Virus record (IMG/VR): IMGVR_UViG_3300043812_000016
Span: 32,001 to 96,000 of that record
Reading direction: 5' to 3' (one strand)
Length of the DNA stretch: 64,000 bases
Origin: a virus
Lineage: Duplodnaviria; Caudoviricetes
A program made the position numbers and the translations under genes. The notes under the pieces were generated by a model. It saw only the letters and a list, made by a program, of their open reading frames with translations, had not been told where the DNA came from and ran no database searches. Shown here one piece after another: positions 1-64,000 of this stretch (the first letter of the stretch is position 1; each line of letters begins with the position of its first letter).

Positions 1-345
1 CCACCACAGTCTCCAACGCTATGGAACAAATATTATCTAACAAACATCCAAGACCTTTTTAACGGTTGCGCTCGACCGCCCCTAGTGGGCATTCGCCGTC
101 GCACACTGGAGTTGCTGTGAATTATCACTCGTACACATTCATATTCTCCTAGCTAAGAACGGGAATGGGATCAGACCCACCTACGTTGAAATGTTCTCCC
201 TATACAGACAACCATGTTACCATAGCCCTCCGTATCACCTCAGGTTCAATTCGATAATTCTAAATCCCTTTTTCTTACGGTATCACGAACTGAAATCCCT
301 TAAAATCATATTAGTCCCCAAAGCGGGACCTAGAGGCTTGCTCTA
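1..345 (-). ncRNA. Large structured ncRNA, ROOL-like, 5' part (runs off window start)
   Basis: ORF-free and GC-rich relative to the genome. The minus strand carries the ordered motifs TAGGGAG, TGTGTACGAGT, ACTCCAG, AAAAGGTCTTG and GCGTTGGAGA, which resemble ROOL RNA as I recall it. 5' boundary approximate. Confidence 0.55.
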
Positions 346-382
346 TAGCTATTCAAATATCTAAAGTTCTAACTCACTAAAA

Positions 383-652
383 TCAGAGGTTAATGTGAAG
401 TCCCCTGCTTTCAAGAATATTGCCTAAACGACCAATATTCGTAAGTTCTTTATTATAATAGCATATCTTACCACCAGTAGCAAACATTTTATTAATTTCT
501 GTAGTGGGGATAAATCCTTCTGGTAAATAACATTTAGTTTGGTCAACTGCTTTAAGCAAGTCTGGATGAGCTTGATAATCTTTAACACTAATCCCTTTTT
601 GCACTGTTTCTAAAGACATCACAATCATTTGACTAACTAAGTCATCAATCAT
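383..652 (-). CDS. Hypothetical protein (probably 3' part of a frameshifted gene starting near 885)
   Basis: ORF track; coding-like fragments continue upstream. Confidence 0.5.
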   Translation of the reverse strand: MIDDLVSQMIVMSLETVQKGISVKDYQAHPDLLKAVDQTKCYLPEGFIPTTEINKMFATGGKICYYNKELTNIGRLGNILESRGLHINL

Positions 653-1143
653 TAAGTATTGATCGGTAATTCCAGCAAAGCGATAAGTATGCTCAGTAAA
701 ACCAAAGTCAAGCTCAGTTCGTCTGTCATTACGATAGATCTTATTTCTGTTTTTCCAACCGTTCCAACTGCTTATCAGAAATATCCCGGCAGTTAATTAC
801 TAACATACCGGGATACTTAACTCCAATATCATAGAGAACTTGATAAACACGCTGACGATTGCTATTCAACCGTCTCTTCACCATCTTGTTCTTCTCCTTC
901 TGGTTCCTTTTCTACTTCCAAGTTAGGTAGGTCTACGTCCAAGGTTAATTGAATTGTATAGTTTTCGTCATCGCTATTATCATAAGGACTTTGAACCACA
1001 GATTCTTCTGCAACTAAGGTAACCCTTCTTCTTGGTCAACAAGGGATTTAAGTTCTTCTAAGAACCACTTTTGGAAATCCTCTGGAGTAAGAGTCAGATA
1101 ATATTAGCAATAAATACCAAGAATTGTTAGTTCATTTCGTACT

Positions 1144-1383
1144 TCATAAAATCCTTAAGTGACTATCCACTCGTTTACTCTGAATCTTAGAATAAGTTAA
1201 CCGCAAATAACCAGTCTTAGTGTCCTTATCAATAAAACGTTCAAATTCAGGCTGTACATATCGCTTAGTGTGCATCGCTTTGAGATAGAAACGAAACGCC
1301 ATCGCCTTAACAAGAGCCTTAGTAGGCAATACAGCTTTTTTACCTTGGTATTCAGCAAAATATAAACCAGCTAAACTTTTCAT
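1144..1383 (-). CDS. Hypothetical protein
   Basis: ORF in a tightly packed minus-strand block with a GGGGG-type RBS. Confidence 0.55.
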   Translation of the reverse strand: MKSLAGLYFAEYQGKKAVLPTKALVKAMAFRFYLKAMHTKRYVQPEFERFIDKDTKTGYLRLTYSKIQSKRVDSHLRIL

Positions 1384-1394
1384 TACTTTTCCCC

Positions 1395-1535
1395 CTAAGC
1401 TAATTTACTTGCTACTTTGATCAATTCAGAGGTCTTAGCTTGTTGAAGCTTAAGAACCTTACCAGTATCGGTTGTAATCGTTCTAATACCCTTAGAACGC
1501 AATTGGTGCTTAACTTGTGCTTTCATTCCAGTCAT
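1395..1535 (-). CDS. Small basic hypothetical protein (MTGMKAQVKHQLRSKG...)
   Basis: GGAGG RBS precedes the ATG at 1535, just after the upstream stop. Confidence 0.5.
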   Translation of the reverse strand: MTGMKAQVKHQLRSKGIRTITTDTGKVLKLQQAKTSELIKVASKLA

Positions 1536-1536
1536 G

Positions 1537-2010
1537 CTACTTTTCCTCCTCAAATTCTTGATACACGCCCATAGGATGTTTATTAGCAACGTAAGCCTCA
1601 GCAGAAGCAACAATTCCAGCTAGGATGTCATCTAAGAAAACATTACAGCTATTCTTACGTGCGTCTACCTTGCCAATAATTCCGGGCTTTACATGATCTA
1701 AATAGCCTAGATTTGAAATACCAATCCCACCGAAGATCTCAACACAACCATGCGATAAAGTTTCATCACATTGAAAAAGTCCCGAGTCTTCATTAAGAAT
1801 TTCAGCAAGATATTGATCTTCAATTCCTCGATCAGCCCACATATCAAGATTAATACCTAAAAGCAAAATATTTTGAATTTCACGCTTATTCAATACGTGG
1901 TAAACAGCGTCAATACATTCGTCTAATTCAATATCTGGGTTATGCTCTTTTTGTCCTGCATACACAAGTCCACCCAAAGACTCTACAGGTACATTACGTT
2001 TATCCAACAA
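1537..2010 (-). CDS. Phosphatidylglycerophosphatase A-like protein (PgpA/YutG family)
   Basis: Motifs KREIQN..L.GI.LD, GLFQCDETL, GYLDHVKPGII, FLDDILAGIVASA; the start may lie further upstream. Confidence 0.8.
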   Translation of the reverse strand: MLDKRNVPVESLGGLVYAGQKEHNPDIELDECIDAVYHVLNKREIQNILLLGINLDMWADRGIEDQYLAEILNEDSGLFQCDETLSHGCVEIFGGIGISNLGYLDHVKPGIIGKVDARKNSCNVFLDDILAGIVASAEAYVANKHPMGVYQEFEEEK

Positions 2011-2227
2011 GTCTAAAACGTGTTGGTAAAGTGTCTTTTCGATTATTCACGTCCTTTACATACATAGCTTTTAAGAAATTATTGAAATCCCTAACACCTT
2101 GTTCCGTTGCTTGTTGTTTCCAAGCACTAACAACATTATTGATGACTTGATCCATATTGGATAGGTCTGGTTTCATAGCAAAATAGCCAGTTAATTTCTT
2201 ACCAATGATTTTTCTTGTGCATAGCAT
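2000..2227 (-). CDS. Hypothetical protein
   Basis: ORF track, overlapping neighbours. Confidence 0.45.
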   Translation of the reverse strand: MLCTRKIIGKKLTGYFAMKPDLSNMDQVINNVVSAWKQQATEQGVRDFNNFLKAMYVKDVNNRKDTLPTRFRLVG

Positions 2228-2739
2228 TAACTAGAATTTCGCCTTGGTAGCCATCAGTAAAATACAGACCATCAAAGTTAGGATCTTTAATAATTTCCTT
2301 TACTTGCTTCTCCATTTTTAACAACTCGCCCTTTAGATTATCAACTAATGGGTGAGGAGAAATAATTTCAAATTCCATACTAACACCTTATTTCAGAAGC
2401 AACAACATTCGATCCTCAGCTACATGAACATTCGTATCAAGCTGTAATTTCAACAGGGAGGTATCTACGTTGTGTTTTACACCAGTTTCGGCTAATGGTA
2501 CTAGAATTTCCTTAAAACGGCTCTCAGCGCATTCTGGAGCTTTACAGACGGTATAAGCAACTGGACCATCCGAAAGTTGTCTGAATTTAACCTAATTCAA
2601 ACTCGTCTAACTGATCTCGTAGCTTATAAACGATCTGAGTAAGGATTACTAATCAAATTTTCGATCATATTGACCATTTCATAATTAGAATAGCCAATGT
2701 ATTTGAACAAGTAATACAATTTTACATAATAAGTTTTGA

Positions 2740-3000
2740 TTAACCAACTCTACCTTTCCACTGCTTGATTTTTGATACTTGAAAGTCATTCCATTCGTCT
2801 ACCTAGCCTTTCTCCTTGATAAATTCTAACCAAAGGTGAGGAAGCCATTCCGTGACTTTCCATGTAATTTATAATATCCATTCGAGTCTCAGCCAAACGA
2901 TCAATCAAAACCATCTTTGTCGACATCAACTGGGACAATTGCTTTTCTGTAACTTACACTTCATACAATTAGGTGTATGAAAGATAATTGCATGGTACAT
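2740..3000 (-). CDS. NrdH/glutaredoxin-like redoxin (frameshifted in assembly)
   Basis: Manual translation MYHAIIFHTPNCMKCK (CxxC), then HGMASSPLVRIY...DEWNDFQVSKIKQW in another frame. Confidence 0.6.
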
Positions 3001-3113
3001 TCAATATTCTCTTTTCGTTGTTCAGATTTAATAGTTTAATTATACTCCTTAACCCAATCCTAAGTGCTAATTCTATAGCAGGAAAATTTTATTTTTTTTC
3101 ACTATAAAATGGT

Positions 3114-3139
3114 TTTAATGGGAGAAAGTGTGATATACT
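3114..3139 (+). promoter_or_regulatory. SigA-type extended -10 promoter at the divergence point
   Basis: TGaTATACT at 3131-3139. Confidence 0.55.
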
Positions 3140-3144
3140 AGTAT

Positions 3145-3620
3145 TCGGGTAATTAACGTTACCTAATTGAATAGTGTAAACCGACAGCGACCTTGGTATG
3201 TATATAACTGCCTAAGCCTTGGTAGTCGGTAGGGTTTAGTCTCCCAATAGTCGTGGTATGACTCAGTAGACTCGCTACCAATAGGTAACGTTAAAGGCTC
3301 TTGTACGTGCCTGTCATTATTTCCCTCCCTTTCGTGGGAAAGACGAAACGTAACAGGGTGGTAATGATTAGTTCTGCTAATTATTGCTTGGACCGCGTAT
3401 TGGGGTTCCAATCCTAACTTATCAACTTTGCTCAGGGAGGTCCCTGAGGATAAACAAAAAAAAGCTCTGATTCCCGGATGCTAAAACTAGGATGTGATAA
3501 GTAGGACCAAGGGTGCGCTGAGGTTAAAAATGGAACAGTACGAATAAGCCGTAAAACGTAAATAAGTACTGATGTCTTGCGGAGTAATTATTACTCTGTC
3601 TTTATTCTCGCTAATTAGTG
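3145..3620 (+). ncRNA. Large structured ncRNA of unknown family
   Basis: No credible ORF. Perfect 13-bp helix 3153-3165/3282-3294, plus helices 3412-3424/3495-3506, 3431-3437/3442-3448 and 3536-3541/3566-3571. Confidence 0.6.
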
Positions 3621-4080
3621 ATAGCTTTACTTGATCTAATTATATTAGAATTAAAACTTAACAAATCATATGACATACCTCTCTAATACTGTAATATCAA
3701 TAACTAGAGTAGATTTATTACTAGAGAATTGACTGCATATTAGGGGGTGCTGTTTTGTTTTGTTGTTTCTTTTAAGTGTAATAAGCTAGGGTTAGATAGT
3801 CTGAGTTAAAGCTTAGTCCTTATTAATCTTATCTTATTATCTAGTATTTAAACTTAAGGAAGTAAGTAAGGTATAAGGTAATAAGATAGAGTAATAATAA
3901 GTAAGACATAAGCTAGAGATAAAGACTAGATATAGAGTAAGGATAAAGAAGAGAAGAAAAAAGATAGGGTAGTAAGAAAGTTTGAAATAAGGATTTACTT
4001 CTAAGCAAGATGAAGTTAGAATTTACACATAGCGTTACTTAATACAAGTTAGCTAATACATATGAATAAAACTAGAAGGT

Positions 4081-5185
4081 ATGAATAAAATGAGAACAAA
4101 ATCTAATACAGTTAAATCACTTAATAATCTTAAGCTGTTAAAGCAAGGTGATTTCAGTTATAAAATTGTAGTCACAAGCTATCACAATCAAAATCTTGAT
4201 TTAGGTCCGATTCAATTAGTGTCCTATGGCTATCTTATTATGGGAAATAGTAAGACTGATCGAGGTTATAAAGCTGTTAAAAATCTTAATCAGTTTATCC
4301 TTAACATGAGAGCTTTGATTATTGCTCTTCAAACGATGAAGAAAAGACAGGTTACTTGTATTGAAATCCAAGACCCTAAATTAAGAGACTTGATTACTGG
4401 TAAGGTTAACCCAGATGATATTAGGCTAACCCCTAAGGAAAGAAAGATGTTAATTAAGGTTGGGGAATTGCTTTCTCAATTTAAGAAAGGATTTCTTATT
4501 AAAGAAGTTGATCCTAGTCCTAGGGTGTATCAAGAATTAATGAAAATTCTTAAAACAATTAGACCTCATATTAGTGCAAGATTAAGAAAGAAATTTACTA
4601 GAAATAAGGTTGAACGTAAATCTGGTAATCCTATCATTATCCAAAAAGGTAAGAAACATATTGACTATGGATTTACTCCTTTATCACAGCTTGATTTTTT
4701 GCCTAAGAAAGCTATTAAAATTTACACTGATGGTGGTAAAAGAAATAAGACTAAGATTGGTGCTTATGCTTATTCGATTCAAATTCCAGACCGTCCCGCT
4801 ATCAATTTTAATAAAGCAGGTTCAAAACACTACTAACCAGCGAATGGAGTTAAAAGCAGTTTTGCAAGCTTTAAGAGATGCTCATTACTTACACGATAAA
4901 CCAATTATTATTGTTACTGATTCTCAGTATGTAATTAAAGCTCTGACTAACGATAGCTGGTTATACACTTGGGCGAAGAATGATTTGAAGAAACCTAACG
5001 GCGAAAAAATTAAGAATGCTGATCTTTGGCTGAGTATGTTAAAGCATTTGAAGAAGTTTAGTAACGTCTTCTTATATAAAGTAGAAAGCCATCAAGATAA
5101 TAAAGGAAATAATTTTGTTGACGATCTTGTTAATCAAGCTATGGACGAATACCAAGAAAAGAAAGGAATTAAAAGTAATAATTGA
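4081..5185 (+). CDS. rnhA: Ribonuclease HI with N-terminal extension (one frameshift near 4825)
   Basis: IYTDGG, TTNQRMELKAV, IVTDSQYV, KNADLW, KVESH and GNNFVD motifs split over two ORFs. Confidence 0.85.
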
Positions 5186-5246
5186 TTGACTTCTAAAAAC
5201 ATCGAAGTTAGAATTAAAATATATTAAAGGAAAGGAAGTTATAATA

Positions 5247-5579
5247 ATGACTAAACTTAGTAATGAAGACCAAGCAAAATACGAACGCTCTATGGATATG
5301 GCACAAGAACTAATTGAAAAAATGGGTGATACTTGGGACGGAGCTGATATTGAAGACATTATCTTCTCAATTGGTGTAGCGGTTGACGATCTTTGTACAA
5401 CTACTGATTTCCCACAAGAATTAGCCAATGATATTATCAGCATCACGCTTACCGATGACGATAGTACGGAAAGTGAATTAACTGATGAGGACGATGACCA
5501 TATGGAAGTTATTTCCTTAGATGAAGACGATAGTATCGAATTCCTCAAACATTTACTTAGTAAAAAAGATAATAATTAA
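5247..5579 (+). CDS. Acidic hypothetical protein
   Basis: RBS GGAAAGGAAG, SigA promoter (TTGACT ~5186), terminator ~5585-5612. Confidence 0.75.
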   Translation: MTKLSNEDQAKYERSMDMAQELIEKMGDTWDGADIEDIIFSIGVAVDDLCTTTDFPQELANDIISITLTDDDSTESELTDEDDDHMEVISLDEDDSIEFLKHLLSKKDNN

Positions 5580-5627
5580 GTATTAGGACTTGTCTAATTG
5601 ACAGGTCTTTTTATTTTGTCTTAACTT

Positions 5628-5666
5628 TGTAATATTGTTGTAACATTGCTGTAGTTGTTCTGTAAT
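5628..5666 (+). promoter_or_regulatory. Four WalR-box-like direct repeats
   Basis: TGTAAT-N5-TGTAAC-N5-TGTAGT-N5-TGTAAT; three of four match the TGTWAH consensus exactly; upstream of a LysM cell-wall gene. Confidence 0.65.
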
Positions 5667-5755
5667 AGGTGCGTGCTATAGTAAAGGTGTAATCAAATAT
5701 GAATATTGTATGAACAAACAAAGAATTCGTATGTAAATGAAAGGATAGATGGTTT

Positions 5756-6403
5756 ATTTTATTATCTAAGAAGAACAATGTTAAATTCGCTTTAGCTGGT
5801 GCTGTGATGGCAGGTGCTTTACTTGGTGCTACTACAGCTAATGCTGACACTAAGATTGATGATACTCATGTACGGGTAGAAGCTGGAGATACTGTTTCTG
5901 GCATTGCTAACAAGTACGGTACTGACGTATCAACAATTGCATCTGCTAGTAACCTTAGCGATGCTAACAAGATCTTCGTTGGTGATATTTTAGTGCTTAC
6001 TCCAGAAGCACAGCAACCAACTACTAATAATGTACAAACTCCAGTAGCTAACCAAGCTCAACCAGCTAGTCAAGCTACTGTTAATACTCAACCTGTACAG
6101 AACCAACCAGTGCAATCACAAGCACCTGTACAACAATCAACTACCCCAGTTCAAAGTCAACCAGCTACATCTGCTGTTTCTGGTTCAGTTCATGACCAAA
6201 GAATGATTGCTATTGTAATGCCTGAGTCTGGTGGTAATCCTAATGCTACAAATGGTCAATACTCAGGTTTAGGACAAACTAATCAAAGCTGGGGAACTGG
6301 TTCTGTGGCTTCTCAAACTCAAGGTATGATTAATTATGCTAATTCTCGTTATGGTTCTGTAGCAGGTGCTGTTGCCTTCCGTCAAGCTCACGGTTGGTGG
6401 TAA
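5756..6403 (+). CDS. Secreted LysM protein of aggregation-promoting factor (Apf) type; start uncertain
   Basis: Signal peptide, LysM domain, Q/P/T linker, C-terminal ESGG...NGQYSGLGQ...RYGS...FRQAHGWW. Confidence 0.8.
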   Translation: MLLSKKNNVKFALAGAVMAGALLGATTANADTKIDDTHVRVEAGDTVSGIANKYGTDVSTIASASNLSDANKIFVGDILVLTPEAQQPTTNNVQTPVANQAQPASQATVNTQPVQNQPVQSQAPVQQSTTPVQSQPATSAVSGSVHDQRMIAIVMPESGGNPNATNGQYSGLGQTNQSWGTGSVASQTQGMINYANSRYGSVAGAVAFRQAHGWW

Positions 6404-6514
6404 AATTAAATAATTGACATCAATTAGTCTTATGTTATACTTATGGTATACATAGGGCTTTTTAATTTATCTTAAATAGTCCAATTTTAGTTGAAATGGG
6501 AGAAGTTCAATAAT

Positions 6515-6863
6515 ATGGAAATTACTACTAAAGAGCTTATTGATCATGCAGGAGAAAACATTGATATAGGACGCTAGACTTGTTAATAGTCATACCCGTT
6601 GGCTTGACTATGTTAAGGCTACTCTTCGAGATATAGACCCAAAGTATTATGATAATGTAGAAGATAGATTTAAAGATTTAGCTTTTAGCTTAATTGAGCT
6701 TCTTGGAGAAGCTACTACACAAATCACTAATCTTGATGACGAATTAGACCAAAAAGATGATGAATGGGATAACTATGTTGACGATATTCGGGCTGAATAC
6801 GATGATAGAATAGCTGACTTAGAAACAGAACTAGCAGGAGCTAGGGAAGAGGAGGACGATTAA
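6515..6863 (+). CDS. Acidic coiled-coil hypothetical protein (frameshift near 6570)
   Basis: Manual translation; SigA promoter TTGACA at 6414 upstream. Confidence 0.5.
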
Positions 6864-6864
6864 C

Positions 6865-7263
6865 ATGAATTATATTGATCTAGCTTATACCGTTGAAAAA
6901 GATAAGGTAGAAGAAAAAGTTAAAGAGATTACTGTCGGTAATGAATACCGAGTAGCTAACATTGTTCCATTTGACGAAGACAATATGCTTCTTTGCTTAA
7001 CTAAAGCGCCAGCCACTAATCATGGTTATCAGCCTAAACAATTAGGAGAAATGAAACCTCGTAACCGTGCAGGAGAACCAGCTACTACTCGCCAGCTTAA
7101 TTATATTCGGCAATTAGCTAATAAAGCTGATAAGGACCCGGCAAGCTTAGATTTAGATAATCTAACGAAGAAAGACGCTGGGCGCTTAATTGGTCGGCTT
7201 AAAAAGAACAAAAAGTCCCTAAAGGTCAAGAAGATCTTGATTTCGGACAGGGTTTTGATATGA
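6865..7263 (+). CDS. Hypothetical protein
   Basis: RBS GAGGAGG; C-terminal PATTRQLNYI...LTKKDAGRLI motif. Confidence 0.6.
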   Translation: MNYIDLAYTVEKDKVEEKVKEITVGNEYRVANIVPFDEDNMLLCLTKAPATNHGYQPKQLGEMKPRNRAGEPATTRQLNYIRQLANKADKDPASLDLDNLTKKDAGRLIGRLKKNKKSLKVKKILISDRVLI

Positions 7264-7308
7264 ATGAATTAGATCAGATGAATTTTGGAAATTAATTCAT
7301 AATTCCTC

Positions 7309-7337
7309 TTGCTTTTCTAATGAGACAGGTGTATTAT
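7309..7337 (+). promoter_or_regulatory. SigA promoter of the tRNA/ncRNA operon
   Basis: TTGCTT-N17-TATTAT. Confidence 0.65.
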
Positions 7338-7395
7338 AGAATTGTTGGTTAAATACATTAATTAAATGTTAGTCAAATGGCCAATCCTTTCTTAT

Positions 7396-7468
7396 CGTGG
7401 AGTGGAGCAGTTGGTAGCTCGCCAGACCCATTATCTGGAGGCCACAGGTTCAAGTCCTGTCTCCGCAA
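7396..7468 (+). tRNA. tRNA-Met(CAT), initiator-like, with atypical anticodon arm
   Basis: Cloverleaf with C1:A72 mismatch; stem CCAGA/TCTGG; loop CC-CAT-TA; T-loop TTCAAGT. Confidence 0.85.
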
Positions 7469-7604
7469 TTGGACTTAGTTACCTTTGGGTGATGATAGCT
7501 AGGTCCTGCCTTCTTATAGTTAGACATTTGTTGAATGGTAGCTTCTTTTGGTTTGTAATTTTTGTTCGGACGTGTAAGTTTAACTGTGTGCAATTAGCAC
7601 ACTT

Positions 7605-7638
7605 GTCTCGATAGTCTAACTGGATAAAACATCGGATT
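7605..7638 (+). pseudogene. 5' half of a split tRNA (Arg-like)
   Basis: GTCTCGA acceptor strand, D arm AACTGGATAA, anticodon stem TCGGA; pairs with 8447-8483. Confidence 0.75.
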
Positions 7639-7649
7639 ATCTATTATAA

Positions 7650-7723
7650 GTGAGTATCGCCTAATTGGATAAGGCACTTGTCTTCTAAACAAGATATTAT
7701 GGGTTCAAATCCCATTACTCACA
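7650..7723 (+). tRNA. tRNA-Arg(TCT)
   Basis: Complete cloverleaf: GTGAGTA/TACTCAC, CTTGT-CTTCTAA-ACAAG, T-loop TTCAAAT. Confidence 0.92.
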
Positions 7724-7741
7724 TCTTCTTAATTATGGAGA

Positions 7742-8449
7742 GTGGTAGTAATTAAATATTTGATAAAAGATGTTAGTGACGATCAATTTATTAAAGCTGT
7801 TAAATCTAGTAAAACCTATACAGAGATTGCTAAAAAGCTTGGTGCTTACTATGCAAGTGCTCCCTCTGTTGTAAAACGTAGAATTGAACAGTTGGGGATT
7901 GATTTTAAACCTGTGTCTCCTAGATATGAACCAGATGACGTATTTTTCTCAGAGCATCATTATCATACTTCCCATACATTAAGAAGTAGATTACTAAAAA
8001 TAAAAGATCGTGAGTATATTTGTTCTGTTTGTGGGCATCTTCCTATATGGAATGGTCAAGCTCTTACATTGGAAGTTGACCATATTAATGGTGACTCATC
8101 AGATTGTAGGTTAGCTAATTTACGCTGGGTTTGTCCCAATTGTCACTCACAAACAAATACTTACAGAAGGGGTAATAGTGGTTCCCCTAGAGAATACTAT
8201 TATCATAGGGTATGTATTGTTTGTGATAAGGAATTTAAGTCTACATCCAGACATGCTAAATATTGCTCTAAGGAGTGTTATAAAAAGGCTTTTACCAAAA
8301 AACCTCCCATAGGTAAGAATGAACTTATCAAAAGATTACGACAGACTTCTTTTGTTCAGGTAGGGAGAGATTTTAACGTTACTGATAATACAGTAAGAAA
8401 ATGGTGTAGAAAGTATAACATTTCTACTAGGTCAAAAGATTATAAATAA
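7742..8449 (+). CDS. HNH homing endonuclease
   Basis: CSVCG...LEVDHINGD..DCRLANLRWVCPNCH, second Zn finger, C-terminal HTH. Confidence 0.9.
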   Translation: MVVIKYLIKDVSDDQFIKAVKSSKTYTEIAKKLGAYYASAPSVVKRRIEQLGIDFKPVSPRYEPDDVFFSEHHYHTSHTLRSRLLKIKDREYICSVCGHLPIWNGQALTLEVDHINGDSSDCRLANLRWVCPNCHSQTNTYRRGNSGSPREYYYHRVCIVCDKEFKSTSRHAKYCSKECYKKAFTKKPPIGKNELIKRLRQTSFVQVGRDFNVTDNTVRKWCRKYNISTRSKDYK

Positions 8450-8483
8450 TCCGAAAATCCGAGTCCGAGTCTCGGTCGGGACA
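8447..8483 (+). pseudogene. 3' half of the split tRNA
   Basis: TAA-TCCGA anticodon stem, T arm CCGAG-TCCGAGT-CTCGG, TCGGGAC-A acceptor strand. Confidence 0.75.
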
Positions 8484-8487
8484 TTGT

Positions 8488-8710
8488 AGCAATTATGTGG
8501 AATAGATAGAATTTCATAAAAACACCTCCTTCCAATAAAATTGGATTTCAAAATAATTTAGTTGTAATACATAAGACAATAGGTTCACCCTATAAAGTTC
8601 CTTTCGTTAATACGGAAGACTAAAGTTAGTAGTCTTCTAAAGATGATTAAGTCTTAAAATTTCTTTATTCGTATCCTCTATCTAAGTAGGTTCGATTCCT
8701 GCAATTGCTA
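8488..8710 (+). ncRNA. tRNA-like-domain RNA with a ~165-nt internal region bearing anti-SD tracts
   Basis: Acceptor AGCAATT/AATTGCT, helix TAGATAGA/TCTATCTA, T arm GTAGG-TTCGATT-CCTGC. Confidence 0.7.
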
Positions 8711-8712
8711 TC

Positions 8713-8800
8713 GGCTAAGAAGTCTTTCTCATTTTATTCTTCTTAGCCTTGTATAATGGTGTTTAGTCATTATTATACTTCTTTTTCTTATTTTCTGTTA
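8713..8800 (+). ncRNA. Two hairpins antisense to the start regions of genes 4081 and 5247
   Basis: 8726-8739 is the exact complement of 4083-4096; 8761-8787 pairs with 5229-5256. Confidence 0.65.
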
Positions 8801-8840
8801 AACATCCTGTGGTATCTCCAGCGCAGGATGTTTTTCTTTT
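8799..8840 (+). terminator. Intrinsic terminator of the tRNA operon
   Basis: AAACATCCTG/CAGGATGTTT stem followed by a T run. Confidence 0.8.
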
Positions 8841-8957
8841 ATTTCTTTATATTAATATTGATACAAGATTGTACAATCTTATTTCTTGTATTGAATTCAA
8901 TATGAGGAGGTTGGAATGTTAGACTAGGATAGCCTAGCCGTAACCTAGTTTCTCCTA

Positions 8958-10250
8958 GTGCTAACTCTAGCAATGGGAAAACATTATTTTAAGAAGTTAG
9001 CTGTTGCAACAGTAGCCTTAGCAACTCTTGGAGCAACGATGTCTCTTTCCTCTGGAACTGTAATGGCGGCCAAGGGGGATCATGGTGTCGATTGGTCGAA
9101 ATATCAAGGATCTAATGGTATCTTTGGTTATCCAGACGATAAGTTCGCTGTTATTCAAATGGGTGGTACTACTACTGGTTGGAATCTTTATGACCAGTGG
9201 ACTTATGGATCACAGGTAAGAAGTGCTATTGCTCAAGGCAAGCGGGCGCATAATTATATCTGGTGGCAAAATGTTACGACTACTCAACAGGCGGATCAAG
9301 TATTAAATTACTTTTTGCCTAAGGTACAAACACCGAGAGGCTCAATTATCGCTCTGGACGTTGAGTCAGGCTATCAGAGTACTCAAGCTATTGACCATGC
9401 TTGTCAACGAATTAAAGACGCAGGTTATACGCCAATGGTTTATGGTTATAAGAATTACCTTGTAAATAATACTGATCTTCATTATTTAGCAAGTAAGTAT
9501 CAACTCTGGTTGGCGGAATACCCTAATTATTCAGTAACTAGAGAACCTAATTATAATTTCTTCCCTAGCTTTGAAAATATTGGTATGTTCCAATATACGT
9601 CAACAGCGATTGCTGGTGGTCTTGATCGGAACATTGACCTCACTGGTATTACTGATAATGGTTATACTAATGGTAATGCTCAAAAGCCTAAGACAGAAAC
9701 TCCAGCAACGGAACAAGGTAAGCAACTTCATCAAGATACCCATAATTATGTGGTTAAGTCCGGTGATAGCTGGTGGAAGATTGCTAATGATCACGGAATG
9801 GATATGTACGCCTTAGCTAAGCTTAATGGAAGTACTATTAATTCTGTAATCTACCCCGGACAAGTTCTTCGGGTAGCTGATAAAGGCGAAGGTAATTCTG
9901 TTTCTAACAAGGTGCAAAAACCAGTACCAAGTACTAATACTCAACAAACTTCAACCTATACTGTTCGTTACGGGGACAGTTGGTGGAAGATTGCTAATGA
10001 TCATGGTATGAGTATGTATACTCTTGCACAAATTAATGGTAAGAGTATTTACAATACTATTTACCCCGGTCAAGTATTAAAGATTAGTGGAAACGCTCAA
10101 GTACAACAACGTAAGTCATATACTGTTCGTTATGGCGATAACCTTTCAACAATTGCTTATCGCCTAGGTACTTCTGTAAATCATTTAGTAGCTACTAATG
10201 GTTTAAGAAATGCTAATCTAATTTATCCCGGACAGGTCTTGAGTTACTAA
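8958..10250 (+). CDS. Endolysin: signal peptide, GH25 muramidase and 3 LysM domains
   Basis: GVDWSKYQG, IALDVE, WLAEYP, FQYTS; three LysM repeats; start uncertain. Confidence 0.92.
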   Translation: MLTLAMGKHYFKKLAVATVALATLGATMSLSSGTVMAAKGDHGVDWSKYQGSNGIFGYPDDKFAVIQMGGTTTGWNLYDQWTYGSQVRSAIAQGKRAHNYIWWQNVTTTQQADQVLNYFLPKVQTPRGSIIALDVESGYQSTQAIDHACQRIKDAGYTPMVYGYKNYLVNNTDLHYLASKYQLWLAEYPNYSVTREPNYNFFPSFENIGMFQYTSTAIAGGLDRNIDLTGITDNGYTNGNAQKPKTETPATEQGKQLHQDTHNYVVKSGDSWWKIANDHGMDMYALAKLNGSTINSVIYPGQVLRVADKGEGNSVSNKVQKPVPSTNTQQTSTYTVRYGDSWWKIANDHGMSMYTLAQINGKSIYNTIYPGQVLKISGNAQVQQRKSYTVRYGDNLSTIAYRLGTSVNHLVATNGLRNANLIYPGQVLSY

Positions 10251-10309
10251 AAAGAAGTCTAGCTAATTAGCTAGGCTTTTTATATTACACTTAAAAGGAG
10301 TGAGTGTAA

Positions 10310-10950
10310 TTGAACTACTTAAATATTTTGGATTCTATTAGTGATCGTTCTAAGGTGTATTTTTTACCCGTAGACTCTACGGGTATAGTAAGCTATGAAA
10401 ATGCCTTTTTAACGTTTCATATTACTGATTTAGAAGGAAATAAAGTCACTACGGTTACAGGTAATTATGATAGTAATGGCATCTACTTTGATCCTATTAA
10501 TCTGATTGGTCTATCTGCCGGTAAAGTATATGGACTATATTTAGAAATTAGAACACGTACAGAACGTAATTATTTTCCGGGGCAAGAAGTTCTTTATCTG
10601 ATTCTGACTACAGATGCAAAATTATCTATCTTAAAAGATATTCCGACTGATTACTTTAAGAATTTAGACAGCGGTAATAGTAAGATGCCTTTTAATTCTG
10701 TACAGGTAGATTACTTTAGATGAAGACAAACAGGCTTATTCCAGAATTATTAATAATACTTTGATTATTGGTATTCCTAAAGGTAAGACAGGGCCGGTTG
10801 GCCCTAAAGGAGATACTGGTGACCTCAAGGGCCTATAGGTGCTAGAGGTTTAGACGGTACTAATGGTAGAGATGGGACTAGTTATATCCCTTACATTGGT
10901 TCGGATGGGAATTGGCACGTTAAAGAAACGGATCAAGGTGAGTTGAGTTA
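10310..10950 (+). CDS. Tail-fibre adaptor/collagen protein (frameshifted)
   Basis: N-terminus paralogous to 13555; Gly-X-Y repeats after 10780 in shifted frames. Confidence 0.6.
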
Positions 10951-13362
10951 ATGGAAAAAGATATTAATTTAAATAGTCAAAGCTCAAGGACCTGTAGGTC
11001 CAATGGGTCCTCAAGGTGAACGTGGTCCACAAGGACCAGTTGGCCCTAAAGGAGATAAAGGTGATACTGGAGCTAAAGGTAGTGATGGTGCTAATGGTGC
11101 AAAAGGGGATACTGGTGCTAGAGGTATAAGTATCTGGGCTTCTAAATATGCTCGTGGTGCTAAATTGAATGACCAGTATTGGTCTGATTTGAATGGTACA
11201 AAGGTTGGCTTTGGTCCACAGGTTGGTGATTTAGTTTTACAGACTGATGGAAATGTTTCTATAGTTACAAAGTCAGTAACTTCTTCTGATATTTATACTG
11301 GTGGTGGTTTATGGTCTATAGATGGTTATTTATTTAATATCCGTGGTCCACAGGGTTCTGTAGGTCTTACTGGACCAATGGGACCCGCCGGTCCTAAGGG
11401 AGAAACTGGTGCTACAGGAGCAACGGGCGCTAAAGGTAGTACGGGAGACAGAGGACCTCAAGGAATACAAGGACCTCAAGGAATAGACAAAGGAGACTAA
11501 AGGTGATCAAGGAGATAAAGGAGATACTGGACCACAAGGGCCTAAAGGGGATAAAGGTGATACGGGACCTAAAGGTAATGATGGATTTACCCCACAGATT
11601 GATAGTAATGGTCATTGGAAGATAGGCAATACAACTACTCAATATTCAGTAGGTATGAGGGATCAAGATGACTCAGCTACTCTATTAGATCTTAATACAG
11701 ATAGAGCTGTTTATTATCCGTCTGAAAAAGTAGTTTTCTATGCTACTAGCGTTTCTGGTCATGGTCATTTAGTAGTTAAGTATTATCATTTAAATAATTT
11801 AGTTGCTACTAAGGAAATCTATTATGGAACTTCTGAGCTTAGCTGGTCTTGGCTTTTGCCTGCTGACGATAATATTGGTTATGCTGTAGTAATTGAAAAT
11901 CATGTTGGTAATAATGTATCAACAGAGACAATTGCAATTAATGTAAGTAGCGATCTCTATAATTATCCTATTATGGGATTTATTTCTAGGTATGATAATG
12001 ATTCTCCAACAGAAATAAAAGGGGTTTTAGACTACTTAAAGCGACTTCATATCAATTTAATTCAGTGTTATGATTGGTTTGATTATCACTCTTTGCCATT
12101 ACCTACTTATAGTAATGGTGGTGATAGTTTATTTGTTGCTAATATTTGGAATGATATGGGTAATCGTTTAACTAAAAAGAAAGTTATTGAAGATTACTGT
12201 TATTTAGCTAAAAGCTATGGAATGAAACCTTTAGCTTATATGGCGATGAATGGATCTGATACTAATCAGCTAGTTCACGGATTATCCGCTGATATGTTTT
12301 TATATAATGATAATTCAAAAAGCCTTGACCATGTTTATAAAACTTTAGATAAATCTAATGGCTGGGGTAAATATAATCTTTATAATATGAATTGGATGAA
12401 TGGTCCTTGGCAGGATTATATTTATCGTCAAATGGAAACCGTTAGAAATAATATGCCATTTGTTGGTTGGCATATTGATATGTTTGGTGACCCCGGTAAT
12501 AAGTATGAGGCCAATGGTAATCTAATTAGTAGCGCTACTCTTGCTAATGGTATCCATTATTTCCTAAATAAAGCTGGTAAATTAGGTTGGGATACTGGTG
12601 TTAATTCTGTTGGTGAATACGGACTTGATGATATTAGAAATTCAACAGTTCCTAAATATCTTTATACCGAAGTATGGGATAATCGTAAGACTTATAATGA
12701 CTTGTTTAATCTGGTTAAATTTCTTGCTGAATCACGGGATAGTAACAAGCAAAAGAAAGGTGTAATTATAGCCGCTTATATGGATTATGATTACGCTAAA
12801 AATAATGCTGGTAAGTATTTTAATACGGACGGAATCATTCTAGCTGACTTAGTGATTATGGCTAGTGGTGGTACTCATTTGGAAATAGGGTGAGCATATG
12901 CTCTGTAATGAGTATTTCCCTAATAGTAATCTTAATCTCCCCTCAACGCTTAAAGATAATTATTTACCTAAGATGTATGACTTTTTTGTTGCTTTTAAAG
13001 AAATTATTGGCCTAGGCTATCAAGTTGACGGTTTAGCTACTATTGATGGTGGTAGTGTAGATTATTTACAAAGCGGTAAAGTTTGCGGGATTAGCCGAGG
13101 AAATAAGAATGATTATTTAGGTTTAAGTTTAATTAATCTTAGAACTACTAATACAGAGTGGCGAGATACAAATGCTAATTGTAGTGTTTCTCCAGCACAA
13201 AATATTAGGGTAACGCTCAAGCTAGGTGTAACTAATCATGACTGGTACTATTTTGACTTAGATAATTTAGAGCCTCAAAAATTAAATGTAGGGGCAGACG
13301 GAGTAGTTAATATTTCTTCACTAAGATATTATGGATTTATTTTAGGTATTCCTAAAAAATAG
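10951..13362 (+). CDS. Collagen-repeat fibre with a GH66 dextranase-like domain (frameshifts near 10975, 11490, 12890)
   Basis: Gly-X-Y repeats, then [59 protein letters not shown]. Confidence 0.8.
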
Positions 13363-13365
13363 TTA

Positions 13366-13482
13366 TTGATAATTTATTTAATTATGATATACTTAAATTA
13401 AATATTTAAGTAATGTAATTTGCCACTATACTAATATCTTGTTTACAGCCTTTTCTGCTAGTATGTAGGAAAGGTTTTTTAT
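13366..13482 (+). ncRNA. Promoter-sRNA-terminator unit A
   Basis: TTGATA-N16-TATACT, ~50 nt without ORF, terminator 13447-13482. Confidence 0.5.
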
Positions 13483-13554
13483 TTTACGTTGGTTTAATCC
13501 CCTATATTACAATTAGCGAAACCATGTGATAAGAAAGGGGAATGCAAGGGTCTA

Positions 13555-15732
13555 ATGAATAAATTAAGTTTTATTTCAAGCATTCCTAGTGATAATGATA
13601 CAACAATTTATTTAGTGCCTACTAATTCTCAAAAGAGCTTACAGTTCTTTAACGTGGAATTAAATATGCACTTTTATGATCTTAGTGGTAATAGTCGTTT
13701 AACTATTCCGGTAAATGCTAACGATGATGGTGTTTACTTTAAACTAAGCCAGTTATCTTCATTAGGACTAGGAACATATGCTTTTTATCTTAGTATGCGT
13801 TATTCAGACCATATGGAGTATTATCCTAGTAATACAGCGAAGTATATTACTTTGGCTTATAATAACAACAGATTAGTCTTTAAGAGTATCTTTACTCCCG
13901 AAGCTACTAATATTACTCCTCCCGATACGAGTAAGATTGTTGAACGCCAAGTTTTGCACGTCCATGATATTGATATTAAAGATATTAAGGTATCGACAAT
14001 TGACTCTAATAAAAACGCTAATGTTTATCTAGATCAGTATGATGTTTTACATTTTGATATTCCTAAGGGTGAGACTGGTAAGTCTCTATATGAATTAGCA
14101 CGGGACGCTGGTTTTACTGGTAGTTTTAAAGACTATGAAAAAACTTTAGTTGGTCCTACTGGTCCTAAAGGTGATCGTGGTTATAATATCTGGTTCGATA
14201 CCCATGATTATGGTGAAAACTACCGTGGCTCTTATTGGACTGACTTAAAGGGATCTGCTCCCGATCGTGGACCACAGGTTAGCGACTTAGTGGTTTTAAG
14301 TAGTGGTCATTTAGTTCAAGTAACTGGTGTTAGTTACGGTGGTGTTCCCGAAGCTGGTGGAGGTACCTTTAATTATGGTCCTTACTTAGCTAACTTAGCT
14401 GGTGTAGCTGGACCAAAAGGTGATCGTGGTGCTACTGGTTTACAAGGTCCTCAAGGTAATACTGGACCTACTGGTCCACAGGGTCCTGTAGGTCCTGCTG
14501 GTAAGAACTTTAATATTAAAAAGACTTTTGATTCTGTATCTGCAATGAATGCAAGTAATGGCGCTGGATTTACTGACGGTGACTTTACAATGATTGCAAG
14601 TAATGTTAGTGATCCTGATAATTCAAAGCTTTATGTTTGGGACGGAAGTAAGTTTGTTTATATTTCTGACCTTTCTGGTGCCCAAGGTATTCAAGGACCA
14701 CAAGGGATTCAAGGTATTCAGGGGGTTCAAGGTAAGCAAGGTTTAACTGGACCTCAAGGACCAAAGGGGGATAAAGGTGATACCGGGGCTACTGGACTCC
14801 AAGGACCCAAGGGGGATAAGGGTGAAACCGGACCACAAGGTCCTCAGGGTGTAAAAGGTGATACAGGTGACACTGGTACTGTTGATAATGCCGGATTGAC
14901 CACAGCGCCCGCTTTTGTTAAGCTTCAAACGCAGGTCAATAATAGTGCTGTGGGTACTAACCTATTAATGGGCACACGTGATTGGCAAGGGGACTGGAAA
15001 AATCTCCCATCATGGATGGTGAGTGAAGAGACGTACAAAGGTCTTACTGTTCGGTACTATTCACACGCATGGGATGGCCTAATGCAATATTATGACGCAG
15101 ATCCTAACACTACGTATACTTTTAGCTTCTATGCCAAAGCATCCGAAGCAGATAACAGCATGACTATATTTGTGCTTGATTCAGATGATTGGAGCAGTCC
15201 AGTCGTTAGCAGACCAGACTATGTTGGTCAAACTATAACAACAGAATGGCAACGATATTCAGTCACCTTTACTACTAAGAGTGGTGGGAAGATTTCCCCA
15301 AATGTCTGCTCTAATAAAGATGGTGTGACAATTTATGCGGCTGGTTACAAACTTGAAAAAGGTAGCGTAGCTACTGACTGGATGCCAGCGCCAGAGGATA
15401 GGGGTGATCGGGGTCTAAGTATCTGGTTTGATAAGTATGCTTATGGCGGTAATAGACCTAACCAATACTGGTCTGATCTTTACAATACTAAAGTTGGTTT
15501 TGGTCCACAGGTCGGCGACTTGATTATCCAAACTAATGGTATGATTACCCAAGTAACTGCTGTTAATGCTAGTGGAGATGCTTCTACTGGTGGTGGTACT
15601 TTTGATACGGGTGCTGTTATTGGTAATATGCAAGGTCATACCCCTGTTCGTGGTACTGATTACTGGACTGACGCAGATAAAAATGAAATTAAGTCTTATG
15701 TAGATGACGCAATTTTAAATGGAAAGTGGTGA
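13555..15732 (+). CDS. Tail fibre/receptor-binding protein with collagen repeats and a carbohydrate-binding module
   Basis: GPQG repeats, GTNLL...YTFSFYAKA...EWQRYSVTF...KLEKGSVATDW. Confidence 0.85.
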   Translation: MNKLSFISSIPSDNDTTIYLVPTNSQKSLQFFNVELNMHFYDLSGNSRLTIPVNANDDGVYFKLSQLSSLGLGTYAFYLSMRYSDHMEYYPSNTAKYITLAYNNNRLVFKSIFTPEATNITPPDTSKIVERQVLHVHDIDIKDIKVSTIDSNKNANVYLDQYDVLHFDIPKGETGKSLYELARDAGFTGSFKDYEKTLVGPTGPKGDRGYNIWFDTHDYGENYRGSYWTDLKGSAPDRGPQVSDLVVLSSGHLVQVTGVSYGGVPEAGGGTFNYGPYLANLAGVAGPKGDRGATGLQGPQGNTGPTGPQGPVGPAGKNFNIKKTFDSVSAMNASNGAGFTDGDFTMIASNVSDPDNSKLYVWDGSKFVYISDLSGAQGIQGPQGIQGIQGVQGKQGLTGPQGPKGDKGDTGATGLQGPKGDKGETGPQGPQGVKGDTGDTGTVDNAGLTTAPAFVKLQTQVNNSAVGTNLLMGTRDWQGDWKNLPSWMVSEETYKGLTVRYYSHAWDGLMQYYDADPNTTYTFSFYAKASEADNSMTIFVLDSDDWSSPVVSRPDYVGQTITTEWQRYSVTFTTKSGGKISPNVCSNKDGVTIYAAGYKLEKGSVATDWMPAPEDRGDRGLSIWFDKYAYGGNRPNQYWSDLYNTKVGFGPQVGDLIIQTNGMITQVTAVNASGDASTGGGTFDTGAVIGNMQGHTPVRGTDYWTDADKNEIKSYVDDAILNGKW

Positions 15733-15790
15733 GTAGATGAGTTTGAATGATATTTTAACGGTTCTACTCTAATAGATTGGAGGTGATAGC

Positions 15791-16672
15791 ATGACAGTTA
15801 AGGATACTTTTACTTCAATGGCCGATCATCTACGTAGTGAATATGGTATTAATGATTTATTAACGACTAATCAGATTAAGGACGGTTTTAACGGGTTACA
15901 CGTTACTAACCTAATAGATGATGGCCAGTCCTATGATTCAACAGTTGATAAGGTTGGTTGGAAACCTATAACGGGATTTCAGAAGTATGCTAATTTGATT
16001 CCAGGCAAATATATTTCAGTTTCATGTGATATTGAATGGTCTGGATATGATCCTAGTAAGGGTGAGCGCATTGGTATTGAATATGGAATAAAGTTTAAGA
16101 ATAGTCCTGAATTTTGGCTAGAGGTATTTTGTTACCCTAAAACTTCTAATGGTTCTAATCACATAGTTGGTGGTGGACTATTACCACAGGACATTATTAC
16201 AGGCTATGATGAAGGTAATTTTTACTCAATTGACTCGGGTGTATGCAAGATTACTAACCCCAAGATTTTTATAAATCCAATGGGGGGGAAAAGCAGTCTG
16301 AACTTGCTTAACCCATCCTTGTTTATGTTAGATCATAGTAAAATGCAGGGAACATTGATTACTTTTGATACCACAGGTCCTACTGATAGCTTAGGTCTTA
16401 TCCGTCAGAATCATATCTATCCTAATAAAGGTAGTTCTTATAAATTATCCTTTGAAGCTATTGGTAGTGGGAATATAATGACATATGTATTTGGTGGTAC
16501 AGTTGATAAGGGTTATCAAAGCAATGGTCATTTGATTACCTTAACAAATAGCTGGGATTATTATGAGCAATTAATCCCTGCTGATAATATGCCATTAAAT
16601 GCAAATTTTAATTTTAGTGCAATTACTAATTGTAAGGGTAAGGTAGCTGATCTTAAATTGATAGAAGTTTGA
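15791..16672 (+). CDS. Fibre-associated protein with tandem carbohydrate-binding-like domains
   Basis: RBS GGAGGTG; two NLL/NLI-initiated beta-rich domains. Confidence 0.6.
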   Translation: MTVKDTFTSMADHLRSEYGINDLLTTNQIKDGFNGLHVTNLIDDGQSYDSTVDKVGWKPITGFQKYANLIPGKYISVSCDIEWSGYDPSKGERIGIEYGIKFKNSPEFWLEVFCYPKTSNGSNHIVGGGLLPQDIITGYDEGNFYSIDSGVCKITNPKIFINPMGGKSSLNLLNPSLFMLDHSKMQGTLITFDTTGPTDSLGLIRQNHIYPNKGSSYKLSFEAIGSGNIMTYVFGGTVDKGYQSNGHLITLTNSWDYYEQLIPADNMPLNANFNFSAITNCKGKVADLKLIEV

Positions 16673-16698
16673 ATTTAACTAAGCTAAAATTAAAAGGC

Positions 16699-16851
16699 TT
16701 ACTAAGATCAGCGACTTGTGATATAATAAGTTGTAAGAGTGGTAGTAACTCTACGGAGCCTACTGCGAGGGGTAAGTACAAGTCCCTATAAAGTACATTA
16801 AGACTAGTCTAAGTCCTACTCATGCTATTTGTGAGTTAGGGCTTTTCTTTT
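16699..16851 (+). ncRNA. Promoter-sRNA-terminator unit B with two tandem H-type pseudoknots
   Basis: TGaTATAAT at 16719-16727; pairings given in findings; terminator 16811-16851. Confidence 0.55.
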
Positions 16852-16914
16852 ACAATTTTGTATTCTTTTCTTTGTATAGTGTTAATTCCCTATATTACAG
16901 TACAGGTGATAAGA

Positions 16915-17181
16915 ATGACTTATGATGATGTTCTTATTAAACGTAAGAAGTTATTTAAGCATATGGATCGTAAGAGAGTGTTTAAACGTAAATCACATAA
17001 TACCGAAACTCGTTATTGTGCTGTTTGTGGTCGTCCTCTTACATCCTATGTATTTAAGACAGGGGAGTTTGTTACCTCGGTTAAGCATATTCATTACTAT
17101 GTAAATGGAACTTTTCTTTCTGGTTCTGTTTGCTATAGCCCACACAGTTGTTATCGGTATTTAAGAAAGGAAGTGAAATAA
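16915..17181 (+). CDS. Zn-finger hypothetical protein of the packaging module
   Basis: CAVCG motif, AGGTG RBS, TATATTA upstream. Confidence 0.65.
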   Translation: MTYDDVLIKRKKLFKHMDRKRVFKRKSHNTETRYCAVCGRPLTSYVFKTGEFVTSVKHIHYYVNGTFLSGSVCYSPHSCYRYLRKEVK

Positions 17182-17182
17182 C

Positions 17183-17605
17183 TTGTCTGGTTTAACAGAT
17201 TCAATTCGTCAAATGATTTCAGCAGGGGAGACTGCTGATAAAGAACAAGCAACCGATAATATTAAACAAACAATTGAATTAGTTTCTAAGAAGCTTTTAG
17301 ATCAGGCAATGAGTGGAACTTCTGAACTTGACGTTAAAGACTTAAAGGACTTAGCTTCTGTTTATACTTTATTACAGCAAACTTCTGCTGGCGATGATAC
17401 GCAAACAGGTGCTCCACAAGCTCCTGCTGGTATGAGTGATATTTTTAATGACTCTATCCCTGTTTATAAAGATCCACAGGACGAGAATAAGAAACGGGTA
17501 GATCAAGATGATTTAATTGATTTATCGTCTAAGGATATTGATAAAATGGTATCAGATCAGTTCAAGGAACAAAATGATCTCAATTATAAAGCTAATGAAG
17601 CTTAA
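17183..17605 (+). CDS. Putative terminase small subunit
   Basis: Size, position and LDVKDLKDLASVY segment resemble the Twort-like gene upstream of terL. Confidence 0.45.
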   Translation: MSGLTDSIRQMISAGETADKEQATDNIKQTIELVSKKLLDQAMSGTSELDVKDLKDLASVYTLLQQTSAGDDTQTGAPQAPAGMSDIFNDSIPVYKDPQDENKKRVDQDDLIDLSSKDIDKMVSDQFKEQNDLNYKANEA

Positions 17606-17608
17606 TTA

Positions 17609-17708
17609 TTGACTTATTAAATAATTATGCTATTATAATTTATAAGTCGGTCAAACTTATGTATGGTGTTTTTTATTTTGAGGTAGCTACTGCAGTAGCT
17701 ACCTTTTG
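17609..17708 (+). ncRNA. Promoter-sRNA-terminator unit C
   Basis: TTGACT-N16-TATTAT; perfect AGGTAGCTACT/AGTAGCTACCT hairpin with T run. Confidence 0.5.
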
Positions 17709-17836
17709 TTATATAAGCAGTATATAAAGGATTAAAATTAGAAGTAGGAGATTTAGCTACCCCTCTATAAAATTTTTAATTAATCAGAAAAACCACTTAA
17801 ACTAAGAATAAATCTTAGATTAGGTGGTTATTTTAG

Positions 17837-18547
17837 TTGATTAAGTTGTATAATAATGATTGTTTAAAAATTTTACCGACTTTACCAGACCATAGTGTAG
17901 ATATGGTTTTATCTGACCTTCCGTTCGGATCAACTAGGAATCAGTGGGATTCTATTATTCCAATGGATCAGCTTTGGGAGCAGTATAAACGCTTATTAAA
18001 AGTAGGTGGAGTAGTTGCTTTGTTTGGTGACGAACCTTTTTCATCTAGTTTAAGGCTATCTAATCCTAAATGGTATCGTTATGATTGGTATTGGATTAAA
18101 AATAGAGGTTCTGGTTTTCTTAATGCTAAGAAAATGCCCTTAAAAGCGGTTGAGACTATTTCCATTTTTTATCCTAAGCTCCCTCTTTATAATCCACAAA
18201 TGGTTGAGGGAAAGCATTATAAAGCTAAGAATGATACTAAAAGTAATAATTGGGGTTCTTATAAGACTGGCTGGGTTACTGATAATAAAGGTACCCGTTA
18301 TCCAGTTAATGCTATCCATTTTAATAAGTTAGCAAAGACAATTCACCCTACTCAAAAACCAGTTGATCTCTTAGAGTATTTAATTAAGACCTACACTAAT
18401 GAGGGTATGACAGTACTGGACAACACTATGGGTTCTGGGTCTACTGGAGTTGCTTGTAAGAACCTAAATCGTAATTTTATCGGAATTGAAAAAGATCCAG
18501 ATTATTTTAAATTAGCGAAGGAGCGATTAGATGGGAACGTGGATTAA
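17837..18547 (+). CDS. DNA methyltransferase, N4-C/N6-A family
   Basis: DLPF catalytic-type motif, HPTQKP, VLDNTMGSGSTG. Confidence 0.9.
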   Translation: MIKLYNNDCLKILPTLPDHSVDMVLSDLPFGSTRNQWDSIIPMDQLWEQYKRLLKVGGVVALFGDEPFSSSLRLSNPKWYRYDWYWIKNRGSGFLNAKKMPLKAVETISIFYPKLPLYNPQMVEGKHYKAKNDTKSNNWGSYKTGWVTDNKGTRYPVNAIHFNKLAKTIHPTQKPVDLLEYLIKTYTNEGMTVLDNTMGSGSTGVACKNLNRNFIGIEKDPDYFKLAKERLDGNVD

Positions 18548-18737
18548 ATGCTTACTTTTTATCCTATTAATTTTAGTTATTATTGTTACTCTTTTTGCTA
18601 TTGTTGGTTATAGTGTATTATTTTTAATTTCACTTTTTCATATTACTGTTGATTTTAGCTTTTTAAATGCTGTGTTTGCTGGTGGAGCAACCTGTGTTTG
18701 TTTTAGCTTAATTGGGGGTATCTGGGGTGAAAAATAA
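18531..18737 (+). CDS. Small membrane protein
   Basis: Two hydrophobic helices, AAGGAG RBS. Confidence 0.6.
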   Translation: MGTWIKCLLFILLILVIIVTLFAIVGYSVLFLISLFHITVDFSFLNAVFAGGATCVCFSLIGGIWGEK

Positions 18738-19107
18738 ATTAAAGAGCGGGCTAGTTTATATTATTTTTGCAATTTTTGTTAGCTTAGTATCTTCTGGTTT
18801 TGTCTATTTAGTTTCTTTTATTCCTTTTTTAGGTCCTATTCCTAATTATTCTTATTTATTTTGGCTTTCATTTTTATATCTTATAGAGGTTGAGATTATT
18901 AAGAAATTATTTAATTTACATACCAATTTAGTATTAATAATTTTATTTATCCTTGTATATGGGGCTGGTTTTGCTTATTTAGGACTACCAGCTAATAATT
19001 GGTTAGCTCTTTTCATGTTATTCTTATCTATTTTAACAGCTTCTATTGTACAGTTAGGTTATCGTTATTTTAAGCGGGGTGCGAATGGTAAAACAAAAGA
19101 TAATTAA
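18727..19107 (+). CDS. Membrane protein
   Basis: About four hydrophobic segments. Confidence 0.6.
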   Translation: MKNKLKSGLVYIIFAIFVSLVSSGFVYLVSFIPFLGPIPNYSYLFWLSFLYLIEVEIIKKLFNLHTNLVLIILFILVYGAGFAYLGLPANNWLALFMLFLSILTASIVQLGYRYFKRGANGKTKDN

Positions 19108-19963
19108 ATCTCCAATTAACTATATGGGAAGTAAGAGACGTTTGCTTCCTCAGTTGTTGCCAGAACTACAACAAGACAACATTGATACATTCTTCGATTT
19201 GTTTGCGGGTGCAGGTAATGTTTCTTTAAACGTCAAAGCTCGGTATCATATCTGGAATGATCTTTCTACTCCTTTGGTTCAGATGTTTAAGGATCTATCT
19301 ACTTTAAATTCTTTGCAGTTTGAAGCTTCTAAAGAGTATATCATTAATCTAACTAATAAAGACGAATTCTTGAAGTTAAGATCTGATTATAATTCTGGTT
19401 ATTTTGAATACGACTTTGATAAATCTATCTCTCTCTATCTGCTGATTATTGCTTCTTTTAATGGCTTACCCCGTTTTAATAAAGCTTTTGAATACAATAT
19501 GCCTTATGCTAATTCTGAACGAGTTAATAAACGTTATTTAGAGAATAAGCTAAAGATTTTAGGTGACTTTATTAAAGTAATTAAAAATGGCTCTTATGGT
19601 TTTACCAATAAAAGTTATGATAAGGTAATTAATCTTAACACTGTTCATGATAATGATTTAGTTTATATGGATCCGCCTTATAGTCTAACTACCGCTACCT
19701 ATAATGATGGTAAGCGGGGTCTTAATTGGACTGAGGAAGACGATGTTAAGTTAGTAAATTACTTTAATGATTTAACACAAGCAGGGGTTAAGACTGCGAT
19801 GTCTAATGTGTTATCACATCGTGGAAAAGTTAATACAGTTTTAATGGAGTTTATTAAAGCTAATCCAGATCTTAAAGTTGTTCATTTTAATATGGACTAT
19901 TCTAATTCAACATATCATACTAAGTCTGGTAAAAGTGATGAAATTTTAATTAAAAACTATTGA
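19085..19963 (+). CDS. Dam-family (D12 class) adenine methyltransferase
   Basis: NYMGSK, DLFAGAG, YMDPPY, SDEILIKNY. Confidence 0.9.
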   Translation: MVKQKIIKSPINYMGSKRRLLPQLLPELQQDNIDTFFDLFAGAGNVSLNVKARYHIWNDLSTPLVQMFKDLSTLNSLQFEASKEYIINLTNKDEFLKLRSDYNSGYFEYDFDKSISLYLLIIASFNGLPRFNKAFEYNMPYANSERVNKRYLENKLKILGDFIKVIKNGSYGFTNKSYDKVINLNTVHDNDLVYMDPPYSLTTATYNDGKRGLNWTEEDDVKLVNYFNDLTQAGVKTAMSNVLSHRGKVNTVLMEFIKANPDLKVVHFNMDYSNSTYHTKSGKSDEILIKNY

Positions 19964-20103
19964 CATCATCTATTAAAATGATTAATATAACAAGTATAGA
20001 TTTCATTAACGTTATCAATGGAGTCTCCTTTCTTTTAATAATTATTGTTTAGAAAAGCCTACAGTATTATCAATCTCTAATGGACTGTGGGCTTTTCTTT
20101 TTG
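19960..20103 (+). ncRNA. Promoter-sRNA-terminator unit D with anti-SD tract
   Basis: TTGACA-N17-TAATAT; TTTCAT and CTCCTTTC (20025-20032); terminator 20051-20103. Confidence 0.6.
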
Positions 20104-20153
20104 TCTTTTTTAGCTTATAATTGTATTAAATTATTGTGAAAAGAGTTTGGCTA

Positions 20154-20414
20154 ATGCAAACAAAAGAAAGTCCTAAAAAAGAACAATTAACTAAGGTAGC
20201 CGTTTCTACTGGTTGTCCATATTGTCATTCTCCTTATAAGGTAAATTATTTACCCGATAGTGGAATGGGAGTATCTATTGAGTGTGACGATTCTGGTATA
20301 ATTCAGCCTTATTTATCTGTAGAGCATACAGGTAATTTTGACGAAGAAGTATTAGCTGATATTGTGGAGCAGATTGAGATTAAGTTTTGTCCTTTTTGCG
20401 GTAGGGAGTTGTAA
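20154..20414 (+). CDS. Zn-ribbon hypothetical protein
   Basis: CPYCH...FCPFCGREL. Confidence 0.7.
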   Translation: MQTKESPKKEQLTKVAVSTGCPYCHSPYKVNYLPDSGMGVSIECDDSGIIQPYLSVEHTGNFDEEVLADIVEQIEIKFCPFCGREL

Positions 20415-20416
20415 TT

Positions 20417-20854
20417 ATGGATGGTTGTACTTTTACATTTAAAGATATAGAAGATCATGTAGCTAAGGTAAAACAGAAGGCTTTAACAAGTGCAATGAGG
20501 AATAATCCTGTTTATGTAGATATAATTTGAGAAAACACGTTACTTTAGTTGCGTGATGAATCAATTAGTGGTATAATAAAAACTGTAAAGAATTTAGGTA
20601 ATTTTAGATACGAAAACCAAGTATCTTAATAAGTTACTTAATAATATTAAAGGTTAGGGACTAGCCTTGGTAAGATAGCTTAGTTCTGTAAGTTAGGTAT
20701 AGTGAATACTGATGTAAGATCCTAAATACTACTAGGTGTTCCCAGAATCTCCCACTTCAAGTGTTAAACATAAGGTTTAGCTAAGTGGGAGAAGTTCAAT
20801 AGTGTTTTCATGGGTATGTTTGATGAATTAAATGTACATTATCCAGAAGATTAG
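20417..20854 (+). pseudogene. Small gene interrupted by an IS200/IS605-derived element
   Basis: MDGCTF... stops at the element; SVFMGMFDELNVHYPED* resumes after it. Confidence 0.5.
20531..20799 (+). mobile_element. Non-autonomous IS200/IS605-type element (ends plus tnpB-3'/omega-RNA-like region)
   Basis: Left hairpin CACGTTACTTTAGTTGCGTG; GGTTAGGGACTAGCCTTGGTAA; right hairpin TCTCCCACTT/AAGTGGGAGA ending GTTCAA; no transposase or TnpB ORF. Confidence 0.65.
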
Positions 20855-20964
20855 TAAATGAAAAAGTCTAGGGTTAAGTCCTTAGGCTTTTTTAATATGC
20901 TATAATAATGATTGTGTAAAGGTGGTGATAGCTGATTAGTTTAAAAACAATTTATAAAAAGTCA

Positions 20965-21153
20965 TTGCAAAAGGTAGTTGATAATGCTAGTGCTGAGATG
21001 TTTTTGCCTGATATTGATCGGATTATGCTAAAGTATAAGCACTTAGGCTTGACTAAAGAGCAACAAATGAAGATCTTAGAACAGCTTAGTATTGCTATTG
21101 ACGTAAAGATTAGTAGATTAGCACAAGAAATTAGAGAGGAAGATGATAATTAA
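20965..21153 (+). CDS. Hypothetical protein upstream of terL
   Basis: ORF abutting the terL start; may begin slightly upstream. Confidence 0.55.
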   Translation: MQKVVDNASAEMFLPDIDRIMLKYKHLGLTKEQQMKILEQLSIAIDVKISRLAQEIREEDDN

Positions 21154-24100
21154 GTGGATGGTAAACAATTAACAAAGTTAGCTAGGTCGATGTTTAACTT
21201 AGGACCTAAAGATCCTATTACAGTTGATCAGCTAAATTATGTGTTGGGTATGAGTAGACCTAGTAACTATTTATTACAACATCACACGATTAATGGAAAG
21301 CCATTAACCTTTAATGTACCAGATCATGATACTACTAAGGCTTTAAGTCATAGGCCATGGCAAAAAATGGTTATTGACGATGTTAATTATCCAGATCTGT
21401 GCGTAATTAAAAGCCGACAGTTGGGTTTTTCGGAAGTTGGAATTGAGCAGATGATTTATTGGCTTGATATACATAGTGCTGATAAACCTAATGGTTTGTA
21501 TACATTCCCTAGATTAAGTGGGGCTTTTGACAGTAATGTTAATTGAAAAACATCCCCTAAACGGGCAAAGCTTAAAAAGCTGGTAAGAAAGACTAAGCTC
21601 TTATAGAGTAGTGTTAACCCCGTCCTAATAAAATGGCTAACGACTATATAGGGAATATCCTAAAGGGATAAAGATATAGTCTTACAATGTAATAAATTAC
21701 GTTTACATTTGTAAACTTATCGGCAACTTAATGACTTCTATAAGCAACGTATTTTGCCAGAGTTTGAGTCTGGTTATTATAAGTCTTTAATTAAAGATCC
21801 TAAGACAACTACAATGAATGGTATGAAGATTAGAGACTCTAATTTAATTTTCCGTACTAGTTCACAAGGTAGTTCTATGGAAGGTCTAAAAATTGATCGG
21901 CTTGCATTGGATATAATATTTGTTCTGGTTAACAGTAATGTTAATTGAAAAATATCCCCTAAACGGGCTTACCGTAATAAGGTGGTAAGAGAAGCTAAAC
22001 CTTATTTACGAAATAAGGCAGGCTAATCCCGTACCAAGTTAAAACAGGTCTAACGACTATATAGGGAATATCCTAGTAGGATAAAGATATAGTCTGTTTT
22101 ATAATTAAAATTATATATTAAATTGGAATATGATCGCTTAAATCCTCTAGCTGAGCAGTCAGCAATCAGTCTATGCAGTCCTCACCTTATAAGATTGTAA
22201 GTAGATGGTCAACGCCTAAATATGTGGGCGCTAAACTTAGTAATAAGTTTTGAATAAACTTTGTTAAACGGGTATAGCCAAATAACTGAAGTAAATAGGC
22301 TAGTAAGAAAGGCTAAGTCCAGAAGTGGATAGAGTTGATCAACCGTGCTAAATAGAAAAGCCTAACGATTAGGTGTTTACTTACTATATTAGAATATGGT
22401 ATAAAAATAATAGAAAGTGAGTAAACATATGCCTAGAAAAATAACAGATAAGATATTTAAGCAACGAGTATATGATCAAGTAGGTAATGAATATATAGCT
22501 TTAACTCCCTATGTTAAGGGGTATGAAAAAGTTAAGTTTAAGCATACTAAGTGTAACAACACTTTTTGGATGACTCCTAATCATTTTTTAGGGGATCATA
22601 GACGATGCTCCTATTGTAATCATGGTAATGCAAAGTCACCGGAGGAATTTGCAAAAGAATTTTGTAAGGTTGCAGGAAAACATTACATTCAGCTAACTGC
22701 TTATCATCGTTCACATGAAAAAATTGAAGTCATTCATGTTGATTGTGGACATAAATATTGGGTTGACCCTGATTCTTTTGTAAGTGGGGGTAGGAGATGC
22801 CCTAAGTGCTATGGAAATAATAGAAAGACAATTGAGCAGTTTAGAGAAGAGGTTAATTTATTAACTCATGGTGAATACGTTTGTATTTCCGAAAGCTATG
22901 TAAATAATAGAACAAATGTTGAGATTAAACATTTAGTATGTGGCAATAAGTACAAGGTTACACCCCATGATTTTATAGAGGGGAATAGATGTCCTTATTG
23001 CAAGCAATCAAAAGGGGAGAAGTTAGTTCAGAAAATTCTGGATAAACATAAGATACCTTATGAAATACAAAAGCGCTTCGAGTGGTGCAGGCGTGAAAAT
23101 GGTAGCTATTTACCTTTTGACTTTTATCTACCTAACTATAGCTTATGTATTGAGTACGATGGTATTCAGCATTTTAAGAGTGTTAAATACTTTGGGGGAC
23201 GGAAGAAGTTGCTAAGTCAACAAAATAGAGATAATTTCAAAAACAGGTGTTGCTTGAATAAAGAAATATCAGTTATTAGAGTTCCTTATAATCTATCTCC
23301 AGATTTTGTAGAAGTTAAATTAATGTCTGTAATAAATTCTAGGCAAAAAGCAAAGGATCGTATAGCTAAAATTATACGATTATGATATAATCTAATCTAT
23401 TTAGAAATAAATAGTTAATATAATTGACAGTACAAAATTATGGGATACATCGTCTGTTTTTACAATCAGACCAGAGACGTTGGGTACACACTTGCCCACA
23501 TTGCGGTTTTGAACAGGTTTTAGACTATGAGAAGAATGTTAAGCAGGTTAATAAAGATGGTATAGATACAGACGCTAGGGTTGTACAGCCGGGTACTTTT
23601 CAGTTTGTTTGTCAGAAATGCGGAAAATTGCTTGATCGGTGGTATGATGCCAAGTGGGTTGTAACTCGCCCCGGTTCGGGACGTAGACATGGTTATGCAA
23701 TTTCGCAAATGGATAGATTATGTGTCCCCTTTAATAGTGATATTAATTGAAATAAACTTACTAAACGGGTAAAGCTAAATAATAATTACAATAAAGAATA
23801 GGCTAGTAAGAAAGACTAAGTCCTAGTAATTAAGGATATAGTTGACCAACCGTACTAAATCTGATCTATAATAGATAGAGAAGTAAAAGTCTAACGACTA
23901 AACTTCTAATATTAATTTATTAGATAAGAGTGATATTTTATTATGGGTAGACTAAAGACTAATGAAGAATTTTTAAATGATTTGAATAATAAATACGGTA
24001 ATGAATATATACCTTTGTCTCCCTATATAAGGAATAATATAAAAATCCCCTTTTTACATTATGATTGTTGTACTATTGAGTATCATACTCCTAGAAGAAT

Positions 24101-26848
24101 TTTACAGGGTCATGGATGTAAAAAGTGTGGGAATATAAGTAGTGGATGTCAAAGAGAGAAGTCTAATAATAATTTTTTAGAGGAATTAAAATTATTAGGG
24201 TTAGACGACTTTAAGTTTAATGAGTCTTATCGTGGTAGAACTAAAAAGATTAGTTGTACACATCTTAAATGTGGTTTCACTTGGAAAGTATCTCCAGCAA
24301 GCATACTTCTTAATCGAGGATGTCCTAAATGTAGTTTAAATAGGATTAAGTCTTATAATTCATTATCATTTAATGAAGTTATGCGTAGACTACCCAATAA
24401 CATAAAGCTACTTGATCATTATCAAGTTGGAAATTTAAATAAGCACTATCATTTATTATGTACAACTTGTGGGTATGGTAGTAATTATGAATGGTGTCCT
24501 AACTTATTAGATGTAGTCGATAAGGGGTCAGGATGTCCTAATTGTTATTTAAATCATCGAAAGTCTAAAGGAGAATCTATAATTCTTACTATACTGAGGG
24601 ATTTAGGTTTTATCGAGGGTAAGGATTTTATTTATGGATATGTATTATCAAATAGGTTACATTTAGACTTTTATTTTCCTAAAGGCAAAATAGCTATTGA
24701 ATATGATGGTATTCAGCATTATGAACCTAGGGATAAGTTCGGAGGACTACCTGCTTTTAGAAAACAAGTAATTAGAGATAATAATAAAAATGATATTGTT
24801 AGAGAATTAGGAATTGATTTACTACGTATATCATATAAATACAATACCTATAATAAAATATATGGTGTATTAAAACCATTTATCATGTAATGTAAGTTAG
24901 CTATTAACTAGCTAAAGAGATAGTCTTATGTATAATTAAAGTTATACAAATAAAATAATTGGCAGTATGGATCACGGCGGACAAACTGAAGGAAGAGGAG
25001 ATGAGAGCGCCTTCCAAGCAGTTCTTCTATAATTACTCGCTTGGAATGCCTTATGAAGATAAAGGTGCAACCTTTAGAGATGAAGATATTTTAACTCATA
25101 TTGATAGTAGTTATAATAAGCCAGATGATAGAAGTAATTACAAGTACGTATCTATCGGTGTTGATTGGGGTAGATGTTTGCCCCTTTTTATAGGAATATA
25201 AAATAAAAGAACTGTGTTAAACGGGTAAAGCTAAATAACTGAATTGAATAGGCTAGTAAGAAAGACTAAGTCCAGAAGTGGATAGAGTTGACCAACCGTT
25301 CTAAAATAAATGACTAACGATTAAATAGGAGATGATACTAATGTCTAAGTTAACTAATTTGGACTTTATTGAACGTAGCAAGAAAATGGGAGTATTTGAC
25401 GAATATATCTTTTTAGACAAATATGTTAACAATAAAACTCCAATTAGAGCTATTCATAAAGTTTGTGGTAATGAGGTTAGTATTATCCCCCGAGAGTGGT
25501 TTAGAGGAAAGAACAGGTGTAGGAAATGCACTATTAATAAAAAGTGGAGAAAACCTGAAATATCTATTGAGAATGAAAAAGCTAAGATCAATAGTTGTTT
25601 GGGCAACAACTATAAGTTAATAGATGTGAGTTTTTTAACAAAGCATGGTAAAGGATCATATTATGCTAAGATATTAAATTTATCTACGAAAGAATATAAA
25701 ACTGTTAGGGCGGATCATATTACTTCGGATAAACGCTACTTGTCATCCACACACATTAAATCAGTTGGAGAGCTTAGAATTAAATCATACTTAGAGAGAT
25801 GTGGTATTGACTATGTATCACCTAAGACTTTTGAAGGTCTTAAAGATAAGCAGAAGTTACATTATGACTTTTACTTACCTAATAATAGAGTATTGATAGA
25901 ATATCAAGGCGAACAACACTTTAATGCCGACAAACAAATAAGTTGTAATCCTCATGCTTATGAATTACAGGTTAAGCATGATGAAATGAAAAGATCCTAT
26001 GCTAAAAATAATAACTATACATTATATGAAATACCATATACGATTTATAGTTATTCTGAAATATACAGATACATGAATAAATTACTTAATTAAACACACA
26101 GTGCCCAATAAGAGGGCAAAGATATAATCTATGCCCAGCAGAAATGCTGAGGTTAAGTTAAAGGAACACGTACATTCAATTGTTACTTTAGGTATGAGAG
26201 GTAATGGTCAAATTGACCTTATGGATCTTACTCAAATTCCTAGATCAACTGGTGTAGAACATATTGAAGAAGACCTAAATCTAGTCATGAGAAAGATAAA
26301 TCAATATCAGCCTGATATTATTTGTCCCGATTTAGGATTCTCTGGTAATTATGTGCAGAAAATGATGGCTTATTATGGTATTCAGCGTGTATATGGGGTT
26401 GTTGTTAGATCAGCGAAGACTAACGGTGACTTTTAATGCGCATTTTAATGATACTGATTCTACTGTTACTCTGGATAAGCTTACTCAAAATGTTATTCTT
26501 ATGGGTAACATTAAACGGGGTGATATCCATTTCTGGTCTGGTTCCCAGAACGATCCAGAAGTTAGAAAGCTTATTATTCATGGTAAAAATGTTGTTATTC
26601 GTACTGATGAAAAAGAAAATCAGCAGACACATTTAATTGAGTATAGTAAGGTTATTTTACGTAAGGGTCCAGATCATTACTTCCAGTCGATGGTATATGC
26701 TATGGCTGGGCTTGATAAGTTAATGAAAGAGGACGCAATGAAGCGTAGAAAGTCTACACAGATTGATTATCTTGATAATGACATCTTTACTCCAGAACAG
26801 ACGGATATACAACGAGAATATGAAATTAAGAACGAAACGGAGTTCTAA
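21154..26848 (+). CDS. terL: Terminase large subunit in six exons: 21154-21510, 21715-21912, 22126-22217, 23427-23714, 24962-25171, 26164-26848 (about 609 aa)
   Basis: Joined exons give KSRQLGFSE, YTFP|TY, LD|EYD, WSTP|TV, QMD|AVW, GVDWG|EH and GPDHY; needs one-base fixes in exons 3 and 6. Confidence 0.93.
21511..21714 (+). mobile_element. Group I intron terL-I1 (no ORF)
   Basis: IGS TAAGT-GGGG pairs with both exons; P7 GACTA/TAGTC; last base A in this assembly. Confidence 0.88.
21913..22125 (+). mobile_element. Group I intron terL-I2 (no ORF)
   Basis: Upstream exon ends in T, intron ends in G; CTAACGACTA and AAGATATAGTC core. Confidence 0.9.
22218..23426 (+). mobile_element. Group I intron terL-I3 with endonuclease ORF
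   Basis: IGS TGT-GGGCG; P7 GATTA/TAATC; terminal G. Confidence 0.9.
22417..23385 (+). CDS. Intron-encoded putative homing endonuclease (Zn repeats plus PD-(D/E)XK/DUF559-like domain)
   Basis: HxxC...RCPxC repeats; LPFDFY...IEYDGIQH. Confidence 0.85.
   Translation: MSKHMPRKITDKIFKQRVYDQVGNEYIALTPYVKGYEKVKFKHTKCNNTFWMTPNHFLGDHRRCSYCNHGNAKSPEEFAKEFCKVAGKHYIQLTAYHRSHEKIEVIHVDCGHKYWVDPDSFVSGGRRCPKCYGNNRKTIEQFREEVNLLTHGEYVCISESYVNNRTNVEIKHLVCGNKYKVTPHDFIEGNRCPYCKQSKGEKLVQKILDKHKIPYEIQKRFEWCRRENGSYLPFDFYLPNYSLCIEYDGIQHFKSVKYFGGRKKLLSQQNRDNFKNRCCLNKEISVIRVPYNLSPDFVEVKLMSVINSRQKAKDRIAKIIRL
23715..24961 (+). mobile_element. Group I intron terL-I4 with endonuclease ORF
   Basis: IGS TGT-GTCC; P7 GACTA/TAGTC; terminal G. 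Confidence 0.9.
23943..24890 (+). CDS. Intron-encoded putative homing endonuclease
   Basis: Zn repeats; LHLDFY...IEYDGIQH. Confidence 0.85.
   Translation: MGRLKTNEEFLNDLNNKYGNEYIPLSPYIRNNIKIPFLHYDCCTIEYHTPRRILQGHGCKKCGNISSGCQREKSNNNFLEELKLLGLDDFKFNESYRGRTKKISCTHLKCGFTWKVSPASILLNRGCPKCSLNRIKSYNSLSFNEVMRRLPNNIKLLDHYQVGNLNKHYHLLCTTCGYGSNYEWCPNLLDVVDKGSGCPNCYLNHRKSKGESIILTILRDLGFIEGKDFIYGYVLSNRLHLDFYFPKGKIAIEYDGIQHYEPRDKFGGLPAFRKQVIRDNNKNDIVRELGIDLLRISYKYNTYNKIYGVLKPFIM
25172..26163 (+). mobile_element. Group I intron terL-I5 with endonuclease ORF
   Basis: IGS TGTTT-GCCCC; P3 CTGTGT/ACACAG; P7 GATTA/TAATC; terminal G. Confidence 0.9.
25332..26093 (+). CDS. Intron-encoded putative homing endonuclease
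   Basis: HKVCG...RCRKC; LHYDFY...IEYQGEQH. Confidence 0.85.
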   Translation: MILMSKLTNLDFIERSKKMGVFDEYIFLDKYVNNKTPIRAIHKVCGNEVSIIPREWFRGKNRCRKCTINKKWRKPEISIENEKAKINSCLGNNYKLIDVSFLTKHGKGSYYAKILNLSTKEYKTVRADHITSDKRYLSSTHIKSVGELRIKSYLERCGIDYVSPKTFEGLKDKQKLHYDFYLPNNRVLIEYQGEQHFNADKQISCNPHAYELQVKHDEMKRSYAKNNNYTLYEIPYTIYSYSEIYRYMNKLLN

Positions 26849-26960
26849 TTAAGTAAAAGACCTCTACTAGCTTTTATACTAGTAGAGGTCTTTTCAGCTA
26901 TATTAAAGGCAGAATTGTAGGTGCTATAATGTATATTTTAAATAAAGGGGTGAAGATTAT

Positions 26961-28533
26961 ATGAGTTTTTTAGATCGCTGGTTTGGCTCTGAGAATGCTG
27001 ATGATTACATTGATCTTGAACAGTTGAATAAGCAAGAAATTGCCAAAAGCTTTAGAGCTGGTAGATCAGACCAGCGGGTTGATAATGCTTATATTCAAAT
27101 TGGTGCAGATAGTCATAATCGCCAAAACCCCCAGCGAGAAAAGATTAACCAAGATTATTATTTAAGAAAGAAAGATCAACTAAGAGCTTATGCAGATGAC
27201 CTATTAGTTCAAGCAATTATTAGAACTAGAACTAACCAGATCTTAAACTTTGCTACTCCTGCCCGTTTATCTAGTGACGATAATGGGTTTAGAGTTGTTA
27301 AAAAGGGTAAGCAACTTAGTGATATGACAACACATGAAAAAAATGTTGCTAAGAAGTTAGAGGACTTTATTTTCTATACTGGTAAGGACCAATTAGACTG
27401 GCGTGATGATTTCCCAACTTTCTTGGCTAAGATTATTTATGACTTTTATGTGTTTGACCAAGTTAATATTGAACGGGTTTATGAAAGTAAAAGATCTAAT
27501 AAATTAAACCATTTTAACCATGTAGACGCTTCTACTGTTCTAATTGATAAATACCCGACTAGTATTGATAAGCCTAAATCCTTTGTACAGGTAGTTAATA
27601 GTAATGCTAGTGATAAAGATAGAATTTATTTTAATAGTAAAGAGCTAGTATTTTCTACTTATTGGAGCCAAGATAAGCCTTATTCTGGTGGGTATGGTTT
27701 TTCGCCTGTTGAAGCAGGTATGGAACATATTCAGTACCATATTAATGTTGAGCAGTTTAATGCTCGTTTCTTTAGCCAAGGTGGTATGACTCGTGGTCTG
27801 TTGCTTTTAGATCCAGGGTGATGGTTCTGGTACTTCTCAGTCTAACTTAGACGCATTAAGACGTAATTTAACTCCAGCACAAGGAATCAACGGTTCGTGG
27901 AAAATTCCAATTATTCAAGCACATGATGCAAAGTACGTCAACATGACACAATCCTCTAAGGATATGGAATTTATTAATTTCCTTAATTATCTTAATAATA
28001 TTATTTGTGCTGATTTTAATATCCAACCCGATGAGATTAACTTTCCTAATCGAGGAGGAGCTAATGGTAAGACTGGTGGTAGTACCTTAAATGAGGGTAA
28101 TACTACTAGAACTAAAATAGACGCTTCTCGTAATAATGGGTTAGAACCTGTTATGAAGTACATTGAACGTCTAATGACTGATAAGATTTTACGATACGTT
28201 GACTCTGATTATATGTTTGTCTTTAGTCCAAGCGATCAAGGTAAAGAGAAACAACTACAAGATGAGTTAGCATTAAAGCTAAAAAATGGGATGACGATTT
28301 CAGAGGCGAGAGCGCTTATGCATTTACCTAAGCTTGACTTACCAGATATTCCGGGTAACTCGGACAACCTTCTGCAATTCTATGCTGTACAATCAAAATT
28401 AACAGATCCTAATGGTAATATGAGTCAACAAAAAGAAAGCTTAACTAGTCCTACTAAAGATGTTCCTAGTGCTATTAAAGAAAACACTAGCAATACTGAT
28501 AATGATAATGGTAGTTTAGATGATAAATCTTAA
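26961..28533 (+). CDS. Portal protein (frameshift near 27818)
   Basis: AIIRTRTNQ, FDQVNIE, GYGFSPVE, RFFSQGG, KDMEF, PDEINFPNRGG; position after terL. Confidence 0.9.
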
Positions 28534-28547
28534 AATGGGGTGTTATA

Positions 28548-29624
28548 TTGCGATGGACCACGAAAACATTTATTAAAGAATTAAATAAGCGTTATCCTAA
28601 TAAATTTATCGTGTTAGGTAAATATAATAGTATTCATACAAAAATAAGAGTTAGATGTTGTAAATGTCAGTACGAGTATGATGCTGAACCTAATTCAATA
28701 TTAAATCGTGGAATTAATTGTCCTAATTGTTCAAATATAGCTATCCACAAAAAGCAACGCTGGACTACGAGTTACTTTAAGAAAAAAGTAAAAGAGTTAG
28801 CAGGAGATTCTTATGTTGTGATAGGGTCTTATGTAGATAGTCAAACAAAAATTGATATGAAGCATTTAACCTGTGGTCATGTCTTTAGCATAAAACCTAA
28901 TGCTTTTATTCAAGGTCATAGATGTTTATATTGTTTTATGAATAAAAAGAAAACAACTAAACAATTCAAGCAAGAAATAAATGATCTTGTTGGAGATGAC
29001 TTTAACTTAATAGGTGAATATGATGGATGTATGAATTACGTTAAATTGAAGCATAATAAATGTGGTAATATTTTTAGTATAACCCCTAATAATTTTTTAG
29101 GAGGTTCTCGTTGTCCGTATTGTACTAAACTTGGTTGTTCTAATGGAGAGCAATTAATTAAATATTATTTAGACGATAGAGGTATTAATTATAAATACGG
29201 TTACTTAATTCCAGACTTAGCAAATACGCGAAATCTTCATTTTGATTTTTGGTTGGCTGATTTAAATATTGCTATAGAGTATGACGGTATCCAACATTTT
29301 AAACCTATTGAATATTTTGGGGGAGTAGATGCATTCCATAGTCAACAAATACGAGATAGATTAAAAGATAACTATTGTAAAAATAATAATATTAAATTAA
29401 TTCGTATTCCATATACTATGGATACTAAGAATAAAGTTAGAGATATTTTGTCTAAGAATATTCAAGATAAGATGAATCCAGAGGCTAATGTAGAGCAACA
29501 ACACCAAAATGATTACAAGCCGGGACACGAACAATCATTAGATAAGAAACCAGAGGCTAAAGAAGATTCTAATAAGCAAGATCTTAAGAGTCCAGAGGAG
29601 ACTAATGTAGGTAATACAGATTAG
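28548..29624 (+). CDS. Free-standing putative homing endonuclease with a portal-like acidic tail
   Basis: Zn repeats; LHFDFW...IEYDGIQH; extra ~54-aa C-terminal tail. Confidence 0.85.
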   Translation: MRWTTKTFIKELNKRYPNKFIVLGKYNSIHTKIRVRCCKCQYEYDAEPNSILNRGINCPNCSNIAIHKKQRWTTSYFKKKVKELAGDSYVVIGSYVDSQTKIDMKHLTCGHVFSIKPNAFIQGHRCLYCFMNKKKTTKQFKQEINDLVGDDFNLIGEYDGCMNYVKLKHNKCGNIFSITPNNFLGGSRCPYCTKLGCSNGEQLIKYYLDDRGINYKYGYLIPDLANTRNLHFDFWLADLNIAIEYDGIQHFKPIEYFGGVDAFHSQQIRDRLKDNYCKNNNIKLIRIPYTMDTKNKVRDILSKNIQDKMNPEANVEQQHQNDYKPGHEQSLDKKPEAKEDSNKQDLKSPEETNVGNTD

Positions 29625-29691
29625 CTAGTTTCCTATATTATTAAACAGAAAAGTTTATGTATTCTAAGTAGACGGGTGGTGAGATCTAAAG

Positions 29692-30603
29692 TTGAAAAAG
29701 AATTTTGATGTATTCTTACCAATTGATAAAGTAGAGAAGTCTGGTGAAGGTGACGAAGCTACTTATACAATTTCTGGGATGGCCTCCACATCAGATAAAG
29801 ACCTACAAGGGGAGACGATAGACCCGCAAGGTATAAATGCTGACTATCTACTAAGCGATGGTTGGGTTGATTTTGAGCATGATCGTGATCAAGTAATTGG
29901 AGTACCAACAGAAAATACATACGTAGACTCTAAAGGTTTGTTCCTTGAGGCTAAGCTTTTCAAGAATATGCCACAGGTACAAGATATTATTAAGCTTTAC
30001 CATAATATTAAAGATAATCATATTGATCGACAACTTGGCTTTTCGATTGAGGGTAATGTTTTAGAACGGGACGCTAGTGATGATTCTATTATTAGACAAG
30101 TTCAAATTACTGGTGTAGCGGTAACTAAGAACCCAGCTAATACTCATGCTACTTGGGAATTGGTTTCAAAGTCTATTTTTGGTTTAGATAATGAGGAACC
30201 TGTTGAAGAGGCAGATACTACAGATTCTAAGCCTATGTTAAGTATGACTGTAAAATTAGATAAGACAAATAAAGCTCTAACTGCTGGTCATGGAATTACT
30301 CCTAGTACCCAGAATGATGGTGGAGCCTTTAGAACAGAAGCTCTTTCTGGTCAATTGGTTAGTTTAGCTGAAAATATGAAGCAGGCTCGTAAGATTGGGT
30401 TAAGACCAGTTGCTAATTCAGTAGCTGATATTTTAGCTCATAAGGACTCTGGGGACGATGTAATGATTTTATTCTTACAATTGTTCGAAGGTCTTTCTTA
30501 TAATGATTCACAAGCTGTGGTTCATGCAATTAATACTAATAACCTAACTACTAGTCGATTGGAAAGAATTTTAAGTGGTGCAGATGGTGTCACTGATGAT
30601 TAA
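29692..30603 (+). CDS. Prohead protease
   Basis: GMASTSDKDLQGE, DFEH, LGFSIEG, GVAVTKNPAN. Confidence 0.9.
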   Translation: MKKNFDVFLPIDKVEKSGEGDEATYTISGMASTSDKDLQGETIDPQGINADYLLSDGWVDFEHDRDQVIGVPTENTYVDSKGLFLEAKLFKNMPQVQDIIKLYHNIKDNHIDRQLGFSIEGNVLERDASDDSIIRQVQITGVAVTKNPANTHATWELVSKSIFGLDNEEPVEEADTTDSKPMLSMTVKLDKTNKALTAGHGITPSTQNDGGAFRTEALSGQLVSLAENMKQARKIGLRPVANSVADILAHKDSGDDVMILFLQLFEGLSYNDSQAVVHAINTNNLTTSRLERILSGADGVTDD

Positions 30604-30615
30604 GGAGGATTAATT

Positions 30616-31680
30616 TTGCCTGATAAATTAAAGAATGCTATGGACGCTATTGATAAAGCTCGTAAGTCATTAGTGTCTACAGAAGACACAGTAGAAAAGT
30701 CTGCTGAAGTTGAAAAGACTGATCCAGATGTAAAAGCACAGGAAGAAGCAACTAAGTCTACTGAGGAAGCTGAAAAGAACGTTAACCAAGCTACTATTTC
30801 AGATGATAATGAAAAAGTAACTAAGGACGTTGACGATGATGATGTAGAAGAATCTGCTGATAAAAAGGATAAGTCAACTAAGTCTGTTGATGAAGCTGAA
30901 AAATCAGAAGACGAACCTGCTGTAGAAAAGAATACAGACGCTAAGACTGAAGAAGCTAAGGCTAAGCAACATAAAGAATTAACTAATGTTGATGATCCCA
31001 AGGGTCATGAAGAAGCTTCTAAGTCATTTGATACTAATGCAGTAATTGACGCTTTAACTAAGTCTGTTGATACTATGGCTGAAATGCAAAAGTCTTACAA
31101 GGAATTAGCAGAAGCTTCTATGGAAATTGCTAAGTCATTCTTGGCTAAGCAAGCACCTATTGAAGATCAAGCTGAAAAGTCAGTAGAAAAGTCTCAAGAT
31201 AAAAAGTGTGGAGACGATGATGATGTAGAAGAATCTGCTGATAAAAAGTGTAAGACAGCTAAGTCTGATGATGACCAAGAACCAGATACAGATGATGAAG
31301 CTAAAGACGACAAGGAAGACAAAGCTAAGAAGTCTGTAGAAGATCCTGCTGATAATGCTGATGAAGCTGAAAAATCAGTGGAGGAACCAGCAGAAGAAGA
31401 TAAGGCTGAAAAGTCAATCCCTACTGGTAAGGCAGTTGCTACGGGTGCAGAAGAAGCTAAGGACGATACAGTTGCTAAGTCTGTAGAAACTCAAGAAGAC
31501 GGTGTTACTAAGGAAGCCTTAGAAAACGTAATCGCCAAGTCATTGCTTGGTTTTGATGGTGTACAAAGCGGTGTTAACTTGGAACGCAAGCACGCCTTAA
31601 AGAGTCTCTTAGCTGATACTCGAGAACTTAAAGGTACTACAGTTCCCGATAGTTTTATTGAAAGATATAACGAAATTTAG
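30616..31680 (+). CDS. Acidic scaffold-like protein
   Basis: Between protease and capsid genes; D/E/K-rich with many KS motifs and an internal 36-nt duplication. Confidence 0.7.
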   Translation: MPDKLKNAMDAIDKARKSLVSTEDTVEKSAEVEKTDPDVKAQEEATKSTEEAEKNVNQATISDDNEKVTKDVDDDDVEESADKKDKSTKSVDEAEKSEDEPAVEKNTDAKTEEAKAKQHKELTNVDDPKGHEEASKSFDTNAVIDALTKSVDTMAEMQKSYKELAEASMEIAKSFLAKQAPIEDQAEKSVEKSQDKKCGDDDDVEESADKKCKTAKSDDDQEPDTDDEAKDDKEDKAKKSVEDPADNADEAEKSVEEPAEEDKAEKSIPTGKAVATGAEEAKDDTVAKSVETQEDGVTKEALENVIAKSLLGFDGVQSGVNLERKHALKSLLADTRELKGTTVPDSFIERYNEI

Positions 31681-31755
31681 TTTTTAATTAAAAAACCATA
31701 CTTATGTCTATATTAGATATAGACAACGAATGGTAAAATGGAAAGGATGAAAATT

Positions 31756-33258
31756 TTGCCAGAATTACTAAAAGAAAAGACTGTAGTAAAGTCTGTTTTT
31801 AAACAAGATCAAGAAGACAAGTTAAACAAGTCTTTAAATAATGATAAGGCAGACCGGGTTGTTAAAGCCTTTACTGCTGGTACTGGTATTACGCCAGAAA
31901 CACAACCAGATGGTGCCGCTTACCGTATGGAAGCATTAGATCCTACTCTTAACATCTCTACTTATGGAGACGAAGATTACACAATCTACAAGGATCTTGC
32001 TAAGGTACCTGTTAACCAAACTGTTCAAAAGTATACTGTTTACTACTCACATGGTCGTACAGGACACCAAATGTTCCAACCAGAAATTGCCAAGCTTCGT
32101 TCTAACGAACCTCATGCACGGCAAAAGACTGTTAACGTTAAGTTCCTTGTAGACACTAAGGGTAGTTCATTTGCAATGCAATGGGCTAATACAACTGTTG
32201 ATACCAACATCTTGTTGGAAATCTCAGCTATTAACAACATTGCTAAGGCTATTGAATATGCTACTTTCTATGGTGACTCAGACTTGGCTCAACAAGACGG
32301 TGAAGGTCTTGAATTTGACGGTCTTGAAAAGCTTATGGACGAACACAACAAGATTGATATGCGTGGTTCTTCCCTTACACCACAAGCACTTAACTTAGCC
32401 GCTGTTAAGATTGCTCAAGGTTATGGTACACCAACTGATGCTTATATGCCGGTAGGTATTAAGGCTGATTTCGTTAACGAACACCTTGGTGCACAACGTA
32501 TCTTACAACCTAACTCAGCTGGTGCTGGTATGCAAGTTGGTCTTGATATTCAACGGTTCATTTCAGCTCGTGGTAATATTGCTCTTCATGGTTCAACTAT
32601 TATGGACCTTGATAAGAAGCTTGATATGGACGGTGCTGTAGACCAAGACGCTCCAGTAGCTCCAACTGTTAAGGCAGAAGTTGTTACTGGTGACAATGGT
32701 ATGTTTATGGCAGACGACAAGAAGGACAAAGATGATAAGGTTGTTCTTAACAAGTCTGTTGGTGTTGACTTAACATACCGTGTAGTCGCCGTAGGTCAAC
32801 AAGACTCATTACCATCTGATGAAGTTAAGGTTAAAGTTACGAACACTACTGATACTGTTAAGATTACTGCAACTCTTAACCGGATGGTTGCTAACATTCC
32901 TGATTATGTTGCAATTTACCGTAAGTCAGATGTTCCGGGCGATGACCAATTCTGGCTTGTAGGTCGTGTAGCTATCTCTAAGATGGCTGGTGATGGTACT
33001 ATTGTATTCGAAGATAACAACGAAACTATTCCGGGTACTGGTGACGTATTCATTATTGAAAACCGTCCAACTACATTACGTTATCTCGAATTTGCACCAA
33101 TCACTAAATTCCCGCTCGCAATTACCACTACTGCTACTAACGTTGCATATTTGTGGTTTGGGAGTTTAGCATTAATCTTCCCTAAGCGGGTAGCGCTACT
33201 CCACAACACATTATATAACTCAACAGCTAAGTCAATTCCTTCCAGTGTAATTGATTAG
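31756..33258 (+). CDS. Major capsid protein precursor
   Basis: KAFTAGTGITPETQ, HGRTGH, IAKAIEYATFYGDSDL, GLEFDGL; RBS favours the TTG at 31756. Confidence 0.95.
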   Translation: MPELLKEKTVVKSVFKQDQEDKLNKSLNNDKADRVVKAFTAGTGITPETQPDGAAYRMEALDPTLNISTYGDEDYTIYKDLAKVPVNQTVQKYTVYYSHGRTGHQMFQPEIAKLRSNEPHARQKTVNVKFLVDTKGSSFAMQWANTTVDTNILLEISAINNIAKAIEYATFYGDSDLAQQDGEGLEFDGLEKLMDEHNKIDMRGSSLTPQALNLAAVKIAQGYGTPTDAYMPVGIKADFVNEHLGAQRILQPNSAGAGMQVGLDIQRFISARGNIALHGSTIMDLDKKLDMDGAVDQDAPVAPTVKAEVVTGDNGMFMADDKKDKDDKVVLNKSVGVDLTYRVVAVGQQDSLPSDEVKVKVTNTTDTVKITATLNRMVANIPDYVAIYRKSDVPGDDQFWLVGRVAISKMAGDGTIVFEDNNETIPGTGDVFIIENRPTTLRYLEFAPITKFPLAITTTATNVAYLWFGSLALIFPKRVALLHNTLYNSTAKSIPSSVID

Positions 33259-33367
33259 CTTATAAAATAATTTATGTAAGAGTAAGATTAATTTCTTACT
33301 CTTATTTTTTTTTTAGTTTTTTATAATTTTGTCATGACTACTTCTACTAATTGTGCTATAATCATAA

Positions 33368-34504
33368 ATGAAGGAGTTGATATTAATGACTAGAAGAAAA
33401 ACTAATGAAGAATTTGTTAAACAGGTTAAAGAATTAGTAGGTGATGATTATACTTTTCTTGAACCTTATAAGAACAATAGAACTAAGTTATTAGTACGTC
33501 ATAATGTTTGTGGTAATGTGTATAGAGTTGTTCCTGATAGCTTTTTAAAGGGTCGTAGATGTCCTAAGTGTCGTAGGAAAGAAGTAACAAATAAGAGGCG
33601 TATGTCTAATGATGAGTTTATAAAACGTGTTAATGATTTAGTTGGTGATGAATACTCTGTATTAGAACCTTATGTTAATTCTCAAACACCTATTTTGATT
33701 AAACATAATGTTTGTGGTCATGTATTACAAATGAAACCAAACTCCTTTTTAAATGGTAGTCGTTGTAAATATTGTGCACATAATGTAAGATTAACTACGG
33801 ACGAGTTTAAAGATAGGATTAGTGGAATATATGGAAATGACTATACTGTTTTAGGCGATTATGTTAATTCCCATACGCCTATATTAGTTAGACACAACAT
33901 TTGTCACCATACTTATACAGTTAGACCTATGAATATAATGAGAGGTCAGAGATGTCCTTATTGCTTTAAGACTCCTAAAAAGACTACTAAGGAATTTCAA
34001 ATAGAATTGAATGAAATATATGGAAGAGGAGTTTATACAGTAGTCAGTCCTTATCGTGGGGCAAAAAAGAAAATAATGCTCAAACATAAGTGTGGCTATG
34101 TTTGGGGAACAAAGCCTAATTGGATGCTATCAAAAAGAGGTGGTTGTCCTATGTGCAATACCCCGCATGGAGAACTTATAATTAATAATATTTTAAAAGA
34201 CAGTGCTATATCTTATGAGCATCCTAAGAAGTTTAGTGACTTATTAGGCGTTGGCGGTTTTCCTTTGCATTATGACTTTTATATAGACGATCAGAGGGTA
34301 TTAATTGAATATCAAGGATTACAACACTATGAGCCTATTGATCATTTTGGTGGAAAAGAACAATTTAAGAAACAGCAGTATCATGATAAGTTAAAGCGCA
34401 AGTATGCAAAAGCTAACGGTTATAATTTAATTGAAATACCATATTCTTGTGATACTTACAATGATATAAAGAAGTGCTTAATTGAAGGTGGTTTAAAACT
34501 ATGA
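33368..34504 (+). CDS. Free-standing putative homing endonuclease
   Basis: Four Zn repeats; LHYDFY...IEYQGLQH; likely start 33386. Confidence 0.85.
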   Translation: MKELILMTRRKTNEEFVKQVKELVGDDYTFLEPYKNNRTKLLVRHNVCGNVYRVVPDSFLKGRRCPKCRRKEVTNKRRMSNDEFIKRVNDLVGDEYSVLEPYVNSQTPILIKHNVCGHVLQMKPNSFLNGSRCKYCAHNVRLTTDEFKDRISGIYGNDYTVLGDYVNSHTPILVRHNICHHTYTVRPMNIMRGQRCPYCFKTPKKTTKEFQIELNEIYGRGVYTVVSPYRGAKKKIMLKHKCGYVWGTKPNWMLSKRGGCPMCNTPHGELIINNILKDSAISYEHPKKFSDLLGVGGFPLHYDFYIDDQRVLIEYQGLQHYEPIDHFGGKEQFKKQQYHDKLKRKYAKANGYNLIEIPYSCDTYNDIKKCLIEGGLKL

Positions 34505-35718
34505 CAAAAATAGACCAAGAACAGATTGGATTTAAGAAAGTTAATTCCCTAGACTTACATGGATTAATGGTTGACTATCATTATTTACACCGAGTAGTAG
34601 CTTGTAAGTATGCTTATGGAATGTACTACCAAAATCAATTAGTAGGAATGGTTACCTATACTCATGTACGTAAGTCTTTAGCTTCTTCAATCTCGCCTTT
34701 AGCTAATAAAGATAATACTTTAGAATTATCTCGATTATACATAAAAGACGAAGTAAGCCAAAACTTAAAGAATATTACTTCTAAGTTTGTTTCATGGACT
34801 TTAAGACAATTAAAGCAAGAACAAGATGGTAATTGGTTTATTATCTCCTTTGCTGATCAAGGTATGCACCATACAGGAGCAATTTACCAAGCTACTAACT
34901 TCTTATACTGTGGAACAACAGATTCTGGTATCTTTTGTTATAATGGACCAGATAAGAAAGGTGGTAAATGGGTTAAAGGACATCACTACCGTTTCTTTAT
35001 CCTACGTTCAATTAAGTATCGTTACATTATGTTCTTAGGTTCTAAGACGTTTAAGAAACAAGCCCGTAAGACCCTTAAATTTGAGATTGAACCTTATCCT
35101 AAACAAGATAGCATTCACTACTCAGTAGGTGATACAGAAGAACGTTTAATCCGTGATCGTCAAGAAAATAAGGTTTATACAGAAACTGAATTACTTAAAG
35201 CTTTTCCTAACTATGATTGGAATGGAGATAATGGAGAAGTAGTTAAACCTATTAAGCCTAAGGTTGTTAAAAAGGTTAATCAACACTTTGCCCCAGTCTA
35301 TGCTATCAGCACTAAAACTAATCAAGTCTTTCAGTTTGAGTCTATTCGCTCCTGTGCAGAAACTCTAAATGTAGGTGAACGTAATATTAAGCACTGCTTA
35401 GCTGATAAGAAAGGTTCTCTTGGTGGTTTTGTCTTTTGCAGACCAGATGATTACACCTCAGAGCTTGCTAAGGAATTAGTAGAAAACGCTAAGAAGAGTC
35501 CTAAGTATAATCATGATTTCATCGTTGATGGTAACTGGGTAGAGGGAATGACTAAAGTTCGAGAGATTGTAGGAGCTAGTCGTTCTTCTATTCATAGGGC
35601 AATTGATGTTAACCGTAGAGAGGTTAAAGGACACACAATTGATATTCCTAAGCCTAAGGATATTGTTAATCATTATAAGTCTGTTTATCAACCTTTAGTT
35701 ACATATTTAATTAGTTAA
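34501..35718 (+). CDS. Mom-like GNAT DNA-modification enzyme with C-terminal NUMOD1-like DNA-binding repeats
   Basis: YHYLH, LELSRL, IISFAD, HTGAIYQATNFLYCG. Confidence 0.75.
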   Translation: MTKIDQEQIGFKKVNSLDLHGLMVDYHYLHRVVACKYAYGMYYQNQLVGMVTYTHVRKSLASSISPLANKDNTLELSRLYIKDEVSQNLKNITSKFVSWTLRQLKQEQDGNWFIISFADQGMHHTGAIYQATNFLYCGTTDSGIFCYNGPDKKGGKWVKGHHYRFFILRSIKYRYIMFLGSKTFKKQARKTLKFEIEPYPKQDSIHYSVGDTEERLIRDRQENKVYTETELLKAFPNYDWNGDNGEVVKPIKPKVVKKVNQHFAPVYAISTKTNQVFQFESIRSCAETLNVGERNIKHCLADKKGSLGGFVFCRPDDYTSELAKELVENAKKSPKYNHDFIVDGNWVEGMTKVREIVGASRSSIHRAIDVNRREVKGHTIDIPKPKDIVNHYKSVYQPLVTYLIS

Positions 35719-35764
35719 AATAGATGACTGTTAATTCAGTCTTTTTTATTTAATCTTTTTGTAT

Positions 35765-35802
35765 AAAAGTAGTTGAAAATTCAACTAAAAGTGTTATACT
35801 TA
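35765..35802 (+). promoter_or_regulatory. SigA promoter with palindromic operator (copy 1)
   Basis: 38 nt identical to 55011-55048. Confidence 0.75.
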
Positions 35803-35832
35803 TAATTGAAATAAGGAAAGGAAGTTATTAAG

Positions 35833-36069
35833 ATGAGAATGATTAAGACTTCAACGGCTGGTTATATTTCGGTAATTCAATTTGTAATGGGTGCTTGGTT
35901 TGGGTATTCAATGCTAATGGCAATTATCTCTGGAGTGCTTACGTGGTTTGTGCTCAATTGTTTTGGCGTTGATATTGAGCTTGATAATTCATCAACTGAA
36001 CAGGATAATGTAGACACTGAAAATAATAAAGAAACTGCTAAGACACGAGAAGAATTAAAAAACAAGTAG
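35833..36069 (+). CDS. Small membrane protein
   Basis: RBS and hydrophobic N-terminal half. Confidence 0.6.
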   Translation: MRMIKTSTAGYISVIQFVMGAWFGYSMLMAIISGVLTWFVLNCFGVDIELDNSSTEQDNVDTENNKETAKTREELKNK

Positions 36070-36180
36070 AAGATCAGTTTAATAGTAGAAATAGCTATGC
36101 TAGAAAATAGGAAAGAGTTGTTAAATAAGATTGATTAGCTTTCTTATGGTAGTGTTAATTTTGTTAAGAGGTTGTTAAGT

Positions 36181-36396
36181 ATGGAAAAGAAGTATGAAGA
36201 TTACTTTAATTTCATTAAGACTATGCTAATTCTTAACTCTAATGAAGAAGAATCTACTTTTTCATTGGATGTTAAAATGAAAATGATTAGAGAGCAAACT
36301 AGAGTGTTGCTTGAGCGAGAGTTAACTGACTATGCTAACGAAATGACTGAACAGCATAACAAGTACGTTGAAAAGTTGAGGGCTAAATTATCATGA
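36181..36396 (+). CDS. Hypothetical protein
   Basis: ORF with GAGG RBS. Confidence 0.55.
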   Translation: MEKKYEDYFNFIKTMLILNSNEEESTFSLDVKMKMIREQTRVLLERELTDYANEMTEQHNKYVEKLRAKLS

Positions 36397-37118
36397 AAAT
36401 TTTTCGTTTAGGTATACAAAAGAAATGGCACATAGTTGATCCAGAAGACCATAATCATTCTTTATGTCGTGAAAATTATAATGCTAATCCAGAAGTAGAA
36501 GATGTGCGTGAATATAAAGATGAAAAGCTTTGTAATATTTGTATGTCTCGGGCTTATAAACGTGGGTTTATTGGAGTTTATCCAAAGGTTTATTTAGATC
36601 GGGTTAATGTTCATAAATATCATACTTATGACGCTGATACTATTACTCGTCTTTATAATCCAGAAAAGAATTATAAGGAAACTCTTTATCCAGACCGTAA
36701 TTCTAAGATTGCTGATCCCGAAGGTTATTTAGCAGACCAATTCTTTGGATTTTTGATTGAAGAGCTAAAGGGTCGTGAAACGGGTCTTTGGACTTTTAGA
36801 GAGTTGCAGGAAGACTTACTTTCTAAAGATAAACATACTAAAAAGCAAAAAAATTTCTGGGTTGATAATTTCCTAACGCAAAATAAAGTTAGAACAGACT
36901 TACTTTATCGGATTTATCCTATTAGTAATTATGTAAAGCATCAGTTAGTAGAAAGCGATAAACCCCGTCATGTTGAATTATTAGCTTTAAGACCAGATTA
37001 TAAAGAAGACGTTGAGCCTGTTGAAGATTTTGTTGGTTATTATATTGGAGAGGGTAAGACTAATGACTTACCAACTTCTTTAATTGATCCTTTTGCTATT
37101 GTAGACGGTAAATTATAA
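36393..37118 (+). CDS. Hypothetical protein
   Basis: Coupled ORF. Confidence 0.65.
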   Translation: MKIFRLGIQKKWHIVDPEDHNHSLCRENYNANPEVEDVREYKDEKLCNICMSRAYKRGFIGVYPKVYLDRVNVHKYHTYDADTITRLYNPEKNYKETLYPDRNSKIADPEGYLADQFFGFLIEELKGRETGLWTFRELQEDLLSKDKHTKKQKNFWVDNFLTQNKVRTDLLYRIYPISNYVKHQLVESDKPRHVELLALRPDYKEDVEPVEDFVGYYIGEGKTNDLPTSLIDPFAIVDGKL

Positions 37119-37411
37119 TGAATATAATTTCAGTATTTGTCTTAGACTTCTCTAATGAACATATCATGTTGTTTCATTGCTCTAATTCTATTCGAGAGTT
37201 CCAAGACTTTGAACAACAAGTAGTTAATACTCTAACAGATGAAGAATTAAGCTTAGGCGGTTCTCATGTTATTGGTAATGGTCATATTGAGACCCCAGAT
37301 GATTTAAAGGAATATGATCCGTTCTTTATTCCTTATAAGTCTGTATACACAATTAAAGAATATCAAAGCTATGCTGAATTAGCTGTTAAACAACAAAGAC
37401 TGTTCAGATGA
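37118..37411 (+). CDS. Hypothetical protein
   Basis: Coupled ORF. Confidence 0.6.
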   Translation: MNIISVFVLDFSNEHIMLFHCSNSIREFQDFEQQVVNTLTDEELSLGGSHVIGNGHIETPDDLKEYDPFFIPYKSVYTIKEYQSYAELAVKQQRLFR

Positions 37412-37467
37412 GTAGTCTTTTTATATTAAGACTAGGTAAACCTTTAACAGAAAGGCAGGTTAAAATT

Positions 37468-38389
37468 TTGTCTAAGGAAGATATAAGAAACTATTTTCAA
37501 ATACAAAAACAACCCGGAGCAATCCAGACTTATAATGGTAATCCAGATTATGCTCTAGGTAGTGATTATGAAGGATGTAACCCTAGATTCTTTAGGTATT
37601 AATATTGACTTAATTAAAAATGAACTTATGGGTATGGAAAGAGACTTAGTAGATCCTGTTACTAATGAGCCTTATCCAGACAGTTTTTATAAGATGATTT
37701 TAAATCGGGTGGTTGCACAGGCTGAAAAGATTTTTGACGTGGCAATTGTTCCTCGTCTACAGGTAGACCGTTTGGACTATCACCGTTCAGACTTTAATGC
37801 TTTTGCCTATCTACATACAACAATGAGACCTATTTTAAGTGTTAAGGACTTATTACTCTATTATAATAATCAAGATATTATGCACATTCCAGACGAGTGG
37901 ATTAAGGTAACTAATCGTACAGGTCAATTACAAGTATCTCCGTCTGTATTAATGCAAGGACTTAATACTACTATTAACCCTACTGTTTATCCTTTAATTA
38001 ATTCTCCTTATGGAATGACTCCTAGTCCTTTTACTCAAATGGAGTTTGCTCCTCAAATGTTAGGAGTAACTTATGTAGCTGGTATGATGCCACATACTGG
38101 TAAAGACGGGGTTAATTATGATTGGATGATTCAACCGGATATGCTTTCGTATATTGCTAAGTTAGGTGCTGTAGAAATTTTGGAGAAATGGTCACGGAAC
38201 ATAGTAGGAGCGGGTATAGCGTCATACAGTGTTTCAGTGGACGGTATATCTACTAGTCTTAACACTACAGCTTCTGCTGAAAACTCAGCCGCTACTGCCG
38301 AAGTAGATCAGATGGTTCGAGATATGAAACCTATAGAACAGCGCTTGCTTTCCTACTATGGCAACCCTGAGATAGGCTGGTTTTCATAA
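37468..38389 (+). CDS. Head-tail adaptor/neck protein (frameshift near 37570)
   Basis: GAGIASYSVSVDGIS...TTASAENS; late motif upstream. Confidence 0.75.
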
Positions 38390-38424
38390 CTAAAATGTGT
38401 TATATTGTATTTTTAATTTCATTA

Positions 38425-38558
38425 TTGACAATTACGACTATCATGCTATTATAGTATTTGTGGGTTCATTAATTAATTTCGATTTTGGCTTAACATATTT
38501 ACACCTATATACTACTTTTGTGTTTTTAAGGCACCTATTAATTTAGGTGTCTTTTTTG
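38425..38558 (+). ncRNA. Promoter-sRNA-terminator unit E
   Basis: TTGACA-N16-TATTAT; core complementary to AGGTGTAAATATGTTAAGCC; terminator 38528-38558. Confidence 0.6.
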
Positions 38559-38613
38559 TGTTTTAAATTCAACCTATATTAAAGAGGATAAATAGAAAGT
38601 AGGTGAAATTATA

Positions 38614-39645
38614 ATGGCTGATAATCCTTTGCATGAAAAAGTAGAGTCTGCTAATCCGTTTTACCCAGCTAAGAATAATATGAATCCTCTTGATATTGAT
38701 AGGGTAGTTCAGTTAATTCAGCAACACGCAGTTAATGTTGTTTGGGAGCAGGCTTATCATTGTCCTTGTTTAGACGAACAGACAGGTCAACCTCAGCCTA
38801 ATTGTCCTGTTTGTCATGGTCAAGGTTGGATTTATTTACATCCAAGAACAATTGATATGGCAATTCAGGGTGATGAAAAGAACTTTAGCTTAAATCCTAC
38901 TGGTATGGATAATTTAGGTACTAGCAAAGCAACTCCACAAGTTACTGTAAATGGAATTGAGCAGGGGATTAAGCCGGGTGATAGAATTACAGTTACTGGG
39001 TGGACAACTAATGACTCTTATACATTTAATGTGACTAATGAACGTTTACAAGATGGCCTATTTTTACCATTTGATGTAGCCTCTATTAACGAAGCTTATT
39101 ATATTGAAAATGGAGAATTAAAATCTATTAACGATATTGCTGATTCATTAGTAGTTAATGAAGGCAACCAATTAGAGATTAAGGACGAAAGTTTATTAGG
39201 TAGAGTTATTACTTTATCTTTAGAGGTTGTTAAACGCTTTTATGTTGTTTCTATGATTAAAGAATTACGTTATCAACAATATTACAAGCTTAATCAAAAA
39301 CTATGGGCTTTAGGTAATGGTACCCGTGCAGTTAATGAAGATGAGGCTGTTATTAATGAAGATGACCAATTAGGTAATGAATATGTTAATCCTAATGATA
39401 TGAGTAGTATTGTTCCTAAGAATATTAAACAGGCTCAGTTACGCTCTTATCCTCAAGTAGTAAATCGTGACGGGGCACAAATTGTAATTGGTAAGCACCA
39501 GATTTTTAGGATGCCTCCTACATTACTAATTAGAAGAGAAAATCTTTACTTCTCTAATGTTAACTTGGCAACCTCAGACGGTAAGAATCAGTCTGTAATT
39601 AAGAACCCAACATTGAATGAGTTTGACGACTTCCTAGGGGGCTAA
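38614..39645 (+). CDS. Head closure/neck protein
   Basis: WEQAYHCPC...CPVCHGQG. Confidence 0.75.
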   Translation: MADNPLHEKVESANPFYPAKNNMNPLDIDRVVQLIQQHAVNVVWEQAYHCPCLDEQTGQPQPNCPVCHGQGWIYLHPRTIDMAIQGDEKNFSLNPTGMDNLGTSKATPQVTVNGIEQGIKPGDRITVTGWTTNDSYTFNVTNERLQDGLFLPFDVASINEAYYIENGELKSINDIADSLVVNEGNQLEIKDESLLGRVITLSLEVVKRFYVVSMIKELRYQQYYKLNQKLWALGNGTRAVNEDEAVINEDDQLGNEYVNPNDMSSIVPKNIKQAQLRSYPQVVNRDGAQIVIGKHQIFRMPPTLLIRRENLYFSNVNLATSDGKNQSVIKNPTLNEFDDFLGG

Positions 39646-39648
39646 GTA

Positions 39649-40362
39649 ATGGCTCAAATATCAGATTTAATTAGTAATGAGTCTATTAGAGGTCTCCATG
39701 AGTTCTTTAACAGACAGGTAGATGAGAAACAGATCACTGAATCGTATACTAAGGGTTTAGCTAATGAATTAAAAAAGACCTTTGGTAATCTTGCAGTTAG
39801 GGATAATGGATCTAGTGTATCTGTTGCCTATCGAATTTTGAATGACGCTAATAATGAGAATGTTGGCTTTTATGACTTAAAGCAGGCGTTTGCTCGTTCG
39901 CCTAAGGCTAAGCCTACTAAAGATGGGGGTTGGTATATTAGAATACCAATTTCAAATCGTGCAACAGAATATCGTCAAGCTTTTGGTCGTAGACTATGGG
40001 ACACAATTAGTCATACTGAGTTTGGTACTACTTCTAGTGCAGATGAGAATATAGCTAGATTTCAAAAGATTTTATCTAATGCTGGAGGAGTTAATAGTAG
40101 TCCAATTGCTTACCAGTGGAAGTCTACTAGCGTTACTCGTGAACGGTTTGGTAGTTCAGCTACAAGAGGACAGTATATATCATTCCGTACTGTTTCTGAT
40201 AAGTCAGATCCTAGCTCTTGGATTATCAATAAATCGGGTATGAATGCAAAAATTAATCAAGAAACAGAAAATGAACAACAAGCACAAGAGGTCGCTAAAG
40301 TTGTACAGCAGGCAATTAGACAAATCATAGATAGATACAATAAGGCAGGTGAGATTAGTTAA
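39649..40362 (+). CDS. Neck/virion protein
   Basis: KDGGWYIRIPI, YISFRTVSDKS..SSWI. Confidence 0.7.
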   Translation: MAQISDLISNESIRGLHEFFNRQVDEKQITESYTKGLANELKKTFGNLAVRDNGSSVSVAYRILNDANNENVGFYDLKQAFARSPKAKPTKDGGWYIRIPISNRATEYRQAFGRRLWDTISHTEFGTTSSADENIARFQKILSNAGGVNSSPIAYQWKSTSVTRERFGSSATRGQYISFRTVSDKSDPSSWIINKSGMNAKINQETENEQQAQEVAKVVQQAIRQIIDRYNKAGEIS

Positions 40363-41207
40363 TGAGTATTGAATTAGTAGATCAGCATATAGTCGATGAG
40401 GTTAATTCCCTCTTAAAAGGTATACTTGCCAATCCCTATATTATAAAACAGGAAATACTTAGCCAACTTCCCGACAAAATTGTAGATAACTTTATTAATA
40501 CATACGGAATTGGAAAGAGTAATCATGGGGTTGAAATTCCTCTTTATTTTGCTTTTCCTCAAACTCCTCCTAAAACAGCTTTCTTATTAGCACAGTTTAA
40601 GGGGTCACAGGAAGATGAGGATAATGCAGTATTAGGTAATTATCAAGGGGAATTAACTTCTAATGATAGTGGTAAGCTAACACATGAGAAGTTACCCGTA
40701 ATAGTTGATGGTAAGCAGGCTTATTTACAGCCTAGTCAACCCATTAAAGATGTTTATTCTCTTCCACAAACTAATGTGTATGAGGTAAAGGATAATAAGG
40801 TCTATATTCCTTATTTACCTATCTATAATAAAGATTCTAAATTTGATCTGTTCTATATAATTAAGGAAGAAAATACAGGTCAGTCTTATCCAATAGGTAT
40901 AAATACCATAGAAGCTGTAACAATAGATTTTATCTCCAATAATACAAATACTATTCGTTGTCTTTCTGGAATATTTGTTTATATTGAAACCTATTTGCGA
41001 AAGTCATTAGAGGATAATGGCGCTGTCTTTTTACCTAGTATTGAGTTAAATGGTATGGATATGGTTCAAGACGTAAGTACAGCAGAGAATAGTCTTGGTG
41101 GTCAACAATTGTACTATCGCCGACTAACTGTAAACTATCATGTAACCCAAACGATTAAACAGAATATGAATCAAACATTAGATAAGATTATTTTAGGTGG
41201 TGAATAG
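40362..41207 (+). CDS. Tail completion/terminator protein
   Basis: Position before the sheath; EIPLYFAFPQ, ISNNTNTIRCL. Confidence 0.65.
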   Translation: MSIELVDQHIVDEVNSLLKGILANPYIIKQEILSQLPDKIVDNFINTYGIGKSNHGVEIPLYFAFPQTPPKTAFLLAQFKGSQEDEDNAVLGNYQGELTSNDSGKLTHEKLPVIVDGKQAYLQPSQPIKDVYSLPQTNVYEVKDNKVYIPYLPIYNKDSKFDLFYIIKEENTGQSYPIGINTIEAVTIDFISNNTNTIRCLSGIFVYIETYLRKSLEDNGAVFLPSIELNGMDMVQDVSTAENSLGGQQLYYRRLTVNYHVTQTIKQNMNQTLDKIILGGE

Positions 41208-41208
41208 A

Positions 41209-41406
41209 TTGGTGAAGAAAGATCAGAAGTTAACCCTTTATTCTCTAAACGAGTTTCTTACTACGGTTAAGGGAATGGCTAAGTATCGAAAATTAACTGA
41301 TATACAGCTTGCTGGATTTAGTAACTTAATGCGTTCTAAGGATATGCTTTTTGTATACGATCCACACGTATATCTTGAAGAATTAGACCATTATATTAAT
41401 GGTTAA
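41209..41406 (+). CDS. Small protein preceding the sheath
   Basis: QLAGF motif, synteny. Confidence 0.55.
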   Translation: MVKKDQKLTLYSLNEFLTTVKGMAKYRKLTDIQLAGFSNLMRSKDMLFVYDPHVYLEELDHYING

Positions 41407-41435
41407 TATTGTTAAGTAGAAAGGAACGGGATAAA

Positions 41436-43376
41436 ATGGCACTAATTCCTTCATCTGATACTATGAAGCGAATCTATCCAAAGTTTTATAATTCACGTCC
41501 TCACGTAGAAACGAGTTATGATGACTCAGCCTTAACTAATCAATCTTCCGATTCAGAAAAGAATATCTTTTTGCTAGGTTCAGCAACAGAAGGTAATCCT
41601 AATAATGTTTATGAAATTAAGTCATCTGCCAGCGCTCGTAAGATCTTTGGTTCTGGTGACTTAGTAAAGGCAATGGAATTGATTTGGAATCCAACGGGTG
41701 ACTACTACCAAAATGGTGGTAAGGTTTATGCTATGCGGGTTGAAAATGCTACGCAAGCTTCACTAGAAGAAGGTCCTATCACTATTACTTCTAAAGTTTT
41801 TGGTGCTAGTGCTAATAAGATTGGGGTTTCATTTACTCGGGACGCTTTATCACAGGGTTATAATTTACGGGTAGAATATGAACCACAAATGTACGCTAAG
41901 AATTACACTAACATCGGTAATATCTTTGCTATTTACCACGGTGGTCGTCAAGCTACAGCTAAGTACTATGGTTACAAGGTTGTAGGTAATGTTGCTCGTG
42001 CTAATAAGTTTATCTTAGCTATGGGTGATGATTCTAAGAATATGCAAGTAGTTCGTGAATTAGACCTTACTAAGGTTTCGTTTGACGAAGTACAAAAGCT
42101 TCTGTCCGCTATTAACGCAACACCGGGATTTCAATCTACAGTTTTGAAGACTTGCGCTCGCATCAGCACTGCAGACTTAGACTTAACTCCGGGTGACGAC
42201 TATGTAATGATTGGTACAGAAGATGAACCAACTACTGTTACTAGTGTTTACGGTGACTTGAAGTTATCTACTCGAATGGACCCTTACATTTCAGTAAGCA
42301 TTAATTCATTAGGTGCGCCTACGGGCGTTCAGGCTACTCCTACTGCTGATGGTGCTACTATTACTGCTACTCCAGTTAAGAAAGATATTCAAATTTTTGC
42401 TAATGAATACCTTTCTGGTGGAGACGATGGTCAAGTACCTATTTCATGGGCTGATAAGTTTAAGAATGTTCATGGTAAGAATGTTTACTACATTGTTCCA
42501 TTAACAGCCGAAGAAAATGTTCATGCTGAATTAGCTGAATTCCTTAGTGAAGAAAATATCTTAGGTTATAACTATATGTCATTTGTTGGTGGGGGTTATA
42601 ACGAAGACTTTAACTATGCAATTAACCGTCAATTAGGCTTGCAATCAAACCGTGTAGCTTTAGTTGCTAACTCTGGTATCTATACTAACTTGTCGGGTAA
42701 TGAAGTTCATATTCCTGCTTACTTAATGGCCGCTTATGTTGCTGGTATTGCTTCTAGTCTACCTATTGGTACTCCAGTTACTCATAAGCACCTTAACTTA
42801 GTAAGTTTGGATCAAAACTTCGATGGGGACGAACTTGATCAATTAGACGCTAATGGTGTTATTGCAATTGAAAACCAAGTACGTAGAAATACGTCTGGTG
42901 GATTTACTATTGTAGAAGATGTAACTACTTACAACTCTACTAACGAACCTACCAAGAATGTTGTTTCATTACAAGAAATTACAGACTTCTTATTTGACGA
43001 CTTGCGTTACTACCTTGAAGACAACTTCATCGGTATGCCAGTACATCAAATTACAAGTGGTTTGATTAATACCTTTATTGAAGCATTCTTGAAGCAACGG
43101 GTTTCTGATGGTATGTTAGCTAGTTATGACGGTACATCAATTCAAACTGTAATTAATGGTAACCAAGCCTATGTATCATTCTCCTGCGCTCCATCACGTG
43201 GGTTACGAACTATCTATGTTGCTGGTACTTATACTAACTTTGTATCAAGTGCTGGTGGTAATGGTGGTTCTAACTCTGATTATGATGGGATTGAAGGTAA
43301 TGGAATTAATCCAGACACGGAGACCGTGGCTGGGATCGAAGCCAACTCAAGAGTCCAGACTCACTATGCAGATTAG
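41436..43376 (+). CDS. Tail sheath protein
   Basis: SRPHVE, IFGSGDL, LSGGDDG..P.SWADKF, YYIVPLT, IVEDVTTYN. Confidence 0.93.
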   Translation: MALIPSSDTMKRIYPKFYNSRPHVETSYDDSALTNQSSDSEKNIFLLGSATEGNPNNVYEIKSSASARKIFGSGDLVKAMELIWNPTGDYYQNGGKVYAMRVENATQASLEEGPITITSKVFGASANKIGVSFTRDALSQGYNLRVEYEPQMYAKNYTNIGNIFAIYHGGRQATAKYYGYKVVGNVARANKFILAMGDDSKNMQVVRELDLTKVSFDEVQKLLSAINATPGFQSTVLKTCARISTADLDLTPGDDYVMIGTEDEPTTVTSVYGDLKLSTRMDPYISVSINSLGAPTGVQATPTADGATITATPVKKDIQIFANEYLSGGDDGQVPISWADKFKNVHGKNVYYIVPLTAEENVHAELAEFLSEENILGYNYMSFVGGGYNEDFNYAINRQLGLQSNRVALVANSGIYTNLSGNEVHIPAYLMAAYVAGIASSLPIGTPVTHKHLNLVSLDQNFDGDELDQLDANGVIAIENQVRRNTSGGFTIVEDVTTYNSTNEPTKNVVSLQEITDFLFDDLRYYLEDNFIGMPVHQITSGLINTFIEAFLKQRVSDGMLASYDGTSIQTVINGNQAYVSFSCAPSRGLRTIYVAGTYTNFVSSAGGNGGSNSDYDGIEGNGINPDTETVAGIEANSRVQTHYAD

Positions 43377-43475
43377 CAGACTACAATAAAACAATTAATT
43401 AAATTAGAACCCTGTATCATTAACTTGATATAGGGTTTTTCATATATTAAGAATAGTTGAAAGCGAGGATATAAA

Positions 43476-44108
43476 ATGGCTAAAACAAAAGAGGAAATCT
43501 TAGCTGAAATGAAAAAAGCGCAAGCACAGCAACGAGAAGTTCGAGAACATACAGGAAGGGCACCTCGTGGTGGGGAGGCTCAACCTGTAGAAGAAAAACA
43601 GTCTAAAGAAGAAAAGAAACAACAATCAGTCTCTGATGACGTTAGAATTAAGCAATTAGAAGAGAAGGTTCAAGCCTTAAAACGAGATAAGGCAGATTTA
43701 AGAGACCAAGTAGAAAACAAAGAACAGGTAAGTAATTACCAAAAGGAACAAGAAGCTTTATCTTCCATTGTTCAAAATAATGATGATTACCATTTTGTTA
43801 AGAAGTATACAGTTTCTACTGCTAAAGGACAAAAACGTGAATTTGTAGTTAAAATGCACGCCCCTAGTGTAATGGAACAAGCTGAAATTCAACAGGAGTT
43901 TGTTGACCTCACTTCTGGTCGAGGTGCTGGTTTCTTAGCTGGTTTACAAGATTTGTATTTGGCGATTGGTTACTTCCGTGTGGTTGGAGATAATGTACCT
44001 AATTGGTTTACTGATGTAGATAAGACTTATCGGGTAGACATCCTATTAGACGTATTTCGTGACTATGAGGAATGGTTAGACTTTTTTCTGCAAGACCAGC
44101 TCCAGTAG
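43476..44108 (+). CDS. Tail assembly chaperone
   Basis: Position before tape measure genes; ends EEWLDFF. Confidence 0.7.
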   Translation: MAKTKEEILAEMKKAQAQQREVREHTGRAPRGGEAQPVEEKQSKEEKKQQSVSDDVRIKQLEEKVQALKRDKADLRDQVENKEQVSNYQKEQEALSSIVQNNDDYHFVKKYTVSTAKGQKREFVVKMHAPSVMEQAEIQQEFVDLTSGRGAGFLAGLQDLYLAIGYFRVVGDNVPNWFTDVDKTYRVDILLDVFRDYEEWLDFFLQDQLQ

Positions 44109-44649
44109 AAAAGATATAAAAGAACACCCAGATTGGAATATTAACCTATCTCCTGCTTTAAATCGTCTTGGTGGTATTCAAACTTTAGTTCGTTCTACCT
44201 CTGGTCGTAATATGTGGGCTATTATGAAGTTTTTTAAAGTGCTTCCTAATGATCCATTATTAAAGTCACTTACTTTTGCTCAACGGGAGTTTATTATTGC
44301 GTCTATGAATGAGGACGTAAAAGAGGCGGAGCGCCAAGCTAAAGGTGAGAAAGAAGTTTCTCATGTTGAAGATAAGAGCTTTGAAAAGAAGTTCTACTCT
44401 AACGAAAATGTTGAGCTTCTCGAACAGGGAGATAACTTAGACGATATTTATAAGCAGACACTTAAGCTTAAGGCTAAAGAGGACGCTCGACAGGGTGTTA
44501 GCGAGAACTATGATGAGGTTCTTGACTTTAAGATTAAGCAGGCTATTGAAGAACACGAATTGAAGCAACGGAATGCAGAAGCACAAGTTGACGAAAACTG
44601 GAAGAAATTAATTGAAAAGTCTAATAATTATGAATTTGATGATGAGTAG
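44088..44649 (+). CDS. Frameshift extension of the tail assembly chaperone
   Basis: +1 frame open from 44081; LGGIQTLVRS..GRNMWAIMK; no RBS before 44212. Confidence 0.65.
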
Positions 44650-44657
44650 GTGAAGTA

Positions 44658-47600
44658 ATGTCAGTGTCACGATATACAGTAAAACTTGATATTGGCGATG
44701 GTCGTTTTAAATCTCTTGCTAGTCAGTTAAACAGATTAAATAAAGAAATTGATCGGGTCTATCAACGAGGTCAAGATAATAACAATACTGTAAGTGACAA
44801 AGACTTAACTAACTTACAAAGTCATTTATCTGGTCTTGTACAGGCAATTGATGATAAAAAGCAACGGACTAATGAACAATTAGATCAAGCAAGGATTGTT
44901 AATGATACAGACCAGATTGCTAAATTTTTAGACGAATTAAAAGAGTTGACAGACGCTGGTAAGGAGTCTAATCAACTCTTTTCTTCTTATAAATTTAATC
45001 AAGTAAACAATTATCGAGTTAATTCTTCAAGAGCATTTAGAACTAATGACTTCGATAAACTTAATTCTGATTTTCAACATGATTTAACTGATTTAAAAGA
45101 TAATATTGGTAAGTTAAGTAATCGTAGTAAGATTTTAGAAAGACGTTGGGATCGTGGCGTTTTTAATGGTGCGGTTACTTATGAACGGTGGCAAAAGTAT
45201 CAAGACCAAAATCAAACCCAAGCCAACGAGTATGATAATTATAATAATCAATATCAAGAATTAAAAAAGCAGTATGAAGACCAGTTACAACAATTAACTA
45301 AGGAACGAAATGTTTTAAATAATCAGATTGAGTCTGGTAAAGGTAGTCAAGATGATATTACTAAACGATCTGCATTAGACGAACAGATCATAAAAATGCG
45401 AAAGGTAGATCAGACTTTAAGTGATTTAGCTAATACACTCAACAATACTGGAAGTCGGATTAATCTCTCTAATGCTAAGCTACATGATAAACAGACTGTA
45501 GATACTGTTGTTTTACCCGCTAAGGATTCACTAGAAGGTTTTCTTAGTACTCATAAGCGAATTCTTACTCGCTCTGCTATTGTAGGTGCAGTTGGTAATA
45601 CTATACGTGCTTATAATACAGGAAATAGTCTTATTTTAAATAATTTTGATAATATTAAGTCAACTGTTTATGCTTCTGGTTTAGGAGAAAATAAGGTAGA
45701 AAATACTTTAGCAGACGCTGGATTTAGTATGGGCTATGGTTTAGATGAGATGAGTAATTATCTTAATAATTATACGTCCGCTACTGGTAATGCTAATTTA
45801 AGTCGAAATCAAATTAAAGACGTAACAAGGTCTTGGGCTGGATTGTCTCGATATTCTGGTGCTAATGATTCTACCACTCAAAACTTGGAATACGTAAGTG
45901 CTATGACCTCATTAGCTGGTACTAAAGAATTTAGTAGCTTAGCGAATGCAATTCAAAATGAGATTACTAATTCTGGTATGAATGCAAAGGCTAATGAGCA
46001 ACAACAAGCCCTAGCTAATATGTATCAAACAGCTTTTAATGTTTCTGGTAGTACTTTATCAACTAGAGATCAAAAAGAAATTGCTGGTTTTCAAGGGGTT
46101 ATGGCTCAAACCGGTAAGTCTGAATTACAAGGACAACAGGGGGCGCAAGCCTATGCTGGTTTAGTCTCAGCCTTTCAGCCTAGTAACATAGCCTCTCTTA
46201 GGTTATTTACTGGCAATGATCCAGCTTATCAAACAAGAGAAGGTCATGCTCAAGCTATTTTTGATATGCAGGACGCTTCTAAACATCCATACAAATATAA
46301 GACTGCTATTGATAACCTTTTAAGAAATGCTAAGACACAAGCTCGTACTAAAAACGGTGATGTTACAATTGCTTCTGCTAATCTTTATAAATTATCAAAA
46401 GAGAGCGGTGGTAATCTTTCACCTCAACAAGCTAAAGACTTAGTAGAGCTTTATAAGCATAAGAAGTTTACTAAGAAGAATGTTGATAAGATTGTTAAGG
46501 GTAGTGGCAAAGGAAATAAAGATAAATATGATAAAACTGGTGCTAAGACCATTCAGCAACAGCAAAAGGCTATTCAAGAAAGTGAAGTTAAAGCTTCCCA
46601 TGCTTTAAATCATTTCACCCATAAGCTTAATTGGATAAATAAGACTTTTTGGATTAGTAATATTATGTCTGGAGTAGGAACGTCTATAGGTGTTTCTATG
46701 TTAGGTGATCTAGGAGTAGGTCTTATTTATGGAGGTTATGCTAAGAGTGGTTATCAAAAGATAGCAGGTAGTCTTAAGAATCGAGGACTTAAAGGTACTT
46801 TATCTGCTATTAAAGGTAAGGGTAGTAGCCTAAAAGATTCCTTAATTTCGATTATAAGCAACGCTAAGAGCGATAAGTCTAGTTCCAGTGTATCTGGTAC
46901 TAAAATGATTAAAAGAGCTAAATCGGGGCTTAAAATTAATCCTACGACACTTGTAAAATCTGGATCTAAAGTTCCTGCTAGAAAGATAGGTAAAGCCGGT
47001 GCTTTAATTGGTGTTGGTATGGGTGCTTATGCTTTATATGATAGTTATAAGAATGATAATAAAGCTCATGCTTCTACAGTTAACCCTAAAGAAGATAATT
47101 CTCGTTCTAAGAATAAGAAACAGTCTAATAAGAAAGCTTCTAGTATGACTGTTAGTAAGTTAGCTAAGCAGGTTCAGAACAAATATAAGCGACTTCATAA
47201 GTCAGAGTGGCGTTTAATTGATTATCTTAATACTTATTGGGATATTTTCTTGCGTAAAGCTAAAGAATCTGGTAGTAGCTCTAGCTCTAGTGATGATGTT
47301 GGTAGTGACTCAGGAGGAGATTCTGCTAAGTCCCCAGAAGAGTGGAAGGATGATATTAAAAAAGCCGCCAAAGCTATGGGACAGAATGTATCAGACGAAC
47401 AAGTCAATATGATTGTTTCCATGATTAAGGCTGAGTCTGGAGGAGATCCTACTGTTACTCAGCAGATTAGTGATATTAATTCGGCTAATGGTCATCCAGC
47501 TCAAGGTCTTTTACAATACGTCCCTTCAACTTTTGAACATTATGCAGTTAAGGGTCATACAAATATTAAATCTGGTTATGATCAATTACTTGCTCTATTT

Positions 47601-47999
47601 AATGACTCTAACTGGGCTAGAGATATTCATTATGGTGGTGGATGGGGTCCTACTGGTAACCCTATTAAGACTAATGCTACTGGCGGTATTCGTTATCACG
47701 CTACAGGTAACACATATAGTACACGGGTAGCTCAGACTCCTACTAATCAATTCAATATGAATTTACAGCATCCATTAGAATTGCAAACACTTTTTAAGCA
47801 GAATATTAGGAAGTCTCAAAACTATATTAAAGTTCAGAGAAATCGTGGAAAAGTTAATGTTAATGTAAACGTTAATCGGAGTAATATTCTTAAGGTTCAG
47901 CAGGTTGTAGACCAAACAATTAATGAGGAATTTAACTTTTGGTTGCAGTCTAAGAAGGCTGAACAGTATGCAAGCTTTTATAGTAATGAAGTTGGGTAG
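44658..47999 (+). CDS. Tape-measure-like protein 1 with C-terminal lytic transglycosylase
   Basis: Coiled-coil body; AESGGDP...GHPAQGLLQYVPSTF. Confidence 0.8.
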   Translation: MSVSRYTVKLDIGDGRFKSLASQLNRLNKEIDRVYQRGQDNNNTVSDKDLTNLQSHLSGLVQAIDDKKQRTNEQLDQARIVNDTDQIAKFLDELKELTDAGKESNQLFSSYKFNQVNNYRVNSSRAFRTNDFDKLNSDFQHDLTDLKDNIGKLSNRSKILERRWDRGVFNGAVTYERWQKYQDQNQTQANEYDNYNNQYQELKKQYEDQLQQLTKERNVLNNQIESGKGSQDDITKRSALDEQIIKMRKVDQTLSDLANTLNNTGSRINLSNAKLHDKQTVDTVVLPAKDSLEGFLSTHKRILTRSAIVGAVGNTIRAYNTGNSLILNNFDNIKSTVYASGLGENKVENTLADAGFSMGYGLDEMSNYLNNYTSATGNANLSRNQIKDVTRSWAGLSRYSGANDSTTQNLEYVSAMTSLAGTKEFSSLANAIQNEITNSGMNAKANEQQQALANMYQTAFNVSGSTLSTRDQKEIAGFQGVMAQTGKSELQGQQGAQAYAGLVSAFQPSNIASLRLFTGNDPAYQTREGHAQAIFDMQDASKHPYKYKTAIDNLLRNAKTQARTKNGDVTIASANLYKLSKESGGNLSPQQAKDLVELYKHKKFTKKNVDKIVKGSGKGNKDKYDKTGAKTIQQQQKAIQESEVKASHALNHFTHKLNWINKTFWISNIMSGVGTSIGVSMLGDLGVGLIYGGYAKSGYQKIAGSLKNRGLKGTLSAIKGKGSSLKDSLISIISNAKSDKSSSSVSGTKMIKRAKSGLKINPTTLVKSGSKVPARKIGKAGALIGVGMGAYALYDSYKNDNKAHASTVNPKEDNSRSKNKKQSNKKASSMTVSKLAKQVQNKYKRLHKSEWRLIDYLNTYWDIFLRKAKESGSSSSSSDDVGSDSGGDSAKSPEEWKDDIKKAAKAMGQNVSDEQVNMIVSMIKAESGGDPTVTQQISDINSANGHPAQGLLQYVPSTFEHYAVKGHTNIKSGYDQLLALFNDSNWARDIHYGGGWGPTGNPIKTNATGGIRYHATGNTYSTRVAQTPTNQFNMNLQHPLELQTLFKQNIRKSQNYIKVQRNRGKVNVNVNVNRSNILKVQQVVDQTINEEFNFWLQSKKAEQYASFYSNEVG

Positions 48000-48007
48000 G
48001 TGATTGA

Positions 48008-51000
48008 GTGAGCAAGCAAGAAGATACAAATATTAAGGTTACGGCTGATGTTGACCCCGCCAAAGCGAGTCTTCGAGAAATTGAGGATCTAGTTAGTTCT
48101 ACCCAACAGAAGATTAATCGGGTATTTAGTACTGTACAAGATAATAACGGTCAGATTAGTAATAAGCAGTTAGCTGGGGTTCAAAATGGCTTTGGTCGTT
48201 TAGACGAAGTTAAATCCGCTTTAGATAATGCTCTTAACCAAGCTAAGGCAACTCAAAATGGTTCTAAGCTAGAAGAAAGCATTAATACTTTAGCTCCTAA
48301 GTTAGATCTAGTTGTTAGTAGTTTAAGAGAGTTAAGATCTGGTAATAATAGTACTAAGCTTGATTCTATCTTTAATGCTCGTACAACTACTTCTCGTGCT
48401 TTTAGAGATGATAGTGCTACTATTCGTGGTGAACAGGGAGACTTTAGTCAACAAAATTTACATTATGAGAGTTTAGCTAGAGAAAGCCGATCTGATATTC
48501 ATAATTTAGCTAGTTCGCTTAAACGTGAAATGGGTAACTTAGACGTTGGTAGGAAGTCTGGTTATATTTCATATAATCGTTATCACCAGTACAAAGCCTC
48601 GTCTCAGTCTATTCAAAGCCGTTTGCAAGAACAACGAGATCGGTTTAATTCTCCTACTGGTGATATTGCTCGTTTTGCTAGTTATTATCAAAATTTACAA
48701 ACTCAAGGCAAAAGAAGCTAATAATGTTGCTTCTGCACCGGGTGCAACTACTGAGCAGGTTCGTTATGCTAGAGCTTTAGACGAACAAGTTAAGCACCTA
48801 GAAAAGGTTAATGAGCGATTTAAGAAGCAGGAAGAAGAATTACGAACTGCCGAAAAGAATTCAGAGTCGTTTAATGATCGCCTTAATGATACTCAAGGGA
48901 GTAACTATTGGCGATGATCCTAATTCTTTTATGGGTCAGCTTAATAAGCGTAAATATACTATTTTACGTGGTGCTATCTGCCTCGGAGGCGCTTCTATTG
49001 CTAGTGCTTATGCTCAAGGAAATAGTTTAAGACTTTCTAGTTTTGACGATATTAAGTCTACTGCATATGCTAATGGCGGTAGAGATGGTGAAGTTCTTAA
49101 TACCTTAGGCGACTATGGTTATAAATATGGTTATAATGGCGCAGAAATGGGTCAGTTTGCCAATGCTTATACTTCTACTACTGGTAATGTGGGGAGTACT
49201 AGAGATGTTGCTGGTGTTGCTCAGACGTGGGCTAGACAATCTCGTATCACAGGAGCTAATGCACAGAGTACTTTAGGGCTAGAACAGACTGTCGGTAATA
49301 GTGCTAATTTAAATTCTAGTCAGATGAGTAGTGTTGGTAATGCAATTACTAATTCTATTATTAATTCTGGTATGAGTGCTAAGGCAACTGAACAGCAACA
49401 AGGATTATCTATGTTAATCCAGAATGCAAGTAATCAGGGTCTTACTGCTCGTGATGAAAAGAACTTAGCGGGCTTCCAAGGTGCGATTGCTAGTGGCGGG
49501 GCACAATTCCAAGGTACACAAGGCGCTCAAAATACTATGCAGTTAGCTCAAGGATTAGGTAATGTTAATAACCCAATGATGAGACAGCTTTTTGCTCAGT
49601 CTAATCCTAGTCGCTATACAGGGGTAGAGGGTTCTGCTAATATGGTTTTTGATATGCAAGAGTTCCAGAAGAAACCATGGAAGATGAAAGGAATTCTCCA
49701 AAATGCTGAAAAAGATTTTGGTAGTCGCAAGGTTGCTTCCGCTAATCTATATCAGGCGACTGGTGTTCCGGCAGAGACTATTGAAAAGTGGATTCAATTA
49801 GCAGATTCTGGTAAGTTAGACAAGAAGCATATAGATAAGCTAGAAAAATCATCTAGTGCAAGTAAAGAAGGCGGGAAAGCAGATCAGGATTATGATAAGA
49901 CGGGAGCTTCACAACTTCAAAAGTATAATTCTGCATTAGCTGATTCTGCTATGAAAGCTAGTCAAGCTTTAGACGGTTTACGTGGTATTATTGCTAAGGC
50001 TTATAAGGCTGGTGGTGGGTTATCTCCATTTGTTTCTGGTGTCGCTAGTGCATTTGGTGCTGGTGCTGGAAATCTTATGAGTATCTATGCTCTTGATAGG
50101 CTAAGAGGTAAAGGTGGTTCTGGAGGTGCTGGAGGGTCTGGTATCTTAGGGCGTATCTTTAAAGGTGGTAAATCACCTGTAGAAAAGGAAGCTGAAAAAG
50201 CAACTGCTAAAGCTGGAGAAGAAGCTGTTAAAATTGGTGCTAAATCAGTTTCCCGTTCTGGTATCAAAGCTACTGCTTCTGGTATTCTAAAGTCTAGTAA
50301 ATTAAGAGGTTTAGTTCGTGGTGCTAAGGCTGGACTACCGGGTGTTGGTGATTTAGTCTTTGGCGGTTTAGACTTAGCCACCTCTGTTGCAACTACTAAG
50401 AAAGGTACTAAAGCTCGTAGAAAGGCTGTTGGTTCTAGCTTAGGCTCATCTGCTGGTAGTGTTGCTGGTGGGGTTGTTGGTGGACTGATAGGTTCAATTT
50501 TCCCCGGTGCTGGTACTGCGGTTGGTGCAGTTGCTGGTAGTGTAGCTGGTGGCTGGTTAGGTGATAAGTTTGGTGGTTTCCTTGGTGGTAAGATAGGTAA
50601 GTCTAAGGATAAAGCTATTAATAAAGCTAAAGGACAATCACTTAGAGACGCTCGTAAGACTGCAAGTAAGTATAATAAGTCTGGTGGCGTACTAAGAGGT
50701 ATTCTAAAGAATGGTAAGCGATTCTTACCGGGGGTTGCTCTTGGTATTGCAGGCTTAGGCTTAATGGACGATTTCTTTGGAGGTAAAGCTAAAGCTTCCT
50801 CAAAGAAGGGCAGTGAGAAATCAGAAGCATGGCGTATTTTGCGTGGCTATGATAAAATGCTTGATCATGCTATGCGAGTAGTTCAATCTGCTAAGTCTAT
50901 TAAGAACGGTGGAGATTCTAGTTCTAAGAGTGACGACTCAGATATATCTGGTACTTCCGGTGAGGGAGAAAAGGCTATTCGGAGCGTTGCAAAAGCTATT

Positions 51001-51750
51001 GGTAAGAAGCTTGGTGTTGATCCTAAACTAGTTTATGCACAATTGATGCACGAAACTAATGGCGGTACTCATATGGCTGGTAAAAACAACTATGGTGGTA
51101 TTGTTTATGCTGGTCAGAAAGGTGCTAAAGCTGGGTCTCATCAGCCAGACGGTAGTGGTAATTATGCAGACTTTGATAGCCTAGACGACTTTGCTAATGC
51201 TTATGCTTCTACTCTTCAGAAGATGGGTATTAATAGTAGTATTAAGTCTGTTAATGACTGGGCTAATCAGCTTCATAGTAAGGGTTACTTTACTGATTCT
51301 CCTGCTAATTATGCTGGGGGAATGGAAAGATTTGCTAAGCAGTATGCTGTTGGTGGTATTCGTCAATACGCTTCTGGTAGTCCTTTAATCACAGATCATC
51401 CAACTACTAATAATGGTAGTGATGTTTATGGTGAGGCTGGGACAGAAGCTTATGTACCATTAAATGCTGGTCATTACTTTAGTGGGCTTTCTACTTTAGA
51501 CGACTTAGCTGGTATCTTTGGTAAAAAGGTAGTTAATCCGGGAGTTTCTGAGTCAGGTGGAAAATCAACTACTATTAATCCAAGTTATAATATTAACCTT
51601 ACGATTAATGGTGGTACTGATGATCCAGATACATTAGCCCAAACAGTGGCTAATAAAGTAAGAGAAATGCTAAGTCAATATGATAGTCAGCAAGCAATGA
51701 GTAACCAGCAAACATTCTTTGCTAATGAAACTTCTGGACTTCTAGTCTAA
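48008..51750 (+). CDS. Tape-measure-like protein 2 with C-terminal GH73 glucosaminidase-like domain (frameshifts near 48710 and 48895)
   Basis: Gly-rich region; AQLMHETNGG, NNYGGI, YADFDSL, KGYFTDSPANY. Confidence 0.8.
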
Positions 51751-51830
51751 ATGAAGTTATAATTTAGTTGAACATTTGTTAATACACACCCAAAAATCCT
51801 CTATGTTTCAGACGTACATAGGGGATTTTG
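51735..51830 (+). ncRNA. Promoter-sRNA-terminator unit F
   Basis: TGGACT-N17-TATAAT; core GAACATTTGTTAATACACACCC; hairpin 51793-51830. Confidence 0.45.
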
Positions 51831-51855
51831 ATTTATATTAAAACTAAATAAAGGG

Positions 51856-54800
51856 GTGAAAATTTTGCCAAAAATAGATATTGGTGCTTATCGACAAGTA
51901 GCAAGTAAAAAGAAGAAACCTTTTCATGTAGACTCTAAGTCTGCTGGACAAGCACTAGATCATAAACAAATTAAATCACATATAGATGTAGGTGCTTATG
52001 GTGGAGTATCAGACGCTTATAAGAATAAAGGTCATAAGTCTGGTTCTTCTAAAGGCGGGGACGATAAAGATATTTCAAAGGCTGATGAAAACTATAAACA
52101 AATAATGCAGGAGTCTTTGAATTTAAGACAAACTCCTACCCCTCGTTATCCTACTCATATAGACCATAAGCCGGGTGATATAGCTAAATATGGTTCTATT
52201 TCAACGTCTGGTTATTTACAGGTAACGGTAGCAACTATTTCGGGTACTTATCCTTTAGTCCCCCGTTCTGTGTCTCATCAAATTCCAGATGATACACAAG
52301 ATAAATTAATTGCTGATCTAATTTCAGTGCAAGTACAAAATGATATGCAAAATGATATTCCAACTTTGACTATGATTTTAGGCAATAGTCATGATTGGTC
52401 TTCCCTTTTTGCTGTTAATGATTTAATTCGGGTAGACTATATCTTACCAGACAAACAGTATCGTCAATTTGATAAGTGTATTTATACTGGTTTAGTTTCT
52501 AATTTAACTCGTAATGCTAATTACAATGGAGCGCAAGAAACTTATACGGTTGTAGGTCAAGGTATGGCTAAGATTATGAGTAATATTCAGTTGTCTACTT
52601 TTTCTGATTTACAGTCTAACCTTAATGGTTATCAACTGCTCCCAGACGATGAAAAGACGGGGATTGGTTTTAAGCAACATACGTCTGCTAATATTATTAA
52701 GCAGATTATTAATCGATTTGTTTTGCAAAACCAAGGTGGAGTAAATACCTATGATTACTTAAATGGTCAAGGTGGTCGAGATATTACTGATCGGGCTACT
52801 CCAGTTAAAGCAGGTGTAGTTAATGATTTTATGGGTCAACCAAAGAGCCAAGCTGATTATCAAGCTTATTTAGATTCTTTACCAGATAAGAATGGTAATA
52901 CCGCCGATGGTTCAGACCAGAATTCAGATACAGACCAGAATGGGAAGAATAATGATCCAGAAACTAATAATCAAGTTAGTTGGTTAAATATCCCCATGCA
53001 GGTATCGGAAAATGGAGAATTACCTATTCAGAACTTAATTGAGTTTTATATCTACGAGAATTTAGACGAGTCCTACCCAGACGCAGGCCCAAGCAATCCA
53101 TTCTTAAATTATAATGGTTCCATTCTCCAGTTTATTAAAGACGTTTCTGCTAAGCCTTTTAATGAAATGTATTGGACGCACGATCGTGGGTTAGCTACTT
53201 TTAATTACCGCCCTACACCGTTTGATCCCGAAAATTGGATGGGCTTGCCTGTTAATGAAATTGCTCCCGGTGATATTATGAGCGTTAATATTCAAAACAA
53301 TGACCAAGAGCAGGCTTCGATCTTTAAGCTTACGCCTACACAAGGTATGGGGATAGATCAGTATGACGGAGGCTTTACAGGGAATATGGCACCATTAACT
53401 AATATGGAGCTTATTCACCGTTATGGTTATAAGTTAATGAATGTACAAGTTGATTACTTTAATGGTAATAAACAAGAGGATCCACTGTCACAAGTAACAG
53501 CAGGGACGACTAATGCAGACAGTGAAGCTATGAAAGGGTGGACTCAAGAAGAAGCTATGCTTCATGCTCCTTATTACACATCTGTAGTTGATGCTTTTTA
53601 TTATACTAGTGGACGTAAGGCTAACGGAGAAGATATTTCTATTCCTAAAGAAGCTGGTGGATCTGCTCAGTATAATGCTGTAAATGAAGCGATTAAAGCT
53701 TCTGGTAATGCTTATGATTTTGCTCGTTCGGTTGCTGGGTTAGGAATTAGTCAAGAAGACGCTAATACACTATGGACAATGCGTAATCACTTTAATCGCA
53801 CTAGCTACCTTAGTGTGATGATGCCTAATTACACTCCTACTAATACAGCTATTTCTAAGAATTCTAAGTATTTAAAGAGTTATGATCGGATGGCTAAAAA
53901 CCCTGAAAAAGCGGCTGGTGAGTTGATTGACGAAATGGGTTATACAATTGGACCAGAACAGGCTTGGGAAATTGTACAGTCTGCTTTAGCTAATGGGGGT
54001 AAGCCTAGTGAGGCTGATTATGACCGGATTATGAATTCAGTTCCTTTTGACCAAGGACATGATGGTATTAATGGATCACCAGATAGTGGTCAGCAATCTG
54101 TACCTTTCTTATTCCTTAGATATACCCAGAAATTATTTGATTGGTACGCAGATAATGCTAAGTTCTATTCTGGCACGATTACTTTAGGATCGCTTTCTAC
54201 ACCAATGGTAGATTGGATTGGTGAGCGGGTAATGTTTTATGATGACCCTTCTGGTGTCTGGTGGGAATTTTATTGTGAAGGTGTGACTACTAGTTGGAGT
54301 TATGCTAATGGACTACAAGTTACATTGAATGTTACTCGTGGTGTTCCTTTAAGATCTGAAACAGATGACTTTTATCGTAGATTTACTGAACCATGGAGTT
54401 TTAAGGGTAAGTTTACTCGTTTCCTTGGTGGCTACTTTGGTGAGCAAAATCTTGCTACTGCTATTTCCAATGCAAGTAAAGATAGTGGAGGAGATAGTGG
54501 AGGAAAAGGTTCGGGAGACCTCATAGAAAAAGCTAAGGATATTATGAATAATGAAAACTGGAGCTATTCACAACCTATGCGTACAGATTTTCGCAAGAAT
54601 GGTCATGCAGATTGTTCAAGCTTTGTTTGGTATGTATGTAATGCTTGTGGGTATGATGTAGGTTCATCTGCCTTTACAACTTATACAGAACCTAGTATTT
54701 TAGATGAAATTAGTGCTGATGATACTGGTTCAGGGTCTATTGTTGTTAATGATAATGGTGGTAATTCACACACTGCTTTTCTTGAAGAGAAGTGGAAGGG

Positions 54801-54936
54801 TGATGATACAGCAATTATTAATATGGGTGGTCGAGACAATCACGGTGGACCTAGTGGAGATGTTAATGAAGATACCTATGGAATGGCTTTTGCTAAAGGT
54901 GGGTCAATAAAATTTTATAAGCCAAAAAAGAAGTAA
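51856..54936 (+). CDS. Baseplate hub/tail-associated lysin with NlpC/P60 domain
   Basis: KPFNEMYW, RPTPFDPENW, LFDWYADN, DCSSFVW...HT. Confidence 0.85.
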   Translation: MKILPKIDIGAYRQVASKKKKPFHVDSKSAGQALDHKQIKSHIDVGAYGGVSDAYKNKGHKSGSSKGGDDKDISKADENYKQIMQESLNLRQTPTPRYPTHIDHKPGDIAKYGSISTSGYLQVTVATISGTYPLVPRSVSHQIPDDTQDKLIADLISVQVQNDMQNDIPTLTMILGNSHDWSSLFAVNDLIRVDYILPDKQYRQFDKCIYTGLVSNLTRNANYNGAQETYTVVGQGMAKIMSNIQLSTFSDLQSNLNGYQLLPDDEKTGIGFKQHTSANIIKQIINRFVLQNQGGVNTYDYLNGQGGRDITDRATPVKAGVVNDFMGQPKSQADYQAYLDSLPDKNGNTADGSDQNSDTDQNGKNNDPETNNQVSWLNIPMQVSENGELPIQNLIEFYIYENLDESYPDAGPSNPFLNYNGSILQFIKDVSAKPFNEMYWTHDRGLATFNYRPTPFDPENWMGLPVNEIAPGDIMSVNIQNNDQEQASIFKLTPTQGMGIDQYDGGFTGNMAPLTNMELIHRYGYKLMNVQVDYFNGNKQEDPLSQVTAGTTNADSEAMKGWTQEEAMLHAPYYTSVVDAFYYTSGRKANGEDISIPKEAGGSAQYNAVNEAIKASGNAYDFARSVAGLGISQEDANTLWTMRNHFNRTSYLSVMMPNYTPTNTAISKNSKYLKSYDRMAKNPEKAAGELIDEMGYTIGPEQAWEIVQSALANGGKPSEADYDRIMNSVPFDQGHDGINGSPDSGQQSVPFLFLRYTQKLFDWYADNAKFYSGTITLGSLSTPMVDWIGERVMFYDDPSGVWWEFYCEGVTTSWSYANGLQVTLNVTRGVPLRSETDDFYRRFTEPWSFKGKFTRFLGGYFGEQNLATAISNASKDSGGDSGGKGSGDLIEKAKDIMNNENWSYSQPMRTDFRKNGHADCSSFVWYVCNACGYDVGSSAFTTYTEPSILDEISADDTGSGSIVVNDNGGNSHTAFLEEKWKGDDTAIINMGGRDNHGGPSGDVNEDTYGMAFAKGGSIKFYKPKKK

Positions 54937-55010
54937 AGTTGGATTGATTTTTACTAAGAAATAGAGGAATTAGATTCTCTATTTCTTTTTTATTTTTGTA
55001 TTTTTTGTAC

Positions 55011-55048
55011 AAAAGTAGTTGAAAATTCAACTAAAAGTGTTATACTTA
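55011..55048 (+). promoter_or_regulatory. SigA promoter with palindromic operator (copy 2)
   Basis: Identical to 35765-35802. Confidence 0.75.
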
Positions 55049-55078
55049 AAACATGAATTAGGGAAAGGAAGCATAACA

Positions 55079-55591
55079 ATGAAGAAAGGTAGTACATCTG
55101 ATTTAGTAGAAGATATTAATAAGAAATATGATCCAGAAACGATTAAGAAAACGTTGATTAAGTTTCAGCAATTGCAAGAATTGGGTTGGGAGATTATCAT
55201 TGATCCTGTAGAGAATGAGGCTTATAGTATTAAATCTGATGATGAAACAAAAATTGTTTATCGTCCTTATGTATATGCGCCTGATCGACATGGTGAAGAT
55301 TATATCTTGAACTTAGATACTTCTTTTGACTCATATTATAGTTATTTACAATGTTTAGTTGATACTGTTAAGGCTGTTTCTAAGTTAGATAATCATTATA
55401 ATTGTCCTTATTGCTCTATGATTAATGGAGAAGGTAAAAAGATAGAAATTGATAAAGATTCTTATATGAGATATAAGACTGATGGTGATATTATAAGGTT
55501 GATCGTTTATCGGAGTGATACTATTGAACCCGAAGAGGTACAGGATATTGACTCTAGTTATTGTATGATTTGTGGGAGGAAATTATCATGA
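55079..55591 (+). CDS. Hypothetical protein with Zn ribbon
   Basis: CPYC...CMICGRKL; RBS before ATG 55079. Confidence 0.7.
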   Translation: MKKGSTSDLVEDINKKYDPETIKKTLIKFQQLQELGWEIIIDPVENEAYSIKSDDETKIVYRPYVYAPDRHGEDYILNLDTSFDSYYSYLQCLVDTVKAVSKLDNHYNCPYCSMINGEGKKIEIDKDSYMRYKTDGDIIRLIVYRSDTIEPEEVQDIDSSYCMICGRKLS

Positions 55592-55920
55592 GTAATCAAA
55601 AACCAAAAGGTGTTGGGGACGTAAAGATTACCCAAAAAGACGTAGATAATTTTTTCAATTCTATCCACACGGACGCTTTAGTAGACAGTATTAAGATGTC
55701 TTATAAACCAACTTTTAAAGTTAAAATTATAGAAGAAGTTCCTAATTATGCTCCTACTTGGGAAGATATAGAAAAGGATAATATTACTCATCATTATACC
55801 TTAGAGGAAGAGGTTAATGAATTTATTAGGGATAAAGAGGTAATTAGTATCCAGTATTATTCTTATCCAAAGAAGAGTGTTTTGATTACTTATAAGGAGT
55901 ATGATAATGAAAAAGCATGA
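55588..55920 (+). CDS. Hypothetical protein
   Basis: GGAGG RBS, coupled. Confidence 0.6.
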   Translation: MSNQKPKGVGDVKITQKDVDNFFNSIHTDALVDSIKMSYKPTFKVKIIEEVPNYAPTWEDIEKDNITHHYTLEEEVNEFIRDKEVISIQYYSYPKKSVLITYKEYDNEKA

Positions 55921-56080
55921 TCTTTATATGAAAATTGTATTTACTTTAATGGTTATATGTATTTTCGTTGGGTTTAGTATTATGCTCTTTTTTAAGAGTT
56001 TTGTAGGTATTTTTATTGAATTTTTAGCATTAGTTGTATTATGGATTGCAGTAATATGGGATTCTTAGGAGGGGCTATTA

Positions 56081-56293
56081 ATGAAGAAGTTAACTAAATT
56101 ACAACAGATTTGTCCTTATTGTCATTCATATGCAGAAGAGGAAAAATTAGATGTAAGCCCCAGTGGTGATTGCTGGTTAAGTATGTCTATGTGTGGGATG
56201 GTTGAGTATCATCTAAATGATATTACGATAGGAGCAAGTGAAAAATTTGGATTTTGTCCTATGTGTGGAAGGAGTTTGTCCGATGTTGAATAA
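56081..56293 (+). CDS. Zn-ribbon hypothetical protein
   Basis: CPYCH...FCPMCGRSL, same family as 20154. Confidence 0.65.
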   Translation: MKKLTKLQQICPYCHSYAEEEKLDVSPSGDCWLSMSMCGMVEYHLNDITIGASEKFGFCPMCGRSLSDVE

Positions 56294-56579
56294 ATTAGAA
56301 AAAAAGTTAAAACAATTAGATCAACACTTGAGTTGTAAAGTTGTTACTAAAGATGAAGGTAAGTCTAAGTTAGTTGGTAATACTTTAATTATGTCTCAGC
56401 ATAGTGCTGGTGACGTTTTAATTAAATACGATAGTAACGTGATTCTAAAGCTAACAGATGTTAATGAAACCCCCGCTATAAGGATTATGCTTGACTATGT
56501 TGATAAGGATAACGCAGAATTACTTTCAACATTAATTAAGTTGTGTAGTATTTATTTACCAGATAGTGAGGAGGATTAA
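56283..56579 (+). CDS. Hypothetical protein
   Basis: AAGGAG RBS. Confidence 0.55.
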   Translation: MLNKLEKKLKQLDQHLSCKVVTKDEGKSKLVGNTLIMSQHSAGDVLIKYDSNVILKLTDVNETPAIRIMLDYVDKDNAELLSTLIKLCSIYLPDSEED

Positions 56580-56833
56580 TGATACACAAGTACAGAAAGA
56601 TAGTTCCAATTAAAGCTGAGCAATTTAAAGCTACTAATAAACAGATAAGTGATTATCATATTGGCTTAGAGCGAAGCCGGGGTCATCATCACCAAGTTAA
56701 GTCCTATTATTTACCTACTAAAGAGGGGGAAATGTTATTGCATATTGGTGATTATATTGCTACCGGTGTTGAGGATGAGCATTGGGCTGTTGCTAAAGAT
56801 ATATTTGAGAAAACATATGAAAGGGTGGAATAA
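56579..56833 (+). CDS. Conserved phage protein
   Basis: YRK..IKAEQF...TKEG...GDYIATGVEDEHW...IFEKTYE. Confidence 0.7.
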   Translation: MIHKYRKIVPIKAEQFKATNKQISDYHIGLERSRGHHHQVKSYYLPTKEGEMLLHIGDYIATGVEDEHWAVAKDIFEKTYERVE

Positions 56834-57027
56834 TGAAGTTTTTAGAGGGTTTAAGCTTTGGCTGGTGGTCCAGTGGGTTATTATTTTGGGTACTAGTCCT
56901 TATGATTGATTCACCGATTAGCTGTAGTTATAAAACTTTAGCAATTATACTTTTAACTCTTGAGGCTATAATCTTTTTTGTTGGTCTTGGAGTTTGGGTT
57001 TATCTTATGTGGAGGTCTAAGAAATGA
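56833..57027 (+). CDS. Small membrane protein
   Basis: Two hydrophobic helices. Confidence 0.55.
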   Translation: MKFLEGLSFGWWSSGLLFWVLVLMIDSPISCSYKTLAIILLTLEAIIFFVGLGVWVYLMWRSKK

Positions 57028-57296
57028 CTAAAGTTAAAGTAAAGAAAACACGCAAGTTTCATTCAGCAGAGGCTTGGATTGTAAAAGATTGTCAAGGCAA
57101 TTATGTAACGTCTGTAGAGTTCTTATGAGATACGCCTAAGAATGTTAAGACTGCTTATTATAATAAGCCTGCGTTTGATATTCTTAAATTCGGACAAATT
57201 TGTGTGTTTAATAATTATTTAGAAGCTTGTGCAGTTGCTAATGAATGCGGTGGTAAGGTCTATGAATTAGGATTAATTAAAGTGAGGTAGGCTAAA

Positions 57297-57761
57297 ATGG
57301 GTATAGAAGATTTTATTAATCATTTAAGAAGACTTGAAATAAGTGTATGTAGGTTAGATGGTACTCGCTATATTTTACATACTAAGTACACTAAAAGTGC
57401 TTTTTTAGTTATTAATTTAGATTCAGAAGAGCTTGTAGAAAGCTGTCATTGGAATAATTTAAGTCATATAGACTATGGATGCTTATTGTTAGTGATGAAT
57501 GAGATAGAAGACTTTAGAAAGACACCTATTAATTTGCGTTCAAAATTAAAAGAGTATACTATCCAAGTATTAATTGGTAATTCTCAAGGTTATCTTAAAT
57601 ATTATTTACCAGATAGAGAATTTTCTATTGGTAGCAGTATTAAGTCAGACAATTATCAAATTGCTTTTACTAAAGATGAAATCGAAGGATTTAAAAAACG
57701 TAATGATATTGCTGTTGATTGGAATAAAGCAATAATTAAGGAGGTAGACGAAGATGATTAA
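57297..57761 (+). CDS. Hypothetical phage protein
   Basis: GAGGT RBS; FTKDEIE motif. Confidence 0.65.
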   Translation: MGIEDFINHLRRLEISVCRLDGTRYILHTKYTKSAFLVINLDSEELVESCHWNNLSHIDYGCLLLVMNEIEDFRKTPINLRSKLKEYTIQVLIGNSQGYLKYYLPDREFSIGSSIKSDNYQIAFTKDEIEGFKKRNDIAVDWNKAIIKEVDEDD

Positions 57762-58245
57762 ATATAACAGGAAAGATCATATCTTAGAAGTTGATACTCC
57801 TACTAATAAGTTTGAATTAGATCAAGCCGATTTATCTTCTTTACGACAAGCTTTATCTGATTTACCTGCTCATAATTCAAGTGAATTAATTAATTTAAAT
57901 TATTTGAAAGACTTATACAGTAATCATCAAAAGTATCTTACTTATTTAGCTTATAATATGGTCTATAATTTAATCTTAAAATACATCTATGAGGATTTTA
58001 ATATATCTAAATGGTACATTCCCTATGATTACGAGGGTGTGGCATCTTTTTCAGGTAGTGAATTGATTCCCGGATATAAAGATACCATTTTATGGGGAGG
58101 TATTCCTGATAAGCTTATTTTGGAACAAGCTGAATTAGTTTTAAAAGACTTAGAATCTCATGGAATTAAGATTAAAAACTCTTATACCGAAGATGGTGAA
58201 TTGATAGTATATGTAGACGAAAGTATTTTTAAGGATGGTAAATAA
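57754..58245 (+). CDS. Hypothetical protein
   Basis: Coupled ORF with GGAGG. Confidence 0.65.
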   Translation: MIKYNRKDHILEVDTPTNKFELDQADLSSLRQALSDLPAHNSSELINLNYLKDLYSNHQKYLTYLAYNMVYNLILKYIYEDFNISKWYIPYDYEGVASFSGSELIPGYKDTILWGGIPDKLILEQAELVLKDLESHGIKIKNSYTEDGELIVYVDESIFKDGK

Positions 58246-58247
58246 TT

Positions 58248-58781
58248 ATGTATGCACTTTATAATACAAAGACTGGTAATTATGTAAAATCAATTGGTAC
58301 TTCTGCTTTTGATAATGCGAAGATTTATTCTGAAACGGCTATGCTGGCTGAAGTTCCTTTTCTTAGTAAAGATCTTTATACAGCAGACCAGTTAAAGAAT
58401 TTTAACACCCTAGCTAATATGGCTGATAACACTTTAGGTAATAAGGCTGTATCAATTGAAGATTCACTTAATTGGGGGTTAAATAAGGTAAGTTCTCTGC
58501 TTTATTCTACTACCCGTGATATTTATAATAAGGATCTTATTAAAGGTGAAGATTTGGGGTCATTAACAGACACTTTTATTTCAATGATGTCTAGCTATCT
58601 TGATTTTGACGTTAATGCTTATCTAAAGGATAAAGCTACTTATTTAGCTACTTTTAATGGACCAATTAATGATGAATTGGCTAAGAAAGCACAAGAAGCT
58701 CAGAATGCTAAGAAACAAGCACAGGCTGAGAATGATCAGAAGCAAGCTGAGATTGACGCAAAGAATAAAGTAAAGGATTAA
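58248..58781 (+). CDS. Hypothetical protein (paralog of 58798)
   Basis: MYALYN...YT...DFD shared pattern. Confidence 0.7.
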   Translation: MYALYNTKTGNYVKSIGTSAFDNAKIYSETAMLAEVPFLSKDLYTADQLKNFNTLANMADNTLGNKAVSIEDSLNWGLNKVSSLLYSTTRDIYNKDLIKGEDLGSLTDTFISMMSSYLDFDVNAYLKDKATYLATFNGPINDELAKKAQEAQNAKKQAQAENDQKQAEIDAKNKVKD

Positions 58782-58797
58782 GGTAGGGTGTTAAACT

Positions 58798-59247
58798 ATG
58801 AAATATGCTCTTTATAACAATAAGGAAAATAAGTTTGTTAAGCTTTTAGCTACTCGAATGCTAAGTCATGAAACTATTTATGAATTAACATCTGATGTGG
58901 AAGAAGTTAAAGAATTGACTGATAAGCCATATACAGAAGCAGAACTACATCATTTTGAAGAAGTAGCTGGAGTAGAAAAAGGGTCTTTTGAAAATTACAA
59001 ATTAAGTATGCAAGATGAGGAGGCTTATACGGTATATAATGCAGGAGACAAAGCTTTGCAATCTATCCATGATTATTTGTGTATGTTAGATCCTCGTAAT
59101 GTAGATGGTATTGCCGATTTTGTAGATCGGATTCAGTTGGCTATTTATAATGTGACTGACTTTGATATGGAAGAATATTTTGAAGATAAAGATTATTATT
59201 TAGATGATTTAAGAGGGGAGAATGACTGGGACAATGAAGATGATTAG
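58798..59247 (+). CDS. Hypothetical protein (paralog of 58248)
   Basis: MKYALYN...YT...DFD. Confidence 0.7.
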   Translation: MKYALYNNKENKFVKLLATRMLSHETIYELTSDVEEVKELTDKPYTEAELHHFEEVAGVEKGSFENYKLSMQDEEAYTVYNAGDKALQSIHDYLCMLDPRNVDGIADFVDRIQLAIYNVTDFDMEEYFEDKDYYLDDLRGENDWDNEDD

Positions 59248-59581
59248 CCTAGTAGTTGGGTTATTATGTATTATTCTTATCCTATCTGTTGCTTATCTTA
59301 TTAAGAGAGTAAATAAGCTAATTGACTATGTTTTAGGTAAAGATGATTCACTTATCAATCTTAGTGTTCCTGATACGTCATATATTGAATTACCAGACTA
59401 TCTTTTCGTGCTATCAGTTTTTAGTAAACCTATTAATGACCGTATAATTATTGGGGTCTATAGCAGTAGTGATAAGGCAAAAGAACGACTTAACTATTAT
59501 AAAAAGTCATTTAGACATCCTGAAAATTATACAGATTATCGAATTGACCCTATTCCTAATAATTTAGAGGAGGATAAGTAG
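59234..59581 (+). CDS. Membrane-anchored hypothetical protein
   Basis: N-terminal hydrophobic helix. Confidence 0.6.
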   Translation: MKMISLVVGLLCIILILSVAYLIKRVNKLIDYVLGKDDSLINLSVPDTSYIELPDYLFVLSVFSKPINDRIIIGVYSSSDKAKERLNYYKKSFRHPENYTDYRIDPIPNNLEEDK

Positions 59582-60102
59582 TGGAATATTTATTTGCTAT
59601 CTTTTTGGGTGGGGTAATGTTTGGTGTAGGCTTATCTGGACTAGTTAAGTTTATTTTAGTTATATTTAATAATAAGAAAGGAAACTCTAAACCTAAGTCT
59701 GTTACTTATGATGATAAAACTCTTATTAAGAAGTCATATCCTCTTGTTAGTACTCATTATACCGCACAGGAGATCAAGGATAGAGTTCATGACAATCGAG
59801 ATCAGCATAGACAAGACGTTGTGGACGTTTTCTTTAGTCAATTAAACTTTGCAATTAGTCATGACTATTTAGGATCATCTTATGTAATAAATGTTGACTT
59901 ATACGAGAGAGCCAGTCTTCCTGATGTTTTCATTTCTTCTAAGGACTTAGAATTTTTGAGATTATATTTATCTATTTATTATGGATTTGATACAAAGATC
60001 GAAAAACAAAGTGGCTATCACGATGTTGATTATTTATTTTTAATAGTATCTTGGGAAGATCCTAAAGTACCCTTGATTGTTTTTAATAAAGGAGAAGATT
60101 AA
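59581..60102 (+). CDS. Membrane-anchored hypothetical protein
   Basis: N-terminal hydrophobic helix, GAGGAGG RBS. Confidence 0.65.
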   Translation: MEYLFAIFLGGVMFGVGLSGLVKFILVIFNNKKGNSKPKSVTYDDKTLIKKSYPLVSTHYTAQEIKDRVHDNRDQHRQDVVDVFFSQLNFAISHDYLGSSYVINVDLYERASLPDVFISSKDLEFLRLYLSIYYGFDTKIEKQSGYHDVDYLFLIVSWEDPKVPLIVFNKGED

Positions 60103-60629
60103 TGGTTATTAATGACTACAGTTTGATTATTGGTATCATTATTGGTATTTCTATTACTGTTATTATAGGCTTGATTGCTATAAATCGAGAACCTAAGGTT
60201 GAGTTGGAACCTCAAAAGGTTAAATTACCTGAGAAACAATCTTCTGATGATATAGCTTCAATAAAAAATGAGATAAGTAAGCTGTGGAACGCTCTTTCAG
60301 ATATTGGTCAAAAAAGCGAAAAGTTCTTTGATAGCTATAGTGATAGATTAGTAAGTGTTGAACAGCATATAGGTACTGATTTAAAGAACGATGATCCTCG
60401 TAGACATCTGCGTGTTAATGGGTTTAATCGTCCAGTTGTTTTTGTTGTTAATTATACATATAATGACGGATATGGCCCTTTTAATTGTTCTGATGCTTTT
60501 GCTTATAAAGAAGACGCTTATGCTTTTGTTAGAAAGTTAAAAGAATCCTTAGGTAGTGTAAAAGATATATCAATTAGTCCTATGATTGTTTATCTTGATA
60601 AGGATAAAACACTAGATAATGTGGATTAA
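60102..60629 (+). CDS. Membrane-anchored hypothetical protein
   Basis: N-terminal hydrophobic helix, AAGGAG RBS. Confidence 0.65.
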   Translation: MVINDYSLIIGIIIGISITVIIGLIAINREPKVELEPQKVKLPEKQSSDDIASIKNEISKLWNALSDIGQKSEKFFDSYSDRLVSVEQHIGTDLKNDDPRRHLRVNGFNRPVVFVVNYTYNDGYGPFNCSDAFAYKEDAYAFVRKLKESLGSVKDISISPMIVYLDKDKTLDNVD

Positions 60630-60642
60630 TCTTTAGCAAAGG

Positions 60643-60768
60643 TTGACAACCATGGGTGTATGCTTTATACTAATAATGTTCCTTAATTCAGTAAGGAAAT
60701 TGTTTCAAACTTTTATCTGAATTCTTTGTTTGTTTTTCTTTGGCAGGGTTTGTCCCTGTTTTTTTTTA
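60643..60768 (+). ncRNA. Promoter-sRNA-terminator unit G
   Basis: TTGACA-N17-TATACT; 60719-60734 complementary to 5713-5728; terminator 60742-60767. Confidence 0.65.
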
Positions 60769-60777
60769 TCTTAGCTA

Positions 60778-60935
60778 TTGTATTTTAATTAAAGTGTGAT
60801 ATACTATAATCATGGTTATGTTAATGAATTATTTAGTTTGACTGGCAGAGACTCGATAATTGTTATACATTACCTTCTTTATTAAGATTAGTCGATTAAA
60901 AGAGTGCTTATCCTGTTGGGTAGGCGCTCTTTTTA
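60778..60935 (+). ncRNA. Promoter-sRNA-terminator unit H
   Basis: TTGTAT-N16-TATACT; core CATTACCTTCTTT; terminator 60899-60935. Confidence 0.55.
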
Positions 60936-60996
60936 TTTTGTATATTGTAGATCATACCTGATGAAGTTATAATTAACTTGTATAGGAGGTTTTAAA

Positions 60997-62163
60997 ATGA
61001 GTAGAAGAAAAACAATAGAAGAATTTAAGCAGGAAGTTTACAATTTAGTAGGTAACGAGTATACAGTAAAGTCTAATACATACGTTAATGCTCATACTAA
61101 GTTGTTGATAATACATAATAAGTGTGGCTATGGGTGGAAGGTTACACCTCTTAGATTTAATCGTGGACAACGTTGTCCCATCTGCTCTAAAAAGCCTAAG
61201 GATAGTGCTGAGAGGTTAGCCTATGAGGTTTTAATAGATACAAATAATAATTGGTATTTAGATTATAATACTAAATCTGATATTTTTCTTACTAGTAGGG
61301 TTAATCTTATTAATTGGAAGACAGGAGAATCAGTGAATTTAACTTGGAACAAATTTAGGGTAGGAGGCATTAATGACTCATCTTTTAAATATTTAGTTAG
61401 TAGTATTAAGAATAATTCAGTAAAGAAACGAGTTCAGTTAACTAAATTAGCTATTAGTAAAATTACTCCACCCTTAGTATTTAAACATCATTTTGACTCG
61501 ATTGTTAATGGTAATTATATGTTACTTAGTCCTTATCAAGGTTCAAATAAAAAGATTAAAGTGAAACATCTTGTCTGTGGAAATACTTATTGGGTAAGGC
61601 AGGATAAGTTTATTAATGAGGGCCAAAGATGTGCTTGGTGTGCTTCGCATCACAGCATTCAATCCTATAGTAAGAGACTTAGTGATGTTAGTAAGTCTCG
61701 ATATATACTTATAAATAATAATGAGTTTAAGAATAGCAAGTCTTATGCTACTTATTTGTGTACTCGTTGTGGACGTAGGTTTAAGCAACGTGCTGATTTA
61801 ATGTTGCAGGGGTATGGTTGCCCTTATTGTAATCAGTCTACTGGGGAGAGATTAGTTGATAGGGTCCTTTCACAGGTCTACCAATTAGAGGAGTCTCAAG
61901 ATTTTTACTATGGTTATGTATTGCCTAATAAATTACATTTAGACTTCTATTTACCTTCATCTAACTTAGCTATTGAATATGATGGTAAACAACATTATGT
62001 ACCTGTAGACTATTTTGGTGGAGAAGAAGGATTTAAAAAGATTCAAGATAGGGATAGAAAAAAAGATAAGTATTGTAAGGAGTGTGGTATCAAGCTAATT
62101 AGGATTCCCTATACTATTAATACCTATAGAGGGATAAAAGAGCTACTAGCCTCTTACCTGTGA
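60997..62163 (+). CDS. Free-standing putative homing endonuclease
   Basis: Zn repeats; LHLDFY...IEYDGKQH. Confidence 0.85.
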   Translation: MSRRKTIEEFKQEVYNLVGNEYTVKSNTYVNAHTKLLIIHNKCGYGWKVTPLRFNRGQRCPICSKKPKDSAERLAYEVLIDTNNNWYLDYNTKSDIFLTSRVNLINWKTGESVNLTWNKFRVGGINDSSFKYLVSSIKNNSVKKRVQLTKLAISKITPPLVFKHHFDSIVNGNYMLLSPYQGSNKKIKVKHLVCGNTYWVRQDKFINEGQRCAWCASHHSIQSYSKRLSDVSKSRYILINNNEFKNSKSYATYLCTRCGRRFKQRADLMLQGYGCPYCNQSTGERLVDRVLSQVYQLEESQDFYYGYVLPNKLHLDFYLPSSNLAIEYDGKQHYVPVDYFGGEEGFKKIQDRDRKKDKYCKECGIKLIRIPYTINTYRGIKELLASYL

Positions 62164-62273
62164 TGGGGTGTCTATTAAATTAGACACCTTTTTGTTTTGT
62201 TCTATATTAATTATTGACCACTAAGATATATCTTAAAATTTTACTTTTCTAATTAGAAAGGAGTTGTCGATAA

Positions 62274-62955
62274 TTGGCAACTGTAGCAGGACAAACGGTA
62301 AACACGGGTAACCGAATTTATATTATGTGTAAGAACCATTTAATTGCACGTGCTCAAAGTTTGACAGCTAATAGAAGTTACGGTACCGAAGGGGTATACG
62401 AAATCGGATCCATTAACTAGCATAGTGGTGGTTAACAGTAATGTTAATTGAAAAATTCTACTAAACGGGTAAAGCTGAATAACTGAATTGAATAGGCTAG
62501 TAAGAAAGGCTACGTCCAGAGGTGGATAGAGCTAACCAACCGTTCTAAAACAAAAGACTAACGATTAAGTCCTTATTAGATTAAGATAAGGTAATGTAGA
62601 ACCTCTTATAGAGAGGAAGATATAATCTAATCTTTTTAGAAATAAGTAGTTAATATAATGTATGCCAAGGGAACACGTATACCTCAAATATACGGGTTCT
62701 CTTACACTAGAAAGATTTCGTATGGTACGAGATAACCTTGCATCTAAACAAATGGATATAGCCCATCTGGGAGAAGACATCTTGCAAGCTGACGTTTTAA
62801 CCATTTCTGTAATGGATAGCGTTACTAAAATGGTAGTCGAAGCGTTTTACGGATGCAGTGCTTCCACCTACAACACCAGTTATAGAGCCAATCAAATCGT
62901 ATCTGAATCTATTGAGTTTCTTTACCTCAGCTCTTCGACTGGCTCACAGTCATAA
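62274..62955 (+). CDS. Tail tube protein in two exons (62274-62413, 62661-62955; 144 aa)
   Basis: QTVNTGN, RAQS, YGTEGVYEIGSI|MPREHVYLKY, GCSA, IEFLYL match the Twort-like tube protein. Confidence 0.92.
62414..62660 (+). mobile_element. Group I intron in tail tube gene (no ORF)
   Basis: IGS GCATA-GTGG pairs with TATGC and CCAT; P7 GATTA/TAATC; terminal G; removal restores the frame. Confidence 0.9.
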
Positions 62956-63125
62956 TTATTATATGGTGTATTGATAACTAAATAAATTAATTTAATAGCG
63001 TATATCATAATCTAATATCTAGGTAACGATATACGCTATTTTATATGCTTTATTTCTTTTGATAAAATATACTCTTGAATGATAAATTAATTGGGGTATA
63101 ATTATATAAGAAAGAAGGAATAGTA

Positions 63126-64000
63126 TTGAAAAAATTAACTTTTGAAGAATTTAATTATAGGGCACAGCGTATGCTAGGATCTAGTTATGTTTTTTACCCT
63201 CCATATAAGGATATGAAAACGCCTATTAAATATAAGCATTTAGTGTGTGGGACTACTGGAACTTTAATTCCTGATAATATTTTTAGAGGTAAAGCTAAAT
63301 GTAAGTATTGTAGTATGAGGAGGAGATCTGGTAGACGTATGATAACAGACGATGAGTTTAGGAAGAGGCTACATAAAGTTCGCCCTAGCGATGATATTAT
63401 TTTACTTGAGCCTATACATGGTATTTTTAAGAAAACCAAGGCAAAATGTCTCGTGTGTGGGTATGGTTCAAAAGGTGAATGGACTCCTCTTCCAGTTAAC
63501 TTATTAAAGGGTAAAGGGTGTCCTAATTGTGCAGGTAATGCTCCTAAAACACCAGATAGTGTAATTAAAGAAGTTAGAGATTTAGGGAATGGTGAGTATG
63601 AATTATTAGGAACTAAGAGAACTAAAAAAGATGGTTTATGGTTACATTTACTCCATAAAGAGTGCGAAAATGATTATTGGGTTCGTGACTATAGTTTCAT
63701 ACATGGTTATCGTTGTAAATTTTGTGCTAACAAAGCAACAGGCGACAGATGTAGGCTATCCTTAGACGAAGTTAAGCAACGAATTACAAGGGTTGCTGAT
63801 GGTCGTTATACATATGTAAGTGGTAATTATAAGAACAACCAAAGCCCTATCTATGTAAGGCACAACGTATGTGGTACTGTGTTTAAAACCACATGGGGGC
63901 AACTTAGTGCTAATAAGGGCTTGTGTCCTAATTGTGGGTCTTCTAATGGTGAACAGGCGATTATGAACTATTTAGTATCACACAGGGTTAGTTACTCTTA
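63126..64000 (+). CDS. Free-standing putative homing endonuclease (truncated by window)
   Basis: Manual translation from TTG: KHLVCG...KCKYC, GCPNC, SNGEQ; same family as the others. Confidence 0.8.
   Translation, partial: MKKLTFEEFNYRAQRMLGSSYVFYPPYKDMKTPIKYKHLVCGTTGTLIPDNIFRGKAKCKYCSMRRRSGRRMITDDEFRKRLHKVRPSDDIILLEPIHGIFKKTKAKCLVCGYGSKGEWTPLPVNLLKGKGCPNCAGNAPKTPDSVIKEVRDLGNGEYELLGTKRTKKDGLWLHLLHKECENDYWVRDYSFIHGYRCKFCANKATGDRCRLSLDEVKQRITRVADGRYTYVSGNYKNNQSPIYVRHNVCGTVFKTTWGQLSANKGLCPNCGSSNGEQAIMNYLVSHRVSYS

Follow-up and report, generated by a model that had tools for sequence, protein, structure and literature searches.

The 3' end of the portal gene in this 143-kb Herelleviridae-type phage genome appears to have been exchanged by a homing-endonuclease cassette (positions 28372-29459), which would have brought in a substitute portal tail and pushed the original one into the reading frame of the endonuclease. 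We give this reading, the best overall explanation of the locus, a probability of about 85%. Positions refer to the window, the whole 64,000-nucleotide stretch that was analyzed. The features of the locus are as follows.

26961..28371, + strand: portal gene body, native backbone part; Pfam Phage_portal matches both ORF pieces
28372..28533, + strand: cassette-borne replacement portal tail of 53 codons (LQFYAVQSKLTDPNGN...DDKS), continuing the portal reading frame and closed by the stop codon TAA (28531-28533)
28534..28547, + strand: spacer of 14 nt with the ribosome-binding site GGGGTG before the endonuclease start, read directly from the sequence
28548..29459, + strand: endonuclease core, 304 codons, TTG start, without its own stop codon; Pfam DUF4379/CapR, phrog_559
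29460..29624, + strand: the portal's original tail, now displaced, with 54 codons (IQDKMNPEANVEQQ...NVGNTD) and the former portal stop; identified from relatives' portal ends
29692..30603, + strand: prohead protease gene; Pfam Peptidase_S78

The insert (1088 nt) begins 59 codons before the portal gene end and stands in place of 15 nt of the empty allele. It comprises a divergent portal tail with its stop, the spacer and a stop-less endonuclease ORF, and the spacer is its only noncoding part. As predicted from the sequence, the second portal ORF (27943-28533), ending in ...NLLQFYAVQSKLTDPNGNMSQQ and a tail rich in Ser, Thr, Asn, and Asp, is followed by an extended endonuclease ORF (28548-29624, 358 amino acids), in which the displaced portal tail now reads as a C-terminal extension. 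The endonuclease family has at least eight further copies in the genome, one of them fused to another domain. Complete paralogs stop 16 to 32 residues past a conserved IRIPY-type motif, compared to 69 residues for the cassette endonuclease, which bears out the claim that it overruns the usual end of its family; PHROG and tblastn matches to the family stop near residue 300-320. No promoter or terminator signals above shuffled expectation are found at the locus.

Empty and filled alleles of the portal gene

Seven close relatives lack the endonuclease (L003 to L008 and L023), their portals falling into protein clusters P0121 and P0128. These portals end in ...NL-IQWLA-IQDKMNPEANVEQQ...NVGNTD, and the empty-site junction in the L003-type portal 3' end reads ...AACCTTATCCAATGGCTTGCT/ATTCAAGAT.... 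The endonuclease extension at 29460-29624 is this C terminus almost letter for letter, with 7 of 162 nt differing between the captured tail and the portal tail of L003 and L008, while identity to the same relatives collapses across 28372-28533. The longer block that begins with the extension has 98% nucleotide identity in L003 and L008. The original prediction held that the cassette entered near the portal 3' end with a new C terminus and that the endonuclease captured the old one; it proposed aligning the extension with endonuclease-free portals, and the match obtained upholds both parts. In a 5.8-billion-protein database, other proteins with the captured tail are limited to portals, whole or fragmentary, P0001, and one protein that is probably an assembly chimera.

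Homology to the endonuclease-free relatives ends at about 28371-28378 and restarts at about 29459-29460; in L003, the break points are 4436 and 4444, corresponding to window positions 28378 and 29459. The left flank has 95 to 100% identity to L003 per 100 nt, and the right flank block (29459-32975) has 98.2% identity over 3517 nt. The captured tail and the protease gene together form the right-hand homology flank. As the 15 nt encoding IQWLA are present in the empty allele only, a deletion in the filled allele cannot yield the empty one, and on this sequence comparison the polarity of the event is therefore insertion of the cassette into the portal gene.

The substitute tail is matched best by portal tails native to other lineages (P0124/L017, P0122, and L015) and not by the old tail. 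In L017, this tail type is native and the endonuclease is absent. Judged by these matches, the portal's present tail is a divergent foreign tail from another phage lineage. The likeness between the new and old tails inside the window, which had been offered as a sign of the replacement, proved to be at chance level (local BLOSUM62 score of 35 versus 29.9 +/- 5.5 for shuffles; z = 0.9; 907 of 5000 shuffles reach the observed score), and the proof rests instead on relatives. The swap is plausibly tolerated, because the tail is predicted to be disordered and because the portal crown termini of Staphylococcus phage 812 are charged, molten-globule-like ends (PMC12886913).

The same cassette, with the same breakpoints and the same replacement portal tail, is found in an L005-like backbone in assemblies from three sequencing runs (L012 to L014), and the captured tail in L012 differs from the L005 portal tail at 1 of 162 nt. 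A single precise site is thus filled in the window and these three assemblies and empty in the seven near-identical genomes. When variants are compared three ways, those of the window are L003-type through 28365 and cassette-type starting at 28372; the L003 type returns at 29483, the first informative variant site right of the cassette. The backbone type of flanking variants switches within 7 to 25 nt of the cassette ends. A second filled/empty pair is formed by L015, which bears the endonuclease, and L016, which does not. The L015 endonuclease is 64% identical to that of the window and is accompanied by a related substitute portal tail; 1083 nt stand in place of 92 nt, the final 18 portal residues of L016 form the endonuclease C terminus, and the foreign tract starts about 110 to 130 nt upstream of the site. 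Flanking markers in the window, L012, and L015 thus record gene-conversion tracts or transfer between backbones.

The cassette was found in only five assemblies, and the endonuclease cluster has 6 members versus 260 in the empty-allele portal cluster P0121. Among 50,697 phage records, neither megablast with 26900-29700 nor tblastn with either tail alone (low-complexity filter on) gave a match, and the cassette is absent from the named phages there. A close orthologue of the endonuclease was not found in IMG/VR or the JGI metagenomes, and such orthologues came from Logan assemblies only. This rarity in databases fits recent or weak drive. One short contig, L011, was considered as a cassette donor and rejected, its endonuclease having its own stop and no relic of a portal tail. 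It equals L012 minus the stretch between two tandem paralogous endonuclease genes, across a shared stretch of 32 nt, and reflects either a true deletion or 31-mer chimerism in the assembly.

Ordinary mosaic recombination, with the endonuclease a passenger or inactive and the portal gene not its target, seems to us an improbable account of these alleles. Herelleviridae-type genomes are mosaic, identity to relatives shifting block by block, and any of the many paralogous endonuclease genes in the genome could promote recombination; cleavage by the enzyme, moreover, is putative. However, identical breakpoints recur in two backbones with switches close to the cassette ends, and an orthologous cassette occupies the same portal position in a more distant phage (L015). 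The insertion also falls within the final conserved stretch of portal coding sequence, as is typical of homing sites. Finally, the endonuclease core has a dN/dS of 0.10 between the window and L012, a sequence-based value indicating that it is under strong purifying selection.

The endonuclease and its captured tail

The N-terminal 195 residues of the enzyme are three treble-clef zinc-finger repeats of the DUF4379/CapR type, followed at about residues 196 to 310 by a Vsr/I-Bth0305I-like nuclease domain. In the AlphaFold model (mean pLDDT of 83), this domain is predicted to have a recognized homing-endonuclease fold, superimposing on Vsr (1cw0_A; VIA Z of 11.3, rmsd of 2.8 A, 107 residues) and on I-Bth0305I (3r3p_A; VIA Z of 11.3, rmsd of 2.9 A, 96 of 97 residues). 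Foldseek gave a probability of 1.00 for the nuclease with E-values of only 0.04 to 0.1, and a sequence search of the endonuclease against PDB chains gave no match. Among 64 homologues, D233, H250, and D270 never vary and E201 almost never does. I-Bth0305I has the catalytic residues E170, D196, N208, H213, and D222 (PMC3239194); the order is the same, whereas the H-to-D spacing is 20 here and 9 there. The EDxHD family is marked by a NUMOD/HTH region N-terminal to the nuclease, and none is found in this enzyme. Because zinc-finger repeats occupy that region, we class the enzyme, on its modeled structure, as a homing endonuclease of Vsr fold whose DNA-binding module differs, and not as a typical EDxHD member.

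From residue 317 on, the enzyme is predicted to be disordered, with the first 5 to 12 captured residues modeled as continuing the last nuclease helix. The captured tails match the portal tail of the local backbone and not the cassette, and because the relics follow the backbone in this way, their dN/dS, which was tried as a measure of selection after capture, is uninformative. The captured tail might be a selected functional part of the endonuclease and not a passive scar, bringing the enzyme to the portal vertex or to prohead DNA, or serving as a decoy. In favor of such a role, both cassette lineages read the old portal frame to the old portal stop, and the modeled helix extends into the tail. 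We hold it to be very improbable, since reading in frame is a 1-in-3 chance per event and the relic is not conserved in length (54 residues here versus 18 in L015). The predicted disorder speaks against it as well, paralogs work without such a tail, and the relics track the local portal tail as a homology arm would.

On sequence criteria, the endonuclease gene is free-standing, with its own ribosome-binding site and a start 14 nt past the portal stop. The spacer is conserved in L012, and L015 has GAGGTG ahead of its TTG; one codon upstream of the TTG, the window has ATA and L012 has ATG. TTG is the likely predicted start in all three endonuclease copies. A candidate antisense small RNA (60643-60767) pairs with the gene start at the locus over 10 nt with one mismatch, which is not meaningful.

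Were the endonuclease instead carried by a group I intron, about 28384-29459 would be spliced out and the mature portal mRNA would use the old tail. Endonuclease-bearing introns are common in phages of the Herelleviridae-type family, the Twort copy of this endonuclease family is listed as intron-encoded in the large terminase gene, and GCT/ATT would make a clean exon junction. Yet Rfam, at the gathering threshold and at an E-value of up to 10, gave no Intron_gpI match and no match to any other relevant family, and 14 nt of noncoding sequence is all that the insert holds. Its 5' part, moreover, is a genuine in-frame portal tail with a stop, homologous to the native tails of other phages, and the 15 nt upstream also differ from the empty allele. 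Of the empty allele, 15 nt are replaced and not just interrupted. We regard an intron as highly improbable.

The portal body itself reads as two ORFs (26961-27821 and 27943 onward) owing to one extra A at 27815, where the window has CCAGGGT and six relatives have CCGGGT; if this +1 frameshift is real, the portal of this genome is broken regardless of the cassette. P0172 was considered as a second frameshifted portal and rejected, its split being a scaffold gap of Ns. An assembly or sequencing artifact, or chance read-through, as the source of the long ORF is extremely improbable: the window does hold two single-base frameshifts relative to its relatives (27815 and 26430) and L011 looks like a k-mer chimera, but four independent assemblies (the window and L012 to L014) share the fusion and L015 has a variant of it, with junctions exact to the base.

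Proposed mechanism and relation to known systems

In the cassette model that we favor, a heterologous portal tail with its stop, acquired from an earlier host lineage, would travel with the spacer and the endonuclease gene as one unit. The substitute tail would keep the essential portal complete, while the final 54 native codons come to lie downstream; as the endonuclease gene lacks its own stop, they would be translated as a disordered acidic extension up to the old portal stop. During mixed infection, the enzyme may cut the conserved ...PGNSDNLIQWLA/IQDKM... stretch in cassette-free portals, and repair would then use the cassette-bearing genome as the template, with the portal body providing homology on the left and the displaced tail, together with the protease gene, on the right. 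The cassette's own copy would escape cutting, as its site is split and its version has 14 differences in the 30 positions that surround the junction. The first junction probably arose when DNA was joined, nonhomologously or through microhomology, at the final codons of the endonuclease gene.

A bolder proposal is that the cassette is a natural viral "home-and-rescue" gene drive, its layout selected and not accidental, and general among phage endonuclease genes; we consider this unlikely. The target would be essential, a cut-resistant rescue copy of the destroyed part would be carried along, and the displaced gene end would both supply homology on the right and terminate the endonuclease. In the strongest version, the captured tail would also allow the endonuclease to act at the portal or on packaged DNA.

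On the cassette model, a selfish endonuclease could enter the coding sequence of an essential structural gene, needing neither intron nor intein and leaving the phage viable, by bringing the gene end with it. As the cassette would carry portal tails between lineages, endonucleases could shuffle the ends of structural proteins. The natural series includes empty sites and two backbones that bear the cassette, along with an older, diverged cassette whose relic is shortened and a lineage in which the donor tail is native, so that the target site, conversion tracts, and drive strength are directly testable. The locus is also an annotation trap: a C-terminal "extension" of an endonuclease may be the displaced piece of a neighboring gene, and a portal tail may be foreign.

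We found no published phage example of this tail-swap layout, which is known from fungal mitochondria. Close phage counterparts are the T4-like seg and mob insertions, such as mobE in Aeh1 nrdA, mobA with gene 60, and a seg-like gene in gp43 (Edgell et al. 2010, PMC2988022; Crona et al. 2011, PMC3045599). These are likewise free-standing with their own translation signals, lie in or beside an essential gene, are present or absent among close relatives, and show coconversion of flanking markers; in Aeh1, the inserted element also supplied coding sequence that keeps the invaded gene working. In contrast, T4-like insertions split the host gene into two polypeptides that reassemble, whereas here a substitute end leaves the portal undivided, and the end that it displaced is relegated to the endonuclease ORF. 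Replacement of a C terminus is not described in the review PMC2988022.

I-Bth0305I, the prototype of the EDxHD (Vsr-like) homing endonucleases (Taylor et al. 2011, PMC3239194; PDB 3R3P), shares the nuclease fold, an origin in phages of Gram-positive hosts, and the order of an N-terminal DNA-binding region and a C-terminal nuclease. It is, however, intron-encoded in recA and binds DNA by NUMOD/HTH, unlike the free-standing enzyme here with its three zinc-finger repeats. Integrating elements that carry a replacement tRNA 3' end also replace the part that they break and leave the displaced remnant downstream. tRNA-targeting integrases do so by site-specific recombination at an identical core, whereas break repair between homologous flanks, with a divergent substitute, would account for the present case.

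The nearest parallel is the mORF "gene hybrids" of fungal mitochondria, described for atp6, atp9, cox2, and nad3 of Glomus sp. (Beaudet et al. 2013, PMC3630166) and, as cited there, for atp6 of Allomyces macrogynus (Paquin, Laforest & Lang 1994). Both hallmarks of an mORF-type insertion are found here, a foreign in-frame C terminus upstream of the endonuclease and a near-identical native one downstream. The order is the same (host gene body, foreign in-frame C-terminal piece, endonuclease ORF, native relic), and in some fungal cases the insert also lacks a stop and the ORFs run together. The host here is a phage and not a mitochondrion, and the enzyme is Vsr-like with treble-clef zinc-finger repeats and not a LAGLIDADG or GIY-YIG endonuclease. 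Instead of being joined to the gene upstream, the endonuclease has its own ribosome-binding site and start, and its fusion partner is the displaced relic. In addition, the replaced part is a fast-evolving disordered tail, for which the substitute differs in protein and is not merely respelled. In both systems, the relic is near-identical to the end of the gene in an endonuclease-free relative and the inserted end is divergent, with identities of 91 to 98% versus 64 to 81% in Glomus and of about 96 to 99% versus about 55% here.

Gene neighbourhood of the portal endonuclease

The window (bases 32001-96000) is part of one 143,482-bp contig, and gene content together with best matches places the phage among Herelleviridae-type phages. 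Among named phages, Lactobacillus phages LfeInf and Bacchae come closest, yet amino-acid identity to them over the portal's C-terminal part is no higher than 45-51%. The gene order runs from large terminase pieces through portal, endonuclease, prohead protease (Peptidase_S78) and an acidic scaffold-like protein to a large ORF; in Bacchae and LfeInf the corresponding ORF carries the annotation major capsid protein. The features of the portal region are as follows.

26961-27821 and 27943-28533: portal, read as two ORFs
28372-28533: substitute portal tail, 53 codons plus TAA, in frame with the portal (LQFYAVQSKLTDPNGNMSQQKESLTSPTKDVP...)
28534-28547: spacer containing GGGGTG
28548-29459: endonuclease core, TTG start
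28548-29624: endonuclease ORF, 358 aa

The portal is read as two ORFs because of one extra A at 27815 (CCAGGGT in the window, CCGGGT in six relatives). This base shifts the frame; either it was added in error by sequencing, or an essential gene truly carries an inactivating mutation. The assembly has a further single-base frameshift in an essential gene at 26430, where one extra C relative to the endonuclease-free alleles L003 and L005 and the cassette carrier L012 shifts the C-terminal part of the large terminase, yielding ORFs 26131-26436 and 26375-26848. The endonuclease family has at least eight further copies in the same genome. Three paralogous endonuclease genes (22414-23385, 23934-24890, and 25329-26093) lie amid short large-terminase gene pieces; Rfam found no group I intron anywhere in the window, including the terminase region 22414-26093.

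Empty alleles and anatomy of the insert

Complete paralogs end 16 to 32 residues past a conserved IRIPY-type motif, with one exception fused to another domain, whereas the endonuclease ORF at 28548-29624 extends 69 residues beyond it. As family matches also stop near residue 300-320, the C-terminal extension is real, and the enzyme overruns its family's usual end as first noted. A claimed likeness of the portal's present tail to this extension is by itself not significant (local alignment score of 35 versus 29.9 ± 5.5 for shuffled sequences, with 907 of 5000 shuffles reaching 35).

An IMG/VR scan with the C-terminal part of the portal as query identified six close relatives (L003-L008), and a seventh, L023, came from ENA. 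None of the seven has an endonuclease between portal and protease. Their portal is a single ORF of ~529 residues from the start codon, ending in ...PGNSDNL-IQWLA-IQDKMNPEANVEQQHQNDYKPGHEQ...NVGNTD, and the extension of the window's endonuclease is this portal C-terminus, bearing out the origin suggested for it. Homology between the window and L003 reaches 28378 (L003 4436) and restarts at 29459 (L003 4444), with 95-100% identity per 100 nt to the left of the insert and 98.2% over 3517 nt to the right. At the codon level, the common sequence stops with AAC CTT (NL) at 28371. In the empty allele this is followed by 15 nt coding IQWLA and by ATT CAA GAT (IQD...), whereas the window has 1088 nt (28372-29459) ahead of the same ATT CAA GAT at 29460. 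Because the 15 nt coding IQWLA are present only in the empty allele, no deletion in the filled allele could have produced it. The more distant endonuclease-free portals P0138, P0136, and P0142 also have the old tail type, and together these observations indicate that the event was an insertion.

The substitute tail finds its best matches among native tails of other portal lineages (P0124, P0122, and the portal of the more distant cassette carrier L015; scores of 98 to 106), with scores of only 38 to 43 against portals of the old tail type. In L017, the phage of P0124, a tail of the substitute type is native and occurs without endonuclease. The cassette thus brought a new portal C-terminus, a foreign tail with its own stop. 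The old one was captured, as the original prediction held: the endonuclease core lacks a stop codon, and its reading frame enters the displaced 54 codons and stops at the old portal stop (29622-29624). A predicted 215-aa protein from a 2122-nt ENA contig (P0174) joins 100 unrelated N-terminal residues to the last ~115 residues of the window's portal type and is probably a chimeric assembly.

At 28545-28550 the window has ATA TTG and L012 has ATG TTG. The L015 endonuclease likewise starts with TTG, behind GAGGTG, so that this codon (28548 in the window) is the probable start site of all three copies. AlphaFold (mean pLDDT of 83) predicts three zinc-finger repeats, a compact domain at residues 196-310, and disorder from residue 317. 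The compact domain resembles Vsr (Z of 11.3, rmsd of 2.8 Å over 107 residues) and the catalytic domain of the homing endonuclease I-Bth0305I (Z of 11.3, rmsd of 2.9 Å over 96/97 residues), with weak Foldseek E-values of 0.04 to 0.1. Among 64 homologues, D233, H250, and D270 do not vary and E201 almost never does; these residues follow the order of the EDxHD motif (PMC3239194).

The cassette in other backbones

The closest endonuclease in a 5.8-billion-protein collection, P0001 (92% identical, 359 aa, same kind of tail), is found in three Logan assemblies, L012-L014, whose portal carries the same substitute tail and whose breakpoints against the empty alleles are those of the window, 4436 and 4444. 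The L012 portal body is 95.1% identical to L005 versus 91.5% to L003, and its captured tail agrees with the L005 portal tail at all but 1 of 162 nt; the window has L003-like flanks and a relic that departs from the L003 tail at 7 of 162 nt. Site by site, the window follows L003 as far as 28365, is cassette-type from 28372 on, and has returned to L003-type at 29483, where the next informative site past the cassette lies. The endonuclease core is 93.6% identical between the two copies. One cassette thus sits in two backbones, with exchange points close to its ends, which is the trace expected from break-initiated gene conversion. Between window and L012, the endonuclease has 38 synonymous and 20 non-synonymous differences (dN/dS of 0.10), indicative of purifying selection.

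Directly behind the first cassette, L012-L014 have a different paralogous endonuclease gene (L012 6096-7556, 447 aa) between the old portal stop and the protease start, making two tandem endonuclease genes. The 2917-nt Logan contig L011 equals L012 minus the stretch between these genes, across a 32-nt shared stretch, and encodes a hybrid 308-aa endonuclease without portal relic; it is either a real deletion via recombination between paralogs or a 31-mer assembly chimera. L012-L014 also carry a TnpB-like gene (OrfB_IS605 / Cas12f1-like_TNB) between the terminase and portal genes (L012 1975-3201), and L003 has a TnpB-like fragment upstream of the terminase gene (1-648); the window has no TnpB-like gene at the matching positions. 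An in-frame TGA in the prohead protease (GFV-TGA-VDFEHD), at about 4851-4853 in L005 and about 7761-7763 in L012, is common to one IMG/VR contig and three Logan assemblies and could be explained by read-through or suppression, or the protease may be split or broken. At this position, immediately ahead of the conserved DFEHD motif, the window and L003 encode Trp (TGG).

A second, older instance occurs in the more distant phage L015, where P0007, 64% identical to the window's endonuclease, lies directly behind a portal gene with a related substitute tail. This endonuclease ends in ...ILSKYI-PDQIDQNDQDTANLDQNKQ, and the portal (P0138) of the endonuclease-free counterpart L016 ends in ...NTKN-PDQIDQNDQDTDNLDQNKQ. 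The two loci are 94% identical on either side, with 1083 nt in L015 in place of 92 nt in L016. The L015 conversion tract is longer, as foreign sequence begins about 110-130 nt upstream of the site. Its shorter relic fits both an independent junction and the same ancestral junction (ILSK-x followed by I...) with a 102-nt in-frame deletion.

A function of the captured portal tail in the endonuclease is possible but unsupported, as relic length is not conserved and the relic, which is predicted to be disordered, tracks the backbone and not the cassette. The identical breakpoints, the exchange points tight at the cassette ends, the orthologous cassette at the same site, and the selection on the enzyme speak against ordinary mosaic recombination with the endonuclease as a passenger. 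An intron, with the insert spliced out of the portal gene, is highly improbable: there is no Rfam match even at E ≤ 10, the non-coding part of the insert is only 14 nt, and its 5' part is a genuine in-frame portal tail. Four independent assemblies and the L015 variant exclude an assembly artefact.

Proposed mechanism and known systems

The cassette gives the portal a stop-terminated tail, and the endonuclease ORF now takes in the displaced one. Filled and empty sites both occur among near-identical phages, and the cassette has moved between backbones. The observation behind the original prediction is confirmed and its first interpretation supported. We propose that, in empty alleles, the enzyme would cut the portal gene within its last conserved coding stretch; PGNSDNLIQ[WY]L.IQ.K is conserved across the compared portals. 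Repair would then copy the cassette, the portal body providing one homology arm and the old tail together with the protease gene the other. In the filled allele the site is interrupted, and by direct count the left copy departs from the empty site at 14 of 30 positions, so that this allele would be immune to cutting. The first junction may date from the repair of a break in a new host, templated by a donor that had the endonuclease gene just behind its portal, the right end perhaps arising by non-homologous joining within the last few codons of that gene; paralogs end 16 to 19 residues past the IPY motif, and the window's junction falls after 15. The tail swap is plausibly harmless, as the segments that extend C-terminally past the portal crown of Staphylococcus phage 812 are charged and molten-globule-like (PMC12886913).

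The T4 phage review describes endonuclease insertions that split genes (nrdA, gene 39/60, and gp43), whereas gene-end replacement, seen in this cassette, is not described there (PMC2988022), and a full-text literature search found no phage description of this layout. The same arrangement is known from the mORF 'gene hybrids' of fungal mitochondria, where the insert consists of a foreign C-terminus plus an endonuclease ORF and the host gene's native C-terminus persists downstream of it, nearly identical to the relative's (PMC3630166); the Allomyces atp6 mORF is attributed to Paquin et al. 1994, as cited in PMC3630166. The portal cassette is a clear-cut case that lends itself to testing, without establishing a new principle. 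New in this case are the long relic of 54 codons, a substitute tail that differs in protein sequence and makes the portal chimeric, two before-and-after pairs, and direct evidence of transfer between backbones.
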